A DNA stretch of 64,000 nucleotides from Chamaesiphon sp. (GTDB lineage Bacteria; Cyanobacteriota; Cyanobacteriia; Cyanobacteriales; Chamaesiphonaceae). The translations under genes were made by a program, and so were the position numbers. Positions 1 through 64,000 of the stretch are shown piece by piece. The notes beneath the pieces were generated by a model. It was given only the letters and a program-made list of their open reading frames with translations. It was not told where the DNA came from and did not search any database. Positions within the stretch are counted from its first letter, which is position 1, and the number at the start of each line of letters is the position of its first letter. The DNA is taken from the NCBI GenBank assembly GCA_965246715.1, contig CBDFFH010000022.1:64001-128000 (forward strand), read 5' to 3'.

Positions 1-519
1 CCAGAGTGGACAAAACCCTTTTGGGGTAACTTGGCAATTCGAGAGTTCGCTCTAGATAAATGGTCTAATTTAGTAGATGGAGATGACACTAAGCCTTGGG
101 GCGCTGGTTTGTGTGTTCGTAAGGTTGTCGGACAGAAGTATGCCGAATCAATTGAAAAAGATCCCAATCGCGTTAAGTTAGATCGTAAAGGTAAATCACT
201 TTTGGCCGGAGGAGATAAAGACTTGGTATTAACTGCTTGTGATATAGGCCTGGGTACTGGACTATTTACAGCATTAAAATTGACCCATATTATTCCCGCC
301 AATCGGTTGCAAGAAGACTATCTTTTGATGCTGATAGAAGGTCTAACTTACTCTTCAATAATTTTAGACACTTTTCGAGGCAAAATTGCACCAAGCTATT
401 CTTGGAAGGCAAAAATATTAAATCATGTTCGACGATGGTTTTTATCTCGAAGAGAACGTCGATTTAGGGATGCACATTTCAGAGGAATAAATTTAGCAAT
501 TCAAGAAATAAATAAATGA
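1..519 (+). CDS. Glycosyltransferase (probably GT2), C-terminal part; 5' end lies outside the window
   Basis: Frame is open from base 1 (PEWTKPFWGNLAIREF...). GAGL...R and GGDKDL resemble GT2 C-terminal motifs; EPS cluster context. Confidence 0.65.
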   Translation, partial: PEWTKPFWGNLAIREFALDKWSNLVDGDDTKPWGAGLCVRKVVGQKYAESIEKDPNRVKLDRKGKSLLAGGDKDLVLTACDIGLGTGLFTALKLTHIIPANRLQEDYLLMLIEGLTYSSIILDTFRGKIAPSYSWKAKILNHVRRWFLSRRERRFRDAHFRGINLAIQEINK

Positions 520-2306
520 TCGGATTAATATCTAAGCTTTTGTACATTACAAGAAATCGGCACAAACAGTTAGTTTTAATGATTTGTGTCTTCCTGTTTA
601 TTTCTATTTTAGAAATTTTCGGAACTGGAATTATCGGTCCTTTTATCGCAATTGCAACTAATCCAGATTTAATAAATAGTAATCTCTGGTTGAATATAAT
701 TTACACAAAATTAAATTTCAATTCGAGAGAGCAATTCTTGCTTATGCTAGGCTTAGTAGTAATTGTAGCTTTCTGTGTAAAATCATTTTTGAGTTTTTGC
801 GCTCAAAAAGCAATTTTTCAATTCGGATATAACTTAAAAGGTGAGCTGTCTTGTAAGTTAATGAAAGCTTATTTATCAGCGCCATATAGTTTTCATTTGA
901 ATATTAATTCTTCATCACTAATTCACGATATCACAGCAACTACGGACAATGTCTGTATCGGTGTCATTATGGCTATGTTGACATCAATCTCCAATGCCCT
1001 AGTTTCAGTAGCATTAATGCTACTGTTAGTTAAAACTAACGTCATCGCATTGATTCTTATTACGATGCTCTTACTCGTGATGCTGGGTCTGGTCAAATGG
1101 ATGAAACAGCGATTAACTCGATGGAGTAAAGATGGATGGCAATCTGCGGGCGAAATGATTCGTATTCTCCACCATAGTTTGGGTGGATTGAAAGAGGTTC
1201 GAGTCATTGGTTGTGAATCTTATTTCCAACAGCAAATGGAGGAACAATCAAAAAAATTTGCTGTAAATACAAGTCTACTCCAGAGCTATGGAAATTTACC
1301 TCGTTATGCACTTGAAGTATTTACTATCGCATTTTTGGTTGTTTTTGCAATCTTATTTATTTATATAGATCGAGAAAAACAAAATCTCAGTGCTGTTTTG
1401 GGGATTTTTGCCCTGGCATCTCTCCGCTTACTGCCAGCAACTGGAAATTTAGTTTCAGCAGTAAATATTATTAGATCCAATACTTTTGCAGTAGATAAAT
1501 TATATTTCGACATCCAGAACCTAGAAAAAGAACATCTCATTAATAATGATGGCTATAAAGAGCGAACAAACGAGCAAAAGCTCGCTACAAAATTAGAGCT
1601 AATGCCTTTCAAGCGTTACATCTCGATTGAAAATCTTATTTTTGCATATCCCAATGCTCAGCAAAAAGCCTTAGATGATATTTCATTAACAATTAAAAAA
1701 GGTCAATCTATCGGTATCATTGGTAAGTCTGGATCTGGCAAAACGACACTAGTAGATGTCATTTTAGGCTTGTTTTATCCACAATATGGAGATATCAAAG
1801 TTGATGGGGTTTCAGTCTATCAAAACCTGAGAGCTTGGCAAAATATTTTAGGATATGTGCCGCAAACAATTTTCTTGATTGATGACACATTAGAGCGAAA
1901 TATCGCCTTTGGCGTTCCCGACCGTTTGATCGATCGATCCAGACTTCAAAAAGCGATCGAGATGTCTCAGTTAACAGATGTCGTCGAACAATTACCCAAT
2001 GGCATTCATACTATGGTTGGCGAACGAGGCATCCTGCTATCTGGAGGACAACGGCAAAGAGTAGGAATTGCGCGCGTACTGTACCATCAGCGAGAAATTC
2101 TCGTTTTTGATGAAGCTACAGCAGCATTAGATAATGAAACAGAACATCTAGTCACAGAGGCAACGAAAGCGTTGAGTGGTAACAATACGATTATCATCAT
2201 CGCACATCGACTCTCGACGATCGAACATTGCGATTGTATTTACCAAATCGAGCGAGGGAACGTAATTAGATCGGGAAGTTATCAGGAAGTTATTCTTGGC
2301 AGTTGA
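516..2306 (+). CDS. ABC transporter, fused permease/ATPase (HepA/MsbA-like polysaccharide exporter)
   Basis: N-terminal TM helices, Walker A GKSGSGKT, signature LSGGQRQR, Walker B LVFDEAT, H-loop IAHRLST. Confidence 0.93.
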   Translation: MIGLISKLLYITRNRHKQLVLMICVFLFISILEIFGTGIIGPFIAIATNPDLINSNLWLNIIYTKLNFNSREQFLLMLGLVVIVAFCVKSFLSFCAQKAIFQFGYNLKGELSCKLMKAYLSAPYSFHLNINSSSLIHDITATTDNVCIGVIMAMLTSISNALVSVALMLLLVKTNVIALILITMLLLVMLGLVKWMKQRLTRWSKDGWQSAGEMIRILHHSLGGLKEVRVIGCESYFQQQMEEQSKKFAVNTSLLQSYGNLPRYALEVFTIAFLVVFAILFIYIDREKQNLSAVLGIFALASLRLLPATGNLVSAVNIIRSNTFAVDKLYFDIQNLEKEHLINNDGYKERTNEQKLATKLELMPFKRYISIENLIFAYPNAQQKALDDISLTIKKGQSIGIIGKSGSGKTTLVDVILGLFYPQYGDIKVDGVSVYQNLRAWQNILGYVPQTIFLIDDTLERNIAFGVPDRLIDRSRLQKAIEMSQLTDVVEQLPNGIHTMVGERGILLSGGQRQRVGIARVLYHQREILVFDEATAALDNETEHLVTEATKALSGNNTIIIIAHRLSTIEHCDCIYQIERGNVIRSGSYQEVILGS

Positions 2307-2352
2307 TCGATTAAAATTAAATATTAAACAACATAATTTAAATGAAATACTT

Positions 2353-3510
2353 GTGAAAATTGCTTACGTAACAACTTTCAATGCACGAGATTTGAACAGC
2401 TCTGATAACTGGGCTGGTACTGGCTATTACATTCCCAGATCGCTCGAACAGCAGTCACTATCATTAGAGTATATCGGTTCTCTCAAACAAAATTTAGACT
2501 CGCAGATAATCTGTAAATTCAAAAAATACTATCACGAAATATTTTCACCTGGAAAATATTTAAAACCCTTAGATCCACTAATTTTAAAAAATTACGCCAA
2601 TCGAGTCGAATGCGAGTTAAAAAAAGCAGAAGTAGATGTAGTGTTCAGTGCCACTATCGCACCAATTTCTCAGCTAGAATGTAAACAACCAATTGTATTT
2701 TGGGCTGATGCCACCTTTGAAAACCTGCTGGATTTTTACCCTCAGTTTACAGATCTTTGTGAAGAAAGCATTCAACACGGTCACTTAATGGAGAAATTAG
2801 CGCTAGACAAATGTAAATTAGCAATTTACGCATCCGATTGGGCGGCTCAGTCAGCAATTAACTATTATCAAGCAGATCCATCAAAAGTCAAGGTAGTACC
2901 TTTTGGCGCCAACATAGAACAGCACCGGACTTTTGATGAAATCAAGGAGGCGATCGATTCTCGTCCGGCTAACAAGTGTAAGCTCCTGTTTATTGGTTAT
3001 GACTGGGTGCGAAAAGGTGGCGATATTGCTGTCGCGTTGACCAAAACATTAAATGATATTGGTCTAGAGACAGAATTAACAGCTATCGGCTGTTCTCCAC
3101 ACATAGATGCAGCTGTAGTTCCATATGTCAAAACACTCGGTATAATTAGCAAATCGACGGCATCAGGTAGAGCTGAACTAGATCGATTACTGACAGAATC
3201 TCATTTTCTGATTATGCCATCGCAAGCTGAATGCTATGGGATTGTTTTTTGCGAAGCTGGCTCTTTTGGCGTACCTTGCCTATCAGCCAAAGTTGGCGGT
3301 ATTCCCACAGTCATTAAAGATAATATTAATGGAAAACTTTTCGATACAGGTGAAGGGATAGCTGAATATCGTGACTACGTTCTTAAATTATTTTCTAATT
3401 ATGAAGAGTACAACGAGTTAGCTATTTCTAGTTTTAATGAATATCAATCTCGGCTCAATTGGTTGGTAGCAGGTAGTACGGTTAAAGACTTATTACAAAC
3501 GATAGTTTGA
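2353..3510 (+). CDS. Glycosyltransferase family 4
   Basis: RKGG and ECYGIVFCEA (EX7E) motifs. Start taken at GTG 2353 (MKIAYV); the ORF track starts at 2296. Confidence 0.85.
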   Translation: MKIAYVTTFNARDLNSSDNWAGTGYYIPRSLEQQSLSLEYIGSLKQNLDSQIICKFKKYYHEIFSPGKYLKPLDPLILKNYANRVECELKKAEVDVVFSATIAPISQLECKQPIVFWADATFENLLDFYPQFTDLCEESIQHGHLMEKLALDKCKLAIYASDWAAQSAINYYQADPSKVKVVPFGANIEQHRTFDEIKEAIDSRPANKCKLLFIGYDWVRKGGDIAVALTKTLNDIGLETELTAIGCSPHIDAAVVPYVKTLGIISKSTASGRAELDRLLTESHFLIMPSQAECYGIVFCEAGSFGVPCLSAKVGGIPTVIKDNINGKLFDTGEGIAEYRDYVLKLFSNYEEYNELAISSFNEYQSRLNWLVAGSTVKDLLQTIV

Positions 3511-4646
3511 ATTTGGAGAATCCGATCGTGTTTGATTATCTGATTGTTGGGGCTGGGTTTGCTGGGAGCGTTTTAGCAGAACGGTTGACAAGTCAATTAA
3601 ACAAAAAAGTATTAATTGTCGATCGTCGCAACCATATCGGCGGCAATGCTTACGATCGATACAACAATGATGGCGTGCTAATTCATAAATACGGCCCGCA
3701 TATTTTTCATACAAATTCTCGCGATGTCTTTGAGTATTTATCGCTATTTACCGAGTGGCGACACTACGAGCACCGCGTCCTGGCTAGTGTAGACGGTCAG
3801 CTCGTACCGATTCCGATTAACTTAAATACGATCAATCAACTCTATGGACTGAATCTAACAGCATTCGAGGTAGAAGAGTTTTTGGCATCGGTTGCCGAAC
3901 CGCGAGACAAAATTTTGACCTCAGAGGACGTGGTAGTTAGTAAAGTCGGACAAGAATTATATAAAAAGTTTTTCCGCAACTATACACGCAAACAATGGGG
4001 CATAGATCCCTCAGAACTCGATCGATCTGTCACTGCACGCGTTCCCACCCGTATCAATCGCGACGATCGTTATTTTACCGATACATATCAGTCAATGCCT
4101 CTACATGGCTTTACGCCTATGTTTGAGAATATGCTCGCACACCCGAATATCAAGGTGATGCTCAACACTGATTATCGAGAAATTCAACAGGTCATTCCTT
4201 ATCAAGAAATGATTTATACCGGGCCAGTAGATGACTTTTTCGATTATCGCTTTGGAAAGTTGCCCTATCGATCGCTCGAATTCAAACACGAAACTCACGA
4301 TCGACCTGTCTTCCAATCTGCACCCGTGATTAATTATCCCAACGAGCATCTCTATACTCGCGTCACTGAGTTTAAATACCTGACCGGACAGCATCATCAC
4401 AAAACCAGCATTGTTTACGAGTTTCCTCAAGCTGAAGGCGATCCTTACTATCCAATTCCGCGTCTGGAAAATGCGGAACTTTACAAACAGTATAAAGAAC
4501 TTGCCGATGCCACTCCTGATGTACATTTCGTCGGCAGACTGGCGACTTATAAATATTACAACATGGATCAAGTTGTAGCTCAAGCCTTAATGACATTCGA
4601 TAAAATTAGCACTAGGGAGGCATTAGAAATGGCAATAACTAGTTAA
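3507..4646 (+). CDS. glf: UDP-galactopyranose mutase
   Basis: FAD motif GAGFAG, HIGGNAYD, HKYGPHIFHT, PYYP, GRLATYKYYNMDQ. Confidence 0.96.
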   Translation: MNLENPIVFDYLIVGAGFAGSVLAERLTSQLNKKVLIVDRRNHIGGNAYDRYNNDGVLIHKYGPHIFHTNSRDVFEYLSLFTEWRHYEHRVLASVDGQLVPIPINLNTINQLYGLNLTAFEVEEFLASVAEPRDKILTSEDVVVSKVGQELYKKFFRNYTRKQWGIDPSELDRSVTARVPTRINRDDRYFTDTYQSMPLHGFTPMFENMLAHPNIKVMLNTDYREIQQVIPYQEMIYTGPVDDFFDYRFGKLPYRSLEFKHETHDRPVFQSAPVINYPNEHLYTRVTEFKYLTGQHHHKTSIVYEFPQAEGDPYYPIPRLENAELYKQYKELADATPDVHFVGRLATYKYYNMDQVVAQALMTFDKISTREALEMAITS

Positions 4647-4772
4647 TTAATTTGCAATAAATTTAGAGGCGAAACCAGCATGACTAATAATTTTTACTCT
4701 AGTAATCGACAAAGTAATTAAATCGATAAATTACCTTGACATTTATATAGAATTTAGAACCAGAGCGAACTT

Positions 4773-5654
4773 ATGAATGATTCATTGCCAGCAGTTTCAA
4801 TTATCATGCCAGCCTACAAGCGCATCGATTATCTCAAGGAAGCGATCGAGAGTGCGCTGGTGCAAACTTTTACCAATTTTGAGATCGTTATTTGCGATGA
4901 TAGTGCCGAACCAAAAATCGCCGCTCTTTGTCGTAGCTATGGAGACTCGCGGATTACTTATCGAGCCAATCCCCAAAATTTGGGAATTGCCATGAATAAT
5001 TTTAGTGGCTTTCAATCAGCTCGCGCCGATTTGCTAACTAAACTAGATGATGACGATCGCTGGTTACCAGATTTTTTAGAAAAATTAGTGCCAGTAATGT
5101 TATCAAATTCAAACATTTGCTTGGCTTTTAGCGATCACTGGCTGATGGATAGTAATGGCGATCGAATGTTGGCAAAAACCGAAGAGCAAACAACTAGATT
5201 TGGTAGAAGTCAGCTTGGGCGAGGCTTGGTCGAACGACCGCAACAGTTAATTTTCCAGAAATCGATTCCGCTTGCCTCATCAGCAGTTTTTCGGAAATCA
5301 GCGATTGATTGGTCAGTGTATTCGGATCGGATAGGCGGTGCCTATGATTTCTTCCTAAGTTCTTGCCTGGTCGGTAGTGGGATGGATGTTTTTTATGAGC
5401 CAGAACGTTTGACTGAATATCGGATTCATTGTGGTAGCGGCACTTCAACTCGCGGCCTGCAAAATGCGCTAGAGACATTATTCGTATCGGAACATATTTA
5501 CCAAAGTCCTTTTTTCACTGAGATTGTAGCTGATTATCAAAAAATCTGTGCTTATAACTGTAAATGGGCTGGCAATCAATTTTTTAAACAAGGAAAAGCA
5601 CTGTCAGCTCTTTACTATTATAGTCAAGCATTAAAATATCGATTTTTAGGATAA
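4773..5654 (+). CDS. Glycosyltransferase family 2
   Basis: VSIIMPAY, ICDDS and LDDDD (DxD) motifs. Confidence 0.9.
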   Translation: MNDSLPAVSIIMPAYKRIDYLKEAIESALVQTFTNFEIVICDDSAEPKIAALCRSYGDSRITYRANPQNLGIAMNNFSGFQSARADLLTKLDDDDRWLPDFLEKLVPVMLSNSNICLAFSDHWLMDSNGDRMLAKTEEQTTRFGRSQLGRGLVERPQQLIFQKSIPLASSAVFRKSAIDWSVYSDRIGGAYDFFLSSCLVGSGMDVFYEPERLTEYRIHCGSGTSTRGLQNALETLFVSEHIYQSPFFTEIVADYQKICAYNCKWAGNQFFKQGKALSALYYYSQALKYRFLG

Positions 5655-5687
5655 AGAAAATAGTTTTAGATCGAGCCGCAAGCTATT

Positions 5688-6749
5688 TTGAGTATGAATA
5701 ATATGTTGGTTAGCATCATTATTAATAATTACAACTACGATCGTTTCCTGACAGAGTCAATTGATAGTGCTGTCAATCAAACTTATCCTCATACCGAAGT
5801 TATCGTTGTGGATGACGGATCTACAGATAGATCCCGTGAGATCATCGCTGGATATGGAGATCGGATTTGTGCGATTCTCCAAGCAAACGGCAAACAAGCA
5901 GCCGCTTTTAACAGTGGATTTGCCCGCAGCAAAGGCGAGATTGTTATCTTCTTGGATTCAGATGATTTTTTGTTGCCACAGGCAGTCGAGCAAATTGTCT
6001 CGGTTTGGAATCCCGCTCTTGCCAAAGTTCATTATCGCCTGACTGTTGTAGGTGCTAGTGGTCAGTCACTCGGCTATTCTGTTCCTCAAGGCGGTCAATT
6101 ATTATCAACAGGAGAAGTCTGGCGAATATTGTTGGAGTTTGGGGGGTATGCAAGTACTCCCACTAGTGGAAACGCACTCAATCGAAAGGCAATAGAGCCA
6201 ATTTTTCCGATTCCTGATGCCTATAAATTGACCGCAGATGATTATTTATCTACCCTGATTCCCTTTTATGGGAAAATTGCTGCGATTGAAGAGCCATTGG
6301 GCATTTATCGTATTCATGACAGCAATCAATGGGCACTGGCGACCGTCACGGGCGAACGGTTCGCGCGGTTCGTCCGCCACGATCTCCAAAATTATGCCCT
6401 GCTCGAACAAAAAGCCCAAGAATTGGGACATCAAATCCCCCTAGACTTGGAACAACGATCGATCGGTCGGATCTGGTCGCGGATTATCTCACTCAGACTC
6501 GATCCCGACCATCATCCAGTTAAATCGGATCGGACATTGGTTTTGATGTATCGGGGCATCCGATCGTTGTGGAAATATTCCATATTCAACTGGCAAAAAT
6601 GTCTCATCTACAGTATTTGGTTTGTTTGGGTGGGATTAATGCCATTAACTTTGGCACGTCCAGCAATGACATGGTTGTACGCTCCCCAATTTCGACCCAA
6701 AGGGATCGATTGGACTATCGAAAAAATTCGTACTTTAGTGAGTAGTTGA
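5688..6749 (+). CDS. Glycosyltransferase family 2
   Basis: SIIINNYNY, VVDDGSTD, FLDSDD. Confidence 0.9.
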   Translation: MSMNNMLVSIIINNYNYDRFLTESIDSAVNQTYPHTEVIVVDDGSTDRSREIIAGYGDRICAILQANGKQAAAFNSGFARSKGEIVIFLDSDDFLLPQAVEQIVSVWNPALAKVHYRLTVVGASGQSLGYSVPQGGQLLSTGEVWRILLEFGGYASTPTSGNALNRKAIEPIFPIPDAYKLTADDYLSTLIPFYGKIAAIEEPLGIYRIHDSNQWALATVTGERFARFVRHDLQNYALLEQKAQELGHQIPLDLEQRSIGRIWSRIISLRLDPDHHPVKSDRTLVLMYRGIRSLWKYSIFNWQKCLIYSIWFVWVGLMPLTLARPAMTWLYAPQFRPKGIDWTIEKIRTLVSS

Positions 6750-6759
6750 GGAAGAAAAA

Positions 6760-7944
6760 ATGAACGCTGTAGATAAATCCGTGCAAACCGAACGACTGCT
6801 AGCCCATGCAGGTCAGAAATTGAGGGTATTGTTTGTCAGTCATGCCTATGTTGTGGGTATCAATCAGGGTAAACTAGACGCGATCGCCGCAACCGATCGA
6901 GTCGATGTCGGTTTGCTAGTGCCCAACAACTGGCAGGCGGCAGAGTGGAATCGCCAGATGCCTGTCGAGACACCTTATCCCCGCATTCAAGTCTATCAAG
7001 CTCCTGCGATCGGCAGCGGACGCGGTGGAGCTTATTTCTATACACCTTGGGTACTGGGACAGGTAGTGAGAGAATTTCAACCCGATATCATTCAAGTAGA
7101 AGCAGAAGTATTCTCCCTAGTAGCTTTTCAACTAGCCATCTGGAGCAGAATAACAGGGACGCCACTCATTGTTTTTGGGTGGGAAAATATCGAACGCCAG
7201 TTACCCAGGCTGCGCCAGTTGACCTGTCAGTTTGTGCTAAATACCGCTCGCGCGCTCATTCCTGGCAATCAGGATGGAGCAAACATCTTACGTCAGTGGG
7301 GCTATCGCGGGCTACTGGAAGTAATGCCCCAAATGGGTGTCGATACTCAGTTTTTTGCCCCTCAACCCCGAGATCGGCAATCTGAATTTAATATTGGCTT
7401 CTTAGGTCGTTTAGTGCCTGAAAAAGGTGTCGATACCCTATTTGCCGCCGCACGATACCTAAAGGAACGAGGATTAACCTTCCGGATTACTGTTTGTGGT
7501 TCGGGAAGTGCTAATGAAGCTCTAAAACAGGCAGCAGAAGTTGAGCAGATTGCTGACCGAATTACCTGGGAAAAAGCCATTCGACATCAACAAGCCCCTG
7601 AAGCGATTAGCAAATTTGACGTGCTGGTGCTTCCCTCTCGATCGACTTCCAACTGGAGGGAGCAATTTGGTCATGTGCTAATTGAAGCAATGGCCATGGG
7701 AGTGCCGGTTATTGGTTCTGATTGTGGGGAGATCCCTAACGTTATTGGTAGATCGGATCTCATCTTTAAGGAGGAAGATGCTAAGGGACTAACGGCAATA
7801 TTAGAGCGAATGATTCGCGAACCAGGCTGGAATCAACACGTAGGATCCTATTGTTTACTGCGTGCACGTCAATACTATTCACATGAAAAAATCGCAGAAA
7901 GATCGATAGGACTGTGGCAAAAACTAATATCGACACATTGCTAA
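6760..7944 (+). CDS. Glycosyltransferase family 4
   Basis: GRLVPEKG, EQFGHVLIEAMAMG. Confidence 0.9.
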   Translation: MNAVDKSVQTERLLAHAGQKLRVLFVSHAYVVGINQGKLDAIAATDRVDVGLLVPNNWQAAEWNRQMPVETPYPRIQVYQAPAIGSGRGGAYFYTPWVLGQVVREFQPDIIQVEAEVFSLVAFQLAIWSRITGTPLIVFGWENIERQLPRLRQLTCQFVLNTARALIPGNQDGANILRQWGYRGLLEVMPQMGVDTQFFAPQPRDRQSEFNIGFLGRLVPEKGVDTLFAAARYLKERGLTFRITVCGSGSANEALKQAAEVEQIADRITWEKAIRHQQAPEAISKFDVLVLPSRSTSNWREQFGHVLIEAMAMGVPVIGSDCGEIPNVIGRSDLIFKEEDAKGLTAILERMIREPGWNQHVGSYCLLRARQYYSHEKIAERSIGLWQKLISTHC

Positions 7945-7971
7945 AAACTAAGAAATAATACAAAAACGACA

Positions 7972-9090
7972 ATGCAATACTCTCTACCTTTATACTTAAA
8001 AGAAAAATTGAAATCTCTGTTGCTAAATTCTTCTTCTGCATTTTGTGTTTCTCTTGATAAAAATGAGACGAGATTACTTCCATTTTTAGATCAGCTTTAT
8101 AAAACAGATTCTTTTAAACTAGACTCACTAAAAATTAATGAGGAGAAAATATCATTTGGGTCGGAAATTACTTATCCTGATTCAATTCTTTTTGAAATAT
8201 CAGCATTGAATCGCCGAAACTTATCTATCTTGCCTTCTGGCGGTATTTGTATTGAAAATGAAATTATCAACACTGGATTTCAGCAATATTACAATATATT
8301 TGGATACCTTCAAGGGTATCTCAAAAACAAAAATAAAATATCTGGCACAATCATAGCAAACTGGCCACAACGATTTCTTACATATGGAGATTTTGTTTTA
8401 CAGCTATTACCAGAATTATGCCTCATAAAATCAATAATTACACATGATGAATGGTTAAATGCAAAATTTGTTTTACCTAATCCACCTAGGTTTATGTTTG
8501 AATACTTGAAGCTAATCGGTTGTAACGAGAACCAATTAATAGATTCAAAAAAATCTTGTTTTCGTGTGGTGTCTAATTCCAAACTTTATTTTCGCGAAAA
8601 GGACATAATGTGGTTTCTTTGCGCACCGCCTCAATTAATTGATATTACCCGAAACTATTTTATACCTTTTGAAATTAGGCCAAGTGAAAAAATTATTTTT
8701 GTTGAGCGTCTTCGTGGCTATCGAAAGGCGGTGGGGCTTACCGAAAATGTGAGAGAGAGATTGAGAGAAATTGGAGTCGATTTTTTCGATGCTGCGCGCG
8801 CTTCTATAAAAACACAAATCGAAACCTTTGCAAGTGCCAAAATAGTTATTGGCATACATGGTGCTGGTATGGCTAACACTATGTGGTGCCAAAAAGGTAC
8901 TAAAATTGTCGAATTTTTTCATCCTAGTTTTGCTCCATGGTGTTATGCCATATTGGCAAATCAACTGGGGCTAGATTATTATTGTGTTGGAGGACAACTG
9001 GGTTATATGGACATCAATTTTCGAGAGTCGGATATAAATGTTGACTGGAGTTACCTACTTAAACTAATCGAGAGATTAAAAAAGGAATAA
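7972..9090 (+). CDS. Glycosyltransferase family 61 (DUF563)
   Basis: QIETFASAKIVIGIHGAGMAN motif typical of GT61; AT-rich. Confidence 0.8.
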   Translation: MQYSLPLYLKEKLKSLLLNSSSAFCVSLDKNETRLLPFLDQLYKTDSFKLDSLKINEEKISFGSEITYPDSILFEISALNRRNLSILPSGGICIENEIINTGFQQYYNIFGYLQGYLKNKNKISGTIIANWPQRFLTYGDFVLQLLPELCLIKSIITHDEWLNAKFVLPNPPRFMFEYLKLIGCNENQLIDSKKSCFRVVSNSKLYFREKDIMWFLCAPPQLIDITRNYFIPFEIRPSEKIIFVERLRGYRKAVGLTENVRERLREIGVDFFDAARASIKTQIETFASAKIVIGIHGAGMANTMWCQKGTKIVEFFHPSFAPWCYAILANQLGLDYYCVGGQLGYMDINFRESDINVDWSYLLKLIERLKKE

Positions 9091-9194
9091 GACTCTGTAT
9101 CTATTTTGGCGGTCGCTGTGATTGGATTTTGATTTTAATGAGTTTTAATAATTCAAGATTAGTTAATGTTTAGCACATAAATTGGATACCAACT

Positions 9195-9908
9195 ATGGAC
9201 GATATCAGAAAAAATAAAATTAATCGATCTCTACAAAGATTGGGTATTCGATTATTAAGATCTCCATACTGTAAATTTCCATACGATCGGGAGAATTTTC
9301 TAGAATTAGATCCTAGTAAAGATTTAGTAATTTTTGATGTAGGAGCTAACATCGGGCAATCTTCAATTTGGTTTGCACTTAATTTTCCAAATGCAAAAAT
9401 ATATGCATTTGAACCATTCCCAGTCATCTTTAACCGTCTTAAAGAAAATACATCAAAAATACAATCTATTGAATCTCATCAGATAGGATTGGGAAACAAC
9501 GAAAAAACATTGGAGCTACCGAGAATTGAGAATCCGCTTTGTCAAACGGCACAGCTTGCTGAGCAAATAATTTTAGAAACTCAGCATGTAGATATTATCA
9601 CAGTTAAAACTCTAGATAAGTTTTGTTCGGATAATTTTATCGATACAATTCACATCTTAAAAACAGATACAGAAGGTTATGACATCGAAGTACTGGAGGG
9701 TGCAAAAAGCCTTTTAAACCAAGGTAAAATATTAAATATTTTGTCAGAAGCATCAATAATTTTTGATGACAAACAACACACTAATTTTTATGATTTAAAG
9801 CAGTTTCTTTCTGTTTATAATTTTGAGAATTTTTCACTATACGATCTGCATCATAATGATAAAAATGGCAGATTAGAGTATTTCAATGCCTTGTTCAAAA
9901 TAATCTAG
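9195..9908 (+). CDS. FkbM-family methyltransferase
   Basis: DVGANIG, AFEP, LKTDTEGYD. Confidence 0.9.
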   Translation: MDDIRKNKINRSLQRLGIRLLRSPYCKFPYDRENFLELDPSKDLVIFDVGANIGQSSIWFALNFPNAKIYAFEPFPVIFNRLKENTSKIQSIESHQIGLGNNEKTLELPRIENPLCQTAQLAEQIILETQHVDIITVKTLDKFCSDNFIDTIHILKTDTEGYDIEVLEGAKSLLNQGKILNILSEASIIFDDKQHTNFYDLKQFLSVYNFENFSLYDLHHNDKNGRLEYFNALFKII

Positions 9909-10055
9909 AAATTGATACTTTGGATGGCGGTGAAGCTTGGATTCTATGAAGTAACAGCTAAAATAATTCTAACTCAATCAATCACATCTCGATTTTGGAT
10001 TATCCGCATCAGGTTGAAAACTAATATAGAAATTAACGAACGTTAGCTTAAAATA

Positions 10056-11171
10056 ATGCGCGTAGCAATCGCTCGAACAATGGCAGAATTTAGCTTGGAT
10101 ATCTACACTGACAATCTAATTGCCGGACTGAGAAAAGTTCGACCGGAATGGGAAATTATTGAATTGGCACCTCGATCGTTCGATCGAGGTAGTTCTTCTA
10201 TGTCACTACGAATTCAAAAATACTACGAACGGTTCTGGAAATATCCTCAAGCAGTCCGACAGCAGAAAGCAGATATTTATCATATTGTCGAACCCTGCGA
10301 CGGTCATATCGCTTATTGGCTCAAAAATTCTGGCAGCTCCATCCTCATCACCTGTCACGATCTGGCTAACTATTTTTTTCCTGATAATTTGCAAGGCTCG
10401 GTGCAACTACCAATCATCAGTAAATGGGCGTGGGTATATTCGGTCAACGGGATGCAGAATGCAGCCCATATTATTTCAGTGTCTACGGCCACAGCTGAGG
10501 ATACAACCGAAATCTTGAAGATCGATCCCATCCATATTACAGTCATTCCCAATGCGGTAGAAGCCATATTTCAGGCTTTACCTACAACTGAGAGTATGGT
10601 ATTTCGTCAGCAACAGGAAATTTCTGCCGAAACACTGTGCCTATTGAATGTGGGATCTAACCATCCTCGGAAGAATATCGACACGATCCTGCAAGCGATC
10701 GCGATTTTAAAAGACAAGCAACTCCCGATCTCCTTCTGGAAAGCCGGAGCTGATTTCACCGCCACACAACAGCAGTTCATCCAAGATCGAGGACTCGAAT
10801 CGATTGTCCGTCATTTCGGTAAACCCGATAAATCGACGCTCGTACGGTTATACAATGCTGCCGATATTTTAGTCGCACCATCATTGTATGAAGGTTTTGG
10901 GATTACACTATTGGAAGCTATGGCTTGTGGTACGCCAGCGATTACGTCAAACGCGTCAGCGATGCCAGAAGTCGTGGGCGATGCTGGCGTTTTAGTCGCA
11001 CCCACCAGTGCTGATGAAATAGCTGCCGCTGCCATCCGGCTTTACCACGAACCACAATTTTATCAACAACTAGTCAAGCGCGGTTTGGAACGAGTCAAAA
11101 CATTTACCTGGGAAAGTAACGCCGAGCTGGTAGCTCAAGTCTACGAGCGGACGATCGCGACTAAGAGGTGA
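10056..11171 (+). CDS. Glycosyltransferase family 4
   Basis: PRKN, EGFGITLLEAMACG. Confidence 0.9.
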   Translation: MRVAIARTMAEFSLDIYTDNLIAGLRKVRPEWEIIELAPRSFDRGSSSMSLRIQKYYERFWKYPQAVRQQKADIYHIVEPCDGHIAYWLKNSGSSILITCHDLANYFFPDNLQGSVQLPIISKWAWVYSVNGMQNAAHIISVSTATAEDTTEILKIDPIHITVIPNAVEAIFQALPTTESMVFRQQQEISAETLCLLNVGSNHPRKNIDTILQAIAILKDKQLPISFWKAGADFTATQQQFIQDRGLESIVRHFGKPDKSTLVRLYNAADILVAPSLYEGFGITLLEAMACGTPAITSNASAMPEVVGDAGVLVAPTSADEIAAAAIRLYHEPQFYQQLVKRGLERVKTFTWESNAELVAQVYERTIATKR

Positions 11172-11220
11172 GGGAATGTTGGGAGTACAGGAGAAAGGGG
11201 CAAAGGTGAAAAAGGAAATT

Positions 11221-11258
11221 ATCCACTATCAACTATTCATCCACTATTCACTATCCAC
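11221..11258. repeat. Short degenerate tandem repeat (CCACTAT/CACTATT-like, STRR-type)
   Basis: atccactatcaactattcatccactattcactatccac just upstream of ATG 11266. Confidence 0.4.
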
Positions 11259-11265
11259 AAAACCA

Positions 11266-12012
11266 ATGTTTATCAAAAATACAATTAGGCGGTTACTGCC
11301 GCCGTCAGTGACGATTCGACTGATTGCTGATACCAATTATAAATCTGGCGAACCAGAACTCAAATTACTCGACGATCTAGTGGATCCGCAAAGAAATAGT
11401 ATCGATATCGGCGCGAATAAGGGATCCTATACTTATTTTCTCTCTAAACTTTCCCAACAAGTTTTTGCCTACGAACCCAACCCCGAGTTGGCAAAATTTT
11501 TGACTAAAGCATTTACTAAATCTAATGTGAGTATTTATCCAGTTGCAATATCCGATCGAGCGGGAGTGGCTCAGCTAGCAATTCCGATCGTCAATACTTT
11601 TGCTTACGATCAACTAGGTAGTCTGCAACTGCAAAATTCTAGCGAAAATCTCCAAACTTTTGACGTACCACTCCAGCGGTTGGATGACTGCGGACATACT
11701 AACGTCGGATTTATCAAAATTGATGTTGAAGGACATGAGGAAACAGTAATTGATGGGGCGATCGACTTAATTACCAAACAACGTCCAGTAATACTTGTGG
11801 AAATCGAGCAAAAGCATCATGCCGATAAGGATATCACTGAAATATTCTCTAAAATCATGGCCTTAGGTTATGACGGTTTTTTCTTGTTCGATGGCGAACT
11901 GAGAAGTTTAAGCGAATTCTCTAAAGAGAAACACCAAGATATCAATAATTATCAAGGTCTGACTTCTTTAAGTAAAACTTATGTATGTAACTTTATTTTT
12001 AAGCCTAGTTAG
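11266..12012 (+). CDS. FkbM-family methyltransferase
   Basis: DIGANKG, AYEPNP, IKIDVEGHE. Start taken at ATG 11266 because the upstream extension is a tandem repeat. Confidence 0.88.
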   Translation: MFIKNTIRRLLPPSVTIRLIADTNYKSGEPELKLLDDLVDPQRNSIDIGANKGSYTYFLSKLSQQVFAYEPNPELAKFLTKAFTKSNVSIYPVAISDRAGVAQLAIPIVNTFAYDQLGSLQLQNSSENLQTFDVPLQRLDDCGHTNVGFIKIDVEGHEETVIDGAIDLITKQRPVILVEIEQKHHADKDITEIFSKIMALGYDGFFLFDGELRSLSEFSKEKHQDINNYQGLTSLSKTYVCNFIFKPS

Positions 12013-12038
12013 GAATATAAATTCAGAGAAGTGTAGCT

Positions 12039-13301
12039 ATGAAAGTTCTGCTGTCAGCGTATTCCTGCGAACCGGGTCAAGGATCTGAGCCTGGTGTCGG
12101 CTGGAATGTAGTCCGAGAAGTCGCCAGGTATCATCAAGTTTGGGTATTGACTCGCCCCGATGAGAGCCAGGAAATCATTGAAGCAGAGCTAGCACGCAAT
12201 CCGATCGATAACCTTCATTTTGTTTACTTTACCCTACCTTTTTGGCAGGATAGCCGACGGTGGGGGCAGTCTGGTGGTATGCAACTTCACTACTACCTGT
12301 GGCAAATTCAGGCTTACTTTGTTGCCAAACAGCTTCATCGAGAGATTGATTTCGATCTGACTCATCACGTCACATTTGTGAGACACTCAAGTCCGAGTTT
12401 TCTTTGCTTACTGCCGATCCCGTTTGTGTGGGGGCCAGTAGGCGGTGGCGAATCTGCACCGCTAACCTATTGGCAAGACTTCAACTTCAAAAATCGAGCT
12501 TATGAAACTCTCCGCTCTGTATGGCGTTGGATTGGAGAACAAGATCCCTTCGCGCGAATGACCGCTCGTCGTAGTGCGATCGCTTTTGCGACGACAGCAG
12601 ATACCGCTCGGCGAATCAGGGAAATGGGTGCAACGCAAGTGCGAGTGCTATCTCAATGCAATCTGTCCGAACCAGAATTCGATCGACTCGCGCAGTGTCC
12701 GCCACCAAACGCTTGCCCAACTCGGTTTATCAGCATCGCTCGCTTGCTCCATTGGAAAGGACTCCACTTGGGATTACAAGCCTTTGCCCACACTCAACTG
12801 ACCGATGCAGAGTATTTGATTTTAGGCGAAGGGGCAGAATTGCCCCGCCTGCAAGCTCTGGTTCATGAGTTAGGCATCAAAGATCGAGTCAAGTTTTTAG
12901 GACATCTGCCGAGGGAAGAGGTATTGGTGAAGCTCGGAGAGAGTTCCGTTTTAGTTCACCCCAGTTTGCATGACTCTGGCGGATTAGTTTGCTTGGAAGC
13001 AATGGCAGCGGGTCGCCCAGTTATTTGTCTGGATTTAGGCGGACCTGCAGTTCAGGTTACGGCAAAAACAGGTTTTCTAATTCCAGCACTCAATCCACAC
13101 CAAAGTATCGCTGATATCGCAACTGCAATGTGCCGACTGGCTCAAGACGTAGATCTGTGTATTGAAATGGGCAAGGCTGGAGAACAACGCGCTAGAGAAA
13201 TATTTACTTGGGATGCCCAAGGCAAGTTATATGCACAAATATACGAACGGCAGATCTCATCTTTATTGATGGGTACAGATATCATCGGAAATGACATTTA
13301 G
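12039..13301 (+). CDS. Glycosyltransferase family 4
   Basis: MKVLLSAYSCEP...GSEPGVGW start, RLLHWKG, DSGGLVCLEAMAAG. Confidence 0.9.
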   Translation: MKVLLSAYSCEPGQGSEPGVGWNVVREVARYHQVWVLTRPDESQEIIEAELARNPIDNLHFVYFTLPFWQDSRRWGQSGGMQLHYYLWQIQAYFVAKQLHREIDFDLTHHVTFVRHSSPSFLCLLPIPFVWGPVGGGESAPLTYWQDFNFKNRAYETLRSVWRWIGEQDPFARMTARRSAIAFATTADTARRIREMGATQVRVLSQCNLSEPEFDRLAQCPPPNACPTRFISIARLLHWKGLHLGLQAFAHTQLTDAEYLILGEGAELPRLQALVHELGIKDRVKFLGHLPREEVLVKLGESSVLVHPSLHDSGGLVCLEAMAAGRPVICLDLGGPAVQVTAKTGFLIPALNPHQSIADIATAMCRLAQDVDLCIEMGKAGEQRAREIFTWDAQGKLYAQIYERQISSLLMGTDIIGNDI

Positions 13302-13383
13302 CTAAATTTTAGAAATCATCAATCTTCATAGACAACCTCTGCTTGTCACCAGCTAAATCGAGCAACTATATCATCGTACAAAC

Positions 13384-14736
13384 ATGACTAGATCAAGTAC
13401 AATATTTTTAAAGCAAAAAAAAGGATTTGTTAAAAATTCAACACTTATTTTTATTGCCTTTGCGACAACATTCTATTCGCGAATCTTTTGTTCTATTACC
13501 CGCGCTCCATCTATTTTAAACTTTTTACATTTTGCGATCGTGCCTTTATTGCTTGCAATTGTGATGTCAACAACTCGCACGAAAGACCGCCATCAAACCT
13601 CATGCATATGGTCGATGCTTGTTGCCCTGGGAATATTTCTGGTTGTGATGGTTATTAGTGCGATCGTCAATAATGCTGGAATACCTAATGTCATCATTAA
13701 CTTTATGATGCTGGGAGAGCCTTTTATGTTTATCATGGCAATAACTTGTGTAGATTTCCCAATAGAAAGTCTGAATAAGTTAAGGCGTTGGTTGATTATC
13801 TCGTCGATAATTAATCTAGTTTTAGCAATCGCCCAAAAATTTCTCTTGGTTACTGGACGGATTAGCGCAGCTCCTTACGATGCAACAGATGGGGTGCAAG
13901 GAGTGTTCTTTATATCGGGGGCTGGCGGCTATATTTCTGCTGCCGTCTCAGTTAGTGTGTTTATATATTGCTTCTTGTATCAAAAACAAGTTTCTTTATG
14001 GATGAGGATACTGGGGCTGATAGGGACTATCTATCAAATTCAAATTGCCGATACGAAACAGGTAATTCTTGTCAGTGGATTGGCTTGGATTGTACTTGCT
14101 TCGAGTAAGATCCAAAACATTAAGAAGATTGCAATATACCTATCTTGTTTTGGATTAGCACTTGGTGCTTTTTGGTGGTTGATTCATAACATCGCAGGTT
14201 TTGAAGCTTACACTCAGTGGATGAATCGAAGCGACATTAATAATAGTGAGGCTGGGGGTGGCTTAGATGTCAAAACGGAGGGTATCCGTCGCGTTCTTAC
14301 CTACTATCGTTCCCCGCTCAATTGGTTGTTTGGGTTAGGGCCTGGGCATACGCTTGGTCGGCTGGGCGGTTGGACGATTAATGACATGTGGAGTATCCTG
14401 TCATTAATTGGGGGCACAAAGCATCCTCTATATGATGAAATGTGGTATTTTATCAATCATAATTGGATTGCTTGGTCAACCACTCTGTATGTGCCACTAT
14501 TTAGCTGGGCTGGAATTTGGGGAGATCAGGGTTGGTTAGGCATTTTGGCTTACTTATATTTGGGGTTTTTAGTCTGGCATTACTTCTGTGTCGATGATTT
14601 TTGTAGGTTTCTGCTGTTAACAATTTTTATTTATGGCTTCTTTCTTACTCAAATGGAAGAACCTGGCTTTATGTTAACCATGTCGATGCTGATTGGCTTA
14701 CGTTGGCAAGAGCAACGTCTTCAGACAGCCAACTAA
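13384..14736 (+). CDS. Polytopic membrane protein, putative polysaccharide polymerase (Wzy/O-antigen ligase-like)
   Basis: About 10-12 hydrophobic segments, large loop with LFGLGPG, located inside the GT cluster. Confidence 0.6.
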   Translation: MTRSSTIFLKQKKGFVKNSTLIFIAFATTFYSRIFCSITRAPSILNFLHFAIVPLLLAIVMSTTRTKDRHQTSCIWSMLVALGIFLVVMVISAIVNNAGIPNVIINFMMLGEPFMFIMAITCVDFPIESLNKLRRWLIISSIINLVLAIAQKFLLVTGRISAAPYDATDGVQGVFFISGAGGYISAAVSVSVFIYCFLYQKQVSLWMRILGLIGTIYQIQIADTKQVILVSGLAWIVLASSKIQNIKKIAIYLSCFGLALGAFWWLIHNIAGFEAYTQWMNRSDINNSEAGGGLDVKTEGIRRVLTYYRSPLNWLFGLGPGHTLGRLGGWTINDMWSILSLIGGTKHPLYDEMWYFINHNWIAWSTTLYVPLFSWAGIWGDQGWLGILAYLYLGFLVWHYFCVDDFCRFLLLTIFIYGFFLTQMEEPGFMLTMSMLIGLRWQEQRLQTAN

Positions 14737-15263
14737 AATATTAGATTTGTCAATCTGACTTAGCTCAAAATTAAGCAAAGGTTTTATCAATTTTTAAAAT
14801 AGCATTTATCTGTATTTCAATCTATATCAATCATAGCTGAAAAACTTAAACCTTAGAGAACGGGTATAAAGCTAAGCTATCCCGCCGATCGATTTTGTTA
14901 GCAGGAACTCAAATCGGGTCGCTATAGATTTTGATATCTATTTAGTCACTAGATATATTAACTTTTTTGATGTTTTTCGGAGCGACTAGTTTGAGATCTG
15001 TAATTTGTGGTAGTATCGAATCATAGTATTGAAAGCTTTTGGAATCAATTATTATTAACAAATCGATAGCCAAGAACTCTGAAATTAGTTGGATCGTACT
15101 CAGGCATGCTCGACCTGGCTTTTCGATAAACTGATATAGACAGATTTGTATGAAGCTATACTGATTTTTACAAAGCCAAATTGTAGGATTATTTAGTAAT
15201 AATTGAGATTTCAGATAGCTTGAATGTTGTAAATATTTAGTATTGATAATTGGAGGATAAATA

Positions 15264-16190
15264 ATGCAAAGTTCCTTGCCAATCACTTCAGAAATTAGCT
15301 CGTATCTAGAAGATAGTACGACAGTAAAACTAGATGATGTGGGTATATTTACCACCAACATCGGTGAGATGACAGTGGCAATGAAAGCTAATAGTGAATT
15401 TTTCGGCCACCCAGTTTGGGGGCCGGAATACTTTGAAAACTCTCATCGTAATGAGACCTTTCGATCGCGTTGGCAGGCGGCAATTGGTAGTCTGGATGGC
15501 AAGGTAGTAGTTGATATCGGTTGCGGCCCAGGAAATTTTTATGCAACTGTCGGCGGATCGCCCAAAGTATTAATTGGGGTTGATATTTCTTACGGTGCAT
15601 TGCAAATGGCCAAACAGGTAGGATATACCCCTGTTTGGGCAGATGCTCAACACCTTCCATTCATTGACGGTTTTGCTGATGTGGCGATCGCTAGTGCCAC
15701 ATTACATCACTGTGATGATATGGCAAAAGTCTTGTCTGAAGCCGCACGTATTCTGCGTCCTGGAGGAATGCTCGTGACAGATCTAGATCCTCAGATAACG
15801 GCGATGCACTTTAAAGGTATTGCCGCATTTATGAGAAAACACCGTTTCACTATCTATCGATTGATTAGAAGTCCGCATTATCTGACAACGGAATACCGCA
15901 AACTCAGAATTCCGTGCGAGGCGCACAATCGCGAGCCAGGTGATGGGATTAGCCCCGATCTTTATTATCAGGTTTTAGAGCCTTTAGGATTCCAGCTGAA
16001 ACTCTATCCCCACAATCATGATGTTGGCGCAGATGTATTGGATGGAAATATAGGTAAATTGCCTGCGAGATTGCGTCTGCTCCAGCAAATGTCGGGTATT
16101 AATCCTAATACTCCAGCGGCAGCGCAATCGATTATGTGTATTGCTAGAAAACCAGCAGCTGAATCATCATCCCCACCACCGTCGATATAA
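15264..16190 (+). CDS. Class I SAM-dependent methyltransferase
   Basis: VDIGCGPG, GVDIS, LPF.D, LHH, LRPGG. Confidence 0.88.
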   Translation: MQSSLPITSEISSYLEDSTTVKLDDVGIFTTNIGEMTVAMKANSEFFGHPVWGPEYFENSHRNETFRSRWQAAIGSLDGKVVVDIGCGPGNFYATVGGSPKVLIGVDISYGALQMAKQVGYTPVWADAQHLPFIDGFADVAIASATLHHCDDMAKVLSEAARILRPGGMLVTDLDPQITAMHFKGIAAFMRKHRFTIYRLIRSPHYLTTEYRKLRIPCEAHNREPGDGISPDLYYQVLEPLGFQLKLYPHNHDVGADVLDGNIGKLPARLRLLQQMSGINPNTPAAAQSIMCIARKPAAESSSPPPSI

Positions 16191-16889
16191 ATAAGCAATC
16201 GACTCACCAACTGTCGTTCGCACCCCTTCGCTGGACTGCCACCAGCGGCTAGGCTCGTAGGCTAAGACCTGGGTGGCAATAATGCCGACTGTGGTTGGAG
16301 CGGTAAATACCCGCCGAAAGACGATCCAGGTGCGGCGCGCATGGGGGCCGAGGGTAAACACATTTAGCGATCGAATTGGCTGCTCGGTCGCTGCCCAATA
16401 GTCTTTGAGTGCCATTGCCGCGTTTTGCGTCCGGCATTCTGGTGCATTGTTGGTAGAGACGATCTGAAGTTGGCTGGGGTTAAATCCGCGCGCTACTAGT
16501 GTGGCAGCGGCCACCTCCGCAAAAGTTTTGTACTCTGACAAATGAAATCCCCTCGGCACGGGCGCGCCAACTGTAATCAGGGTTTTGTAGCTACCTGTTT
16601 GAAACTCGACCATCGCCGCTTCGATCGCATAGTCTGGAAGCCATCCTTCCACAACTAATATCTCTGTGGCGACAGGATCGTTCTTTGCTAAAAAGGGATG
16701 AATGTTAATAATGGACAGTCCCAATAGCACAATTCCTATTGCAGCAGCAATCGTCAGACCGATCGCGATCGACATTAAGCTCGGACAACCGAAAGCACCA
16801 CTCTTGGTACAGAAATGGTAGCAATCATCTATAGTTATGGACATTTCGCGACATTGGTAGTGTAGTGTTTCAGCTTGTAGATAAAACAT
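16167..16889 (-). CDS. YdcF/ElyC (DUF218) family protein
   Basis: LVVEGWLPDY and HARR motifs, N-terminal TM segment; the true start may be internal (MSIAIGL). Confidence 0.75.
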   Translation of the reverse strand: MFYLQAETLHYQCREMSITIDDCYHFCTKSGAFGCPSLMSIAIGLTIAAAIGIVLLGLSIINIHPFLAKNDPVATEILVVEGWLPDYAIEAAMVEFQTGSYKTLITVGAPVPRGFHLSEYKTFAEVAAATLVARGFNPSQLQIVSTNNAPECRTQNAAMALKDYWAATEQPIRSLNVFTLGPHARRTWIVFRRVFTAPTTVGIIATQVLAYEPSRWWQSSEGVRTTVGESIAYLYRRWWG

Positions 16890-17188
16890 ATCAACTATCC
16901 GATCGAAAAGATGTTACGAATCGTTGATTGTTTAGATTTACTTTTAGAAAAGCTCAATATAAAGTATTAAGAACTAGTCGTTGTGCTATTCAACGGTCGA
17001 GATTATTTTATCTTTAAGAATTTTAAAAAGTGGGATGTTTTCGTTACCTAGTTAAGCAATTTGGATGAAAGTTTCACATCGCGACGTGTGTTATATTAGT
17101 ACTATAATCATGTGTATGCATTTAAGTTAGATAGCAAGAGTACAGACCATAAACATATTTATTAATTACTATCGCTGTTCCTAGTGCC

Positions 17189-18328
17189 ATGCATATTGTT
17201 ATTGTTGCGTTACATAGACCGACAGAGCCTACCGGAGTTTGCCGACATGCAGTTAATCTGGCTAGATGTCTGGCCCAATCAGATGAAATCACCCAAATAA
17301 CTTTGGTGACTGGCATATGGCAACAGCATTACTTTCAAACTATTTTTTTATCAAATCAAAAAAAAATCAAAGTATTAGGCATTGATATCAACAATACATC
17401 CATTTCAAGAAATAGGTGGTTCTTGTTTTTTTTGCCCAAATTAGTCAAAAATCTTCATCCCGATCTGGTTCACTTATCCTTCCCATTGCCATTTTTTAGG
17501 TCGCTATTTTCTTGCCCGATAGTTGCTACCATTCACGATCTTTATCCTTACAAGATTCCTGAGAATTTTGGATACAAGCAAGCTTTTTTTAATCGACTAT
17601 TTCTACAACAATGCATCTGGAATAGTGATGCATTGGCATGTGTTTCTCAGACAACTTTGGACGATTTAAAACACTATTTTCCCGGTATTTATCTACGTAA
17701 GCAAGCACAAGTAATTTATAACTTTGTCGATTTCGATCGGGTTCAAGTAACCCGACCACAAGCATTACAGGATGAAGTTGATAGTCCATTTATCCTCTGC
17801 GTCGGCCAACATCGCAAAAATAAGAATTTTGAGTTGGCGATCGAAGCTTTCGCTTTGCTGAGGCAAGAAGGCAAAGTTAATGAGAAAACTAGAGCGATTA
17901 TCGTCGGTAGTTTTGGCCCTGAAACAGACAATTTACTTCAGTCGCTCCAGAAACTTTCTTTGGTAAACTCAGTAATAATGCTCTCAGCAATTAACGATAA
18001 TGAACTTTGTTGGCTCTATCAAAACTGCGATTTGATGATAATTCCTTCATCTGTAGAAGGATTCTGTCTGCCGCTAGTAGAAGCCCTCTATTTTTCATGT
18101 AAGATTGTTTGTTCTGACATCCCTATATTCAGAGAAATTGGTTCCGGTAATTGCAGTTATTTTGACTTGGCGGGAGATCCAATTAGTAATCTAGCGCACT
18201 CGATCGATCTTGCTTTAACTGTAGATATTTGTGAACAGAAGTATGACTGCGGTCGATTTTCACAAACACAAATTACAGCGCTGTACTTAAATTTTTATTC
18301 AGAGTCGATCCGTAATGTAAAAAAGTAG
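17189..18328 (+). CDS. Glycosyltransferase family 4
   Basis: TIHDL, RKNKN, EGFCLPLVEA. Confidence 0.88.
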   Translation: MHIVIVALHRPTEPTGVCRHAVNLARCLAQSDEITQITLVTGIWQQHYFQTIFLSNQKKIKVLGIDINNTSISRNRWFLFFLPKLVKNLHPDLVHLSFPLPFFRSLFSCPIVATIHDLYPYKIPENFGYKQAFFNRLFLQQCIWNSDALACVSQTTLDDLKHYFPGIYLRKQAQVIYNFVDFDRVQVTRPQALQDEVDSPFILCVGQHRKNKNFELAIEAFALLRQEGKVNEKTRAIIVGSFGPETDNLLQSLQKLSLVNSVIMLSAINDNELCWLYQNCDLMIIPSSVEGFCLPLVEALYFSCKIVCSDIPIFREIGSGNCSYFDLAGDPISNLAHSIDLALTVDICEQKYDCGRFSQTQITALYLNFYSESIRNVKK

Positions 18329-18584
18329 ACAAATCCTCGCTTGTAAATTCGTAGAGCGCGTTAAGATTAGAGAAGCAAATTAGACATTATGCTGAGGTCG
18401 TATTTTCGGTCGGTTGATATAATAATAGTTGGTTTTAACAAAGCGTAAAGTTAAGTTCCCGACGGCCAATGCATCGTCGCTATGCGATCGCCAAGCTATG
18501 TGAAAAACAAACTAAACGTTATAGTTTCCATCAATTGAATGGGAAATATCAGAGCTTAATATTAAGTTGTAGGGCGAGCGAGCG

Positions 18585-20972
18585 ATGAGCGACAATTCTA
18601 GTCAAGAATTAACCACAACTCCCAGTGGCCAGTTAGCACGCAAAAACCCTAAAGCATCTTCCCCAGCTCTAAATACCATTGTTACCGTAGATAACGGTGG
18701 GGACGAAGGCGGTTTGAAGCTAGGTCAAATTGCCAAAGCGATCCAACGACGGTTGTGGATTGTGGTGCTCGTGAATGTTTTGACGATCGGTGCAGCAGTT
18801 GCTTGGCATCGTAGCCGCATGCCTGCATACGAAGGCAGCTTCAAAATACTGATCGAACCCGTTACTGCTGAATCACAAGTAGTGTCTTCACTTAAAGGCG
18901 ATCGGACTACAGTAGAAGAACAAGATCTCGGCAGCGCCCAATTCTCCAAAACTACCCTGGATTATCCAACTCAAATTCAGCTGCTCCTGAGCGATAAAAT
19001 TCTCGGGCCAGTCGCGGGACAACTCAAGTCTACTTATCCAAAAACATCATCCACAACATTGCGGGATGCGCTCAAGATCGCTCGCCAGAAAGAGCCAGCA
19101 GAAACAAAAATTCTGGAAGTTCGCTATCGCTCTGCTTCTGAGAAGGAAGCCAAGCAGGTACTAAATCTGGTTGCCAATGCCTATATTCAATATAGCTTGA
19201 GCGAACGGCAAACCAATGTGCGGCGAGCTGTTAAATTTGTAGAAACCCAACTGCCTAAAGTTCAAGATCAAGTCCGCAAGCTAGAGACAGAGCTTCAAAG
19301 CTTTCGGGAGAAACATCAGTTTATCGATCCCAACACATTGGGAACTCAACTGGGCGAACAACAGAGTGCCATTCAAAAGGAGCAACAGACAACTCAAGTA
19401 GAGCTAGCCAAAACCAAACAACTCTATCGATCGCTCGAACAGCAATTACAACTGCTGCCCAAAGGTGCCGAAGCTGCTTCCGTGCTGAGCGATGCTCCAG
19501 GATATCAACAATTGCTCAAGCAACTTCAAGAGCTGGATGTGGAGTTACAGAGTCAGTCGGCACAATTGACAGACGAGCATCCTCGGATCGTCACGCTGCG
19601 CGAAAAAAGACAAAAATTGTTACCATTGCTGCAACAAAAAGCTGATGAGGCGCTAGGTAACAAGCTAGCTCAGAGCGTCACCAACGGACAGAAACTTCCT
19701 TATCAAAATGCCCTGCGGCAAGATCTGAGCAAGCAGTTTATTGGAGCTGCAACTCAGGTGCAGGTACTAGAAGCTAAACTCAATGGCCTAAACATCGCCA
19801 GTCAAACTTTATCCAGTCAAGCGAGTCAATTACCAGTCGTCACTCGTCAATATGAAAATCTCCAACGACAATTAAAAATTATTACGGAACAGCAGAGTAA
19901 ATTCTTGCAAAAACGCGAAGAATTAACGATCGATGCCGCCCGTCAAGAGGTGCCGTGGGAGCTAATCTCACCTCCTGCCGTCGCTCGGATATCAGCTTCT
20001 AGTTTAGCGAACAGTGTGGTATTAGGTGGGTTAGCTGGTTTGCTATTGGGGGTTGGCGCAGCCCTGATCGTCGAGCGGAGCAACGATGTGATTTATACGC
20101 TCCAAGATCTGCGCGAAGAACTCAATCTGGCGATCTTGGGCGCGATCCCACCCCGCGAAAACGATCTTGTAGATCGCGAGGTTCCTAAGGAAATCAACGA
20201 AACAAGTGGTGCGCTCTTGGAAGATGGTAATCCGAATACGCGAAATTGCTATCGATTTTCACCATTTATCGAGTCGTTCCGCGCCCTAAATTCGCAACTA
20301 CGACTCCTCAATCCAGATACACCAATTCGATCGATAGTCATTAGCTCGTCGATACCGGATGAAGGGAAAACGACTGTAGCGCTCCAACTAGCTCAAGCTG
20401 CTGCGGCAATGGGTCAGCGCGTATTACTAGTCAATACCGACCTTCGCAAACCAAGTTTACAAAATCTTATCGATCGACCGGATCTCCATCATATCCCTGG
20501 TGGCTTGACTGATATTATTGCTGGCAATGCTACGTTAATGGAAACAGTGCGACTCTTGCCCGAGCAAGAAAATTTGTATGTGCTCCTAGCTGGTTCCATT
20601 GCTCTAGATCCCACGAGTATTTTAAGTTCGCAAAAAATGCAGGCACTGATCCTCGATTGCAAACGAAATTTTGACTTGGTTATTTATGATACCGTTCCTC
20701 TCAATTTTGCAGATTCACTCTTATTAATTCCGCAAACAGATGGACTATTAATGGTCGCTAGGCTTGGTAAAGTCGCTCGAGGAGTCTTGCAGAATTCATT
20801 GCAAACATTGGCAATATCAAAAGTTCCCGTGTTGGGTTTAGTTGTAAATACAGTCGATACACAGCCTTCAGGCGTAATGACGTATTATCCAGAGAGTGCC
20901 ATCAGTGACAAGTCAAAAAAATCAAAAATATTTCAAGGGATAAATAAGTTGTATCAAACCCTGAAGAAGTAA
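18585..20972 (+). CDS. wzc: Wzc/GumC-type polysaccharide co-polymerase with BY-kinase domain
   Basis: Two TM helices flanking a coiled coil; ESFRAL, Walker A SSIPDEGKTT, DLRKP, VIYDT. Confidence 0.88.
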   Translation: MSDNSSQELTTTPSGQLARKNPKASSPALNTIVTVDNGGDEGGLKLGQIAKAIQRRLWIVVLVNVLTIGAAVAWHRSRMPAYEGSFKILIEPVTAESQVVSSLKGDRTTVEEQDLGSAQFSKTTLDYPTQIQLLLSDKILGPVAGQLKSTYPKTSSTTLRDALKIARQKEPAETKILEVRYRSASEKEAKQVLNLVANAYIQYSLSERQTNVRRAVKFVETQLPKVQDQVRKLETELQSFREKHQFIDPNTLGTQLGEQQSAIQKEQQTTQVELAKTKQLYRSLEQQLQLLPKGAEAASVLSDAPGYQQLLKQLQELDVELQSQSAQLTDEHPRIVTLREKRQKLLPLLQQKADEALGNKLAQSVTNGQKLPYQNALRQDLSKQFIGAATQVQVLEAKLNGLNIASQTLSSQASQLPVVTRQYENLQRQLKIITEQQSKFLQKREELTIDAARQEVPWELISPPAVARISASSLANSVVLGGLAGLLLGVGAALIVERSNDVIYTLQDLREELNLAILGAIPPRENDLVDREVPKEINETSGALLEDGNPNTRNCYRFSPFIESFRALNSQLRLLNPDTPIRSIVISSSIPDEGKTTVALQLAQAAAAMGQRVLLVNTDLRKPSLQNLIDRPDLHHIPGGLTDIIAGNATLMETVRLLPEQENLYVLLAGSIALDPTSILSSQKMQALILDCKRNFDLVIYDTVPLNFADSLLLIPQTDGLLMVARLGKVARGVLQNSLQTLAISKVPVLGLVVNTVDTQPSGVMTYYPESAISDKSKKSKIFQGINKLYQTLKK

Positions 20973-21002
20973 GCGTTTGAGAAGTATGAAAAAGTAAATT
21001 AG

Positions 21003-21040
21003 AAACGGGTAATAGCTAGTCGATTAGCTATTACCTGTTT
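21003..21040. terminator. Probable bidirectional rho-independent terminator
   Basis: aaacgggtaatagcta-gtcgat-tagctattacctgttt hairpin between convergent wzc and ycf23. Confidence 0.65.
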
Positions 21041-21064
21041 AATGTTGGCTATTAAATATTTAGC

Positions 21065-21883
21065 CTAGATTCTTACAGTGTTGCGGCTGGTAGCCAAAGC
21101 TTCTACCAAGCTGCGAACTACCGCAATCATCGCTAACTCATCGTTGAGCTTGTTAATTGCCGAACCGACACCGATTCCCGCTGCGCCAGCCGAAATGGCT
21201 AGTGGTGCAGTTACGCTCGATAAACCGGAAGCGCAGAGGACGGGAACGATTACCGCACGGGAGATCTCATAAGCCGCCGCTAGCGTAGGTGCTGCTTTTT
21301 CGATTAGGCCGAGCGTGCCAGGATGGATGGGGGTACTACTAGTACCACCTTCGGTTTGAATGATGTCCGCACCTGCAGCAACCAGTGCCTGGGCTAATTC
21401 TACCTGTTTATCTAGAGTAAGAATATGTGGAACGGTGACCGATAAAGTAATATCGGGCAGTAACGCGCGGGTAGCTTGAGTTAGGGCTAAAACTGCATCG
21501 GCTTCAAAGCGGATGCCTTGAGCGTAAAAACTATCGAAGTTACCGATTTCGATGAGATCTGCGCCAGCTTCGACGGCGGCGACAAATAATTGGGGTTCGA
21601 CAGCGGAAACACAAATGGGAAGACTGGTGAGTTGACGTGCCATCCGCACTAAGTTAGGATCGGCAGCAATATCAATGAAAGTCGCACCACCACGATCGGC
21701 AGATCTTACTACCGCAGCAACGCGATCGCGATCGAAATTATTCAACCCACTGATGACTTTGAGGACTTGGTTACTAGCAAAAGCTGCCTGTAGGTTATCG
21801 AGCATGTTCATCACTTGACAAAGGGACGTATAAATCTTTATTTGAACCATTTTGACATCGATCGGCAGAAATTGACCAAACAC
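21065..21883 (-). CDS. ycf23: DUF561 / Ycf23 family protein
   Basis: LKVISGLNNFD, GGATFIDIAAD, IEIGNFDSFY, IQTEGG; the true start is probably internal (MNMLDNL). Confidence 0.85.
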   Translation of the reverse strand: MFGQFLPIDVKMVQIKIYTSLCQVMNMLDNLQAAFASNQVLKVISGLNNFDRDRVAAVVRSADRGGATFIDIAADPNLVRMARQLTSLPICVSAVEPQLFVAAVEAGADLIEIGNFDSFYAQGIRFEADAVLALTQATRALLPDITLSVTVPHILTLDKQVELAQALVAAGADIIQTEGGTSSTPIHPGTLGLIEKAAPTLAAAYEISRAVIVPVLCASGLSSVTAPLAISAGAAGIGVGSAINKLNDELAMIAVVRSLVEALATSRNTVRI

Positions 21884-21978
21884 TCAGCAATCCTACACTT
21901 TTTAACTAGCTAATGAGTTCTCTCGATCGCTGAAATTGCCCATTGGCTCTAGCTATTTGTGGTATCGCAGCTTTCAAT

Positions 21979-22719
21979 TTACAACGTAGGAATTTGCGAA
22001 ATTTGAGTTTTAGCATGAATTGCCAGTCTACCTTGCTGCGCTTCGAGTTTGTGCAGTTGGAGCGATACACCTGGGATGTTGAAGTTTCGCAAGTCTAGTA
22101 AAGCAGTCAGCTGTTCGAAAATCACCATTACTAACTTGAGTGTCAAACCTTGACCCTCAGCCGCTAAAATTTCCAATGAGATCCGATTGCCATTCTCATG
22201 AATCTGCGGGATTGCAGTTGCCGAAAATCTTTTTACCTCATCTTGCTCTCTTAGCAAAAAAGTTGCAGCGATGACAAACTTATTTTCACCAGGCAGATCT
22301 AATGTTGCTTGTTGCACATCGACAGTAACTCGCTCACCATCCATATCCATCTGCAAACCACGTAACTTGGATTGGATATAGTCACAGCCAAAGGCGCGAT
22401 TGATATCTGCTTCAGTCAAAATAATTTGGGCTTCCGCTGCGGTGGGATGGGTGAGTTCGATATTTCCAAATACAGCGCTGAGTGGATTAATCGAGACCTC
22501 ATCGGCACTGATTTTTAATGTTTCCATCCGGAGGTCTTGCTTTACCACCAAGCCCTGTCCGGAAATCTCGATCGAATCAACTTTTCCTTGAATTAAGTCA
22601 ATGGGATTAGTGCGGAGATCGACATCAATTTTTTCGACAGTATCTAGTTGGCTACTAATGCCAGCTTCGACAACTTTGTTTAATGCGATATCACCCAAGT
22701 TGGGATTGTTAGCTCCCAT
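21979..22719 (-). CDS. DUF2993 (LmeA-like) protein
   Basis: LIQGKVDSIEISGQGL and LTEADINRAF motifs. Confidence 0.75.
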   Translation of the reverse strand: MGANNPNLGDIALNKVVEAGISSQLDTVEKIDVDLRTNPIDLIQGKVDSIEISGQGLVVKQDLRMETLKISADEVSINPLSAVFGNIELTHPTAAEAQIILTEADINRAFGCDYIQSKLRGLQMDMDGERVTVDVQQATLDLPGENKFVIAATFLLREQDEVKRFSATAIPQIHENGNRISLEILAAEGQGLTLKLVMVIFEQLTALLDLRNFNIPGVSLQLHKLEAQQGRLAIHAKTQISQIPTL

Positions 22720-22805
22720 GTGTTAGATCTCCGTTCGATTTCTAAAGTTAGTTACAAGTCATTAAGCTTGTAAACAGAGCTTAACAAAAATCGATGACAA
22801 CTATA

Positions 22806-22846
22806 TCTATCCAAAGAGATACAACCCCTCTATCTCTTCAGATAGA
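22806..22846. promoter_or_regulatory. Candidate tandem operator TCTATC-N6-GATA(C/G)A
   Basis: tctatc-caaaga-gataca (22806-22823) and tctatc-tcttca-gataga (22829-22846), upstream of the DUF2993 gene. Confidence 0.4.
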
Positions 22847-23129
22847 AGGCTTAAGGCTAGAGCGACTGAGTTCGCTTGCAGCTTGACTAGCAAACTCAAC
22901 AAGTAGTATTTAAAGTAACTAAGGAGCCTACCGATCTCGCTCGGTAGAGACAAGAGACTAATTATTAAATTATTAAAATTCAATCAAAAGTTTGCAATCA
23001 AAAACTTATCATTTTTTTGACAACGGCTCGTCTATTCACATTAAAATAAACTACTTAGTAATGAGTATTTAATAAGATGCAGAGCTACGCTTACCCCTAC
23101 CAAAGGAGGAATTGTAAGCTATTTAATTC

Positions 23130-23606
23130 TTATTCCTTAAAGATTGCACCTCTCGATCGTAAATCGCTCACCTGTACGGGCGTTAAGCCGATCGAGTCTC
23201 GAAAGTCACATCTACTGACGATCGCATTCGTCCAAATCGTCTCATTTAATGTCGCCCCACGCAAATCTGCCGCACTCAAATTTGCCCGACTAAAATTCCC
23301 AAAAATCAGATCGGCATCCTGAAAACAGCATTTTGTGAGATTGGCATCCGTCAGATTAGCCCGAATAAAATTCACGCCATCCAACCTCAGTCCTGTCAAA
23401 TCCACACCCATTAATTGCGGAAACTTCATGCGATCGGGATAGCTCAAAAACCGCTCGACACAGCTAATATTACCCTCGCTTGATGTCAGCTGAGTCAATA
23501 GCTTCGCATACCGTAGCAATCCAACTTCTTCCAGCCACTGCAACCGTCGATCGATCGAACTATTTAAAAACTCTTTGGCTGAATTTCGAGAAAAGGTAGT
23601 TGTCAC
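23130..23606 (-). CDS. Pentapeptide repeat protein
   Basis: A(N/D)LXX repeats: ANLTDANLT, ADLIF, ANLSAADLRGATLN. Confidence 0.85.
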   Translation of the reverse strand: MTTTFSRNSAKEFLNSSIDRRLQWLEEVGLLRYAKLLTQLTSSEGNISCVERFLSYPDRMKFPQLMGVDLTGLRLDGVNFIRANLTDANLTKCCFQDADLIFGNFSRANLSAADLRGATLNETIWTNAIVSRCDFRDSIGLTPVQVSDLRSRGAIFKE

Positions 23607-23850
23607 AATATTCTGTGGGCACCAGTCGCGCGAACTTATCTCGATCTTAACTTGGTTTATGGTTTTGGGGAGGGGATTCGATCGACTTGTCAGGAATGTA
23701 GTGTGCCCTGGCTGTATCCATCAAATGAGGGACGATAACCAGCCCTCGCGTTCGCGGGTAGACGCGATCGATAAACTTACGCCAATCGATCGTAAGCGAA
23801 TATCGATCGGGAGGAGCCAATGATAACTAAATTAAAATAAATCGGCCATT

Positions 23851-25326
23851 ATGAATAGATTACTCCCGGCTTTTCTAGGTATTGCAACGATTGCCTTAAT
23901 TCAGCCTTATAGTATTGCCGCAGAACCGGGTGCCAATCTAGCGGCAGCCGAGCGATTTCTTTCGGCTGGGGTAAATAAATTTAACAATGGCGATCGACAG
24001 GGTGCGTTGGCTGACTATAACCAAGCAATTCAACTCAACTCTGGATATGCTTTAGCTTATATGAATCGCGGAGTTGTCAAATCGGCACTAGGCGATCGTA
24101 ACGGGGCAATTGCAGACTTCGATCGAGCAATTTTTCTTAATCCACGCTTCGACCGAGCATATAACAATCGAGGTGCGACTAAATACGAACTTGGTAATAA
24201 AAAAAGTGCGATCGAAGACTATACGAAAGCAATTAGTATCAATCCAAAATTTGCTGCTGCCTATTTCAATCGCGGTGCGACTAAATACGAATTGGGGGAA
24301 CGAAGGGCAGCTCTAGCTGACTACAATCTGGCGATCGCCATCGATCCTAGATATGCAGAAGCTTACTACAGTAGGGCAGTCGTTCGGGCAGAGTTGGGCG
24401 ACAAGCATGGGGCAATTGCTGACTACACTATGGCGATCTCTATCGATCGAAAGTATGCTGCCGCTTATTACAATCGCGGTGCGCTGAGGTATGCAATGGG
24501 TCAACATCAAGCAGGTTTAGCCGACTTCGATCTAGCTGTTTCCCTCAATCCTCACTATGCTAATAAAGATTATAGTACGCTAATTGCCACGCCAAATTAC
24601 TATACAACCTTATTCATCTTCAATCCTTGGTATTTTGGCGGTTATTATCATCGCAATCGGGTTGTTTATTACGATCGTGCGATCGTTAATAATCAGATTT
24701 ATATCGACAGTTATTATCAGCAACCGACTGTCATCATTAACACTAGCCCAACGATTCAAGTCAATCCAGTATCCGAACGGCGGAATGGCGATCGCCAAAC
24801 AGTAATTATCAATACCCAAACCACTCAACAGGTGAAACCGCGATCGAATCGGACTGAAACTAATTCTCGAACGGTAACTATTAATAATCAAACTATTCAG
24901 CGTAGCAGCGATCGGATCGAACAAATTCGTCAAACAAATATCATCGAAACTCAAACCGATCGACAGCGCGAACAAAGATCCGAGCGCGGCGAGAATTCGA
25001 TAACTTCTAATAATAATCGATCGATTCAACAGATTAAGCCGCGCTCCGAACGGATCGATAACGTCACTAATGAAGATCGCAATATTCCAGAAGTTAAGCC
25101 GAATTACAATCGAACCGACAATAATCGCAATAATACCGACAACGGATCGATCCAACAGGTTACAACGAGCGAAACTCGGTGGGAACGCAACGATCGCAAT
25201 AACGATCGGAGTACCTCAGCTCCTCAGCGCGATAGTAGTGTCGATCGACAATATCGCGAGCGTACTACTAATAACGATCGAGAGGTAAATACCGATCGCG
25301 GCGAACGGAGATCCAGAAACAGGTAA
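23851..25326 (+). CDS. Secreted TPR protein with low-complexity C-terminal tail
   Basis: Signal-like N-terminus, about six AYxNRG...AIADY TPR units, R/N/D/T-rich tail. Confidence 0.85.
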   Translation: MNRLLPAFLGIATIALIQPYSIAAEPGANLAAAERFLSAGVNKFNNGDRQGALADYNQAIQLNSGYALAYMNRGVVKSALGDRNGAIADFDRAIFLNPRFDRAYNNRGATKYELGNKKSAIEDYTKAISINPKFAAAYFNRGATKYELGERRAALADYNLAIAIDPRYAEAYYSRAVVRAELGDKHGAIADYTMAISIDRKYAAAYYNRGALRYAMGQHQAGLADFDLAVSLNPHYANKDYSTLIATPNYYTTLFIFNPWYFGGYYHRNRVVYYDRAIVNNQIYIDSYYQQPTVIINTSPTIQVNPVSERRNGDRQTVIINTQTTQQVKPRSNRTETNSRTVTINNQTIQRSSDRIEQIRQTNIIETQTDRQREQRSERGENSITSNNNRSIQQIKPRSERIDNVTNEDRNIPEVKPNYNRTDNNRNNTDNGSIQQVTTSETRWERNDRNNDRSTSAPQRDSSVDRQYRERTTNNDREVNTDRGERRSRNR

Positions 25327-25368
25327 AACCGGCTTGAATTGGAGAATGAAATATTCATCGTTATTTAA

Positions 25369-25398
25369 GGTAGGGGCAATTCATGAATTGCCCCTACC
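25369..25398. repeat. Perfect 30-bp REP-like palindrome; contains two perfect IS110 target sites
   Basis: ggtaggggcaattca|tgaattgcccctacc. Confidence 0.9.
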
Positions 25399-25412
25399 CT
25401 AAATTTGGCGTG

Positions 25413-25545
25413 GGCGTTGCTGAATTAATGTATGAAACGCACAAACAATTTTTGTAGGGGTAATGCCTCGTGCTTACCCCGCATCGATTCAGGGTACTCA
25501 CAAGGGGCACCCCTACAAAAAATCATACCCATATTCAGCAACGCC
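25413..25545 (-). mobile_element. MITE family A, short copy
   Basis: TIRs GGCGTTGCTGAAT/ATTCAGCAACGCC. Flanked by direct repeat aatttggcgtg (25402-25412 and 25546-25556). Reverse complement of the 38953 copy without its internal hairpin module. Confidence 0.85.
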
Positions 25546-25633
25546 AATTTGGCGTGTTTGTCTCTAAAATAAATCAACCCTGAATTCAGCAACGCCATAA
25601 AATCTAATTCGTGCTGTTGCGATCGATCGCCGA

Positions 25634-26479
25634 CTAAGCTCGGAGGTTCGATTGCCGTGCCGAATGTGCCGCACCCAAAGCCACCAAATCGCCACCATGA
25701 GGACTGACTCGAACGGTACAAGCTGCCCAGAGATCGGGAAGAGTACACTGTTGGGCGCTTGCTAATGCAGCATCGAGATAACCTCGGTAGCGTAACGTAC
25801 CGCCGGATAGTTCGAGCGCTTCTGGATTGAAGAGATTAATTAATGTCGCCAAACCCAATCCCAAAGCAGATCCAGCGCGATCGATTGTCTCCAGCACAAT
25901 CGGATCTTTAGCGGCAATTAGCGATGGCAATCGATCGGCATCCAGCCCCAACTGCTGTAAGATTGCCGCACCGCTGGCTTGCGAATCGAGTGTAGCGCCA
26001 TTACTAGCGATCGGAATACTCCCTAATTCCCCCGCCCAGCCATTAGTCCCCCGCAACACTCGTTCGTCCACACAGATGGCTGCACCGATTCCGGTACCTA
26101 CCATTACCACAATCGCTACAGACTTGGGCTGTAAATCGGCAACTACCCGAACTAGTGCGGCTTCGGCATCATTGAGGACGCACACTGGGCAAATCGATTG
26201 TAACGTTAGTGATGGTGCCCAACCGACAAGCTGTGGTAGTACATCACAAGCGATCGTCATCCCGCTCGCATCGACTAATCCTGGTATGGCAATCCCGATA
26301 CTCTGACAGGGAATTGGTATCGATCGCACGAATTCCTCGATCGCGATTTCTGCATCACGTCCAGAAAACTGCTTACCTGTAGCTATTTGCTGACGCGCTT
26401 GGATACCATCCTTCCCCACAGCCACCATCAGCATTTTCGTTCCACCGATATCGATGCCAATTTGGAGCTGTTCTGTCAT
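25634..26479 (-). CDS. ROK family sugar kinase
   Basis: GIDIGGTK, NDAEAA, GTGIGAA, AGELG. Confidence 0.9.
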   Translation of the reverse strand: MTEQLQIGIDIGGTKMLMVAVGKDGIQARQQIATGKQFSGRDAEIAIEEFVRSIPIPCQSIGIAIPGLVDASGMTIACDVLPQLVGWAPSLTLQSICPVCVLNDAEAALVRVVADLQPKSVAIVVMVGTGIGAAICVDERVLRGTNGWAGELGSIPIASNGATLDSQASGAAILQQLGLDADRLPSLIAAKDPIVLETIDRAGSALGLGLATLINLFNPEALELSGGTLRYRGYLDAALASAQQCTLPDLWAACTVRVSPHGGDLVALGAAHSARQSNLRA

Positions 26480-26484
26480 CTAAA

Positions 26485-27735
26485 TTAACTTGCCAATCGA
26501 ATTCCAGTAAATTGCCACCGTGCCGCAGTGGGGAAAAAATTCCGATAAGTCGATCGAATATGCAAGTGCGAAGTGACGCAGGAACCGCCGCGTAACACCA
26601 TTTGATTGCACATAAACTTGCCGTTATATTCCCCGATCGCGCCGTCGGCAATCTCAAATCCAGGGTAGGGCAAATAGGCACTCTGCGTCCATTCCCATAC
26701 ATCCCCAAAAAATTGATGGTTTCGATCGATCGCAGGTGCTGGATGTAGGCTATCTCGATCGAGAAAATTTCCCGACATTGGTTCGTCAGCCACCGCAACT
26801 TCCCATTCAGCTTCCGTCGGGAGCCGCTTACCGCACCAACTCGCATAAGCATCCGCCTCAAAAAAGCTCACATGACAGACGGGTTCGTTTTCAGCTAATT
26901 TTCTCAAGCCTCCAAGTGTCATCACCCACCACTGGCCATCGATTTCCTCCCAATAAAACGGAGCTTGCCATTGCAGGCTTTGTAGCGTCGCCCAGCCCTC
27001 AGCTAGCCAATATTTCGATTGCTGGTAGCCCCCAGCTTCAATAAATTCCAAATACTCGCCATTAGTCACCAACCGACTGCCTAATCGATAGTCTTGCAGA
27101 TAGGTTTTGTGGCGTGGCGACTCATTATCGAAAGCAAATTCATTACCTTGATACCCGATCTCATACACTCCACCAGCATATTCCAACCATTGATGAGTGC
27201 TGCTGGGAGCATGTTGTGAGCGGGTTAAATCGGAGCGATACACTGGATGAAGCGGATTTAGTGCCAGAATATGTTTGATATCCGTCAGCAGTAATTCTTG
27301 ATGCTGCTGTTCGTGGTGCAATCCCAGCGTAACTAGCGAAGCGATGTGTGGCTCTTCAGCTGTGTTAGCAAGTAATATTGCCATCGATCGATCGACATGC
27401 TCGCGGTAACTATATACTTCCGTTACCGTCGGACGCGAGAGCAATCCTCTGTGATGACGTGGATGTCGATCGCCGATCGCCTCATAATAGGAATTAAATA
27501 AGTAGCCAAACTGGGGATGAAAGACCGTATATCTCGGTAAATGCGGTACGAGCAAAAAGGTTTCAAAAAACCAGGTGGTGTGCGCCAGATGCCATTTGGG
27601 AGGACTCACATCCGGCATACTTTGGATGACATAATCCTCGCTTTCTAGGGGTTTACAGATACTTTCGCTAACTTGTCGAACTTGCTGATATTGGCTGAGT
27701 AAGGATAGTGCTGGAATAGAAATAGTCGATCGCAT
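26485..27735 (-). CDS. egtB: Ergothioneine biosynthesis sulfoxide synthase
   Basis: DinB-like SPPKWHLAHTTWFFE, HHEQQHQEL, FGE domain GDVWEWT, EYNGKFM, LRGGS. Confidence 0.92.
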   Translation of the reverse strand: MRSTISIPALSLLSQYQQVRQVSESICKPLESEDYVIQSMPDVSPPKWHLAHTTWFFETFLLVPHLPRYTVFHPQFGYLFNSYYEAIGDRHPRHHRGLLSRPTVTEVYSYREHVDRSMAILLANTAEEPHIASLVTLGLHHEQQHQELLLTDIKHILALNPLHPVYRSDLTRSQHAPSSTHQWLEYAGGVYEIGYQGNEFAFDNESPRHKTYLQDYRLGSRLVTNGEYLEFIEAGGYQQSKYWLAEGWATLQSLQWQAPFYWEEIDGQWWVMTLGGLRKLAENEPVCHVSFFEADAYASWCGKRLPTEAEWEVAVADEPMSGNFLDRDSLHPAPAIDRNHQFFGDVWEWTQSAYLPYPGFEIADGAIGEYNGKFMCNQMVLRGGSCVTSHLHIRSTYRNFFPTAARWQFTGIRLAS

Positions 27736-28109
27736 AAATATTTTAGGCTGATACTTACAATTGGTTTAACTATTAAAATCTGGATGATTCGATCGCGATC
27801 GTCATATATTTTCGCAAACCACACGACAGAAGATCACATCCAACTAGCCATTTTTGATAACAACAGTCATATCAGTCTCTACAACTACTATACCTATTAA
27901 ATATTAACTAGAGACGATCGCTATTGCCCACCAGCTATTTGGTAGCAATAAGGTAGAGTTTTTCCGAAAGAAAAATCGATATTATTCGGAAAATGTAAAT
28001 CTGCGATCTTCACTACAATAAATAGTACCGATCGCAGTATGATATAGCGGGTGTCAGATCCGAACCGATTGGATGCGATCGTGTCGACCAAACTTATATT
28101 AGGTGCTAA

Positions 28110-29567
28110 ATGAAAAACCTACCGATCGTGACGGGGATTGTTGGCTGCTCGCTAGCATTGAGTTTATCCGGCGAAGCCGCTCGTGCTTCTAGCTTGGGAA
28201 TCGATCCGAGTATTCAAAGCCAGTTTAATATTACGCCGTTTGCTACGGGTTTGGATTTTCCTAATGGGATCGCACAACTCAGCGATGGTTCGCTGTTAGT
28301 CGGCACCAGTCAGGGGAATGGCTACTTCGATCCGCAAGCAAAAGGTCAACTCGTGCGCTTTCAAGATACTAACGGCGATGGTGTTGCCGATAGTAAAACG
28401 GTTTTGTATGACGGATCGAGAGCTGGGAATAATTTACCTGGTGGGATTACCGCAATTCGATCGATCGACAACTACTTATTTGTCGCCAGCGACTTACCCA
28501 GTAAATATCGCATTTCCGTGTTCCAACAGGGCACCGATTTCAGCGCTGATTCTTTGGCTTTAAAAGGTTCGCTCGACTTCGCTTATCCTGCTTCATACAT
28601 CCATCCCTCATCGGCTTTAGCAGTTCGTCAAACTGCAGGACAACAATATGAGCTATTCTTTAATGTCGGCTCGGCTGGAAATAATCAAATAACTACTCCA
28701 GGAACTGTCACTGTCAATAGCGGAATTTTTAATGTTGCGGCAACTCTCAATGGTGATTCTATTTATAAACTGCCGATTACTATTGGTACGTCGAATTTAA
28801 CTATTGCCAACCCCGTGCAAGTTGCGAGTGGATTGCGGAATGCAGCGGCGCTGGAATTCGATCGCATGACAGGCGCTTTGTATATTGGTGACAATGGCAT
28901 CGATGGTTTGACAAATGCTAATAATGCCCTGACAGCAGACGAACTAAATCGATTAACCACCGCTCAGCTTGCTAGTGGCGATATCAAAAACTTTGGGTTT
29001 CCCAATTATAGTGAAAAATACGATAACCCCGGCGTGTATATCGATGGGAACGATCGAATCGTTAGCAAAACCGACCCAAATTGGATCGACCCCCTGGCCA
29101 CTTTTCAGCCACTGACAAACCCACCGCCAGATTCTGATAGTGAAGGGGTTGCGTCGATCTCATTTGCACCCAAAAACTTTCCGACAGGAACGAATAATGG
29201 TGCTTTTGTGGGCTTTTTCGGTCGGTTCGGATATCAATCGGGCGACGATCGCGAAAACCCATTAGTTTACTACGATCTCGATACTGGGCGCTATTTTCAT
29301 TTTCTCAGCAGTAAGTATCCTGGTGGCGATTTCGGTCACTTTACCAACTTATTATCCACTCAAGACACGCTGTTTACTGTAGATATCGCAGCTGGATCTG
29401 GCTCGCTGTTTAGCTCGGCTGGTTTGGGTAAAGGCGCGATTTACCAAATTACATCCTCGTCACTCCCAGCTCAGTCTGTCCCCGAACCATCAACACTCTT
29501 GGGTACGCTCGTCACCCTGGGTTGTGGGATCTGGCTTAAACGCACGGTTAAGCACTCAGGTCGTTAA
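28110..29567 (+). CDS. PEP-CTERM-anchored beta-propeller (glucose/sorbosone dehydrogenase-like)
   Basis: Signal peptide, GLDFPNG, GLRNAAAL, DELN, NFGFP; C-terminal VPEPSTLLG + TM + KR. Confidence 0.8.
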   Translation: MKNLPIVTGIVGCSLALSLSGEAARASSLGIDPSIQSQFNITPFATGLDFPNGIAQLSDGSLLVGTSQGNGYFDPQAKGQLVRFQDTNGDGVADSKTVLYDGSRAGNNLPGGITAIRSIDNYLFVASDLPSKYRISVFQQGTDFSADSLALKGSLDFAYPASYIHPSSALAVRQTAGQQYELFFNVGSAGNNQITTPGTVTVNSGIFNVAATLNGDSIYKLPITIGTSNLTIANPVQVASGLRNAAALEFDRMTGALYIGDNGIDGLTNANNALTADELNRLTTAQLASGDIKNFGFPNYSEKYDNPGVYIDGNDRIVSKTDPNWIDPLATFQPLTNPPPDSDSEGVASISFAPKNFPTGTNNGAFVGFFGRFGYQSGDDRENPLVYYDLDTGRYFHFLSSKYPGGDFGHFTNLLSTQDTLFTVDIAAGSGSLFSSAGLGKGAIYQITSSSLPAQSVPEPSTLLGTLVTLGCGIWLKRTVKHSGR

Positions 29568-29709
29568 ACTGGACTAACTTATCGATCGCTTAGCAGCTAC
29601 CGTAGCCGATCGAGATATGCTATGCTAGGCGACATTCGAGTTCTAGTCCGCAGTATCATGCCTGCGATCGTGTTGATGATATTTTCAGTTTTATTAGTAG
29701 ACAGCACTC

Positions 29710-29916
29710 GTGCTGCTAAGGAGGATGGTCGGATCTAAGTGTTTCGACCATTCGGTGCTAGACGTTGAGGCGAGACTAGCTCAGGCTCACAGACTTTCCA
29801 AAGATCGTGCCTATCGCGATGCCTCGGGACTATTTTTTATTGAAGGCGTTCGCAATTTCGTTCGGTTAGTAGATAATAAATTTGAGCTAGCGACGATTTT
29901 ATTTAGTGAGAAATTG
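29710..29916 (+). pseudogene. 5' fragment of a TrmH/SpoU-family RNA methyltransferase, truncated by MITE A
   Basis: RAYRDASGLFFIEGVRNF resembles the SpoU N-terminal domain; the frame enters the MITE TIR at 29917 and no 3' part follows. Confidence 0.65.
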
Positions 29917-30069
29917 GGCGTTGCTGAATATGGGTATGATTTTTTGTAGGGGTGCTCCTGTCTTGTCGTTTTTTTATTCGGGGGGAACCCCCGAATAAAA
30001 ACGCCGCTTGTGGGTACCCTGAATCGATGCGGGGTAAGCACGAGGCATTACCCCTTGTATCCTAAAGGA

Positions 30070-30282
30070 AGGTCAAAGAGTAAAATCGTAAGACCGAGCA
30101 TCAACAGCAAAAGGGAAAGGGAAATTCGGATTGCCCCTAGGGACACCAAGCCCGTTAAGTAGATCGAATTACCTTAACCTAAACAGTGGAACCAGTCAAA
30201 GCTGGACAGTATCAGAGGTCGTCCCAAACGGGTAAACCTGCATTTACAAGGATAGTTTATCGCCACTAATTGCTGTTGAAGC
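30070..30282 (+). ncRNA. Putative IS110 bridge RNA (ends approximate)
   Basis: Target loop ATTGCCCCT (30130-38) + GTAG (30159-62) closed by aattcg/cgaatt. Donor loop ACAGTATC (30206-13) + TACAAG (30245-50) closed by agtgg/ccact. Confidence 0.85.
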
Positions 30283-30308
30283 AGTCCATTAGCAGATAGG
30301 AACTGGCC

Positions 30309-31301
30309 ATGAGTAATTCAAACGAAGAGTTAGACATACTCGGTATCGACATCAGCAAAGCCAAATTTGACGTAGCCTTACTCAAAAACAACGGCAAAGA
30401 CAAAATCAAAAGCAAGGTATTTGCGAATACCCCAGAAGGGTTTGAGCAATTACAGGAGTGGCTAAACAGCCAAGGAGTAACCAAACTACATGGCTGCATG
30501 GAAGCAACTAGCATTTACGGAAATGCCCTAGCCAGATTTCTAGTTGCAGCAGGATACATCGTAAGTATCGTTAATCCATCCCGTCCAAAAGCATTTGGAC
30601 GAAGTGAATTAAGTCGGACGAAAACCGATCGTGCGGATGCAAAAGTGATTGCCAGATTTGGCGCGGCATTACGCCCAGCACCCTGGACTCCTCCAGCGAT
30701 CGAAGTCGAACAACTTCAAGCTTTGGTTCATCGCTGGGATAGTTTGACTGCCATGCAGCAACAAGAGCAGAATCGACTCGAAACGGTTGACCCAATTTTA
30801 GTCGAGGCGATCGCCGCACATATTGACTTCCTCAAGCAACAAGTTGCTGCGACTCAACAACTGATTCGCGACCATTTCGATCGATCCCCCACTCTTAAAG
30901 CTCAACGAGATTTACTGATTTCGATGCCAGGTATTGCCGCCGCTACTGCAACGGTAATACTAGCCGAAATTCGCGATGTGGCTACCTTTGACAGTGCCGA
31001 CCAGCTTGCTGCTTTTGCGGGTTTGACCCCGCATGAGTTTTCTTCTGGTTCCTCTGTTCATGGCAAACCCCGTTTGTCTAAGATCGGTAACGCTCGTTTG
31101 AGAAAGGCTCTCTATCTGCCTGCGATTGTTGCTCGTCGCGATCATCCCTTGATTCAGGTTTTTTGCGACCGTCTGTTGGCTAAAGGTAAGTCGAAAATGG
31201 CGATGATTGGTGCTGCTATGCACAAACTTCTGCGCCAGGTCTTTGGTGTGCTGAAATCTCAACAACCTTTTGACCCGAATTTTCTTTCTCTTCTCTCTTG
31301 A
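30309..31301 (+). CDS. IS110-family DEDD recombinase/transposase
   Basis: GIDISK (D), MEATS (E), KTDRAD (DD), and AGLTP...SSGSS...SKIGNARLRKAL with the catalytic Ser; intact 330 aa. Confidence 0.96.
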   Translation: MSNSNEELDILGIDISKAKFDVALLKNNGKDKIKSKVFANTPEGFEQLQEWLNSQGVTKLHGCMEATSIYGNALARFLVAAGYIVSIVNPSRPKAFGRSELSRTKTDRADAKVIARFGAALRPAPWTPPAIEVEQLQALVHRWDSLTAMQQQEQNRLETVDPILVEAIAAHIDFLKQQVAATQQLIRDHFDRSPTLKAQRDLLISMPGIAAATATVILAEIRDVATFDSADQLAAFAGLTPHEFSSGSSVHGKPRLSKIGNARLRKALYLPAIVARRDHPLIQVFCDRLLAKGKSKMAMIGAAMHKLLRQVFGVLKSQQPFDPNFLSLLS

Positions 31302-31303
31302 CT
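31298..31303 (+). promoter_or_regulatory. -35 half (TTGACT) of the circle-junction promoter; the -10 half TATCCT is at 30058-30063
   Basis: Joining the ends gives TTGACT-ctcaagacagtatcttg (17 nt)-TATCCT. Confidence 0.75.
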
Positions 31304-31404
31304 CTCAAGACAGTATCTACCGATGTTTTCAGCGATGTTTAGATCGCCGATCGTACTTGCATTCAGCAACGCTCGTAATTTCTCAATCTGAATACTCGAT
31401 CGTG

Positions 31405-31824
31405 TTAATAATTGCGGGTGGTGGAAGAACAAGCCAATGTTTCTGTACTACTGTTGTTGGCGATAATAGCTGATGCTTTCGCTTCATTTTTGGTATCGAT
31501 TAAATACATATTTTTGCGGTACTTGATGAGTGACTGTCCGCGTAACCCACTGCTCAGAAAGCGATATCCTTGGTCGATCGCTTGATATTTACCATTTTCA
31601 TCTTTGGCAGTATAGTAACCATTGGCTCTGAGCGAGATTTCTCCCGTTGCCGTAGTCTTGCTGCCGCATTGAAACTTGCCGATGATATTACTGCCAGTTG
31701 GTAGACTGGGTGTTGCTTGTGGACTCGTGGTTGGCTGGGGCTGCTGCGATCGGGCGGAAACAGTGACAAGACTAGCTAAAATCGTTAGCAAGCTAGCAGA
31801 TGCAATGGAGATCGATTTATTCAT
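31405..31824 (-). CDS. Hypothetical secreted protein
   Basis: Signal peptide, P/T/Q linker, small domain with two Cys. Confidence 0.6.
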   Translation of the reverse strand: MNKSISIASASLLTILASLVTVSARSQQPQPTTSPQATPSLPTGSNIIGKFQCGSKTTATGEISLRANGYYTAKDENGKYQAIDQGYRFLSSGLRGQSLIKYRKNMYLIDTKNEAKASAIIANNSSTETLACSSTTRNY

Positions 31825-32082
31825 GTTGGTGTTAATCGGTTTGATGTGCTGTTAACAACCTGGCGTTGGCGTTGGTACGCACAAAGCTTACATATACGCG
31901 CAGCGAGCATAATATCGGCGGATATTTTTGCCTTCGACGAATGGGACGGCAATATCGAAAGTCCGCATTCAGCCATGCGGCAAAGGCGACGCTACACGAT
32001 CGGGATTATCTCTATGTTAGTACTTCTGCTAAGTTAGTTTGTTTGACGATCGGCAAGTCAGATCCCGAACTGATGCTAACTA

Positions 32083-32165
32083 ACGTGAGTTCGGGATAAG
32101 AGGAGCATGGAGACTGAAGTCTCGGCTACTGGTGCGGAGCCAATATCCTTAACCCGAACTGATGC
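32083..32165. mobile_element. MITE family B, short copy
   Basis: ACGTGAGTTCGGG...CCCGAACTGATGC flanked by TAACTA (32077-82 and 32166-71); an extra right end at 32064-32076. Confidence 0.7.
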
Positions 32166-32279
32166 TAACTAGCAACTTAAGTTAGTGCCCGTGCAGTGCC
32201 AAGCTAATGAATTTTCGCAATAATCCGAGTAACATGATAATGAGCCACTTACTCATTCCCATCGAGTCCGAATCAATTT

Positions 32280-33110
32280 ATGCGCAGCGACATCGATCCA
32301 ACGGCAGTAATCGATCCGAGCCTTACCGAACGGCTTGCCAGATTTGCGATGTCGCCGCAAACAGGAGTCTGGAATCATTTAGACAAACAACAGATCGTCA
32401 ACGATCTGCGCGATCGCATCGCCGATCCCTTTCAAATTCAACAGGGCGAACAGCCATTTTGTGGCCCTGCGGCGGTAGTATTCGAGCTGATTCGCAAACA
32501 ACCACATCGCTATATCGATATCTGCCAAAGTCTATACGAACATGGCAGCTTTGATGGTTTTACCAAAAAAATTGTGGCAGCGGGGCGGTTGTGCCGCAGC
32601 TATGGCAATCTCCGCATGGCACAAGCTGATTGGATGATCCTAGCGACGCTACGAGACTGTGCGAATATGGTCGTTCCCGTGCATCCCAAAGCACCAAGAC
32701 TCGTCCGCGAATTTGGTGGTATGACTAAACCCTGGGAAATGAGCGGCTGGGTGCGCGAGTTACTGGGATACTCTGTTGCTAAATCTTATCCCACACCACT
32801 CTGGAATGAATTTCGCGCTCTTCAGGAGGCAAATAATATCATCAATTCTGGTGGTGTCGCGTTTGCACTGATCAATTCGCAAGGATTATTGGGGAATAAT
32901 TCCTTGCTGGCATCGCGATTTCATCGGATCTATCCCAACCATTGGGTCACAATTTTAGGAAATATCTCGATCGAGCCATCAACTCAAGTTGTGAAAAAGA
33001 AGCGCACTAGAGTCAATTTTGATATCTATTCCTGGGGTAGAAAAATTCAAGTTAATACCGATGCAGCCGCGATTAGAGATTATTTCTGGGGCATAACTAT
33101 CGGCAAGTAG
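32280..33110 (+). CDS. Hypothetical protein, possible papain/calpain-fold cysteine peptidase
   Basis: QQGEQPFCGPAA, PNHWV and YSWG in catalytic order. Confidence 0.55.
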   Translation: MRSDIDPTAVIDPSLTERLARFAMSPQTGVWNHLDKQQIVNDLRDRIADPFQIQQGEQPFCGPAAVVFELIRKQPHRYIDICQSLYEHGSFDGFTKKIVAAGRLCRSYGNLRMAQADWMILATLRDCANMVVPVHPKAPRLVREFGGMTKPWEMSGWVRELLGYSVAKSYPTPLWNEFRALQEANNIINSGGVAFALINSQGLLGNNSLLASRFHRIYPNHWVTILGNISIEPSTQVVKKKRTRVNFDIYSWGRKIQVNTDAAAIRDYFWGITIGK

Positions 33111-33286
33111 CGATCGAATCCCCGTCACGATCGAGCTTCAATCAGATAGCGATCGATAAGAGTTGGTGTGCAAAAAATTAGTATCGATCCTCGATCGATA
33201 TAAGTTTACCCACCCTACATCTACATCTACTAAATTCGATCGAGAAACATGTGCGCTGGAAAGCTTGCTCCGCATACATTTGAGCT

Positions 33287-33306
33287 GTGGGCAATGCCCA
33301 CCCTAC
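33287..33306. repeat. REP-like palindrome (GTAG family)
   Basis: gtgggcaatgcccaccctac; inverted partner at 33853-33873, related copy near 44326-44342. Confidence 0.7.
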
Positions 33307-33719
33307 TGGCTGATTAAATGATTATTACATATATTTAAACCTATTAAGCCTCCGCTTATTAAAACTAATGTATTTATTGCAATTCCAACTAGTGTAAACA
33401 GCACAGTCCAAAAATATATGTAAGTCTTTTGAGCATTATCTAATATGTTATCTGGAGGAGAACCTTTGATTTCTTTTAAACAAAAAGGAACTACGGCTAG
33501 AAATGCTGTTGTAAAATGAATAACATATAAATCATTAGCTGATACATTTTCAGTTAGAGCATATTTTGTAATTATAGACATGGCTGCAATTAAATAGTAG
33601 TAATATGCGAGCTGAAATACAGCATATTCTTCAGTGTTTATGAAGTAAATTAATAACAGTAAAAATCCTGTAATTCCTAATGTTATATCTACGCAAAGAT
33701 TTACACTACTGGTATTCAT
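33303..33719 (-). CDS. AT-rich hypothetical membrane protein
   Basis: 138 aa, about four hydrophobic segments. Confidence 0.55.
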   Translation of the reverse strand: MNTSSVNLCVDITLGITGFLLLLIYFINTEEYAVFQLAYYYYLIAAMSIITKYALTENVSANDLYVIHFTTAFLAVVPFCLKEIKGSPPDNILDNAQKTYIYFWTVLFTLVGIAINTLVLISGGLIGLNICNNHLISQ

Positions 33720-33852
33720 GAATTTAGTATTGTATTGAAATAATAGAATAAAAATTAGAAGGGAAATCCATATTTAAACTGCAATGTGTTCAACACATCT
33801 CTGTCGTCTAGCAATCCATTATGACTAACCCCTTTTTTAGCTCTAAAGAAAT

Positions 33853-33873
33853 GTAGGGTAGGCAGTGCCCACC
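33853..33873. repeat. REP-like palindrome (GTAG family)
   Basis: gtagggtaggcagtgcccacc; 18/20 match to the reverse complement of 33287-33306. Confidence 0.7.
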
Positions 33874-33980
33874 GAATGGGTTTCAGGGATTATCTATTCA
33901 ATAAATAATCCCACTTACCTACTTATTAGGTAAGTGTTCTATCGATATCCTTATCCTTACGATCGAAAAGTAGCTAATAA

Positions 33981-34535
33981 TTAAGCTCCATGAGCGCGAG
34001 GATCGGTTTTAGGGCTTTTGTTGCTGTTAGGAGTAACTTTAGGCGTGAATGCGGAAACTTCCCCTGTTTCCGAACTGGTAGACAAGGTTTCCCCCGTTGC
34101 TAACGCTGAGAGCTTGGCTGCTAAAATCTGGCGGGGTTGTTCGCCGATCGCTTGCGCTAGCACCTGCCCCTGGCGATCGAAAAAGACAAAATGTGGAATC
34201 CCATCAACGCGGTATTTGGTGACTTCTGGGAGCCATTTAGTATTGTCCACATTGAGCATTGAGAAGTTGACTCGATCGCCAAATTCTGATTTGACTGCTG
34301 CCAAATCTGCGGCCATTGCCTGACAACTGGTACACCAATTTGCATAAAATTCCATCAGTGTTGGCTTGCCATTACTTAGGGCGATATCGATCGGTTGAGC
34401 CTGTGCCGCCTGAGCCGCTAAGCTCGTACCAGAGTTTTGGGTACGAACGCCCAAAGCGAGTGCAACTACCAACACGATCGCCATCGTCGCGATCGCAAAG
34501 TTACGCATTCGTTGCGGAGCAGAAGTAGTTTGCAT
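33981..34535 (-). CDS. txlA: Membrane-anchored thioredoxin-like protein (TxlA/HCF164)
   Basis: N-terminal TM, EFYANWCTSC, NVDNTKW, VDGIPHF. Confidence 0.85.
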   Translation of the reverse strand: MQTTSAPQRMRNFAIATMAIVLVVALALGVRTQNSGTSLAAQAAQAQPIDIALSNGKPTLMEFYANWCTSCQAMAADLAAVKSEFGDRVNFSMLNVDNTKWLPEVTKYRVDGIPHFVFFDRQGQVLAQAIGEQPRQILAAKLSALATGETLSTSSETGEVSAFTPKVTPNSNKSPKTDPRAHGA

Positions 34536-34683
34536 ATAAATAAATTTAAAATTTGGGAATAGTCGGTAACTTAAATATATCCCTAGCTCGCTCCAAAGTC
34601 AGCCCAGAAATATCCGCCTCACCCCCTAATTAAGCCTCGCCAATCCCAAGAACATTCCCAGCCCCTAATCCCGATCGCCTAAC

Positions 34684-35355
34684 ATGACCCCAAATCGATG
34701 TAGGATCTACAATGCATCAACCAGCGATCTTTTATCGATGTTGTTAATCCCGACCCTAGCCGAATCCCATCACCAAATTGTCGAGTCTCTAGCTAAGTAT
34801 AGCGATCGAGAATTAGTGAGCTTACATCAGTTACATCCCGACCAAGGCAAATTTTTCACAGCCTTGTTTTGTCGCTACGGCTCGATCGTTTATAGTGTCG
34901 TCCAACATGCCGCCGAATCACCGATCCAAGTTGAATACCTATTTGCGATCGCCTGGCGACAGATTTTTCACGAACTGCACCGCGTACAGTTATCGTCAGA
35001 TGCTGAGGTCACTAATTGGCAAAACTGGCTGATCGATATTACTGGTAATACGATCGACCAGATCGAAGTGCCTTTTCCCGCACAGATCCGTTATTGTCTT
35101 AGCGATGCACCGCCACCATTATGGTGCTATCTCGAACGTGGACTCGATCGGATTCCGCCACTATCGCGACTAATCGTTGTCATGACTCAAAACCTCAAGT
35201 GGAACGAGCAGCGGATCTCGGCTTATCTGCAAGGGGAAGGCGAGACGATTTCGCCAACTGCAATTCCGACTTATCTCGAGACAGGTTATCAGCAACTGAA
35301 AGCTACTTTACCTCAAGATATTCGCGAGATTTATCTAGCGATCGACAGCAATTAG
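34684..35355 (+). CDS. Sigma-70 region 2/4-like protein (ECF-like)
   Basis: FTALFCRY...W and L..LPPL.R...ISAYL patterns; likely start ATG 34738. Confidence 0.55.
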   Translation: MTPNRCRIYNASTSDLLSMLLIPTLAESHHQIVESLAKYSDRELVSLHQLHPDQGKFFTALFCRYGSIVYSVVQHAAESPIQVEYLFAIAWRQIFHELHRVQLSSDAEVTNWQNWLIDITGNTIDQIEVPFPAQIRYCLSDAPPPLWCYLERGLDRIPPLSRLIVVMTQNLKWNEQRISAYLQGEGETISPTAIPTYLETGYQQLKATLPQDIREIYLAIDSN

Positions 35356-35412
35356 TAACTGACAAATAGCGCCGCTAAGATTTGCTAGTGCAGGCGAGCG
35401 TCGAGTTGAAGT

Positions 35413-36779
35413 TTATGTGGAACTGATGACAGACTTTTTGAAAGTAATCGTTACAGTGGTACCCACATTAATTTGACTATCGATCGCGATTTCACCCTGA
35501 TGACTGGCGACGATCGATCTGACAATCGCCAAACCCAAGCCAGATCCGCTACTCACGTCCGAAGTCCCCGCTGTCCGAGCTGGATCTACCCGATAAAACC
35601 GATCGAATAAATATGGTAGTGCGGGATCGGGAATACCGATCCCAGGGTCTCGAACTTGCACTTGCAGATAGGGGAGTTTTGGCGCAGCAGTTGTTCGAGT
35701 CGGACGATAATCTCTGCTGGACGATCTGCTCCAGGGGGCTGCACGGGTGTATATTGAATTGCGTTAGTCAGTAAATTGGTAAATAGCCGCACCAAGCGAT
35801 CCCAATCTCCATTGATATTAAATACATCGAGTTCGCCGTTTTCTGGGTGTATGAGCGCAGGCGGCAGATCGATAATTTCTAGCGTAAGTTTAATCCCCTT
35901 ATCGGTAGCAGCCGATTGTTGTTCCTCGATCGTTTCCATGAGTAAGGCATCCAAAGGCAGCGGACTAAATTGCGGCGCGAGTGAATTACTATCTTGCCGT
36001 GCTAAAAACAACAGATCGTCAACTAATCGCCCCAATCGGCGGGTCAAGCGTTCGATCGTCTGAAGTTGTTGGCGTTGGAGTGGTGGGAGTGGTTCTTCAG
36101 CGAGGGCGACTTGGACGTTAGTTTGAATTATTGCGATCGGGTTGCGGAGTTCGTGGGAAGCGTCAGCGGTAAACTGTTTGAGTTGTTGGTACGATGCCTT
36201 GACGGGTTCGATCGCAATCCCTGATAAAAACCAGCCGATCGCAGCGACGCTGGCAATAACTAGTGAAGTGCCAATTGTCAGATCGACGATCAGTAATTCA
36301 GTCGGTTTAGTTACTTCAAACCACGGATGGCTGACACGCAAAAAGCCGATTAATTGGCCGTGGGATGTGACTGGGGCAGTGATTTGTCGGAGAATGAGGT
36401 CGTTGTGCGCGCGGACAGTCTCGCCAGCAAGATTGACCCAAACTGGGATTCCGAGAGGTTCGCGGAGCGTAGACCAGAGCAATTTTCCACTGAGGGAAAA
36501 CAATTCTAAATCGATCCGATCGTCTTCCAATCGATCGGAGTCATCTTGAAAACTGGCCGCGACATTAATCTCAAATCGAGCTGGTGCCGAATGGTTATCG
36601 ATTTTGTCGATCGCGATCGACCGACTGACTACTTCAACGACATGATTTAAGGTATCATCGATGCGTTCGATCAGTGTACTGCGCACGTAAATATACATGC
36701 CGCTGGCAAATACTAGCAACACAATCGCCGTGACGATGGTATACCAAATCGCCAAACGGCGGCGGGTCGTTTGGAACAT
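35413..36779 (-). pseudogene. Membrane sensor histidine kinase split by a frameshift near 35670-35685
   Basis: H-box ADASHELRNP and N-box NLLTNAIQYT in one frame; DxGIG, FDRFYR and GSGLGL in another. Start ATG 36779 (MFQTTRRRLA). May be a sequencing error. Confidence 0.8.
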
Positions 36780-37010
36780 AACAAACCGAACATAGATATC
36801 TTCAGCATAAAACACATACCACCCTAAATCTAATGCTGTTGCCGTAAAATCGATCGAGCTAAATCGTTGGCGCTGCTTGCCACGCTCGGGATCTCCCAAC
36901 TCGTCAACCAGTGACAGATTTTTTCGCAAGTAAAAAGAGCGGAATTAGATATCTACCGGATAAAATAGTTAACACGGCTCATTCACTCTGTTATCGCAAC
37001 ATCTACCTTA

Positions 37011-37352
37011 ATGAACAATCAGATCGACATCGACTGGGAACAACTTCACCAAGTTTCAGAAGACGATCCCGAATTTGAACTGGAATTACTCACAATGTTG
37101 GCTGAAGATGTCAAGATTCACATCGAAGATCTCAGCAAAGCGATTGTCGATCGCGATGCGAGCGGCATCGCGCATGAAGCACATTATATTAAAGGTGCCA
37201 GTGCCAATCTCGGCGCGATCGGGATTACCTCCCTTGCCAAGCAAATCGAACAACTCGCCCGCGATCGCGTTACTGCCGATCCCGCTCCTTTCGTCGAACA
37301 AATGAAGATCGAGCTGAGTCATCTCGAAGCCTATTTAGCAACTAGAACTTAA
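37011..37352 (+). CDS. Hpt domain phosphotransfer protein
   Basis: AHYIKGASANLGA motif. Confidence 0.9.
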   Translation: MNNQIDIDWEQLHQVSEDDPEFELELLTMLAEDVKIHIEDLSKAIVDRDASGIAHEAHYIKGASANLGAIGITSLAKQIEQLARDRVTADPAPFVEQMKIELSHLEAYLATRT

Positions 37353-37495
37353 CAGCTACCACGATCTGGATCTGGTGGATGGGTAAACTAACGATCGGGA
37401 TAGCATTCAGCCCGATCGGGAAACTCAACTTAGTCATTAGCCACTACTTGATATAATCGCAGTGTGTCTACTAAATTTTATGGAACTACATCACT

Positions 37496-38869
37496 ATGAC
37501 TATTCGCCGTCAGTATAGTTTGCCGAACTGTACCCTTGTTCTCGACGGGTTGAGTGATGGCAACTCCGCCAGTGGCATCCCCGATTCTCGTCCGGTAATG
37601 TCTAGTTTATTTAATGCCGAATGTCACTTTGTCGGTCGCGAACAACCGCTGTTGGGCGGTAGAGAGTTCTTGACTAGTTTGGTATCGACAGTTAGCAACT
37701 ATGCGCAAGAATTATTGAGTGGAATACATCATCCCGTACCCCCGACATCAGTGACCGATAGTTTAGTATCTTTGACTAAAGGCGATCGCGAAAATACACA
37801 TTATCTGCAAGCCAAGCTCGACCCTAGTACTAATCCTACCGCTGATGGTACTGCAGAAGTCAAGCTATCTACTATTGAGCTATTCGACCTATTAGAAGCG
37901 ATCGATCAGTTTCTCGCGGATCGACGCACGTTACCAGATCTGACGATCCCGCTGCGCCCAGTTACAAAGGCGATCGCGCAACCAATTTCCGCACAGGCAA
38001 CACCGATCGGATTGGGACTCGCTAGCTTGGTAGTCGCCAGTCTCATTGGCTATGCCTTACCCGCTCCCAAAGTTTCAAAACCACAACTCGGCACCCCCGC
38101 GCCGATCGTTGCACCCAGCACTACAAAACCTTCAGGAACGCCACCAGCAACAGCACCAGTACCAGCTAACACCAAGCCGACACCACAACCTGCTGCAACT
38201 ACTACCCCATCACCCACCAGCGCCATCCCTGCCAAAACAGGTCAGATTGTCGAAGCAACCTAGCTCGGCTTCCTCGAACGCAAATTGCGTCGCGATCTCG
38301 ATCTAAATTGGCAGAATCGCGCCCGCATCACCCAACCGCTAGCTGTTAACATCGGTGTCGATCGAGATGGTCGGCTTGTCGATTACGAACCGATCGGGCA
38401 AGTCGCTTTAGCGACTTTAAATCTCACGCCATTATCTAAAATTACTACTCCTAGTATCGATCCAGAGCGCGCGCGCGGGAAGTTCAAGGTGGTATTCAAC
38501 CCGACTGGCAGCTTAGCAATCGAGCCGATAGCTACCTCGCAGGGGACGATGAGTCTTGGCAAGCAGATCGCCGATCCACAATTAACAACTACATTAGCAC
38601 AACAACTACAAACTCAATTGCAGCAGTCAGCCATCACGCAAAAAGCCACTTATCCTCAAAATCTCAACTACCGCGTCGCGGTCACAAAAGCTGGAGTAAT
38701 TACCGACTACGAACCCCCAGATCCAGTCGCTACGACGAATCAGGCTAAAACCCCCCTGCCTGAATCAGTCAAGTTCGATCCCCAAGCGGCGATTTCCCAA
38801 GAAGCATTGGCTCAGTACAATGTCGTGTTCTTACCAAATGGCAAAGTCCAGGTTTCCCCCAGACAATAA
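37496..38869 (+). pseudogene. DUF4335 protein interrupted by an in-frame TAG at 38261-38263
   Basis: MTIRRQYSLPNCTL N-terminus; ORFs 37496 and 38285 share a frame with one stop between them. Confidence 0.75.
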
Positions 38870-38952
38870 CTATTCTCTCGGTGAATTTTTGAGCTAAAAC
38901 TGCCAAAACACCATACTCTATAACTGGCTTAGAGCAACTAATATCAAAAGTT

Positions 38953-39133
38953 GGCGTTGCTGAATATGGGTATAATTTTTGTAGGGGTGCTCCTGTCTTG
39001 TCGTTTTTTTATTCGGGGGGAACCCCCGAATAAAAACGCCGCTTGTGGGTACCCTGAATCGATGCGGGGTAAGCACGAGGCATTACCCCTACAAAAATTG
39101 TTTGTGCGTTTCATACATTAATTCAGCAACGCC
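38953..39133 (+). mobile_element. MITE family A, complete copy (empty IS110 site)
   Basis: 13-bp TIRs, 8-bp TSD caaaagtt (38945-52 and 39134-41), internal hairpin ttttattcggggg/cccccgaataaaa. Confidence 0.9.
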
Positions 39134-39287
39134 CAAAAGTTCTCTTCAGAGAACTGCCCAATTGATTAGTTCGTTGAAACGAACTTTTGCTATTAGCCCG
39201 TTGGCAAAGCCTCTCGGAACAAGACACTTATAGTTCAGGGCGGTGCTTGAACGGAGCAAATCAATTTTCCTTATCCCGCACTCACGT
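39134..39287. mobile_element. MITE family B, partial copy (right part)
   Basis: Homologous to about 49850-49979; ends CCCGCACTCACGT followed by TAACTA. Confidence 0.75.
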
Positions 39288-39313
39288 TAACTAACCTTGT
39301 CGTCGCTAAAATT

Positions 39314-39354
39314 AAAAGCTCGTATTCCTCCGTTAGTCAGGAGTGCGGGCTTTT
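39314..39354. terminator. Hairpin, probable terminator downstream of tyrS
   Basis: aaaagctcgtattcct...aggagtgcgggctttt with A and T tails. Confidence 0.55.
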
Positions 39355-39390
39355 AGGGTGCGAGCGGGTCGATATCTAGATACTAACCCC

Positions 39391-40629
39391 CTAGCTAACT
39401 AACTTTTTAAACCGTTTTTTCCCAACCTGCAATACCTTCCCGACTAATTGCCCAGCATCATCATAGGCAGTTTCGATATCACTAATTGCTACCCCATCCA
39501 ACTTCACCGCACCACCCTGAATCTGGCGTTTGGCATCATTGCTACCCGTACACAATCCGCTCGCCGCCAGAATTTGGAACATCTTCGTGGGAAAATTGAC
39601 AGAGCCGATCGAAAATTCGGGAATACTCTCGCCACCAGCATTTTTACCAGGTTTGGTAATCAACGCGATCGCATCGGCTTGGGCTTGTAATGCTTGTTCC
39701 CGTCCGTGGTACTGGGTGACTACCTCTAGCGCGAGGAGTTTCTGTGCCTCTCTGGGGTTCTCCGGCAGTCGATCGAGTGGTAAGTCAGTCAGCAGAGTAG
39801 AATAATCTTTGATGAGGCTATCGGGCGTTTTCTCGAGCTTAGAGTACATACTCAGCGGATCTTCGCCCATCCCGACATAATTATTCAGCGATTTGGACAT
39901 CTTTTGCACGCCATCGGTACCGAGCAAGATCGGCATCAACAGTCCAAATTGCGGCGTTAGTCCGAAATGCTTTTGGAGATCGCGTCCGACGACAAGATTG
40001 AATTTCTGATCGGTACCGCCGAGTTCGACATCGGCTTTGATTGCAACTGAATCATAGCCTTGCATGAGGGGGTAGAGAAATTCGTGGATGAAGATCGGGG
40101 TTTCTTTGGCATACCGGAGTGCAAAGCCTTCTTTGGCAAGCATCTGTCCCACTGTCATCGTCGAGAGCAATTCGAGCGTTTCGCCGAGATCGAGCGGGGA
40201 TAGCCATTCGGAATTGTAGCGAACTTCCAATCGTCCGGGTGTATCGAAATCTAGGATCGGTCGCACGCGATCGAGGTATGCTTGGGCATTAGCCGTCACC
40301 TGTTCCACGGTTAATTGCTTGCGGACTTCCGATTTGCCCGTCGGATCGCCGATCCGAGCGGTAAAGTCGCCGATGATTAATACCGCAGTATGTCCGGCAT
40401 CTTGGAAAGATCTGAGCTTCCGCAGGGGAATACTATGACCTAGATGGATATCTGCGCCAGTCGGATCGATGCCGAGCTTGACTCGCAACGGTCGATTGGT
40501 TGTCGCTAGCCGCTGGGCTAGATTTTCAGCCGGATCGGTAGAATTGGGCTGATGGGGAAAAATCTCAGTTATGCCCCGAAATAACCAATCGAACCGATCT
40601 GATGTAGGCACGGATACACTCGCAGTCAT
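39391..40629 (-). CDS. tyrS: Tyrosine--tRNA ligase
   Basis: [28 protein letters not shown]-terminal S4 domain. Confidence 0.97.
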
Positions 40630-41084
40630 AGGATGAAAATCAAACGGGATCTGAAAATAGTCGCAGGTTAAGCTTATTATAGTTACTACAGAAACTGAAA
40701 TATTTTTACACGCTTTTTAACTGTCGTTAACATTTTGAGCTACCAATCGACCTAAAGGTGCTGTCGATCGTCTACGATTGCATTGATGTCGATCGATCCC
40801 CAATTAATTAAATCGAGATTTACACTGTGGCAATCGCGACTTATCATCTTTAGAATCCCCGTTATCGACTAGCTTGCCAATCTTACACTTTGCCCTAGTT
40901 CGAGCGATGCGATCGAGAGAGACTACGCCAACGAGATGTAAATTCAGTATAGTTCCTAAATTATTGAGAGCAAAAGATCCCAACCGATCGATGGCAAGTC
41001 CACTAACGATTTAACTGCGATGAACGGCTCGGTTTACAACCAGCACTCATCATTAATCATCCATCATTCTGCGGAGCCTTACTA

Positions 41085-43013
41085 GTGTCTTCTAGAGCTG
41101 TAAACAAAAAGAAACCCAACCCCAAACTCAAGCCAAACGATCGCCCGCCAAAGAAAGGTAATTTTTTTGGCGGCATCGGCCAAATTGCTGGCGGCACGAT
41201 GCTGGGTGTCACGATGTTGGTTAGTTCGATCGTGGCTGGGGGATTGGTGGGGCTAGCGATTAGCTTCCGCAACTTGCCTGACGTGCGCGTCCTCCGCAGT
41301 TACGCACCGACGGAAACAACTTATATTTATGATGTCAACGGTGTCGAACTTGCCAGCCTCCACGATGAAGCCAATCGCGAAGTTGTCCCGCTCAATCGGA
41401 TTTCACCATATTTAAAACGTTCGTTACTAGCGATCGAAGATAGCCATTTTTACTACCATCAAGGTGTCAACCTGACTGGCGTAGGGCGGGCGGTGGCCGC
41501 GAATTTTAAGAAGGGTGGCGTGAGCGAAGGTGGTTCGACGATCACGATGCAGTTGATCAAGAACTTATTCCTCTCCCAAAAACGCCAATTCAGTCGGAAA
41601 TTAGCTGAAGCCGTCCTCTCTATTCGGCTCGAGCAGATTTTCCGCAAAGACGAAATCCTCGAAATGTACCTCAATCAAGTCTATTGGGGTCACAATAACT
41701 ATGGGGTCGAAACTGCCTCTCAGAGCTATTTTGGCAAACATGCATCCGAACTCAACCTTGCTGAGGGCGCAATGATGGCTGGAGCGATTGCTGCACCCGA
41801 GCGATACAGTCCCTTTGTCAATATGAAAGCAGCAAAGAAACGTCAAGGTGAGGTGCTGACGAGATTACGCGAGCTGAACTGGATTACGATCGAAGAGGAG
41901 AAAAAAGCCAGAGATTATAAAATCAAGCTCGGTAAAATTAAAACTTGGCAGACGAGCAAATTACCGTTTGTGACCGATGCTGCGATCGAAGAACTCAATC
42001 AACGTTTCGGCAGGGAAACCGTCCGTAAAGGCGGGATGCGAATTCAGACCACGATCGACTATAACTTCCAAATCGCCGCTGAAAAGAATATTCAAAATGC
42101 ATACGAGCGGTTGGGACGCAATAAATATCAGATTGCGCTAGTTGCGATCGATCCGCGCACGCATTTTGTCAAAGCGATGGTGGGTGGGGTCGATTACAAA
42201 AAAAGTAGCTTCAACCGCGCCATTTACGCCAACCGTCAACCCGGTTCGTCGTTCAAACCGTTTGTTTATTACACCGCCTTTGCCACGGGTAAATTTACCC
42301 CCGAATCTACAGTCTACGACTCACCCGTCCGGTATCGCGATGGTAATGGCTACTATGCACCGCGCAACTATGGCGGCGGTTATTCTGGCCCGATGAGCAT
42401 TCGGAATGCCCTGATGGTCTCAGCGAACGTCCCCGCCGTGAAAATGGGGAAAGAAGTCGGACTAGATAAAGTCATCCAAACCTGTCGGATGCTGGGAATT
42501 AAAAGTCCGATCGAACCCGTCGTATCGCTACCATTAGGGGCGGTGGGGATTACCCCGATCGAAATGGCAAGTGCCTTTGCCACCTTTGCCAGCAACGGTT
42601 GGCAATCAGAAACTACTACGATCTTGCGTGTCACCGATAGCGATGGCAATATCCTCTTAGATAATACGCCCAAGCCAGAACAAGTACTCAACCCCTGGGC
42701 TACCGCTCAAATCAATAGCGCACTCCAATCAGTCGTCAACGGTGGTACTGGTAAAGAGGCCGCACTCGGTCGTCCGGTCGCCGGAAAAACCGGAACCACC
42801 TCTTCCGAACGCGATGTCTGGTTTGTGGGCTACGTGCCCCAGCTAGCTGCCGCTGTGTGGATCGGCAAAGATGACTTTACGCCGCTCGGTCAAGGTGTAA
42901 CGGGTGGTACCTTTGCCGCACCAATCTGGCGCAACTTCATGCGCGAAGCACTCGTAAACGAACCCGTAGAGGCATTCCAGTCTCCAGCCAAGTTCAAACG
43001 ACCAGGAACTTAG
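41085..43013 (+). CDS. Class A penicillin-binding protein (PBP1A family)
   Basis: EDSHFYYH, GGSTITMQL, RKLAE, SSFK, SAN, KTG. Confidence 0.95.
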   Translation: MSSRAVNKKKPNPKLKPNDRPPKKGNFFGGIGQIAGGTMLGVTMLVSSIVAGGLVGLAISFRNLPDVRVLRSYAPTETTYIYDVNGVELASLHDEANREVVPLNRISPYLKRSLLAIEDSHFYYHQGVNLTGVGRAVAANFKKGGVSEGGSTITMQLIKNLFLSQKRQFSRKLAEAVLSIRLEQIFRKDEILEMYLNQVYWGHNNYGVETASQSYFGKHASELNLAEGAMMAGAIAAPERYSPFVNMKAAKKRQGEVLTRLRELNWITIEEEKKARDYKIKLGKIKTWQTSKLPFVTDAAIEELNQRFGRETVRKGGMRIQTTIDYNFQIAAEKNIQNAYERLGRNKYQIALVAIDPRTHFVKAMVGGVDYKKSSFNRAIYANRQPGSSFKPFVYYTAFATGKFTPESTVYDSPVRYRDGNGYYAPRNYGGGYSGPMSIRNALMVSANVPAVKMGKEVGLDKVIQTCRMLGIKSPIEPVVSLPLGAVGITPIEMASAFATFASNGWQSETTTILRVTDSDGNILLDNTPKPEQVLNPWATAQINSALQSVVNGGTGKEAALGRPVAGKTGTTSSERDVWFVGYVPQLAAAVWIGKDDFTPLGQGVTGGTFAAPIWRNFMREALVNEPVEAFQSPAKFKRPGT

Positions 43014-43386
43014 CGGGATAAGAGGAGTTATGAATTACCCGATCGTCAGTTAGGCTCAGCTTATAACTCAAACGATGGTAATATGCTGAAATCGATGCGG
43101 CGGGAAGTTCTCACCCTATTTCATCTCTTGAATGAACCTGCTCGAATAGTAAAAATAGTTGTCAGGGATTTTCCAGTCAAATAAGGAATCCACTCACATC
43201 AGAGGTTTCAGCATTTCAGCTCCTATAGGGACTTGCTTGTCAAATAAATTTTGATGAATTTTTGGCGTTAGGGTAGATTTGCCAAACCCACACGTTCGTA
43301 TCAACGAGAAAGATATCTGATTGCTGTGGGCGATCGAAAACAATATCAATTACCTCCGCTTCAACATTGAGATCGATCGTCATAGT

Positions 43387-43653
43387 CTAGAAGCTGGCGG
43401 CATATTGTTCCATAACGGAATCGACTGTACTCAGTCCGATCCCTCTGCTAATGGTTTTGATTGCGGTACTGTTTCCAGTTTGAAACGCCCATTCTAGGGC
43501 TTGGGCTGAATCTAACGATCGATTTTGAGGTAGAGATCGAACGTTATTGGCGATGCCCTGCCCAAAATCAACAATGGTTAGGTGTAGCTCTTTCTTTGTG
43601 GGGTAGTTTTGCCCGCAACTGAACACACCAAGCGAGGAGTTGCTATGTTCAAA
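43387..43653 (-). pseudogene. Fragment of a GHKL/HATPase-like protein
   Basis: FEHS...GVFSCGQ...IVDFGQGI...RGIGL; 5' part absent at the IS remnant boundary. Confidence 0.55.
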
Positions 43654-43857
43654 CCTACATTCCGCTAGTTGAATAGGTCGTCAAAGAATTAAAATAGAAG
43701 CTCAACCCAAGCCAGAGTGGAAAGAGGTCATCATCAATTCAGTAATTAGCGTAGAAAATCTAGACCATCTGGGCATCGTGGCGGGATTGGTAGATGAAAT
43801 CGGCATAGTCGAGATCCTCAACAAAAGACTAGGCATAGATCCCAGAGAGAATGTCTC
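43654..43857 (+). mobile_element. IS1634-family transposase 5' remnant (DUF4277-like)
   Basis: Translates as VENLDHLGIVAGLVDEIGIVEILNKRLGIDPRENVS; left boundary approximate. Confidence 0.7.
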
Positions 43858-44155
43858 GCTCAATTAATAAATCGACTACCTCATTTGAGTCTTGTTTATA
43901 AGCATACACAGCCATATTCAGTAAAGTATAGCCATCGTCATTCCTAGCATTAAGATCGAAACCCCGATCGAGATATTCTTTGATAATTTTAGGATCTCGA
44001 CTGCGAGCCATTGTGGCAAATGGTTCTTTAGAAGCAATACCTAGTTGTGATAAGAAAAAATACTTATAGCTATCGAAAATACCGATAGCGATCGCCCCAA
44101 CGATTAACAATTTAATCGAACTGGATAATTTTTGAATTGGATTGAGCATATTCAA
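43829..44155 (-). pseudogene. Truncated ankyrin-repeat protein
   Basis: LDRGFDLNARNDDGYTLLNMAV...VVDLLIER, then runs into the IS1634 remnant. Confidence 0.65.
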
Positions 44156-44219
44156 GATTTACGAGTTAACTTTAGTAGGGTGACGCGATGTGCAACTAAG
44201 GGATGGAAAGAAAAGTAGT

Positions 44220-44320
44220 GGAACGACACGACTAAAACTGTGGGCATTCAGAACTCTGAAAAATACAATTGGTAATATTTTGAGCGATCGCTTTACCCAC
44301 GTTTTTAGTCGTGTCGTCCC
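44220..44320. mobile_element. MITE-like element (family C)
   Basis: Inverted ends ggaacgacacgactaaaa / ttttagtcgtgtcgtccc. Confidence 0.6.
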
Positions 44321-45107
44321 AGTATGGTGGGCAATGCCCACCAATTTAAATCGTTACGGAGCAACGACTTTGGCTTTTTCTATCACTCGATTTAAGCCAC
44401 TCGATCGCAGTTAATTCGATCGCTTTGACTCGATCGATTATATTTAGGAGTTCGATCGCTTAGGTATTTTCTAATTGCGATCGAAGAGATTGTAATTGGT
44501 CGATCGATCTCAAGCAGATATTTACAATTCTCGCTCATTAGTACGATTGTTGTTTATCGATAGCTATCACCCCCAAATCCACACCACCCACTATTCTTGC
44601 TTCTATACTTCGTTGAATATCTGAATATTTCTCTCTTTTTTTAATAGTCTCCTTCTCAATCTGAGGCAATCTAATCTCCTGAAATGTATTCCACTTTGGA
44701 TCGGCAATATTTATCTCCACTCCCGTAGGGATGGCCAAATTAATTTCAATCCCATAACGGTACCAAACACTCAAACCCGCTCTGTCAATGCTGGAACTCG
44801 GCTAGCATAATAACTCGCCCAGATATTAATTGCCTGACCACCAACTAAAATCAAGTCTAATTCTTCCCGATCGATTGCTTGGAATAGTGAGATAAGATTT
44901 TCTGGAGTAAAAATTCTATCCATATCTAATCTTCTAGTCGATTGTCAAGCAAGCTCAGAGAGTTGAATTCAAACCCACTACTAAAATCTGGCTTTAATAA
45001 AGCTGGGTCGATTACTCGATCTAACATTCCTTGAGCTGTTTGAGAAAGAAAAACTAAGGCAGAAAATCATGAGAGCAGTCGGCCCAGTAGGGTGGACACT
45101 AGCTTGT

Positions 45108-46316
45108 TTAATATGCAGATGACCGCCGATCGATCTTACGATAGAGCGAGATTATTTCCGCGCCCAATCGATCGCGTTGAAATTTATTTTTTACCGTAAT
45201 TCGTCCGGCTTTACCAAGCGCAATTCGGAGATCGGGTGATGCGATTAACTCTCGGATTGCAGTGGCTAAAGCTACCGGATTGCCAGGAGGAACGCCGATC
45301 GCCTCTAGTCCTTCGGTAAATAATTCCGCCGCTCCACCAGCTTTGGCAACGATGACAGCTTTTTCACAAGCCATCGCTTCGACGATCGTGCGTCCAAAGG
45401 GTTCGGGTTTAGTACTGGCATGAACAACGATATCTAACATATTATAACTAGAGACGATATCGCGCTGAAAATCGATAAACTCTAACCAATCTTCGACATC
45501 GAGATCGCGCGCTAATTGTTGTAATGATGTCCGCGAATGTTGGGATCGATCCGTTTCATAAATCGCTCCACCGATAATATAAAATTTGACAGTCGATTTC
45601 AGTTCGGGACATTGCTTCGCAATCTGGCCGATCGCCTGAATAAAAATATCGTGTCCTTTCCAGAGTGAATAGGTGGCAATTAAGCCAATTTTTACAGCGC
45701 TAGAACCTGATGTTGTGGTTTGTGGCTGATATTTATCGATATCGATCGCATTATAGATCGTCTCGATCGTTAGCTGGGGAAAAACTGCTTGCCAATCGCG
45801 GGCGATTGCTTCAGAAATTGCGACGGCAACAGTAACTTTGCCGACAAATAATTTTAGTAATTTGTCGCTCAGCGCTCGCGAACCGATGAAGTCTCGCAGA
45901 TGCCAGATAATCGGCATATTAGTACCCAAACTAGCTACTAATAAGTGAGTCTTCAGACCGTTGGAATGAATGATATCTGGGGCGATTGCGGTAACAGTCC
46001 GCCGTAAATTTTGCCAGTATCGACCAAATTCAGCTACTCCCGATAGCTTGCTGGCAATGGCGAACAGACTGACTATCTTGTTAACACGACCTTTTAAGTC
46101 ACTATCACCCAATTGGGCGATTTTCTTTGGTAATTCTAATAAGATAACCTTCACCCCGATCGCGATTAATTCAGTGACGAGTGGGCCATCAGCAGCAGTA
46201 ATTAAGACGATTATCTCGATCGCTGGATCTCGATCGCGGACGGCACAAATAACATCGATTAGACTGCGTTCGGCACCACCGAGCTGACTGGAAGGATTGA
46301 CGTAAAGTATTTTCAT
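45108..46316 (-). CDS. Glycosyltransferase family 4
   Basis: MKILYV...GGAERSL (ATG 46316), WKGH, PEPFGRTIVEAMA. Confidence 0.9.
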   Translation of the reverse strand: MKILYVNPSSQLGGAERSLIDVICAVRDRDPAIEIIVLITAADGPLVTELIAIGVKVILLELPKKIAQLGDSDLKGRVNKIVSLFAIASKLSGVAEFGRYWQNLRRTVTAIAPDIIHSNGLKTHLLVASLGTNMPIIWHLRDFIGSRALSDKLLKLFVGKVTVAVAISEAIARDWQAVFPQLTIETIYNAIDIDKYQPQTTTSGSSAVKIGLIATYSLWKGHDIFIQAIGQIAKQCPELKSTVKFYIIGGAIYETDRSQHSRTSLQQLARDLDVEDWLEFIDFQRDIVSSYNMLDIVVHASTKPEPFGRTIVEAMACEKAVIVAKAGGAAELFTEGLEAIGVPPGNPVALATAIRELIASPDLRIALGKAGRITVKNKFQRDRLGAEIISLYRKIDRRSSAY

Positions 46317-46345
46317 TACCACAAGGCGATCGCGAGATTGCAAGA

Positions 46346-48310
46346 TTAGGTGGACATCAAACTTAATTTCAGCTCGCGCGATCGCGCATCCGGTAATTCC
46401 AGGCGATGACGTTGACAATAATCAGCAAAAATTACCAATCCCAAAATTTGTAATGGTGAAATGCGACGATCTCCTTGTTGAAATTTGTGCCAAAGCGATC
46501 GCACGGCATTCGGCTCGAATCCGAGTGCGAGCCACAGCGTCCTATCGGTTAAGACTCGATCGATCCGAGGGGCGAGATCGCCGCGCAACCATACCGCCCA
46601 GGGAAATTGAAATCCGCGTTTGGGTTGGCGGGCGATGTGGTGGATTAGATCCGTGCCCACGGCATCTACTAATAAAGGTTTCAGTCGAGCGCGATCGAGT
46701 TTGAGTGCGGCCGCCAAGGGTAATACGGTAGCAATCAATCGATCGTCGAGCAAGGGTACCCGCAGTTCCAATCCGGATTTCATGCTAAAGACATCAGCAT
46801 CGCGCAGCAGCATATATCGCATGTAGAAACTCAATTCGAGCTGGGAGATTTGATTGAAAGTCTCCTGACCATTAGTTGCCGCGAGTAATCGATCGGACAA
46901 TGAGTGCGGAATACCATGTGCGGCATGGAAATCGGGTGGGAGTGCGTGGAGTTGGCGACGTTCCTGGATCGTGAATAATTGACGGCGCAAGTAGTAGAGA
47001 TCGGGTACCCGATCGGGCAATCGCCACGCTGCGGCTAGTTTGGGAATGCCCCGACTGGGGACGATCTCCTTTAGCGCGGCAAACATCCCGGCGGCAATCG
47101 GCGCTAATGGTGCCAAAGATCGGCGCAACTGCAGCAAGCGCGGCAGATCGCGGAAACTAGCATAGCCACCGAATAACTCGTCGCCACCCAACCCACTCAG
47201 AGCCACTTTAATCCCCAATTTATGCGTCGCGCGGGCGACAACAAAGGTGTTGAAACCATCGACAGTCGGACTATCCATTGCCGCGAGAATCTCATCAAAA
47301 TCTCGGACGATCTCCGCACCTGAAAGCGAGATCTTCAGATGTTCGGTACCCAGCGATCGCGCGGTGGCAGCGGCTTGCTCGGTTTCATCAAAAGCGGGTA
47401 CGTCAAACCCGATCGAAATAGTTTTAATTTTATCTTGGGCGATTTCAGTAGCTAGAGTGGCAATCGCGGTGGAGTCAATCCCCCCCGATAAAAATACCCC
47501 GATCGGTACGTCAGCCAAGAGGTGACGAGCGACGGATTCGCGCAACACTTGAGCCACTTCTGCCACGACTCGATCGCGAGTGGGCGCAGAGAGACTGGGC
47601 GCGGTACCTTGGCGCTCCAACTGAAAATATTGACGTTGCGATCTTTCGCGACCAGTCCAGTCGAGTTTTAGCAGCGATCCAGGCGATAATTGCGTGATGC
47701 CATGAATGATATTGAGATCGCCACAAACTGCACCCTGTGCTAAAAATGTCTCTACCGCCCCGCGATCGAGATCGGGTAGGACGAGATCGGCTCCCGCTGC
47801 CAAGATCGTCCGAATTTCTGAGGCGAAAATCAGTCCGCCACTCGCCGGACGGTATAAATATAACGGTTTGATGCCCAAGCGATCGCGACAGAGCCAAATT
47901 TCTTGGTTAGCGGTATCTGCCAAACACCAGGCAAACATTCCCTGCAACCGCTCGACACAATCCGCTCCCCACACTCTAAAGCCATTGAGGATCGTTTCCG
48001 TATCGGATTGGGTGCGACAAGCCCACGGCGTATCGATGAGATCTGCTTGTAAATCTCGGTAGTTGTAGATTTCACCATTAAATACGACCCAATTGGGGTC
48101 GAGATCGTCGCGATCGCGCATTGGCTGGTTGCCTGCTGGTGACAGGTCGATAATCGCCAAGCGCGCGTGTAGCAGTGTCACAGAGCCATTTTCTAACACG
48201 ATCTTGCCACTAGCGTCTGGCCCCCGGTGGGACATTGCCGCCAGCATCTTGTCGGCTACTCTAACTTGGATGTCGCGATCGATTCCAATTAATCCAGCAA
48301 TTCCACACAT
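46346..48310 (-). CDS. asnB: Asparagine synthase-type glutamine amidotransferase
   Basis: MCGI, HRGPD, RLAIIDL, NGEIYN, LSGGIDS, LSGLGGDELFGGY. Confidence 0.95.
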   Translation of the reverse strand: MCGIAGLIGIDRDIQVRVADKMLAAMSHRGPDASGKIVLENGSVTLLHARLAIIDLSPAGNQPMRDRDDLDPNWVVFNGEIYNYRDLQADLIDTPWACRTQSDTETILNGFRVWGADCVERLQGMFAWCLADTANQEIWLCRDRLGIKPLYLYRPASGGLIFASEIRTILAAGADLVLPDLDRGAVETFLAQGAVCGDLNIIHGITQLSPGSLLKLDWTGRERSQRQYFQLERQGTAPSLSAPTRDRVVAEVAQVLRESVARHLLADVPIGVFLSGGIDSTAIATLATEIAQDKIKTISIGFDVPAFDETEQAAATARSLGTEHLKISLSGAEIVRDFDEILAAMDSPTVDGFNTFVVARATHKLGIKVALSGLGGDELFGGYASFRDLPRLLQLRRSLAPLAPIAAGMFAALKEIVPSRGIPKLAAAWRLPDRVPDLYYLRRQLFTIQERRQLHALPPDFHAAHGIPHSLSDRLLAATNGQETFNQISQLELSFYMRYMLLRDADVFSMKSGLELRVPLLDDRLIATVLPLAAALKLDRARLKPLLVDAVGTDLIHHIARQPKRGFQFPWAVWLRGDLAPRIDRVLTDRTLWLALGFEPNAVRSLWHKFQQGDRRISPLQILGLVIFADYCQRHRLELPDARSRELKLSLMST

Positions 48311-49447
48311 TTAAAATTTTCCTGCTGCGAGTTGGGCATAGGCGGCCATAATGGTTCTAGCGTAATTTTCCCAGGTGTAACGCGCCGCTACGGCCAGTCG
48401 GCGATCGATGGCTGGGGCGCGATCGGGAGTAGTTATCGCGGCGAGCGTGCGCTCGATCCAAGTCTCGATATCGCCCACCGGACAATAAACAACGGCATCG
48501 TCGCCCACTTCGCGCATCACGGGAATATCACTGGCTAAGACGATCGCCCCACAAGCCAAGGCTTCGATGATGGGCATCCCAAAGCCCTCGGCATCGCTAG
48601 TCATTAGCACGATTGCAGCCTGCTGGTGCAGTTGGGCGATCGTTGAGTTCTGGAGATCGGTCAGATGCACGATCGATTCTGCTAGTGCCAATTTATCGAT
48701 CTGTTGCTGCTGTGCGTCCGTCCATTTCCCCCCAACTTTGACTAACTGCAATTGAGGCAATTCGGCGCGGAGTGCGGCAAATGTAGCTAGCAACACATCG
48801 ATCCGCTTGCGGGGAATGCAGCTACCCACATGTAAGATAAATGGTTTGCCCTGCAACCGGTGCTGTAGTGCTAAGATCTTCGGCTCGGCAGGTAACGCCT
48901 GGGACTGATATTCTGGCGATACTCCCGGCGGCGCAACGACCAGCAGCGCCGGATCGACAAGCTGATAATGTGCGAGCTGACGACCGATTTCTTGAGTTGG
49001 ATGGAACACGATCGCTGCTTTTTGTAGCCCTGTCAAAATATGCTGCGACATGTGGCGAAATGCCCACGAGCGCGGTTCGCGCTCGGGTGCGAGGATCGAT
49101 CGAAAGGCATCCGCATCATGACAATAAACTCCCGTTCTATCCGCTGGCAAACCATTGATGAGATGGGCGTATGAGTGATCGGCAACATGGAACAGATCGT
49201 AATCTGGCGAGTGCGATCTTAAATACTGGGGATAATCGACAAAGCGATTGAGAAAACGATCGCCATTAAAATACTGGGGAATATATTTCTGTAAGTGTTT
49301 CAATCGCCACTGAAACGGCGGACGGATCTGCATGGTTTGGATGTCGAGATCGGCGATCTTCAAGGCGCGATCGTGCAACATCTGGGCGCAGATATCCATG
49401 CTCATCCAGCCCTCTTCTAAATAGTCGCAAACAATGCCGAGTTTCAT
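48311..49447 (-). CDS. Glycosyltransferase family 4
   Basis: PRKR, EGFGMPIIEALACG. Confidence 0.9.
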   Translation of the reverse strand: MKLGIVCDYLEEGWMSMDICAQMLHDRALKIADLDIQTMQIRPPFQWRLKHLQKYIPQYFNGDRFLNRFVDYPQYLRSHSPDYDLFHVADHSYAHLINGLPADRTGVYCHDADAFRSILAPEREPRSWAFRHMSQHILTGLQKAAIVFHPTQEIGRQLAHYQLVDPALLVVAPPGVSPEYQSQALPAEPKILALQHRLQGKPFILHVGSCIPRKRIDVLLATFAALRAELPQLQLVKVGGKWTDAQQQQIDKLALAESIVHLTDLQNSTIAQLHQQAAIVLMTSDAEGFGMPIIEALACGAIVLASDIPVMREVGDDAVVYCPVGDIETWIERTLAAITTPDRAPAIDRRLAVAARYTWENYARTIMAAYAQLAAGKF

Positions 49448-49449
49448 GA

Positions 49450-49615
49450 CTGGAGTTAGGCCAAGCGCATCTACATGCTGAGAGTTCTATATGATTAGAG
49501 TTCCCAGAATGTATTACCAAATCTCGCTCTGACGTAAAATCGGTTGCTTGGGTCGGGTTGCTGGAGTTAGAGCAAGCGCATCTACCTGCTGAGAGTTCTA
49601 TTCGATCGGAGTTCC
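49450..49615. repeat. Imperfect direct repeat of about 55 bp, period 111 bp
   Basis: ctggagttag..caagcgcatctac.tgctgagagttctat at 49450 and 49561. Confidence 0.75.
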
Positions 49616-49719
49616 CCCTCAAACTCTTTCGGAGCGACTTCTCTATCCTTACTCGTTTGACCTTAAACGATCGCCTGTCATCATCTATACAAGATCTATA
49701 CAACCCAAGTTGCTACCTA

Positions 49720-49979
49720 ACGTGAGTTCGGGTTAAAGATGTCCACTTAATGACTCCTAGCTTCGTTTCTGAACCGCCCTCAAATGAATTTGCGGATGGA
49801 ATCGCGCTGAGGTTCCCTCAGCGTGCGTTCCACCAAGCGGGGCTAATAGCAAAAGTTCGTTTCAACGAACTAATCAATTGGGCAGTTCTCTTGAGAGAAC
49901 TTTTGCTATTAGCCCGAACTTATAGTTCAGGGCGGTGCTTGAACGGAGCAGATCGATTTTCCTTATCCCGAACTCACGT
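49720..49979. mobile_element. MITE family B, complete copy
   Basis: TIRs ACGTGAGTTCGGG/CCCGAACTCACGT; TSD TACCTA (49714-19 and 49980-85). Confidence 0.88.
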
Positions 49980-50107
49980 TACCTACACTCACAGCGGCAA
50001 CAACCGAACTTTGCAGAATTAGCCACGATTTCAATCGTTGGCATTCTGGTAGGTAGCAACTGGGGTTATGTAGCGAAGATTATTCTTCGACTTCTTTTGA
50101 GACATCT

Positions 50108-50380
50108 TCATCTATTCTTTCTGCTACTCGTAGATGGGTCGATCTCACTTTCAAGATAGATTTCATCATTAGCGCTGGATTTGCCTTCTACTAAGGATAA
50201 TAATTCTGCTGTTTTGAGTAAATTGCGTAGCAATCCTATTTTCAGGTCTTGGTTCCGATGAATAGAAACGGAAATCCTAGAGGGGTTTCCCGCTTTGCCG
50301 TAAATGTGATGACTACCTTGAATCCGACATAAATCCCAGCCGTTAGCTTCTAATAGCTTAGCTAAGTCTTTACCTGACAT
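50108..50380 (-). CDS. hicA: HicA-family toxin
   Basis: LEANGW...RIQGSHHIY...IH...DLKIGLLRNLLK. Confidence 0.85.
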   Translation of the reverse strand: MSGKDLAKLLEANGWDLCRIQGSHHIYGKAGNPSRISVSIHRNQDLKIGLLRNLLKTAELLSLVEGKSSANDEIYLESEIDPSTSSRKNR

Positions 50381-50385
50381 CGATT

Positions 50386-50614
50386 TTATATCGCCAGTTC
50401 TAAGACTTGAGATTTATCATCAACTGCTAGTTGGCTAGGATCGATCGATAAACAACCTTCGTTGGCAAAGCCTCTCCCAAAGGAGAATCGCTTCATGTAG
50501 ATTGGATATCAATTCATCCCAGCTATCACCTTCAGTTGCACAGCCTGGGATCGCGGGTACTTCTGCCCAATACCCACCTTCGATCGCTTCATGGACGATT
50601 ACGGTTAGTTTCAT
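50386..50614 (-). pseudogene. hicB: HicB-family antitoxin frameshifted by a 25-bp insertion
   Basis: MKLTVIVHEAIEGGYWAEVPAIPGCATEGDSWDELISNLHEAI; removing 50462-50486 restores EGCLSIDPSQLAVDDKSQVLELAI* (67 aa). Confidence 0.85.
50462..50486. mobile_element. 25-bp small dispersed repeat inserted in a HIP1-like site
   Basis: ttggcaaagcctctcccaaaggaga splits TCG^ATCGC; related copy at about 39201-39225. Confidence 0.75.
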
Positions 50615-50686
50615 CGATCTCTTAACACAAACTTTATCTTAACACTAGACATACTGTGGGTATATAACTGCGAATCATTCGCCTGA

Positions 50687-51826
50687 CTACTCGACGATCG
50701 CCTCAATAATATCGCGTGCCATATCGTCCCAAGTATGACGACGCAACGAAGTTGAGAGATCGATCGCCTGTTGGCAATAGTAGGGATACTGCTGTTGCCA
50801 TCCATACAACCGTTTGACGAGATCTTCAACATTATTGGCATCTGGGAGGAGCAGATCTTGCAGTTGGGTCGAGTAGCGTTCGGCGACTCCAGCCGTCGCT
50901 GTGGTCAGCGCCGGAAGACCGCAACATAAAGCTTCGTGTACTCCCAATCCATATGCCTCGTAACGCGTTGGTGCTACCAAGCAATCCGCCGCGCGGAGAA
51001 TCGAGGGTACATCGCGGCGAAAGCCCATAAACTCAATCCGATCGCTCAAACCCTCAGCTTGGGCGCGTTGTTGCCACAGTGGGAGTTCGGCACCGACACC
51101 GATGACGACCAGATTGGCATTCCAATTGGGATCTGTACAGAGTTGTTGCCACGCCCCAAATAACGTATCGAAACCTTTGCGTCGATCGCCTAAAGCACCG
51201 ATAAAAGTGACGATCGGGCGATCTAGATCCCAGCCATATTCCAATCGCAATTGTTCGCGTTCGGCAGCGGCGGCAGGATAGAACACAGTGGAGTCGATGC
51301 CATAATAAATTGTCTTGACTTTACTCGGTTCGAGATCGAGTAAATCGATGAGGTGATTTTGGGTCAGGAGCGAGTTGGCGATTGCGATTCTCGCACCTTG
51401 GAGGGCGACACGTTCGGTGCGGAGTGACAGTTGGCGATCTAATTGTTGTTTTAATTTGGCAGCGATGCCCATGCGACTGTCGGGTTGATAGGCAGCGTGA
51501 ACGTAATGTACCCAGTTGATATCTGGATACGGACAATTACCGCCGTTGGCAATCGTGTATGCGTCGGGGTTGCTGCTGAATCGATCGCCGATTTTAACAC
51601 CTGCGCTCGCCAAGCGAGGCGCACCTAAAAAATAGGAATTCAACGGTTTTGGCACCTGATGGACGGTGACAGTCGATCGATCTGCCAGTGCTGGATCGAC
51701 GCGATGGGCGACGAGATCGAGCGGATAACCTTGACGGGCGATATAGTCGGCCAACGCATAGTTGGCGCGATCCATGCCACCAGTGGGCACGAAATCGCCA
51801 GTAACGATCGAGAATTGAGTAGTCAT
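50687..51826 (-). CDS. Glycosyltransferase family 4
   Basis: GGMDRAN, RRKGFD, EAYGLGVHEA. Confidence 0.88.
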   Translation of the reverse strand: MTTQFSIVTGDFVPTGGMDRANYALADYIARQGYPLDLVAHRVDPALADRSTVTVHQVPKPLNSYFLGAPRLASAGVKIGDRFSSNPDAYTIANGGNCPYPDINWVHYVHAAYQPDSRMGIAAKLKQQLDRQLSLRTERVALQGARIAIANSLLTQNHLIDLLDLEPSKVKTIYYGIDSTVFYPAAAAEREQLRLEYGWDLDRPIVTFIGALGDRRKGFDTLFGAWQQLCTDPNWNANLVVIGVGAELPLWQQRAQAEGLSDRIEFMGFRRDVPSILRAADCLVAPTRYEAYGLGVHEALCCGLPALTTATAGVAERYSTQLQDLLLPDANNVEDLVKRLYGWQQQYPYYCQQAIDLSTSLRRHTWDDMARDIIEAIVE

Positions 51827-52024
51827 CTTAAAATATCCTTAATCAATTTAGTAACTTTTTCGTGTCGATCTTCGAGATTAAATTCGGCGATTTCGCTAAT
51901 AATTTGTTGCTGTAACGATCGAAAATTGAGTAGTCATCTCAAAATATCCCCAATAAATCTAGTAACTTTTTCGCGCTGATCTTCGAGATTAAATTCAGCG
52001 ATTTCGGTCGGAATGTATTGCTGT
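51801..52024. repeat. Diverged 111-bp tandem duplication of a gene junction
   Basis: gtaacgatcga.aattgagtagtcatct.aaaatatcc... starting at 51801 and 51912. Confidence 0.85.
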
Positions 52025-53025
52025 TTGGCGATAATTTCGGTGGGAGTCAGCGTTGCCATCAAGTCAGCTAGCTCGGTAATATAGCGCTCATCCCAAGGAT
52101 TATTACCCGCCAGACACCACGACCAACCAGACAATAAATCGTAAGTCATCGGTACTTGCCCGATCGCGATCGGTAATTTGGCGGCTAAATATTCGCTCAC
52201 CTTGGTGGTGTACCGAAAACTGCCGACACCATCGACACTCTGAGGCAGGCTGGCGACATCCATCGCCGCCAGATATTCAAATACGCGATCGTTGAGAATA
52301 TTACCCGTGAGGATAATTTTGGTACCCAAGAGATCTGCCGCCAATGTTTGTAAATGCTGCATCCCCGTACCGTCGCCGACGATAATTACATAGATATCCG
52401 CACTCCGATCGATTTTTTGTCTGGCGCTGACTAGCTCGACTCCATAGCAATACTGAAGTTTTTCGACCCAACTGAGCGAGCCGACGATCCCATAGACGAT
52501 CGCCTGTGGGGGAATGCCCAATCGTGCGCGGGTCTGCTGCCTAAAGCGATCGAATTCCTCCACACTATAATTTTTGGGCGACCATCCCGCTGCAGTCACC
52601 CCCCTCGGCGCACCAAAGGTCAGCGCCCGACCGACTAAATAAGGTGTCCAGCCGATAAATCCCGCACAATAGCGACATAATAGTTGCTCGTACAATTGCG
52701 CGAAGTAGCCAACGAGATGGTTTGATTTCATCGCAATAAACGGCGCGACGGCATCGCCACTGCTGACTACATAGGGGATGTTTAGCGACCAGCGCAATAT
52801 CAAACAAGCCAGTCCGCCTGCGACTCCAGTTCCTTCCATCACGATTAGTGAGGGTCGATCGCTAAAACCAGATTTAATTAATTGCCAGCAACTACGGATT
52901 TTGAGGCGCGCATCAAACGCAAATCTGGTAATTTTAAAATTATCTAATAAAGCTAAGATCCTCGACTCATCATTAGTATTTTCGCCTTTAGTGGCAAATA
53001 CCAAGATTTTATGTAGACTATTCAT
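51934..53025 (-). CDS. Glycosyltransferase (GT-B fold, GT4-like)
   Basis: IIVGDGTG, YLAAMDVASLP, KVSEYLAA. Confidence 0.75.
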   Translation of the reverse strand: MNSLHKILVFATKGENTNDESRILALLDNFKITRFAFDARLKIRSCWQLIKSGFSDRPSLIVMEGTGVAGGLACLILRWSLNIPYVVSSGDAVAPFIAMKSNHLVGYFAQLYEQLLCRYCAGFIGWTPYLVGRALTFGAPRGVTAAGWSPKNYSVEEFDRFRQQTRARLGIPPQAIVYGIVGSLSWVEKLQYCYGVELVSARQKIDRSADIYVIIVGDGTGMQHLQTLAADLLGTKIILTGNILNDRVFEYLAAMDVASLPQSVDGVGSFRYTTKVSEYLAAKLPIAIGQVPMTYDLLSGWSWCLAGNNPWDERYITELADLMATLTPTEIIAKQQYIPTEIAEFNLEDQREKVTRFIGDILR

Positions 53026-53072
53026 ATTAAAGTTTCGATCGTTTACTCAATTACCCTAATCTCCAGAAACTG

Positions 53073-54170
53073 ATGTCAACAATTTTGTCGATCGTACCCA
53101 GGCTTCCACCTGTTGTAGATGGAGTTGGCGATTATGCCTGTTTGTTATCGGATGCTTTAGCCGCGCAGCATGGGATTTCAACTAAATTTATTGCTTGCGA
53201 TCCGTTACAGCCGATCGAGTCTCAGCCAGGAGCTTTAGGCTCGGTTCAACTAATGACAAGATCGCGAGATTCACTATTAGATATCCTCGATCGCTGTGAT
53301 GACATAGACACTTTATTTCTCCACTATGTTGGTTATGGTTATGCTAAACGTGGTTGTCCGTTGTGGTTGGTAGCTGCCTTAACTAAATGGCGGCAAGCTA
53401 AACCATCTCGACGACTGATGGTGATGTTTCATGAGGTATATGCCAGCGATCGTCGACCTTGGAATAGTCAGTTTTGGACATCACCGCTGCAACGCCAGAT
53501 TGCCAAATATTTAATCGAACTTGCCGATGTCGTCATGACTAGCAATCAAAGATTTATCAATTTAATCGTGGGTTTGAGTACCAAGCATCGTGATAGAATT
53601 GCAGCTTTACCAGTATTTTCAACGGTGGGAGAGAGTAACGAGCCTAGACCGCTGAGCGAACGCAAACCCTGGTTGGTTACTTTTGGTAATAGTGGCTTTC
53701 GCAAGTCTATTTATACTAATTCTCTCGAACAACTCACAACAGTATGTCAGCAATTAGAGATTAGCGAAATCTATGATATCGGTCATAGTTCGACAGAAAT
53801 AGTGCGATCGATTCCAGGTGTTAAGGTAAATGCAATGGGTATTCTACCCGCCACCGAAATTTCTGAAATTTTTAGTCAGGCGCGGGTGGGTTTTATCAAC
53901 TACCCGATTCCATTTATTGCCAAGTCCACGATTTTTGCGGCTTACTCCAGCCATCAACTGCTATCGGTATTCGATCGAGCTAATCTCGGCGATAACTTAG
54001 ATGGTGTCGAAATCGATCGAGATTATTGGGTGGTGCGATCTGATAAGTCGATCGATCTCCAGACAGCCCAGAAACTCTCGAGCAACGCTTATCGATGGTA
54101 CGAGCGACATAGCCTCAGAGCGGTTGCTGAGCTAGTAGCCGAGCTACTCACTCAAGTTTCTGCAGGCTAG
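53073..54170 (+). CDS. Glycosyltransferase (GT-B-like), opposite in orientation to the cluster
   Basis: PPVVDGVGDY, HYVGYGY, MFHE, KSTIFAAY. Confidence 0.72.
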   Translation: MSTILSIVPRLPPVVDGVGDYACLLSDALAAQHGISTKFIACDPLQPIESQPGALGSVQLMTRSRDSLLDILDRCDDIDTLFLHYVGYGYAKRGCPLWLVAALTKWRQAKPSRRLMVMFHEVYASDRRPWNSQFWTSPLQRQIAKYLIELADVVMTSNQRFINLIVGLSTKHRDRIAALPVFSTVGESNEPRPLSERKPWLVTFGNSGFRKSIYTNSLEQLTTVCQQLEISEIYDIGHSSTEIVRSIPGVKVNAMGILPATEISEIFSQARVGFINYPIPFIAKSTIFAAYSSHQLLSVFDRANLGDNLDGVEIDRDYWVVRSDKSIDLQTAQKLSSNAYRWYERHSLRAVAELVAELLTQVSAG

Positions 54171-54188
54171 CAAGTGTCATAGACTAAC

Positions 54189-55514
54189 TCAATCCACATA
54201 TATTTGCTGTTGTTGGGAATTTGCAGCTACAAAAATTGTGGCATTGAGCAACCAGAACTCCATACCTGTCTGCGAGATAAATACTGGATAATTAAATGTA
54301 ATCATCACGATTCCGATATTATATGCAAAGATGACCGCACCCCAAAAAGACAAACCATCCATCCGCTGTTGGCAAGCAATTTTGAAGGCATAATAGCAAG
54401 CTGAAAATAATGCACCACTGTAGGCAATTATCAATGGGATCCCACCATCTAATAGCCAGCCAGTCCACTGAATTTCTACCCAAATCGGGTCGGTAAACGG
54501 ATTGCCATTCTTGCCAAAATAACCATACATCATTCCCCAGCGCCCTAACCCAGCACCCCAAGGATACTTGGGCACTAATATATTGATGGTATCTTCTAAA
54601 AACCGTCCTCTATTCTCGTGATAAACTTGGTCGGCACTGCCAGAAAATAGCGAAGTTATCCGATCGAGTGTCCCCGCACCGCCTACAGCAACCGCCCAGC
54701 CAAACGTACCCAAAATCAATGGCTGGAGCGTCGCAACTAACGTTATCGCGCGCTTAAAATTGCGGCTGACCGATAGCACGAATAACAAACATCCAATACA
54801 CAAGCAAGTAACGATCAAAATATTCCGAACCTGCGACATATAGATGCAGAAAAAGCCGATAAAAGTACTCAGGATCCCTAATCCGGCCACGTACTTATTT
54901 TTGCCTTCTAAAAAGAATGCCAGTCCCAGTAAGACAGCATAAAATCCGGCTAATGCGGCTCCACCTGGCGAATCAGTCAATCCTGACGGACGAAATACCG
55001 ACGTACCGTTTTGGAGGACTATTTTGAGATTTTCGCCACCGTAGGTGCTATTTTCAATTACCGATGATAGTTGAAATTGAAACTGTCCGGGAAAATAGAT
55101 TTGCAGCAACCCAAATAAGACACTAACCGATTGAAACACCCAAACTAGTGCGAGTAAATTGCGAAATCCCGCGGCAGACATCGGTAATTTAGTCGCCCAA
55201 AATAACGGTCCAAGAATTGCTAAATACATTGCAATTTGACCCAAGGCAGCAAAAATTGAATTGTTCTGAAAATTAAAGCAAAATGATAAGCATAAAATTG
55301 CCATAACTCCATAAGCCATCCATTTAACTGGATAGTCGATCCCTCGCTCTTTGGTCGTGGCTAAAAGATAAAGACTCAGACCAAAACAACCGATCCGCAG
55401 TACCGTGCGAAGCGCCCCGATCCCAGGAACTAGCAGCAAGAGCTGTAAAATAAACTGCAACAGCATAAAGTTATGCGCCCAGTTCCATTCATCTCGTTTG
55501 AGTCCAAAGAACAT
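54189..55514 (-). CDS. Polytopic membrane protein, putative Wzy polymerase/O-antigen ligase-like
   Basis: Multiple TM helices; RPSG, SQVR, PWGAGLGRWG. Confidence 0.65.
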   Translation of the reverse strand: MFFGLKRDEWNWAHNFMLLQFILQLLLLVPGIGALRTVLRIGCFGLSLYLLATTKERGIDYPVKWMAYGVMAILCLSFCFNFQNNSIFAALGQIAMYLAILGPLFWATKLPMSAAGFRNLLALVWVFQSVSVLFGLLQIYFPGQFQFQLSSVIENSTYGGENLKIVLQNGTSVFRPSGLTDSPGGAALAGFYAVLLGLAFFLEGKNKYVAGLGILSTFIGFFCIYMSQVRNILIVTCLCIGCLLFVLSVSRNFKRAITLVATLQPLILGTFGWAVAVGGAGTLDRITSLFSGSADQVYHENRGRFLEDTINILVPKYPWGAGLGRWGMMYGYFGKNGNPFTDPIWVEIQWTGWLLDGGIPLIIAYSGALFSACYYAFKIACQQRMDGLSFWGAVIFAYNIGIVMITFNYPVFISQTGMEFWLLNATIFVAANSQQQQIYVD

Positions 55515-55567
55515 ATCAACCTAAATTAGTAATCGGGGTCATCTCCAAGATACATTTTTTGACTGCA

Positions 55568-56329
55568 TTATCGTCGATCGAATGGCTTGCAGATAAACCA
55601 CACTTGACTACTAAACCAGCCACCCGACCAGGGTAACGGGGAGAAGATTGTTTGCTCGACGGTCAAATGCTCCCGGACTCGCTCGCGCATCGCCCGCCAG
55701 TTGAAACCATAATGGGAGTGAGAAGGCTCATCTGGTTCGCCATATACCGGACGGTCTACTATGGTATTCTCTCCAGCACAAATCATCTTGATGGCATTTG
55801 ATAGTGAATAGGATTCATAGTAGCGGTAATCGCTCAAACCCCGCAAAGCAGCAAGCTTGCGGAGAAATAACTTCAACAGGAACGTTGGCCCAATTTCGAT
55901 CGGCACGCTAATAATTACCCGTCCATCAGCAGCGACGAGTCGAGCTAAGTCTTTGAGTACGATTTCCACTATTGGATCCGTACAATGTTCGAGTGCTTCC
56001 ATACAGGTGACGACATCGTAAGACGCTACATGAGCGGAATCGGCGATTTCGGAAATGGTGGAAAAGCGAATATTCTGGAGATCGGCAAAGCGAGTCTGAC
56101 AGTCTTTGACTTGATCTGCTGCAATATCTGCTCCGTAGCCAGAAGATAACTGATTTGCAGCCATCGAGAGAAAGGTGCCGTCGCCACAACCATAGTCCAG
56201 TAATTTCTGCTGCGAGCCAATCAAGCGCAGAGCTGCCTCAAACCGAGATCTGTGACTCCAAGCAATAATATTGCTATCGCAACCAAATTGCTTCTGGTAA
56301 TATTTTCCTTCAGTAATAGCGTTCAACAT
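55568..56329 (-). CDS. Class I SAM-dependent methyltransferase
   Basis: LDYGCGDG, YDVVTCMEALEH. Confidence 0.88.
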   Translation of the reverse strand: MLNAITEGKYYQKQFGCDSNIIAWSHRSRFEAALRLIGSQQKLLDYGCGDGTFLSMAANQLSSGYGADIAADQVKDCQTRFADLQNIRFSTISEIADSAHVASYDVVTCMEALEHCTDPIVEIVLKDLARLVAADGRVIISVPIEIGPTFLLKLFLRKLAALRGLSDYRYYESYSLSNAIKMICAGENTIVDRPVYGEPDEPSHSHYGFNWRAMRERVREHLTVEQTIFSPLPWSGGWFSSQVWFICKPFDRR

Positions 56330-56420
56330 AGATATCTCCGATGATAAATGAATGATTGATTAGATAGATACAGGTGTTGTAATATTTGCTTGGGTAAAAT
56401 TTAGTTTCCAATAAAAAAAA

Positions 56421-57107
56421 TTATTTTTTTGTAGCTGATAAAATTACGTTATCGCTAAAAAGTCTACCTTTGCAGCCCAGAAAATGCGGCCAATTCCGAT
56501 CGCTGCCAGGTATCCTCCCCGAATCGGTATAATGAATTTGAATGTCCGAGAGCTGACATTCAGCGGCAATTCGCTGCAAATCGATTTCGAGTAAGGCCGT
56601 AATATGTGCGGGATAGCAGCCTGGAGTTTCTTGGAAGGCATTAAACTGGTTTTTAAATACCAAATTCAACTTACTTAGCAAACTTAATTGATTGGGAGTG
56701 GTAACGACAATCGTCCCACCAGGTGCAGTAATTCTCACTAATTCCCGCATAAAAGTGCGCGGGTTTTCTAAATGCTCGATCGTTTCGATCGAACAAACAA
56801 CATCGGCATAATTATCTGGTAACTTAATCGTACAAGTATCTAAATCGGACTCGATAAATCTACAATCTTGCGGAAATTCTGGATAGCGAACGATGTCAGC
56901 ACCGATATACTGCTGTTTAGATAAATCCAGGAAGTTAAGAAAATTACCTTGGCCGCAACCAACATCTACTACATTGCCAGAGTAGTCGCTAATTAAATTA
57001 GCAACCGATCGATAAATTGCAACGTTGCTTTGCCCAGCACTGATTAATGCTCTGTCTGTTTTTAATTGAGTTTTCATAGTTGGATTATCGAGTAAGTTTC
57101 TAGACAT
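56421..57107 (-). CDS. Class I SAM-dependent methyltransferase
   Basis: VDVGCGQG, ETIEHLENP, PGG...TTPN; start at 57107 or 57077. Confidence 0.88.
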   Translation of the reverse strand: MSRNLLDNPTMKTQLKTDRALISAGQSNVAIYRSVANLISDYSGNVVDVGCGQGNFLNFLDLSKQQYIGADIVRYPEFPQDCRFIESDLDTCTIKLPDNYADVVCSIETIEHLENPRTFMRELVRITAPGGTIVVTTPNQLSLLSKLNLVFKNQFNAFQETPGCYPAHITALLEIDLQRIAAECQLSDIQIHYTDSGRIPGSDRNWPHFLGCKGRLFSDNVILSATKK

Positions 57108-58224
57108 GACATACCCCACGAGCGAGATCGATCGCCTCTTTCAATACAAATATTTGTTGGCGTGGCTCACATAATTCTGTAGCTCTGGCAATTGCCGATG
57201 TCCTAAACTGTTGACATTTAGCTGGCTGCTGGACTAATTCCCGGAGTGATGAGGCAATTTCGCCGATATTCCCTGGCTCGACGGCATAGCCACACTCAGG
57301 TGTCACGATCTCACCACCACCGCCGATTGCCACCGTTACTACGGGCAATCCCGCAGATAAAGCTTCAATAAAAGCAATCCCAAACGGTTCGGCACTCAAG
57401 TTGGGCTGACAAAAAATATCGGCCGCTACGAGTAAATCTGGGACATCTTGACGTTCGCCTAAAAATCGCACCCGCCGTTCCAAACCCAGTTCTTGGACTT
57501 GGTGCTGCAATCGATCGGAATATTCGCGCTCGCTATCGCGCTGTATTCCTCCTACAATCCAGTATTCCCAATTTGGGAGGTCTTGTATCTGGGCTAATGC
57601 AGCAATCGCCAAATTATGTCCTTTCCAGCTTTCCAGCCGCGATACTTGAACGATAACCGTTGTATCTACTGCCGTTCCTAGTTGCTGTCGGACTTGTTGC
57701 CGCACCTGCTGGGGATGAGCGCGCTCGATCGGTGTAACCGGGCAGTAGATAACGCGATCGGGGATATTCGGATACAGGCAATTCAAATGCTGTTGGGTAT
57801 ACCGACTATTCGCAATTACTAAGTCTGGTCGCGTGAATTTAGCCAATCGCTCGATCGTGCTTTGCCCAGTCGGGATATCATGACACCAAAAGATAAGTGG
57901 TATGCCCATCTGTTTGACCGTGCTACCAAAAATCGCCTGCGGCCAACAGGCATGGCAAATGACTAAATCGATCGATTCTTGCCGAATGACACGCTTGAGC
58001 TGCGCTCTGGCTTGAAATGCTTGCCACGGATTACTGAGCTTCACCCCTCCAAGCTGATGGATTTTAACACCAGTAGTCGCTAACTCCTGAGATAATCTGC
58101 CCTCAAAACATAAAGCAAATTGCGGCTCCATCTCTGGGCAGAGATGCCGTTGGCGAGCTAGTGTCACCAGTAGCGTCTCGATCCCGCCAAATAAATTTCC
58201 GGCATATACATGTAGAACTTTCAT
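57100..58224 (-). CDS. Glycosyltransferase family 4
   Basis: GGIE, SRLESWKG, EPFGIAFIEA. Confidence 0.9.
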   Translation of the reverse strand: MKVLHVYAGNLFGGIETLLVTLARQRHLCPEMEPQFALCFEGRLSQELATTGVKIHQLGGVKLSNPWQAFQARAQLKRVIRQESIDLVICHACWPQAIFGSTVKQMGIPLIFWCHDIPTGQSTIERLAKFTRPDLVIANSRYTQQHLNCLYPNIPDRVIYCPVTPIERAHPQQVRQQVRQQLGTAVDTTVIVQVSRLESWKGHNLAIAALAQIQDLPNWEYWIVGGIQRDSEREYSDRLQHQVQELGLERRVRFLGERQDVPDLLVAADIFCQPNLSAEPFGIAFIEALSAGLPVVTVAIGGGGEIVTPECGYAVEPGNIGEIASSLRELVQQPAKCQQFRTSAIARATELCEPRQQIFVLKEAIDLARGVCHV

Positions 58225-58337
58225 GATTAGACCTTTTGTAAAAGTAAAAATATAGTCTTTTTTAGTATTTTTGTCGTCTAAAGTTCCGCCTGTATTAATT
58301 CACTAAACCGTCGGAAAACAACAGAGTGTGCGAATCG

Positions 58338-58370
58338 CTATTCCCTATTCCCTATCCCTTATTCCCTCCC
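58338..58370. repeat. Heptamer tandem repeat (CTATTCC, STRR-like)
   Basis: ctattccctattccctatcccttattccccc in an intergenic gap. Confidence 0.55.
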
Positions 58371-58373
58371 CAT

Positions 58374-59588
58374 CTAGGCTTTCTGCTTGACTCGCAGCGT
58401 TGGAGCCTCAAACAAGAGATAAAAAACATAAGCGAAACCGATTGTCAACGGTAATACGATCCCAGCACGTACCAACCACTGAGCAGTGAGATCGATCGAT
58501 AAATTCGGCTCCACGAGCAGCGACCAGCACGAGACGATAATGGCATGAGTCAAATACAAGCTATATGAAAAACTAGCTAAGAACTTTGCTATTTTCCCGC
58601 TCAAACAAGCCAGCATCCAGTTCCCCCACTTCGTTCCTTTACTGCTCGCCTGCACCGAGGTCAGATACAGTAAAAATGCCAGTACCATCCCGCCAACACC
58701 ATCATCTTTACCACTTTGGAGCACGTAAGCAAATAGTAATGGTACGCGATCTAATAACTGTCCATCGCCACCGATGCGGAACGAAACGATCGTCACCACC
58801 AATGCAATGGTAAATAAGCGAGAAATGAGGCGGTGATAACTTCTGCGCGGATGTTTGAGGATCTGGTGTGCCCAAATCGCCCCTTGCATCCCGATCGCAA
58901 ACAGGCCGATGTACCACGGGCAAGCGACATAGACATCTTTGCCCCACCCAAAAAATGCTGGAACTATTCCTAGCCCAATTCCTATAGAGACCATGATGAA
59001 GGCACCAAATTTACGATAGAGCGGCACAAAGACTAATGGCAGCAGGAAATAGATCTGCCATTCGGTGGCGACACTCCAGTGCGTGAAGTTGATGCTATTA
59101 CTCCAGGCTGGATTGAGATTGTGAATCAACAGCAGGTGAGAGACGATCGTATCAGCACGCAAACCGCTGGCAACATCAGTAGCTGTAGCTGCGGAGAAAA
59201 ATTGCTGTCCGATCCACAGAAAAATTAGCGAGCCAGCCAGTGCAGCATAATAAGGTGGCATAATTCGTTTTGCCCGCCGCAGGATATAGCCTTTAAACCC
59301 GCCCCGAATTTTGAGCTGAGGATTGGCAAGTACGCCTAACATCAAACTCAAACCGGAAACAACGATAAAAATACTGACCGATGCGTGCCCGAATCGCAGT
59401 AGATTAGATGCGACCTTAATTGGCAATGGCAAAGTCTCTAACGATCGATGCCAAAATAAAAAATGATAGAAAGTGACATACAGTGCCGAAAAGCCCCGGA
59501 CTCCATCTAGAAATTCCAACCGTATTGTCGGGTGATGAGTATGAACATCAGCTTGGTTTTTAGTTATGAGTTCGGATGAGGTCAACAT
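58374..59588 (-). CDS. Acyltransferase family 3 (polysaccharide O-acyltransferase)
   Basis: LDGVRG, FIVVSG, RRAKRIMP, WSVATEWQIY, SYSLYLTH, FEAP. Confidence 0.92.
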   Translation of the reverse strand: MLTSSELITKNQADVHTHHPTIRLEFLDGVRGFSALYVTFYHFLFWHRSLETLPLPIKVASNLLRFGHASVSIFIVVSGLSLMLGVLANPQLKIRGGFKGYILRRAKRIMPPYYAALAGSLIFLWIGQQFFSAATATDVASGLRADTIVSHLLLIHNLNPAWSNSINFTHWSVATEWQIYFLLPLVFVPLYRKFGAFIMVSIGIGLGIVPAFFGWGKDVYVACPWYIGLFAIGMQGAIWAHQILKHPRRSYHRLISRLFTIALVVTIVSFRIGGDGQLLDRVPLLFAYVLQSGKDDGVGGMVLAFLLYLTSVQASSKGTKWGNWMLACLSGKIAKFLASFSYSLYLTHAIIVSCWSLLVEPNLSIDLTAQWLVRAGIVLPLTIGFAYVFYLLFEAPTLRVKQKA

Positions 59589-59623
59589 AATATCTCGTGT
59601 CGGAGCGTGATTGCGGTTTCCAT

Positions 59624-60847
59624 TTAGGGGGTAAAGTCTCCGGAAATTTCTAACTCGCTGGATGCCATCAAACTTGCCGTTTGTCCGAGTTGGCGTTCCT
59701 TGGCAAACCGCTGGTAGATCGCTAAACTCCGCTGTGCCATCATCGAATCGCTAAACTTCTCTGCCCGGAGTCTCGCGCCTCGAGCGAGGCGTTCGCGGAG
59801 TCCTTCCTCTTCGAGTAACCGCCGCGCCGCTTCGCCAAAAGCCCGTGGGTTATCGATCTTTACCGTCAAACCCTCTCGCTCGTGTCGACATACCCACGGC
59901 ACGCCACTCCCGGAAATATCACAATTGATCGCGGGACAACCGCTGGCCATCGCCTCTACTTGCACCATTCCAAAGGCTTCACTGCGAACGTTCGAGGGAA
60001 ACCATAACGCTGTCGCAGCATGATAGGCGGCAACCAATTCCACATCGCTAGTTTTGCCCAGCCACACTACCCGATCTGCGACATTTAATTCGTAGGCAGT
60101 TTTTTGTAAATCGTCCATTAATGGCCCAGTACCGACGATTAATAGTTTGCCTGGGACGTGTTGCAGTGCGGCGATCGCAATATGGAAAGATTTGTAATAG
60201 ACCATTCGCCCTACTGCCAGCCAAATAACATCCCCATGTTCGGCTTTTAATTGCTGCGCTCGATCGAGTGTACTTTGTGGGGGATTGGTAAAGGTCGATA
60301 GCTCTAACCCGAGCGGCAATACATTCAATTTCTGACGGTAAAGTCGTAAAAATTTCGAGCCTTTTTGGTATGCTTTACTGGTAGTCAAGATAATTTTTGC
60401 TTGGCTATAAATGAGATGTTCGATCGGCCGAAACAAGTACTTGAGCACTTTTTGCCGGATCGCATCGCTATGGTGGGTAATCACTAAGTTCCGGCGAATC
60501 TTCCCCGTCAGCATCAATGCAAGTAACATTGTGGGATTGGGAGTATGAACGTGAAAAATCGTATCAGAGAACTTAGCAAAGTATCGAATATAGAAAAATA
60601 ATGACGGGCAAAAATCTAACTTTAAGAATGAAGCAATTCTCCCAACTTTGATTACTTGTACTCGATCGTTAAAGGTAATTTCTGTTTTAGTGTGCTGCGA
60701 AAGTTGGGCCTCATCGTTAAAACTATTTACACAAATAATACAAACATCCGCACCTAATTTAGCTTGCTTTTGAGCTAATGTTTCGACATGACTTTCCATC
60801 CCACCGTAGAGCGGCGAATGATATTTAGCTAGGTGAACTATTCTCAT
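59624..60847 (-). CDS. Glycosyltransferase family 4
   Basis: GGMES, GRMVYYK, SEAFGMVQVEAMASG. Confidence 0.9.
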   Translation of the reverse strand: MRIVHLAKYHSPLYGGMESHVETLAQKQAKLGADVCIICVNSFNDEAQLSQHTKTEITFNDRVQVIKVGRIASFLKLDFCPSLFFYIRYFAKFSDTIFHVHTPNPTMLLALMLTGKIRRNLVITHHSDAIRQKVLKYLFRPIEHLIYSQAKIILTTSKAYQKGSKFLRLYRQKLNVLPLGLELSTFTNPPQSTLDRAQQLKAEHGDVIWLAVGRMVYYKSFHIAIAALQHVPGKLLIVGTGPLMDDLQKTAYELNVADRVVWLGKTSDVELVAAYHAATALWFPSNVRSEAFGMVQVEAMASGCPAINCDISGSGVPWVCRHEREGLTVKIDNPRAFGEAARRLLEEEGLRERLARGARLRAEKFSDSMMAQRSLAIYQRFAKERQLGQTASLMASSELEISGDFTP

Positions 60848-61018
60848 GATTTACTAATGATAGTATCGATTGATTGATGAGTTTTACTCGATCGGCTAGC
60901 GACGAGTACAGGAGCGAGCCGATTTTAAAATGATTAAAGCGATTGACAAAGTAAGGTGACGAGATTCAATTTTTAATCCGCCACCATTGCGGGCTATTTT
61001 CAATTCAATGTTTAACTG

Positions 61019-63349
61019 CTAAATCAATTGATGTTTTTGACGATCGATTGCATATTTTTGATTAGATTCTTGATAGTATTGGTAGTGCTCTTGATATCCA
61101 GAATGCTCGGTTTCTACGCGATTGATTACCAATCCTAAGACTGGAGTTTGAATCGATGAAATAATATCGATTGCTCGATCGATCGTCTGGCGTTGTGCGA
61201 CATTCAGACTAACGATATAAACCAACCCATCTACCAAAGTGGCAATCAAGCGAGTATCGCTAACTCCGACGATCGGTGGCGTGTCGAAGATCACATAGTC
61301 ATAATCGTTGCGCCAGCGATCGATCTGTCGTTTGAATTGTTGAGAATTAATTAACGAAATGGAGTTCACCAGCATCGGGCCAGAAAACAACACATCTAAA
61401 TTAAATTTAGAACTCTTCTTGATAAGATCTTTATAGTCAAATCCATTGACGATAGCATTAGTCAATCCCATCTCATCCGCACAATCTACAGATTTAAATA
61501 ACTCTGAGTTATGGCACAATTTTGGAATCGTGGATTTATGTAGATCTAGATCGACTAATAAGACGCGATAGCCGAGTTCGGCTAAGGTGATACTAGTATG
61601 AAAACTAATCGTTGATTTACCTTCCTTCGGTACTGCCGAAGTCATTGCCAATACTTTGCCACATCGATCTTCAGTATCACTAACTAGTCCGATATCGAGT
61701 ACTAGCATCCGCAACGATTCGAGGAAGCTCCAGTAAGAGTAGTTCTTAGTGTTGCTCGTTGTCGCTGGGAGGACATCATTGCCCCCACGTAATGCGAGCT
61801 GCTCTAGATCGGCCATTTTGGGTACCAGAGTTAAGATCGGCATCCCGGTCATTGCTTTGAGAGTATCTGGATTGTCGATCCGATTATTTTGACTATTTCT
61901 GAGTTTATTTAATCCAACTGCCGCACCGATCCCCAGTACCAAACTACCTAAAGCACCCAATAATAATTGTTGGCTGACATTTGGGAAAATTGGGATGTGA
62001 GGTAATTCTGGCGGGTCGAGTAAAGTCCACGGTACGACTTGCTCGGCATCCGCAATTTTTAACTCTTGCAACTTTTGAAGAAAGGCATTCAACTCTTGAG
62101 AGGACATCGTATATTGCCGTTGCAATTCGGTATATTGTTGTTGCAGGCTGGGCAATTGGGCGATTTGGGTTTCGATTTCCTGATAAACCTTTTCCAAACC
62201 CTGATATTGAGCGGTTTGAGCAGTTAAAAGCGTTTCGATATCTGCTTGCTTATTGGCGAGATTTTGGGCGAGACTGTTACCAAAATTAGCAATACCACCA
62301 TTGGTTAAATCGGTATTCGATACATCGCGTTTGAGAACTTGCTGCGCTCTATTTTTAAGAAGTGCTAGCACTTCATCGCGTTTTTCCCTAACACTTATCA
62401 AACTTGGACTATTGTCAGTCAGTCGGAGTTTTTCTTGACTGTATAGTAGTTCCAGTTCGTTAAGTTTTTTGAATAACTCTTGATAGGCGGTATCTTGAGT
62501 CAACATCGTCGTACTCAAAGTATTATTTGCAGTCAAGCCAACTTTAGTTAATTGTTTTTTGAGCTGCTCGTCTTGTTTGAGCGTCTCTTTATACTTGACT
62601 CTATTTTCGTTCAAAGATTTTAATACTTCTTGACGATATTCTGCTAGCCCTTTAGCGGAGCTTTCGGGATCGATAAACCGATAACTGCGCCGAAAACCTT
62701 CGAGCTGTTTAGAGGCAGTTTTGAGCCTTTGCCGCGATTTGGGGATCTGCGACTCGATAAAGCCGATCGAATTATCGGTTCTGGCTTTTTTAGTTTTAAT
62801 CCCGTAATCGATATAAATATTACTTAAGGCATTAAGATTGGCGACGATTCGTTGAGGATTGGTATCTGTATAAGTAATCGTTAAAGTATTGGTAGTTTGT
62901 CCGGTTTGAATCGTAAGATTTTGTACGACCGTATCTACCGAGGAACGCAAATTGGGATCGGGGATCGTATCGATCGCTTTTTGAACGATCGTTTTACTCT
63001 TCAATTTTTGGACGATCGTATCCAGTGTCGTACTGCGATCGTCGCCTATCCCAGCGCCAGTTCCACCTGCTACAACGCTGATTTTTTCAGCGATCGATGT
63101 CGAATTTTTCAACTCGATCGCAATCTGGACTGAAGACTTATAGATCTTAGGTTCTTTAAATGTTTTATAAGCGATTCCTGCCATCAATAGCGAGCTGACG
63201 ATCGCCGTTACATACCAATACTTGCGTAAGCTAGTCAGAACCATCCCCAGGCTCATTTCCCGCTCTGGTGATAAGCGGATATTACTGGAGGGAGTGATGA
63301 TTTCAGAAGTTGAAGATCGACTGATTCGATCGTGGGATGATTCAAACAT
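61019..63349 (-). CDS. wzc: Wzc/GumC-type polysaccharide co-polymerase with BY-kinase domain
   Basis: Walker A SAVPKEGKST, DLDLHK, IFDTPP, C-terminal Tyr cluster YQEHYQYYQESNQKY. Confidence 0.9.
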   Translation of the reverse strand: MFESSHDRISRSSTSEIITPSSNIRLSPEREMSLGMVLTSLRKYWYVTAIVSSLLMAGIAYKTFKEPKIYKSSVQIAIELKNSTSIAEKISVVAGGTGAGIGDDRSTTLDTIVQKLKSKTIVQKAIDTIPDPNLRSSVDTVVQNLTIQTGQTTNTLTITYTDTNPQRIVANLNALSNIYIDYGIKTKKARTDNSIGFIESQIPKSRQRLKTASKQLEGFRRSYRFIDPESSAKGLAEYRQEVLKSLNENRVKYKETLKQDEQLKKQLTKVGLTANNTLSTTMLTQDTAYQELFKKLNELELLYSQEKLRLTDNSPSLISVREKRDEVLALLKNRAQQVLKRDVSNTDLTNGGIANFGNSLAQNLANKQADIETLLTAQTAQYQGLEKVYQEIETQIAQLPSLQQQYTELQRQYTMSSQELNAFLQKLQELKIADAEQVVPWTLLDPPELPHIPIFPNVSQQLLLGALGSLVLGIGAAVGLNKLRNSQNNRIDNPDTLKAMTGMPILTLVPKMADLEQLALRGGNDVLPATTSNTKNYSYWSFLESLRMLVLDIGLVSDTEDRCGKVLAMTSAVPKEGKSTISFHTSITLAELGYRVLLVDLDLHKSTIPKLCHNSELFKSVDCADEMGLTNAIVNGFDYKDLIKKSSKFNLDVLFSGPMLVNSISLINSQQFKRQIDRWRNDYDYVIFDTPPIVGVSDTRLIATLVDGLVYIVSLNVAQRQTIDRAIDIISSIQTPVLGLVINRVETEHSGYQEHYQYYQESNQKYAIDRQKHQLI

Positions 63350-64000
63350 ATTGTGCCGATCTACAGGTGAACTGTATATTCCTGACTAGATACAATGTCA
63401 CTTAGGGGTGACTGTTAAAAATTTAACATGCGTTTTTTGGGAATACACAGAGGGCTGACGATATTTAGGCTAATTGACTCAGCGAGTCTCATGCATAAGT
63501 AGTAGTCGATGTGACAGTAATGGGATTTCTTCATCCACATTGGGCTAAAACTGGGCTGGCAAAGGTAATTTCCGATCCTCTTGGTGCTGGCAGATTTTTA
63601 TTTGCTTGTACACAATAACCCTGCCTACCGGTTAATTGTGTCGGGATGCCCCTGATGGCAGTGGTGTCAACTTGAGGCTCGAACACACTTGTCAAGCAGA
63701 TTCTGAGAGCGACCGATCGACTGTCGAATAACATCTCCAGCGTTTTAATGCAAGCGTACTTGTCGATAGTGATGCTAGCAATTTATGCTGTTCTACTGTC
63801 AATTCTGTAGTGTAGGATTGAGTCATGACTTCCTAGATAGCTGTTTAGATCTAAGAATTTTATCCAGATTAACAAGTCTAGGGCGCTTTTTTACTAGTGC
63901 TTATTTATATTTTCTAAATATTTTCCGAACACAAGGCAGCGATCGAGCGGGAGCGATGGTAGTAGTCAAAGACTACCGACTTTATTAGTAATAACAAATA

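Follow-up and report, generated by a model that had tools for sequence, protein, structure and literature searches.

Locus architecture and recombinase

The window analyzed here, a stretch of 64,000 nucleotides from a Chamaesiphon sp. assembly, carries an IS110-group insertion element that sits in the target hairpin of an IS1-family MITE and is present in four full copies in the host genome (G000). The features at the locus, with their window coordinates, are as follows.

25370-25397: free hairpin with two perfect targets
25413..25545, minus strand: empty 133-bp MITE, target unoccupied
29710..29916, plus strand: TrmH/MRM3-like methyltransferase gene, N-terminal part, with an 8-bp duplication at its end (29909-16)
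29917..30053, plus strand: left part of a 182-bp IS1-family MITE with the target hairpin
30047..30053, plus strand: left target half ATTACCC, a G:T-wobble variant of the guide-encoded ATTGCCC
30054..31318, plus strand: IS110-group element, CT core to CT core, 1,265 bp
30056..30063, plus strand: right donor half at 30056-60; -10 box predicted for the circle-junction promoter at 30058-63
30070..30280, plus strand: predicted bridge RNA, ends approximate, with a 5' stem-loop
about 30112-30182, plus strand: target-binding loop of the predicted fold
about 30186-30269, plus strand: donor-binding loop of the predicted fold
30130..30138, plus strand: putative left target guide (LTG), ATTGCCCCT
30159..30164, plus strand: putative right target guide (RTG), GTAG, and target-loop handshake AT
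30206..30213, plus strand: putative left donor guide (LDG), ACAGTATC
30242..30252, plus strand: putative right donor guide (RDG), ATTTACAAG (30242-50), with discontinuous pairing proposed from IS621 geometry, and donor-loop handshake GA
30309..31301, plus strand: IS110 recombinase, 330 aa
31298..31318, plus strand: right end, with a predicted -35 box (31298-303), the left donor half (31310-16) and then the CT core
31319..31373, plus strand: right flank, the target AC and then the end of a different MITE of another original locus
38953..39133, plus strand: empty 181-bp copy of the MITE type occupied by the element

The recombinase carries PF01548 and PF02371 and scores 242 bits against NF033542 (cut-off 140). 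Its N-terminal PF01548 region is a DEDD RuvC-like domain with four acidic residues, its C-terminal PF02371 domain holds the catalytic serine, and the residues D14, E65, D107, D110 and S246 align to D11, E60, D102, D105 and S241 of IS621. Among solved proteins it matched ISCro4 (E 5.5e-76) and IS621 (E 6.8e-73), with no other solved relatives. The first-pass annotation had called this DEDD and serine recombinase intact; the frame is open throughout and all five catalytic residues are aligned, so that at sequence level both the gene and the element are intact. The cyanobacterial host that it proposed agrees with two PsaA/PsaB matches, 2,789 HIP1 octamers and the named close homologs, which are cyanobacterial.

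The element is bounded by CT dinucleotides at 30054-55 and 31317-18, and its left end is 253 bp long versus about 17 bp for the right. The 60 nt to the left of the core occur seven times in the host genome; five of these sites are empty and hold a single CT, and two run into the element. The same single CT was found in an empty G000 site orthologous to the sister element L041. An exact 52-mer search for the empty sites of six sister copies in the close relative G410 recovered 0/6, probably owing to strain divergence, after which one clean empty site was read directly.

The target hairpin and its IS1-family carriers

The target ATTGCCCCTAC occurs 76 times in the host genome against 3.3 expected, and its G-to-A variant ATTACCCCTAC 39 times against 3.6 expected. 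The opposite GTAG arm lies upstream in 91 of the 115 target sites, and 68 of the 115 are at most 200 bp from an IS1-MITE terminal repeat of the GGCGTTGCTG type. Duplications of at least 8 bp accompany 40 of 59 terminal-repeat pairs, and one element of 827 bp, whose terminal repeats are related to these, has an IS1 transposase gene. The target can therefore be read as a GTAG hairpin that is often borne on IS1 MITEs; since 68 of at least 115 targets lie near such a terminal repeat, continued IS1 activity would provide fresh landing sites, most of them intergenic. No matching duplication accompanies the other 19 terminal-repeat pairs; a single mismatch or overlapping calls account for some of them, and others have unrelated flanks, a hint of further rearrangements.

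GTAG repeats have been described in cyanobacteria, and the REP families treated in the consulted part of that report are likewise GTAG-tagged palindromes, whereas many of the copies here lie inside IS1 MITEs (PMC3733652). A REP-associated tyrosine transposase was considered as the mover of the target and found no support: of six PF01797 matches three were checked, and the two best were without flanking GTAG arms.

A separate class of hairpin inserts of about 46-49 bp is found at 29959-30007 of the window and genome-wide (275 candidate matches, background included). These inserts start with TGTCTTG, end with CGC, have diverse interiors, show no duplication and form tandem and nested arrays. Their reading as miniature IS110s was rejected because many do not have CT at each end and the donor is absent from all of them; they resemble Elhai's small dispersed repeats. 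The motif CAAGACA is common to the end of these inserts and to the right end of the IS110 element, and in G410 one insert is fused to a right-end remnant via CAAGACA.

Copies of the element and exchanged flanks

The four full copies (C22, which is the window copy, C47, C15 and C43) differ at six variable positions, and one of them has an added insert. Donor position 12 is changed in two of the four (C47 and C15), and the same change spoils the -10 box.

The flanks of the window copy belong to different original loci. To its left lies the N-terminal part of the TrmH-like methyltransferase gene, of which the partner duplication and the in-frame remainder are found on the right-hand side of C15; G410, G409 and G404 have the gene in one piece. 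The two window flanks are 425 kb apart in G410, in the same orientation; there the window right flank (1.06 Mb) adjoins the left flank of C47, and the right flank of C47 adjoins the left flank of C15. A search of G410 with the C15 left-flank piece returned repeats only. From these positions, the flanks of three copies (C22, C47 and C15) are read as cyclically exchanged. The insertion site that the first-pass annotation had reconstructed from the two sides is consequently a hybrid, through rearrangement or misassembly; the guide reading built on it is unaffected, since the right side contributes only AC, which is present in all four copies.

For the exchange itself, homologous recombination with conversion and misassembly are weighed at odds of about three to two. 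An assembly error across the 1.27-kb repeats, in place of a real three-way rearrangement, is thus a serious though somewhat less favored account. It is consistent with the cyclic pattern of the exchange, which involves near-identical repeats in an assembly of 55 contigs, with the same inner sequence that C47 and C15 bear on both sides of the element, and with the orientation of the G410 flanks, from which a simple crossover would excise a circle. The three private substitutions of C15 argue that the copies were separately resolved, the synteny of C22 with G410 is broken elsewhere too, and the shared inner tract would also be compatible with crossover plus gene conversion. As one element is left at each joint, neither excision nor donor-donor bridge recombination would fit.

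A further alternative, which we hold to be unlikely, is that the architecture is real and the element immobile here, its copies having spread as passengers of IS1 MITEs or through homologous recombination. C43 and the window copy have the same MITE left flank, C43 being bounded by an 8-bp duplication; the flanks of three copies are exchanged; a right-end remnant at the window right flank is also present in G410, so that this insertion may be old; and the donor and -10 box are altered in C47 and C15. Against this, the frame is open with all catalytic residues in place, the four copies vary at merely six sites, the many empty copies of the same MITE would make independent insertion easy, and related copies are found in several repeat contexts.

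Several derivatives accompany the full copies. Two remnants (C22:145007 and C41:88690) retain a complete predicted bridge-RNA region with the gene truncated after about 44 codons, and could supply RNA in trans; their G410 counterpart (L048) has one guide base changed, and the upstream GTAG arm is absent from the target of C22:145007. A 110-bp internal-deletion element with both ends and with neither bridge RNA nor gene is present in one copy per genome (G000:C54 about 20140-20250 and G410:C3:365235-365361), has an identical joint in runs X1 and X2, and its right flank starts with CC, not AC. The G410 element L034 contains a stretch of 1,135 bp with 100% identity to contig C4 of G000, which suggests that the insertion sequence was recently shared. 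In the C43 copy (G000:C43:136100-136620, L067) the two loops, which still fold and are 220 nt further apart, are separated by a 215-bp MITE that has a 5-bp duplication; the terminal repeat of this MITE has 328 genome matches, and one such element lies at about 32075-32170 of the window.

Predicted bridge RNA and its guides

Folds, a consensus structure and a covariance model (R1) place a putative bridge RNA in the left end of the element. The four guide motifs were located where the first-pass annotation had put them, namely ATTGCCCCT at 30130-38, GTAG at 30159-62, ACAGTATC at 30206-13 and TACAAG at 30245-50, and the stems it had described for both loops recur when 30056-30308 is folded in silico (-71.4 kcal/mol, z -3.28, with 1 of 200 shuffles as stable). 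The predicted structure presents two loops with LTG, RTG, LDG and RDG in order, and the motif spacing is 29/47/36 versus 27/46/34 in IS621. The placement of the guides in open loops holds only in part for the RNA without protein, because the free-RNA fold shows some pairing between guides: RTG is paired to LTG nucleotides 2-5, and three LDG nucleotides to three of RDG.

TACAAG, taken earlier as the right donor guide, is better read as the discontinuous ATTTACAAG with two U flipped out. In the IS621 structure, according to the consulted parts of two reports, RDG pairs discontinuously in this way (PMC11208160, PMC11208158). The first T of TACAAG falls on the flipped-out position and is T, C, G or A in homologs whose donor is unchanged. 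As for the handshakes, AT pairs with donor positions 6-7, and the G of the donor-loop handshake with target position 7. Of 25 parsed rows, 24 have a first donor-loop handshake base complementary to guide position 7; the remaining row (L019) had been misparsed and pairs by eye. L062 is an exception, in that its donor-loop handshake and target position 7 do not pair.

An unfitted alignment of seven rows, two of them nearly identical, contains 47 base pairs, nine of which have two-sided changes; pair counts on the model-fitted alignment (89.6% paired) are biased towards the model. The model built from the seven rows gave 28 matches in 26 sources, with Escherichia coli and Deinococcus plasmid elements among the weakest scores. 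A search of 29800-31600 against Rfam gave 0 matches.

The match of eight in nine between the first-loop guide and its site, with a G:T wobble, is present as claimed; by itself it is weak, being equalled in 1,124 of 20,000 random 253-nt windows (5.6%), and the case therefore rests on order, spacing and covariation. That it is eight and not nine follows from the target repeat having a G-to-A variant (39 sites) beside its exact form (76).

Guide and target covariation among relatives

The follow-up suggested in the first-pass annotation, a covariance model with a check of guide/target covariation, was borne out: across relatives the left target guide tracks the insertion site. The 44 guide and left-flank pairs, in 16 guide classes, comprise 28 that match at 7/7, 12 at 6/7, three at 5/7 and one at 1/7. 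Loci with no left end parsed (L010, L014, L015), unparsed loci (L021, L060, L061), L039, L040, L042, L047 and L048, and loci duplicating G000 copies were left out of this set. The mean match of guide to flank is 6.07 of 7 for cognate versus 2.46 for non-cognate pairs, a value reached by 0 of 200,000 permutations; this test overstates the case, because kin are non-independent and many guides end in CCC. The commonest mismatch is G-to-A (6 of 18).

L054 (guide CCCGCCC) and L009 (ATTATGC) are sister loci in a 100/99 clade, with each element located in the target of its own guide. L062 and L064 show RTG varying together with the right flank, and L019 and L064 show LDG varying together with the right end, so that covariation extends to guide and donor. 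In the G410 sister family, which has 72% DNA identity and the same guide as the window element, all six copies examined are in perfect targets, and close relatives with proteins 67-82% identical to the window recombinase bear about ten different guides. From this natural retargeting we infer that the element would be programmable.

One locus departs from the pattern. The guide GAAACCCCT of L013 mismatches its own site, and the element sits in the target of the L023 guide. L013 and L023 are co-resident in genome G089 and have the same donor; an in-trans insertion via the shared donor is the probable explanation, and a chimera would also fit. A second IS110 family in the host genome (five copies, in C5, C14, C34 and twice in C15, one of the C15 copies interrupted) has 56% protein identity, a longer left end, the guide CCCGCCCCT and the same donor as the first, and targets another GTAG-type hairpin.

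It can be argued that the matches in the left end are due to chance, or to part of a host repeat captured by an ordinary 5' leader whose RNA guides nothing, given the frequency of eight-in-nine matches in random windows, the guide being part of a common repeat and the empty Rfam search. Sixteen guides that each track their own flank strongly disfavor this account, as do a layout and donor motifs identical to those of IS621, and we regard it as highly improbable. Membership of the IS1111 group, with the guide RNA in a long right end, draws on the same protein family and is refuted by the end lengths, the 7-17 bp subterminal inverted repeats of that group also being absent and the nearest solved proteins being those of IS621 and ISCro4.

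An IS621-type bridge recombinase with a bispecific RNA, as had been proposed, agrees with the protein family and the end structure as well as with the guide layout and the guide/target covariation. With a probability of roughly 0.93, the locus would be an IS110 insertion sequence of the IS621 type, intact, with a bridge RNA of two loops likely encoded in its left end; this RNA would steer the element's own recombinase to insert it at the CT of ATT(G/A)CCC-CT-AC, an arm of an abundant hairpin repeat.

Predicted junction promoter and proposed mechanism

When the two ends are joined in silico, a sigma70-like sequence pattern TTGACT-17-TATCCT is rebuilt. A similar pattern was found in 15 of 15 joined ends examined, the pattern being permissive and scored without a null control. 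In the linear locus no promoter-like site lies upstream of the predicted RNA, and two were found elsewhere versus 1.7 expected. A short subterminal repeat of 2-3 bp at the donor is complementary at two of three positions here and perfect, with changed letters, in the second family, L020 and L062. No circle back-joint was found in the contigs of 8 of 24 runs, which is uninformative since contigs drop rare forms, and the RNA runs X20 and X24 hold merely low-depth pieces of relatives, unable to reveal a small RNA.

By analogy with IS621, weak read-through would yield the RNA and the protein, and the element would be excised or copied out as a circle. Its joined ends would form the sigma70-like promoter with a 17-nt spacer and raise the level of bridge RNA; two recombinase dimers would bind the target loop and the donor loop, and serine-linked strand exchange at CT would insert the element. 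Read-through expression and excision of IS621 are described in the portion of PMC13626964 consulted, and the excised form is possibly a single-stranded copy (10.64898/2026.08.31.748434, in its available part). An IS621 tetramer with composite active sites and handshake pairing is reported in the sections consulted of PMC11208160 and PMC11208158.

A broader scenario is speculative and, in our estimate, improbable: a near-constant donor with diverging guides would allow one bridge RNA to move other elements, the MITE-split loops of C43 would work, and insertions into about 115 MITE-borne hairpins would seed real multi-way rearrangements.

Comparison with known systems and significance

IS621 of Escherichia coli (PDB 8WT6; PMC11208160, PMC11208158) has in common with the window element the catalytic D/E/D/D/S residues, the CT core and the long left end. 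The donor 14-mer, LDG, RTG and target-loop handshake AT are identical to those of the wild-type RNA (PMC11208160 supplement). IS621 also shows a GTAG-hairpin target, a tolerated G-to-A change at target position 4 and a junction promoter; it is known to target REP and prefers a natural target with A where the guide has G at position 4. In contrast, its LTG is ATCGGGCCT as opposed to ATTGCCCCT here, the scaffold stems differ, RDG here has A for the G of IS621, giving a Watson-Crick pair at donor position 12, and the target here is often on IS1 MITEs. A blastn search of the element against Escherichia coli genomes gave no match, and the IS621 protein is a distant one, plasmid-borne enterobacterial homologs having about 45% identity.

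ISCro4/IS622 (PDB 9T56; bioRxiv 10.1101/2025.05.14.653916) is the best solved match to the recombinase. Its engineered split loops work, according to the part of the preprint consulted, which parallels the C43 copy; its activity has been shown in human cells. ISPpu10 is, like the present element, an IS110 element in a repeated stem-loop tied to large rearrangements; the accessible text on it already describes a need for a target hairpin as well as links to rearrangement (bioRxiv 10.64898/2026.03.19.712850).

The founding bridge-RNA study analyzed 5,511 RNA-target pairs, as given in the sections consulted, and the IS621/ISCro4 row of its tree table is represented by a cyanobacterial protein (PMC11208160); 72 orthologs were screened in a later preprint, by its consulted part (bioRxiv 10.1101/2025.05.14.653916). 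The guide, target and donor context of the window element was not found in the searched supplement parts of PMC11208160. A literature search on bridge RNA, IS110 and cyanobacteria gave none on such elements among the matches listed, and a cross-phylum editing preprint lists five other phyla without any term for cyanobacteria. The mechanism is already published, and cyanobacterial proteins of the IS621 clade are already in the published tree; because the mechanism is established, the present finding extends knowledge without changing it.

Overall, the locus would offer a readable and probably native bridge recombinase for cyanobacteria. Its close relatives amount to a natural series of retargeted guides on a single scaffold, which shows the tolerated mismatches and the course of guide evolution.

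Follow-up and report, generated by a model that had tools for sequence, protein, structure and literature searches.

Background

The closest described relatives of the element analyzed here are IS621 of Escherichia coli (Durrant 2024, PMC11208160; Hiraizumi 2024, PMC11208158; PDB 8wt6) and ISCro4/IS622 (PDB 9t56; bioRxiv 10.1101/2025.05.14.653916). The mechanism of IS621 is described in the portions used here of PMC11208160, PMC11208158 and PMC13626964, and single- versus double-strand excision is debated in the available part of 10.64898/2026.08.31.748434. According to the same portions of Durrant 2024, the first loop of the bridge RNA is poorly conserved and the second is conserved much better, guides and insertion sites agree across thousands of orthologues, and the letters flanking the donor 14-mer covary within the family (PMC11208160). 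The consulted part of its Supplementary Data 2 includes two orthologue groups, TBL_TTCGCCCCTAC and TBL_GCCCACCCTAC, that resemble the present case, with guides ending in CCCTAC and insertion sites in GGGC...GCCCCTAC hairpins.

A cyanobacterial precedent is IS1594 of Anabaena (Choi 2003, through the relevant passage of the review PMC3184786), an IS110/IS492 element reported to insert into REP-like sequences; we liken it to the present cyanobacterial IS110 from the review's description. REPs of the GTAG family have a terminal GTAG and a short palindrome, are extragenic and multicopy, and include the families GTAG-12, -15 and -16 reported from cyanobacteria (Di Nocera 2013, PMC3733652, in the sections used).

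The first-pass annotation of this locus had inferred a donor module conserved across phyla combined with a target loop naturally reprogrammed to an abundant host repeat. This inference corresponds to a published picture, because the loop and guide results of Durrant 2024 and the review's account of IS1594, as far as these sources were covered, already describe a conserved donor with a variable target loop; the element reported here is a new example and not a new mechanism. Neither its exact target 11-mer ATTGCCCCTAC nor the name IS1594 was found in the portions of the Durrant 2024 supplements searched.

The window is a stretch of 64,000 nucleotides from Chamaesiphon sp., and the genome that contains it is referred to as G000. 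The sequence GCGATCGC is very frequent in this genome, a frequency that we take to be a cyanobacterial marker, and the closest named relatives are Pseudanabaena records.

Element anatomy and donor junction

An intact IS110 element of approximately 1.26 kb occupies positions 30056-31318 (+) of the window. Its recombinase (330 aa, 30309-31301, +) scored above cut-off for PF01548 (97 bits) and PF02371 (87 bits), and it contains a DEDD RuvC domain and a Tnp domain with the catalytic serine; D14, E65, D107, D110 and S246 align with D11, E60, D102, D105 and S241 of IS621. Compared by protein, the best PDB match by score was ISCro4, which has the same architecture (E 5.5e-76), followed by IS621 (E 6.8e-73), and the identity to E. 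coli IS621 was 44%.

The left junction reads ATTACCCCT/TGTAT (30047-30055/30056-30060) and the right junction ACAGTATCT/AC (31310-31318/31319-31320). Fused over a single CT core, they form ACAGTATCTTGTAT (ACAGTAT-CT-TGTAT), a 14-nt sequence that equals the wild-type IS621 donor in the consulted part of Supplementary Table 2 of Durrant 2024. The first-pass annotation had taken this junction, subject to confirmation, to be the E. coli IS621 donor, and the identification was correct. Since a blastn search of the element against E. coli genomes gave no DNA match, IS621 was located instead by protein search in two E. coli chromosomes; TGTAT directly follows the left CT in all six printed left ends of the fetched loci, and ACAGTATCT/AC is present in all three printed right ends. 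A plasmid match (L001) was rejected as IS621 and represents a different IS110 element. The donor is thus conserved across phyla, with 14 identical nucleotides in the cyanobacterial element and E. coli IS621.

The CT core is present at both element ends, with no target duplication and no terminal inverted repeat, and empty sites read ATTRCCCCTAC. The left target half with the CT core (ATTACCCCT, 30047-30055, +) has one mismatch to the guide, at position 4, where an rG:dT wobble is predicted; the window copy therefore sits at a one-mismatch variant of the target, ATTACCCCT^AC, within a MITE arm, a point absent from the first-pass annotation. The right donor half TGTAT starts the element (30056-30060, +) and overlaps a predicted -10 box, TATCCT (30058-30063). 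The short right end (31298-31318, +) comprises a predicted -35 box TTGACT, the left donor half ACAGTAT and the CT core, so that TTGACT-17 nt-TATCCT would span the circle junction as a predicted promoter. Beyond the element are the right target half AC and a right flank (31319-31372, +) that does not complete the MITE whose arm is on the left: empty MITEs read on as ACAAAAATTG, and in the near-complete relative G325 the two flanks are separated by about 425 kb.

Features common to IS621 (parts of PMC11208160 and PMC11208158; PDB 8wt6) and the window element are the 14-nt donor, the left donor guide ACAGTATC, the right target guide GTAG, the handshake AT and the CT core. The DEDD residues with serine, the long left end and insertion at the CTAC terminus of a repeat of the GTAG type are also alike, and IS621's own target likewise has its mismatch at position 4 (PMC11208160, in the portion used). 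In contrast, the left target guide of IS621 is ATCGGGCCT (target ATCAGGCCTAC) and not ATTGCCCCT, the letters flanking its donor are ATA/TAT and not AAG/CCT, its right donor guide has G161 where the window element has A, and its right end is much longer. By every feature that could be assessed, the window element is a member of the IS621 clade, but it is not IS621. An isoform of IS621 itself was rejected on the 44% protein identity, the absence of a blastn match in E. coli genomes, the other donor flanks, and the finding of zero sites for IS621's own targets in G000. Cross-reaction with the IS621 donor is plausible, although it does not follow from the 14-mer alone because the flanking letters differ.

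Predicted bridge RNA and proposed mechanism

In silico, the long left end is predicted to fold into a target loop and a donor loop whose guides match the target and the donor. The predicted bridge RNA covers 30070-30270 (+), with approximate boundaries and two internal-loop hairpins, and the guide positions within it were assigned using IS621 as a template. The putative left target guide (LTG) ATTGCCCCT lies at 30130-30138 (+); it is the most variable block among relatives and agrees with their insertion sites. The predicted right target guide (RTG) GTAG with the handshake AT (30159-30164, +; GTAG 30159-30162) is identical to that of IS621, as is the predicted left donor guide (LDG) ACAGTATC (30206-30213, +). 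The candidate right donor guide (RDG) AT-tt-ACAAG (30242-30250) and the handshake GA together occupy 30242-30252 (+), numbered by analogy with IS621 A157-U167.

Among 12 close cyanobacterial relatives, positions 1-4 of the LTG are the most variable, and the LDG is unchanged in all 12 aligned sequences. Seven of the 32 predicted bridge-RNA pairs changed on both sides (compensatory changes) across these relatives, six of them around the target loop. An Rfam search with the predicted bridge RNA matched no family.

It is very probable that the window holds an intact IS110 element of the IS621 clade with IS621 donor ends, whose putative left-end bridge RNA would direct it into ATTRCCC-CT-AC, where a GTAG-type palindromic repeat ends. 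The catalytic residues, the CT core without duplication, the donor and guide sequences and the locations of the copies are read directly from the DNA, and the steps of movement are modelled on IS621. By this analogy, the element would be excised as a circle whose junction would form the promoter TTGACT-17-TATCCT. The donor loop would pair with ACAGTAT-CT-TGTAT and the target loop with ATTGCCCCT (an rG:dT wobble being allowed at position 4) and CTAC; the handshake bases would favour strand exchange, and a recombinase tetramer would join donor and target at CT. The locus adds one more natural IS621-clade orthologue, from a cyanobacterium, with fully readable guides.

Target sites and their carriers

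The 11-mer predicted as target from ATTGCCCCT and GTAG, ATTGCCCCTAC, has 76 sites in the genome versus 4.6 expected under a 5th-order Markov model, and its position-4 variant ATTACCCCTAC has 39 versus 4.7. None of the other single-base variants exceeded 18 sites or was enriched more than about 3-fold. By a crude mask of ORFs of at least 130 aa, which cover 77% of the genome, only 8 of the 76 ATTGCCCCTAC sites and 6 of the 39 ATTACCCCTAC sites are inside such ORFs. The remaining 68 of the 76 ATTGCCCCTAC sites are in agreement with the first-pass expectation of many non-genic landing sites, and the host offers this candidate recombinase about 115 mostly non-genic sites.

Within the window, an empty perfect GTAG palindrome of 30 bp (25369-25398) carries a perfect ATTGCCCCTAC in each arm, as had been noted from the sequence at first pass. 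The near matches that had been reported together with it, at 39082-39092 (+) and 25454-25464 (-), are both ATTACCCCTAC; they lie in an empty 181-bp MITE (38953-39133, +) and in an empty 133-bp MITE of the same family (25413-25545, -), respectively. The exact 28-bp palindrome has 18 copies in the genome and was found in 12 of 201 sampled genomes representing nine genera, and so it is not host-specific.

The target repeat has the features of GTAG-family REPs, namely a terminal GTAG, a short palindrome, multiple copies and extragenic location. It had no match in the portions of the supplements of Di Nocera 2013 (PMC3733652) that were available, and it differs from those REPs in that many copies here are carried in IS1-type MITEs. 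The subfamily targeted by the window element was found at none of six Y1_Tnp loci in G000 and, at a distance of about 0.9 kb from Y1_Tnp, in one of 30 loci fetched from five other genomes; no RAYT gene flanked by the exact window palindrome was found among these 6 and 30 loci. At L082 (G000:C34:102798-106070), L084 and L085, Y1_Tnp (RAYT-like) genes have GTAG palindromes of other subfamilies alongside.

The insertion site of the window copy is carried by the left arm of a 182-bp MITE (29917-30055, +), which has the 13-bp terminal repeat GGCGTTGCTGAAT and is 98-100% identical to empty copies of 181-182 bp. MITEs bounded by GGCGTTGCTGAAT range from 37 to 184 bp, carry several kinds of GTAG palindrome and hold 38 of the 115 empty sites. 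The same terminal repeat is common to 17 IS1-like-looking elements of 827 or 850 bp, most of them with 8-bp flanking duplications. The first ORF of the 827-bp element scored 22.5 bits against the InsA C-terminal family PF12759, under the cut-off of 24.9; we read this element as presumably encoding a frameshifted InsA/InsB.

Copies in the genome and their flanks

The lineage of the window element (lineage A) is represented in G000 by four full copies, two left-end fragments and one internal-deletion derivative of about 100 bp. One full copy, in contig C43, has approximately 220 bp inserted in its bridge RNA. The first-pass annotation had expected flanks of the form ATTRCCCCT^AC and had named copies in unrelated sequences as the observation that would speak against it. 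The left ends of the seven copies read ATTGCCCCT (three), ATTACCCCT (three) and ACTGCCCCT (one), thus all are the target motif or one mismatch away from it, and AC follows the right end in all four full copies. The observation that would have spoken against the first-pass reading was therefore not made. CC follows the right end of the mini-derivative, and an orphan right end has GG next to it. The count of seven out of seven overstates the number of insertion events, because the copies are not independent: the flanks of three copies are permuted, and the copies in contigs C15 and C47 share a left flank and a variant start.

This variant start is TGGAT, a T-to-G change at donor position 12, found in the copies at C15:206112 and C47:100231, which share about 47 bp of left flank. 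Position 12 is absent from the paired positions listed for the IS621 structure, and the predicted -10 box begins with it, so the TGGAT copies lack the first T of that box.

A possible reading, though on balance a doubtful one, is that part of the copy number arose by movement together with flanking DNA, either inside an IS1-type MITE or by recombination between copies, and not by guided insertion. Both full copies that start with TGTAT share one MITE arm, just as the TGGAT copies share another left flank; the 8-bp duplication of the MITE, AGAAATTG, is distributed over the contigs C22 and C15, and the site is empty in G325; and, relative to G325, the copies at C22:94056 (the window copy), C47:100229 and C15:206110 have flanks that are permuted in a closed cycle of three. 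Just outside the C15 copy, within a few bases, a hybrid junction suggests that a real exchange happened at least once. However, a wrong join made in assembly at the 1.26-kb repeat, whose copies are nearly identical, may account for the permutation, and no contig of the two sequencing runs examined spans the element. The interrupted C43 copy and all three lineage-B copies tested (see below) are syntenic with G325. Moreover, the copies of G325's own lineage have varied flanks yet sit at the same 11-mer, and the match between guide and site would be left unexplained by such movement.

Contigs of the two runs (X1 and X2) differ at 0-1 positions over the element (30229-31277) and at 36-50 positions in 1.4 kb over the left flank (28500-29916), a contrast that may reflect either a mixture of strains or recent spread from strain to strain.

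The choice of site may also depend on the target hairpin, so that sequence and DNA structure would act together, as for ISPpu10 (the parts used of bioRxiv 10.64898/2026.03.19.712850), and base pairing would be only part of the address. We regard this as unlikely. The sites that hold copies lie in palindromes or imperfect hairpins, and an inverted GTAGRG is present within 30 nt at 50 of the 76 empty perfect sites; but most available sites are palindromic anyway, only a partial palindrome is present at some copies (C22:145016 and a lineage-B copy in C14), and the relative L025 sits at a site without a visible palindrome.

A second lineage and relatives in other genomes

A second IS110 lineage in G000 (lineage B; one copy each in C5, C14 and C34, and two in C15) is 56% identical to the first, has the same 14-nt donor and carries the guide CCCGCCCCT. 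All five of its left ends are at CCCRCCCCT^AC, and the repeat subfamily that it targets flanks the Y1_Tnp gene at G000:C34. One lineage-B copy is separated from a lineage-A copy by about 130 bp and has the opposite orientation.

In G325, the resident lineage (75% identical, same guide) has seven of seven copies at ATTGCCCCT^AC and one fragment at ATTGCCCCT, giving eight of eight left ends at this site. A relative in G302 has the guide ATTACCCCT and sits at ATTACCCCT^AC. There are 99 ATTGCCCCTAC sites in G327, yet its 81%-identical element has the guide ATTATGCCT, which shows that relatives are not always aimed at the abundant repeat of the host. G326 has 14 ATTGCCCCTAC sites versus five empty sites for the guide of its own element, TCTGCCCCT.

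We surveyed the clade at 96 loci, of which 16 were chosen from genome and plasmid searches and 80 came from metagenomes. A left end and a donor guide were readable in 73 of them, the other 23 being dropped as truncated or unparsed, and the right guide was GTAG in 66 of the 73. The 34 unique guides had on average 1.26 mismatches in seven positions to their own site versus 3.76 +/- 0.20 for shuffled guides (lowest of 10,000 shuffles, 2.91), a comparison that is not a formal test because the caller required GTAG and the relatives are not independent. At most one mismatch was seen in 25 of the 34, and 28 of the 34 end in CCCT. Four guides have mismatches to their site at 5-6 of the seven positions; two of these look like miscalls (L003, L109) and two look real (L005, L132). 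The series, with the same donor and at least 34 guides, is natural material for studying change in the target loop. In OY969811.1, the pairs L019/L020 and L021/L022 each consist of two copies lying back to back, with insertions in both arms of a single long repeat.

The GTAG guide half is common to IS621 and the window element, so that the clade as a whole follows GTAG-type repeats: together with IS621, its members retain the donor and the guide half that reads GTAG, and move between subfamilies of GTAG repeats. The wider clade would hold the donor and this guide half and vary mainly the first LTG bases, by which its lineages would become spread over different repeat subfamilies. By a quick tree, the window element falls, as does the G325/G302 lineage, at the unresolved base of their 18-member clade, and ATTRCCCCT may consequently be ancestral there.

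The strong form of the first-pass proposal, in which an IS621-like target loop was redirected specifically in this host to the commonest of its repeats, is quite unlikely. In its favour, the target shows an enrichment of about 16-fold and is mostly non-genic, the two lineages of the same genus that have this type of guide both occupy the repeat, and relatives in other hosts have other guides. Against it, the palindrome is common to nine genera, GCACCCCTAC is commoner in the genome (108 sites) without holding any copy, the relatives in G327 and G326 aim elsewhere despite their ATTGCCCCTAC sites, ATTRCCCCT may be the ancestral target, and the RTG GTAG, handshake AT and CT core are unchanged from IS621, with mainly LTG positions 1-4 varying. 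From the first-pass proposal of reprogramming we therefore keep that the target loop differs from IS621 and fits the sites of the copies (all seven in G000, non-independent as they are, and all eight in G325), and set aside that this is new or particular to the host.

Possible guide borrowing between lineages with the same donor

The genome G089 holds an element with the guide GAAACCCCT that sits at ACCGCGACT^AC; the loci concerned are G089:C20 (L005/L227) and G089:C93 (L011/L228). The ACCGCGACT site agrees at nine of nine positions with the guide of another resident element, 66% identical to the first, and mismatches the first element's own guide at six of seven. All three left ends seen in this genome are at the ACCGCGACT site, and the remaining two have the guide that matches it. 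The ACCGCGACT site is enriched (14 versus 4 in the control), whereas the element's own target is not (4 versus 24). Close relatives carry TAAACCCCT, and hence the GAAACCCCT guide probably did not decay in place.

The simplest reading of this single case from a draft genome hints that the element borrowed the bridge RNA of the resident through the shared donor. A rival explanation is that the element's own guide pairs across a 3-nt bulge, which was considered because tolerance of target insertions has been reported. We put forward as a tentative generalization, somewhat short of probable, that the conserved donor acts as a shared plug: where IS110 lineages with one donor reside together, each could use the bridge RNAs of the others, and an incoming element could land at the target of the resident. 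Action of the machinery of one element in trans is published in the sources covered, and a thin search of part of the literature retrieved no report of guide borrowing between lineages. In G000, each of the two same-donor lineages stays within its own repeat subfamily (seven of seven and five of five), with no cross-insertion among these 7 + 5 left ends. If guide borrowing occurs, the conserved donor would matter in nature, through borrowed guides and mobilised mini-elements, and resident relatives in other hosts could move engineered cassettes with the IS621 donor.

Derivatives and remnants

The mini-derivative of lineage A (G000:C54:20140-20245, about 100 bp) has both ends, no guide loops and no ORF, and the same junction is present in contigs of two runs of one study. 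Its counterpart is at the orthologous position in G325 (G325:C3:365217-365377). We rejected a mobile derivative, since one copy here and one at the orthologous G325 place give no sign of movement.

A repeat with the ends CGTCAGTTCGGG and CCCGAACTCACG splits the bridge RNA of the C43 copy between its loops (G000:C43:136210-136420), and the same repeat adjoins the C47 copy (C47:99835-100181). Lone left-donor halves (AAGACAGTATCT) without an element occur at L040 (G325:C3:1061490-1061510) and at G000:C47:47797; one of them, inside a palindrome arm, is possibly the scar of a deletion across a shared CAAGACA.
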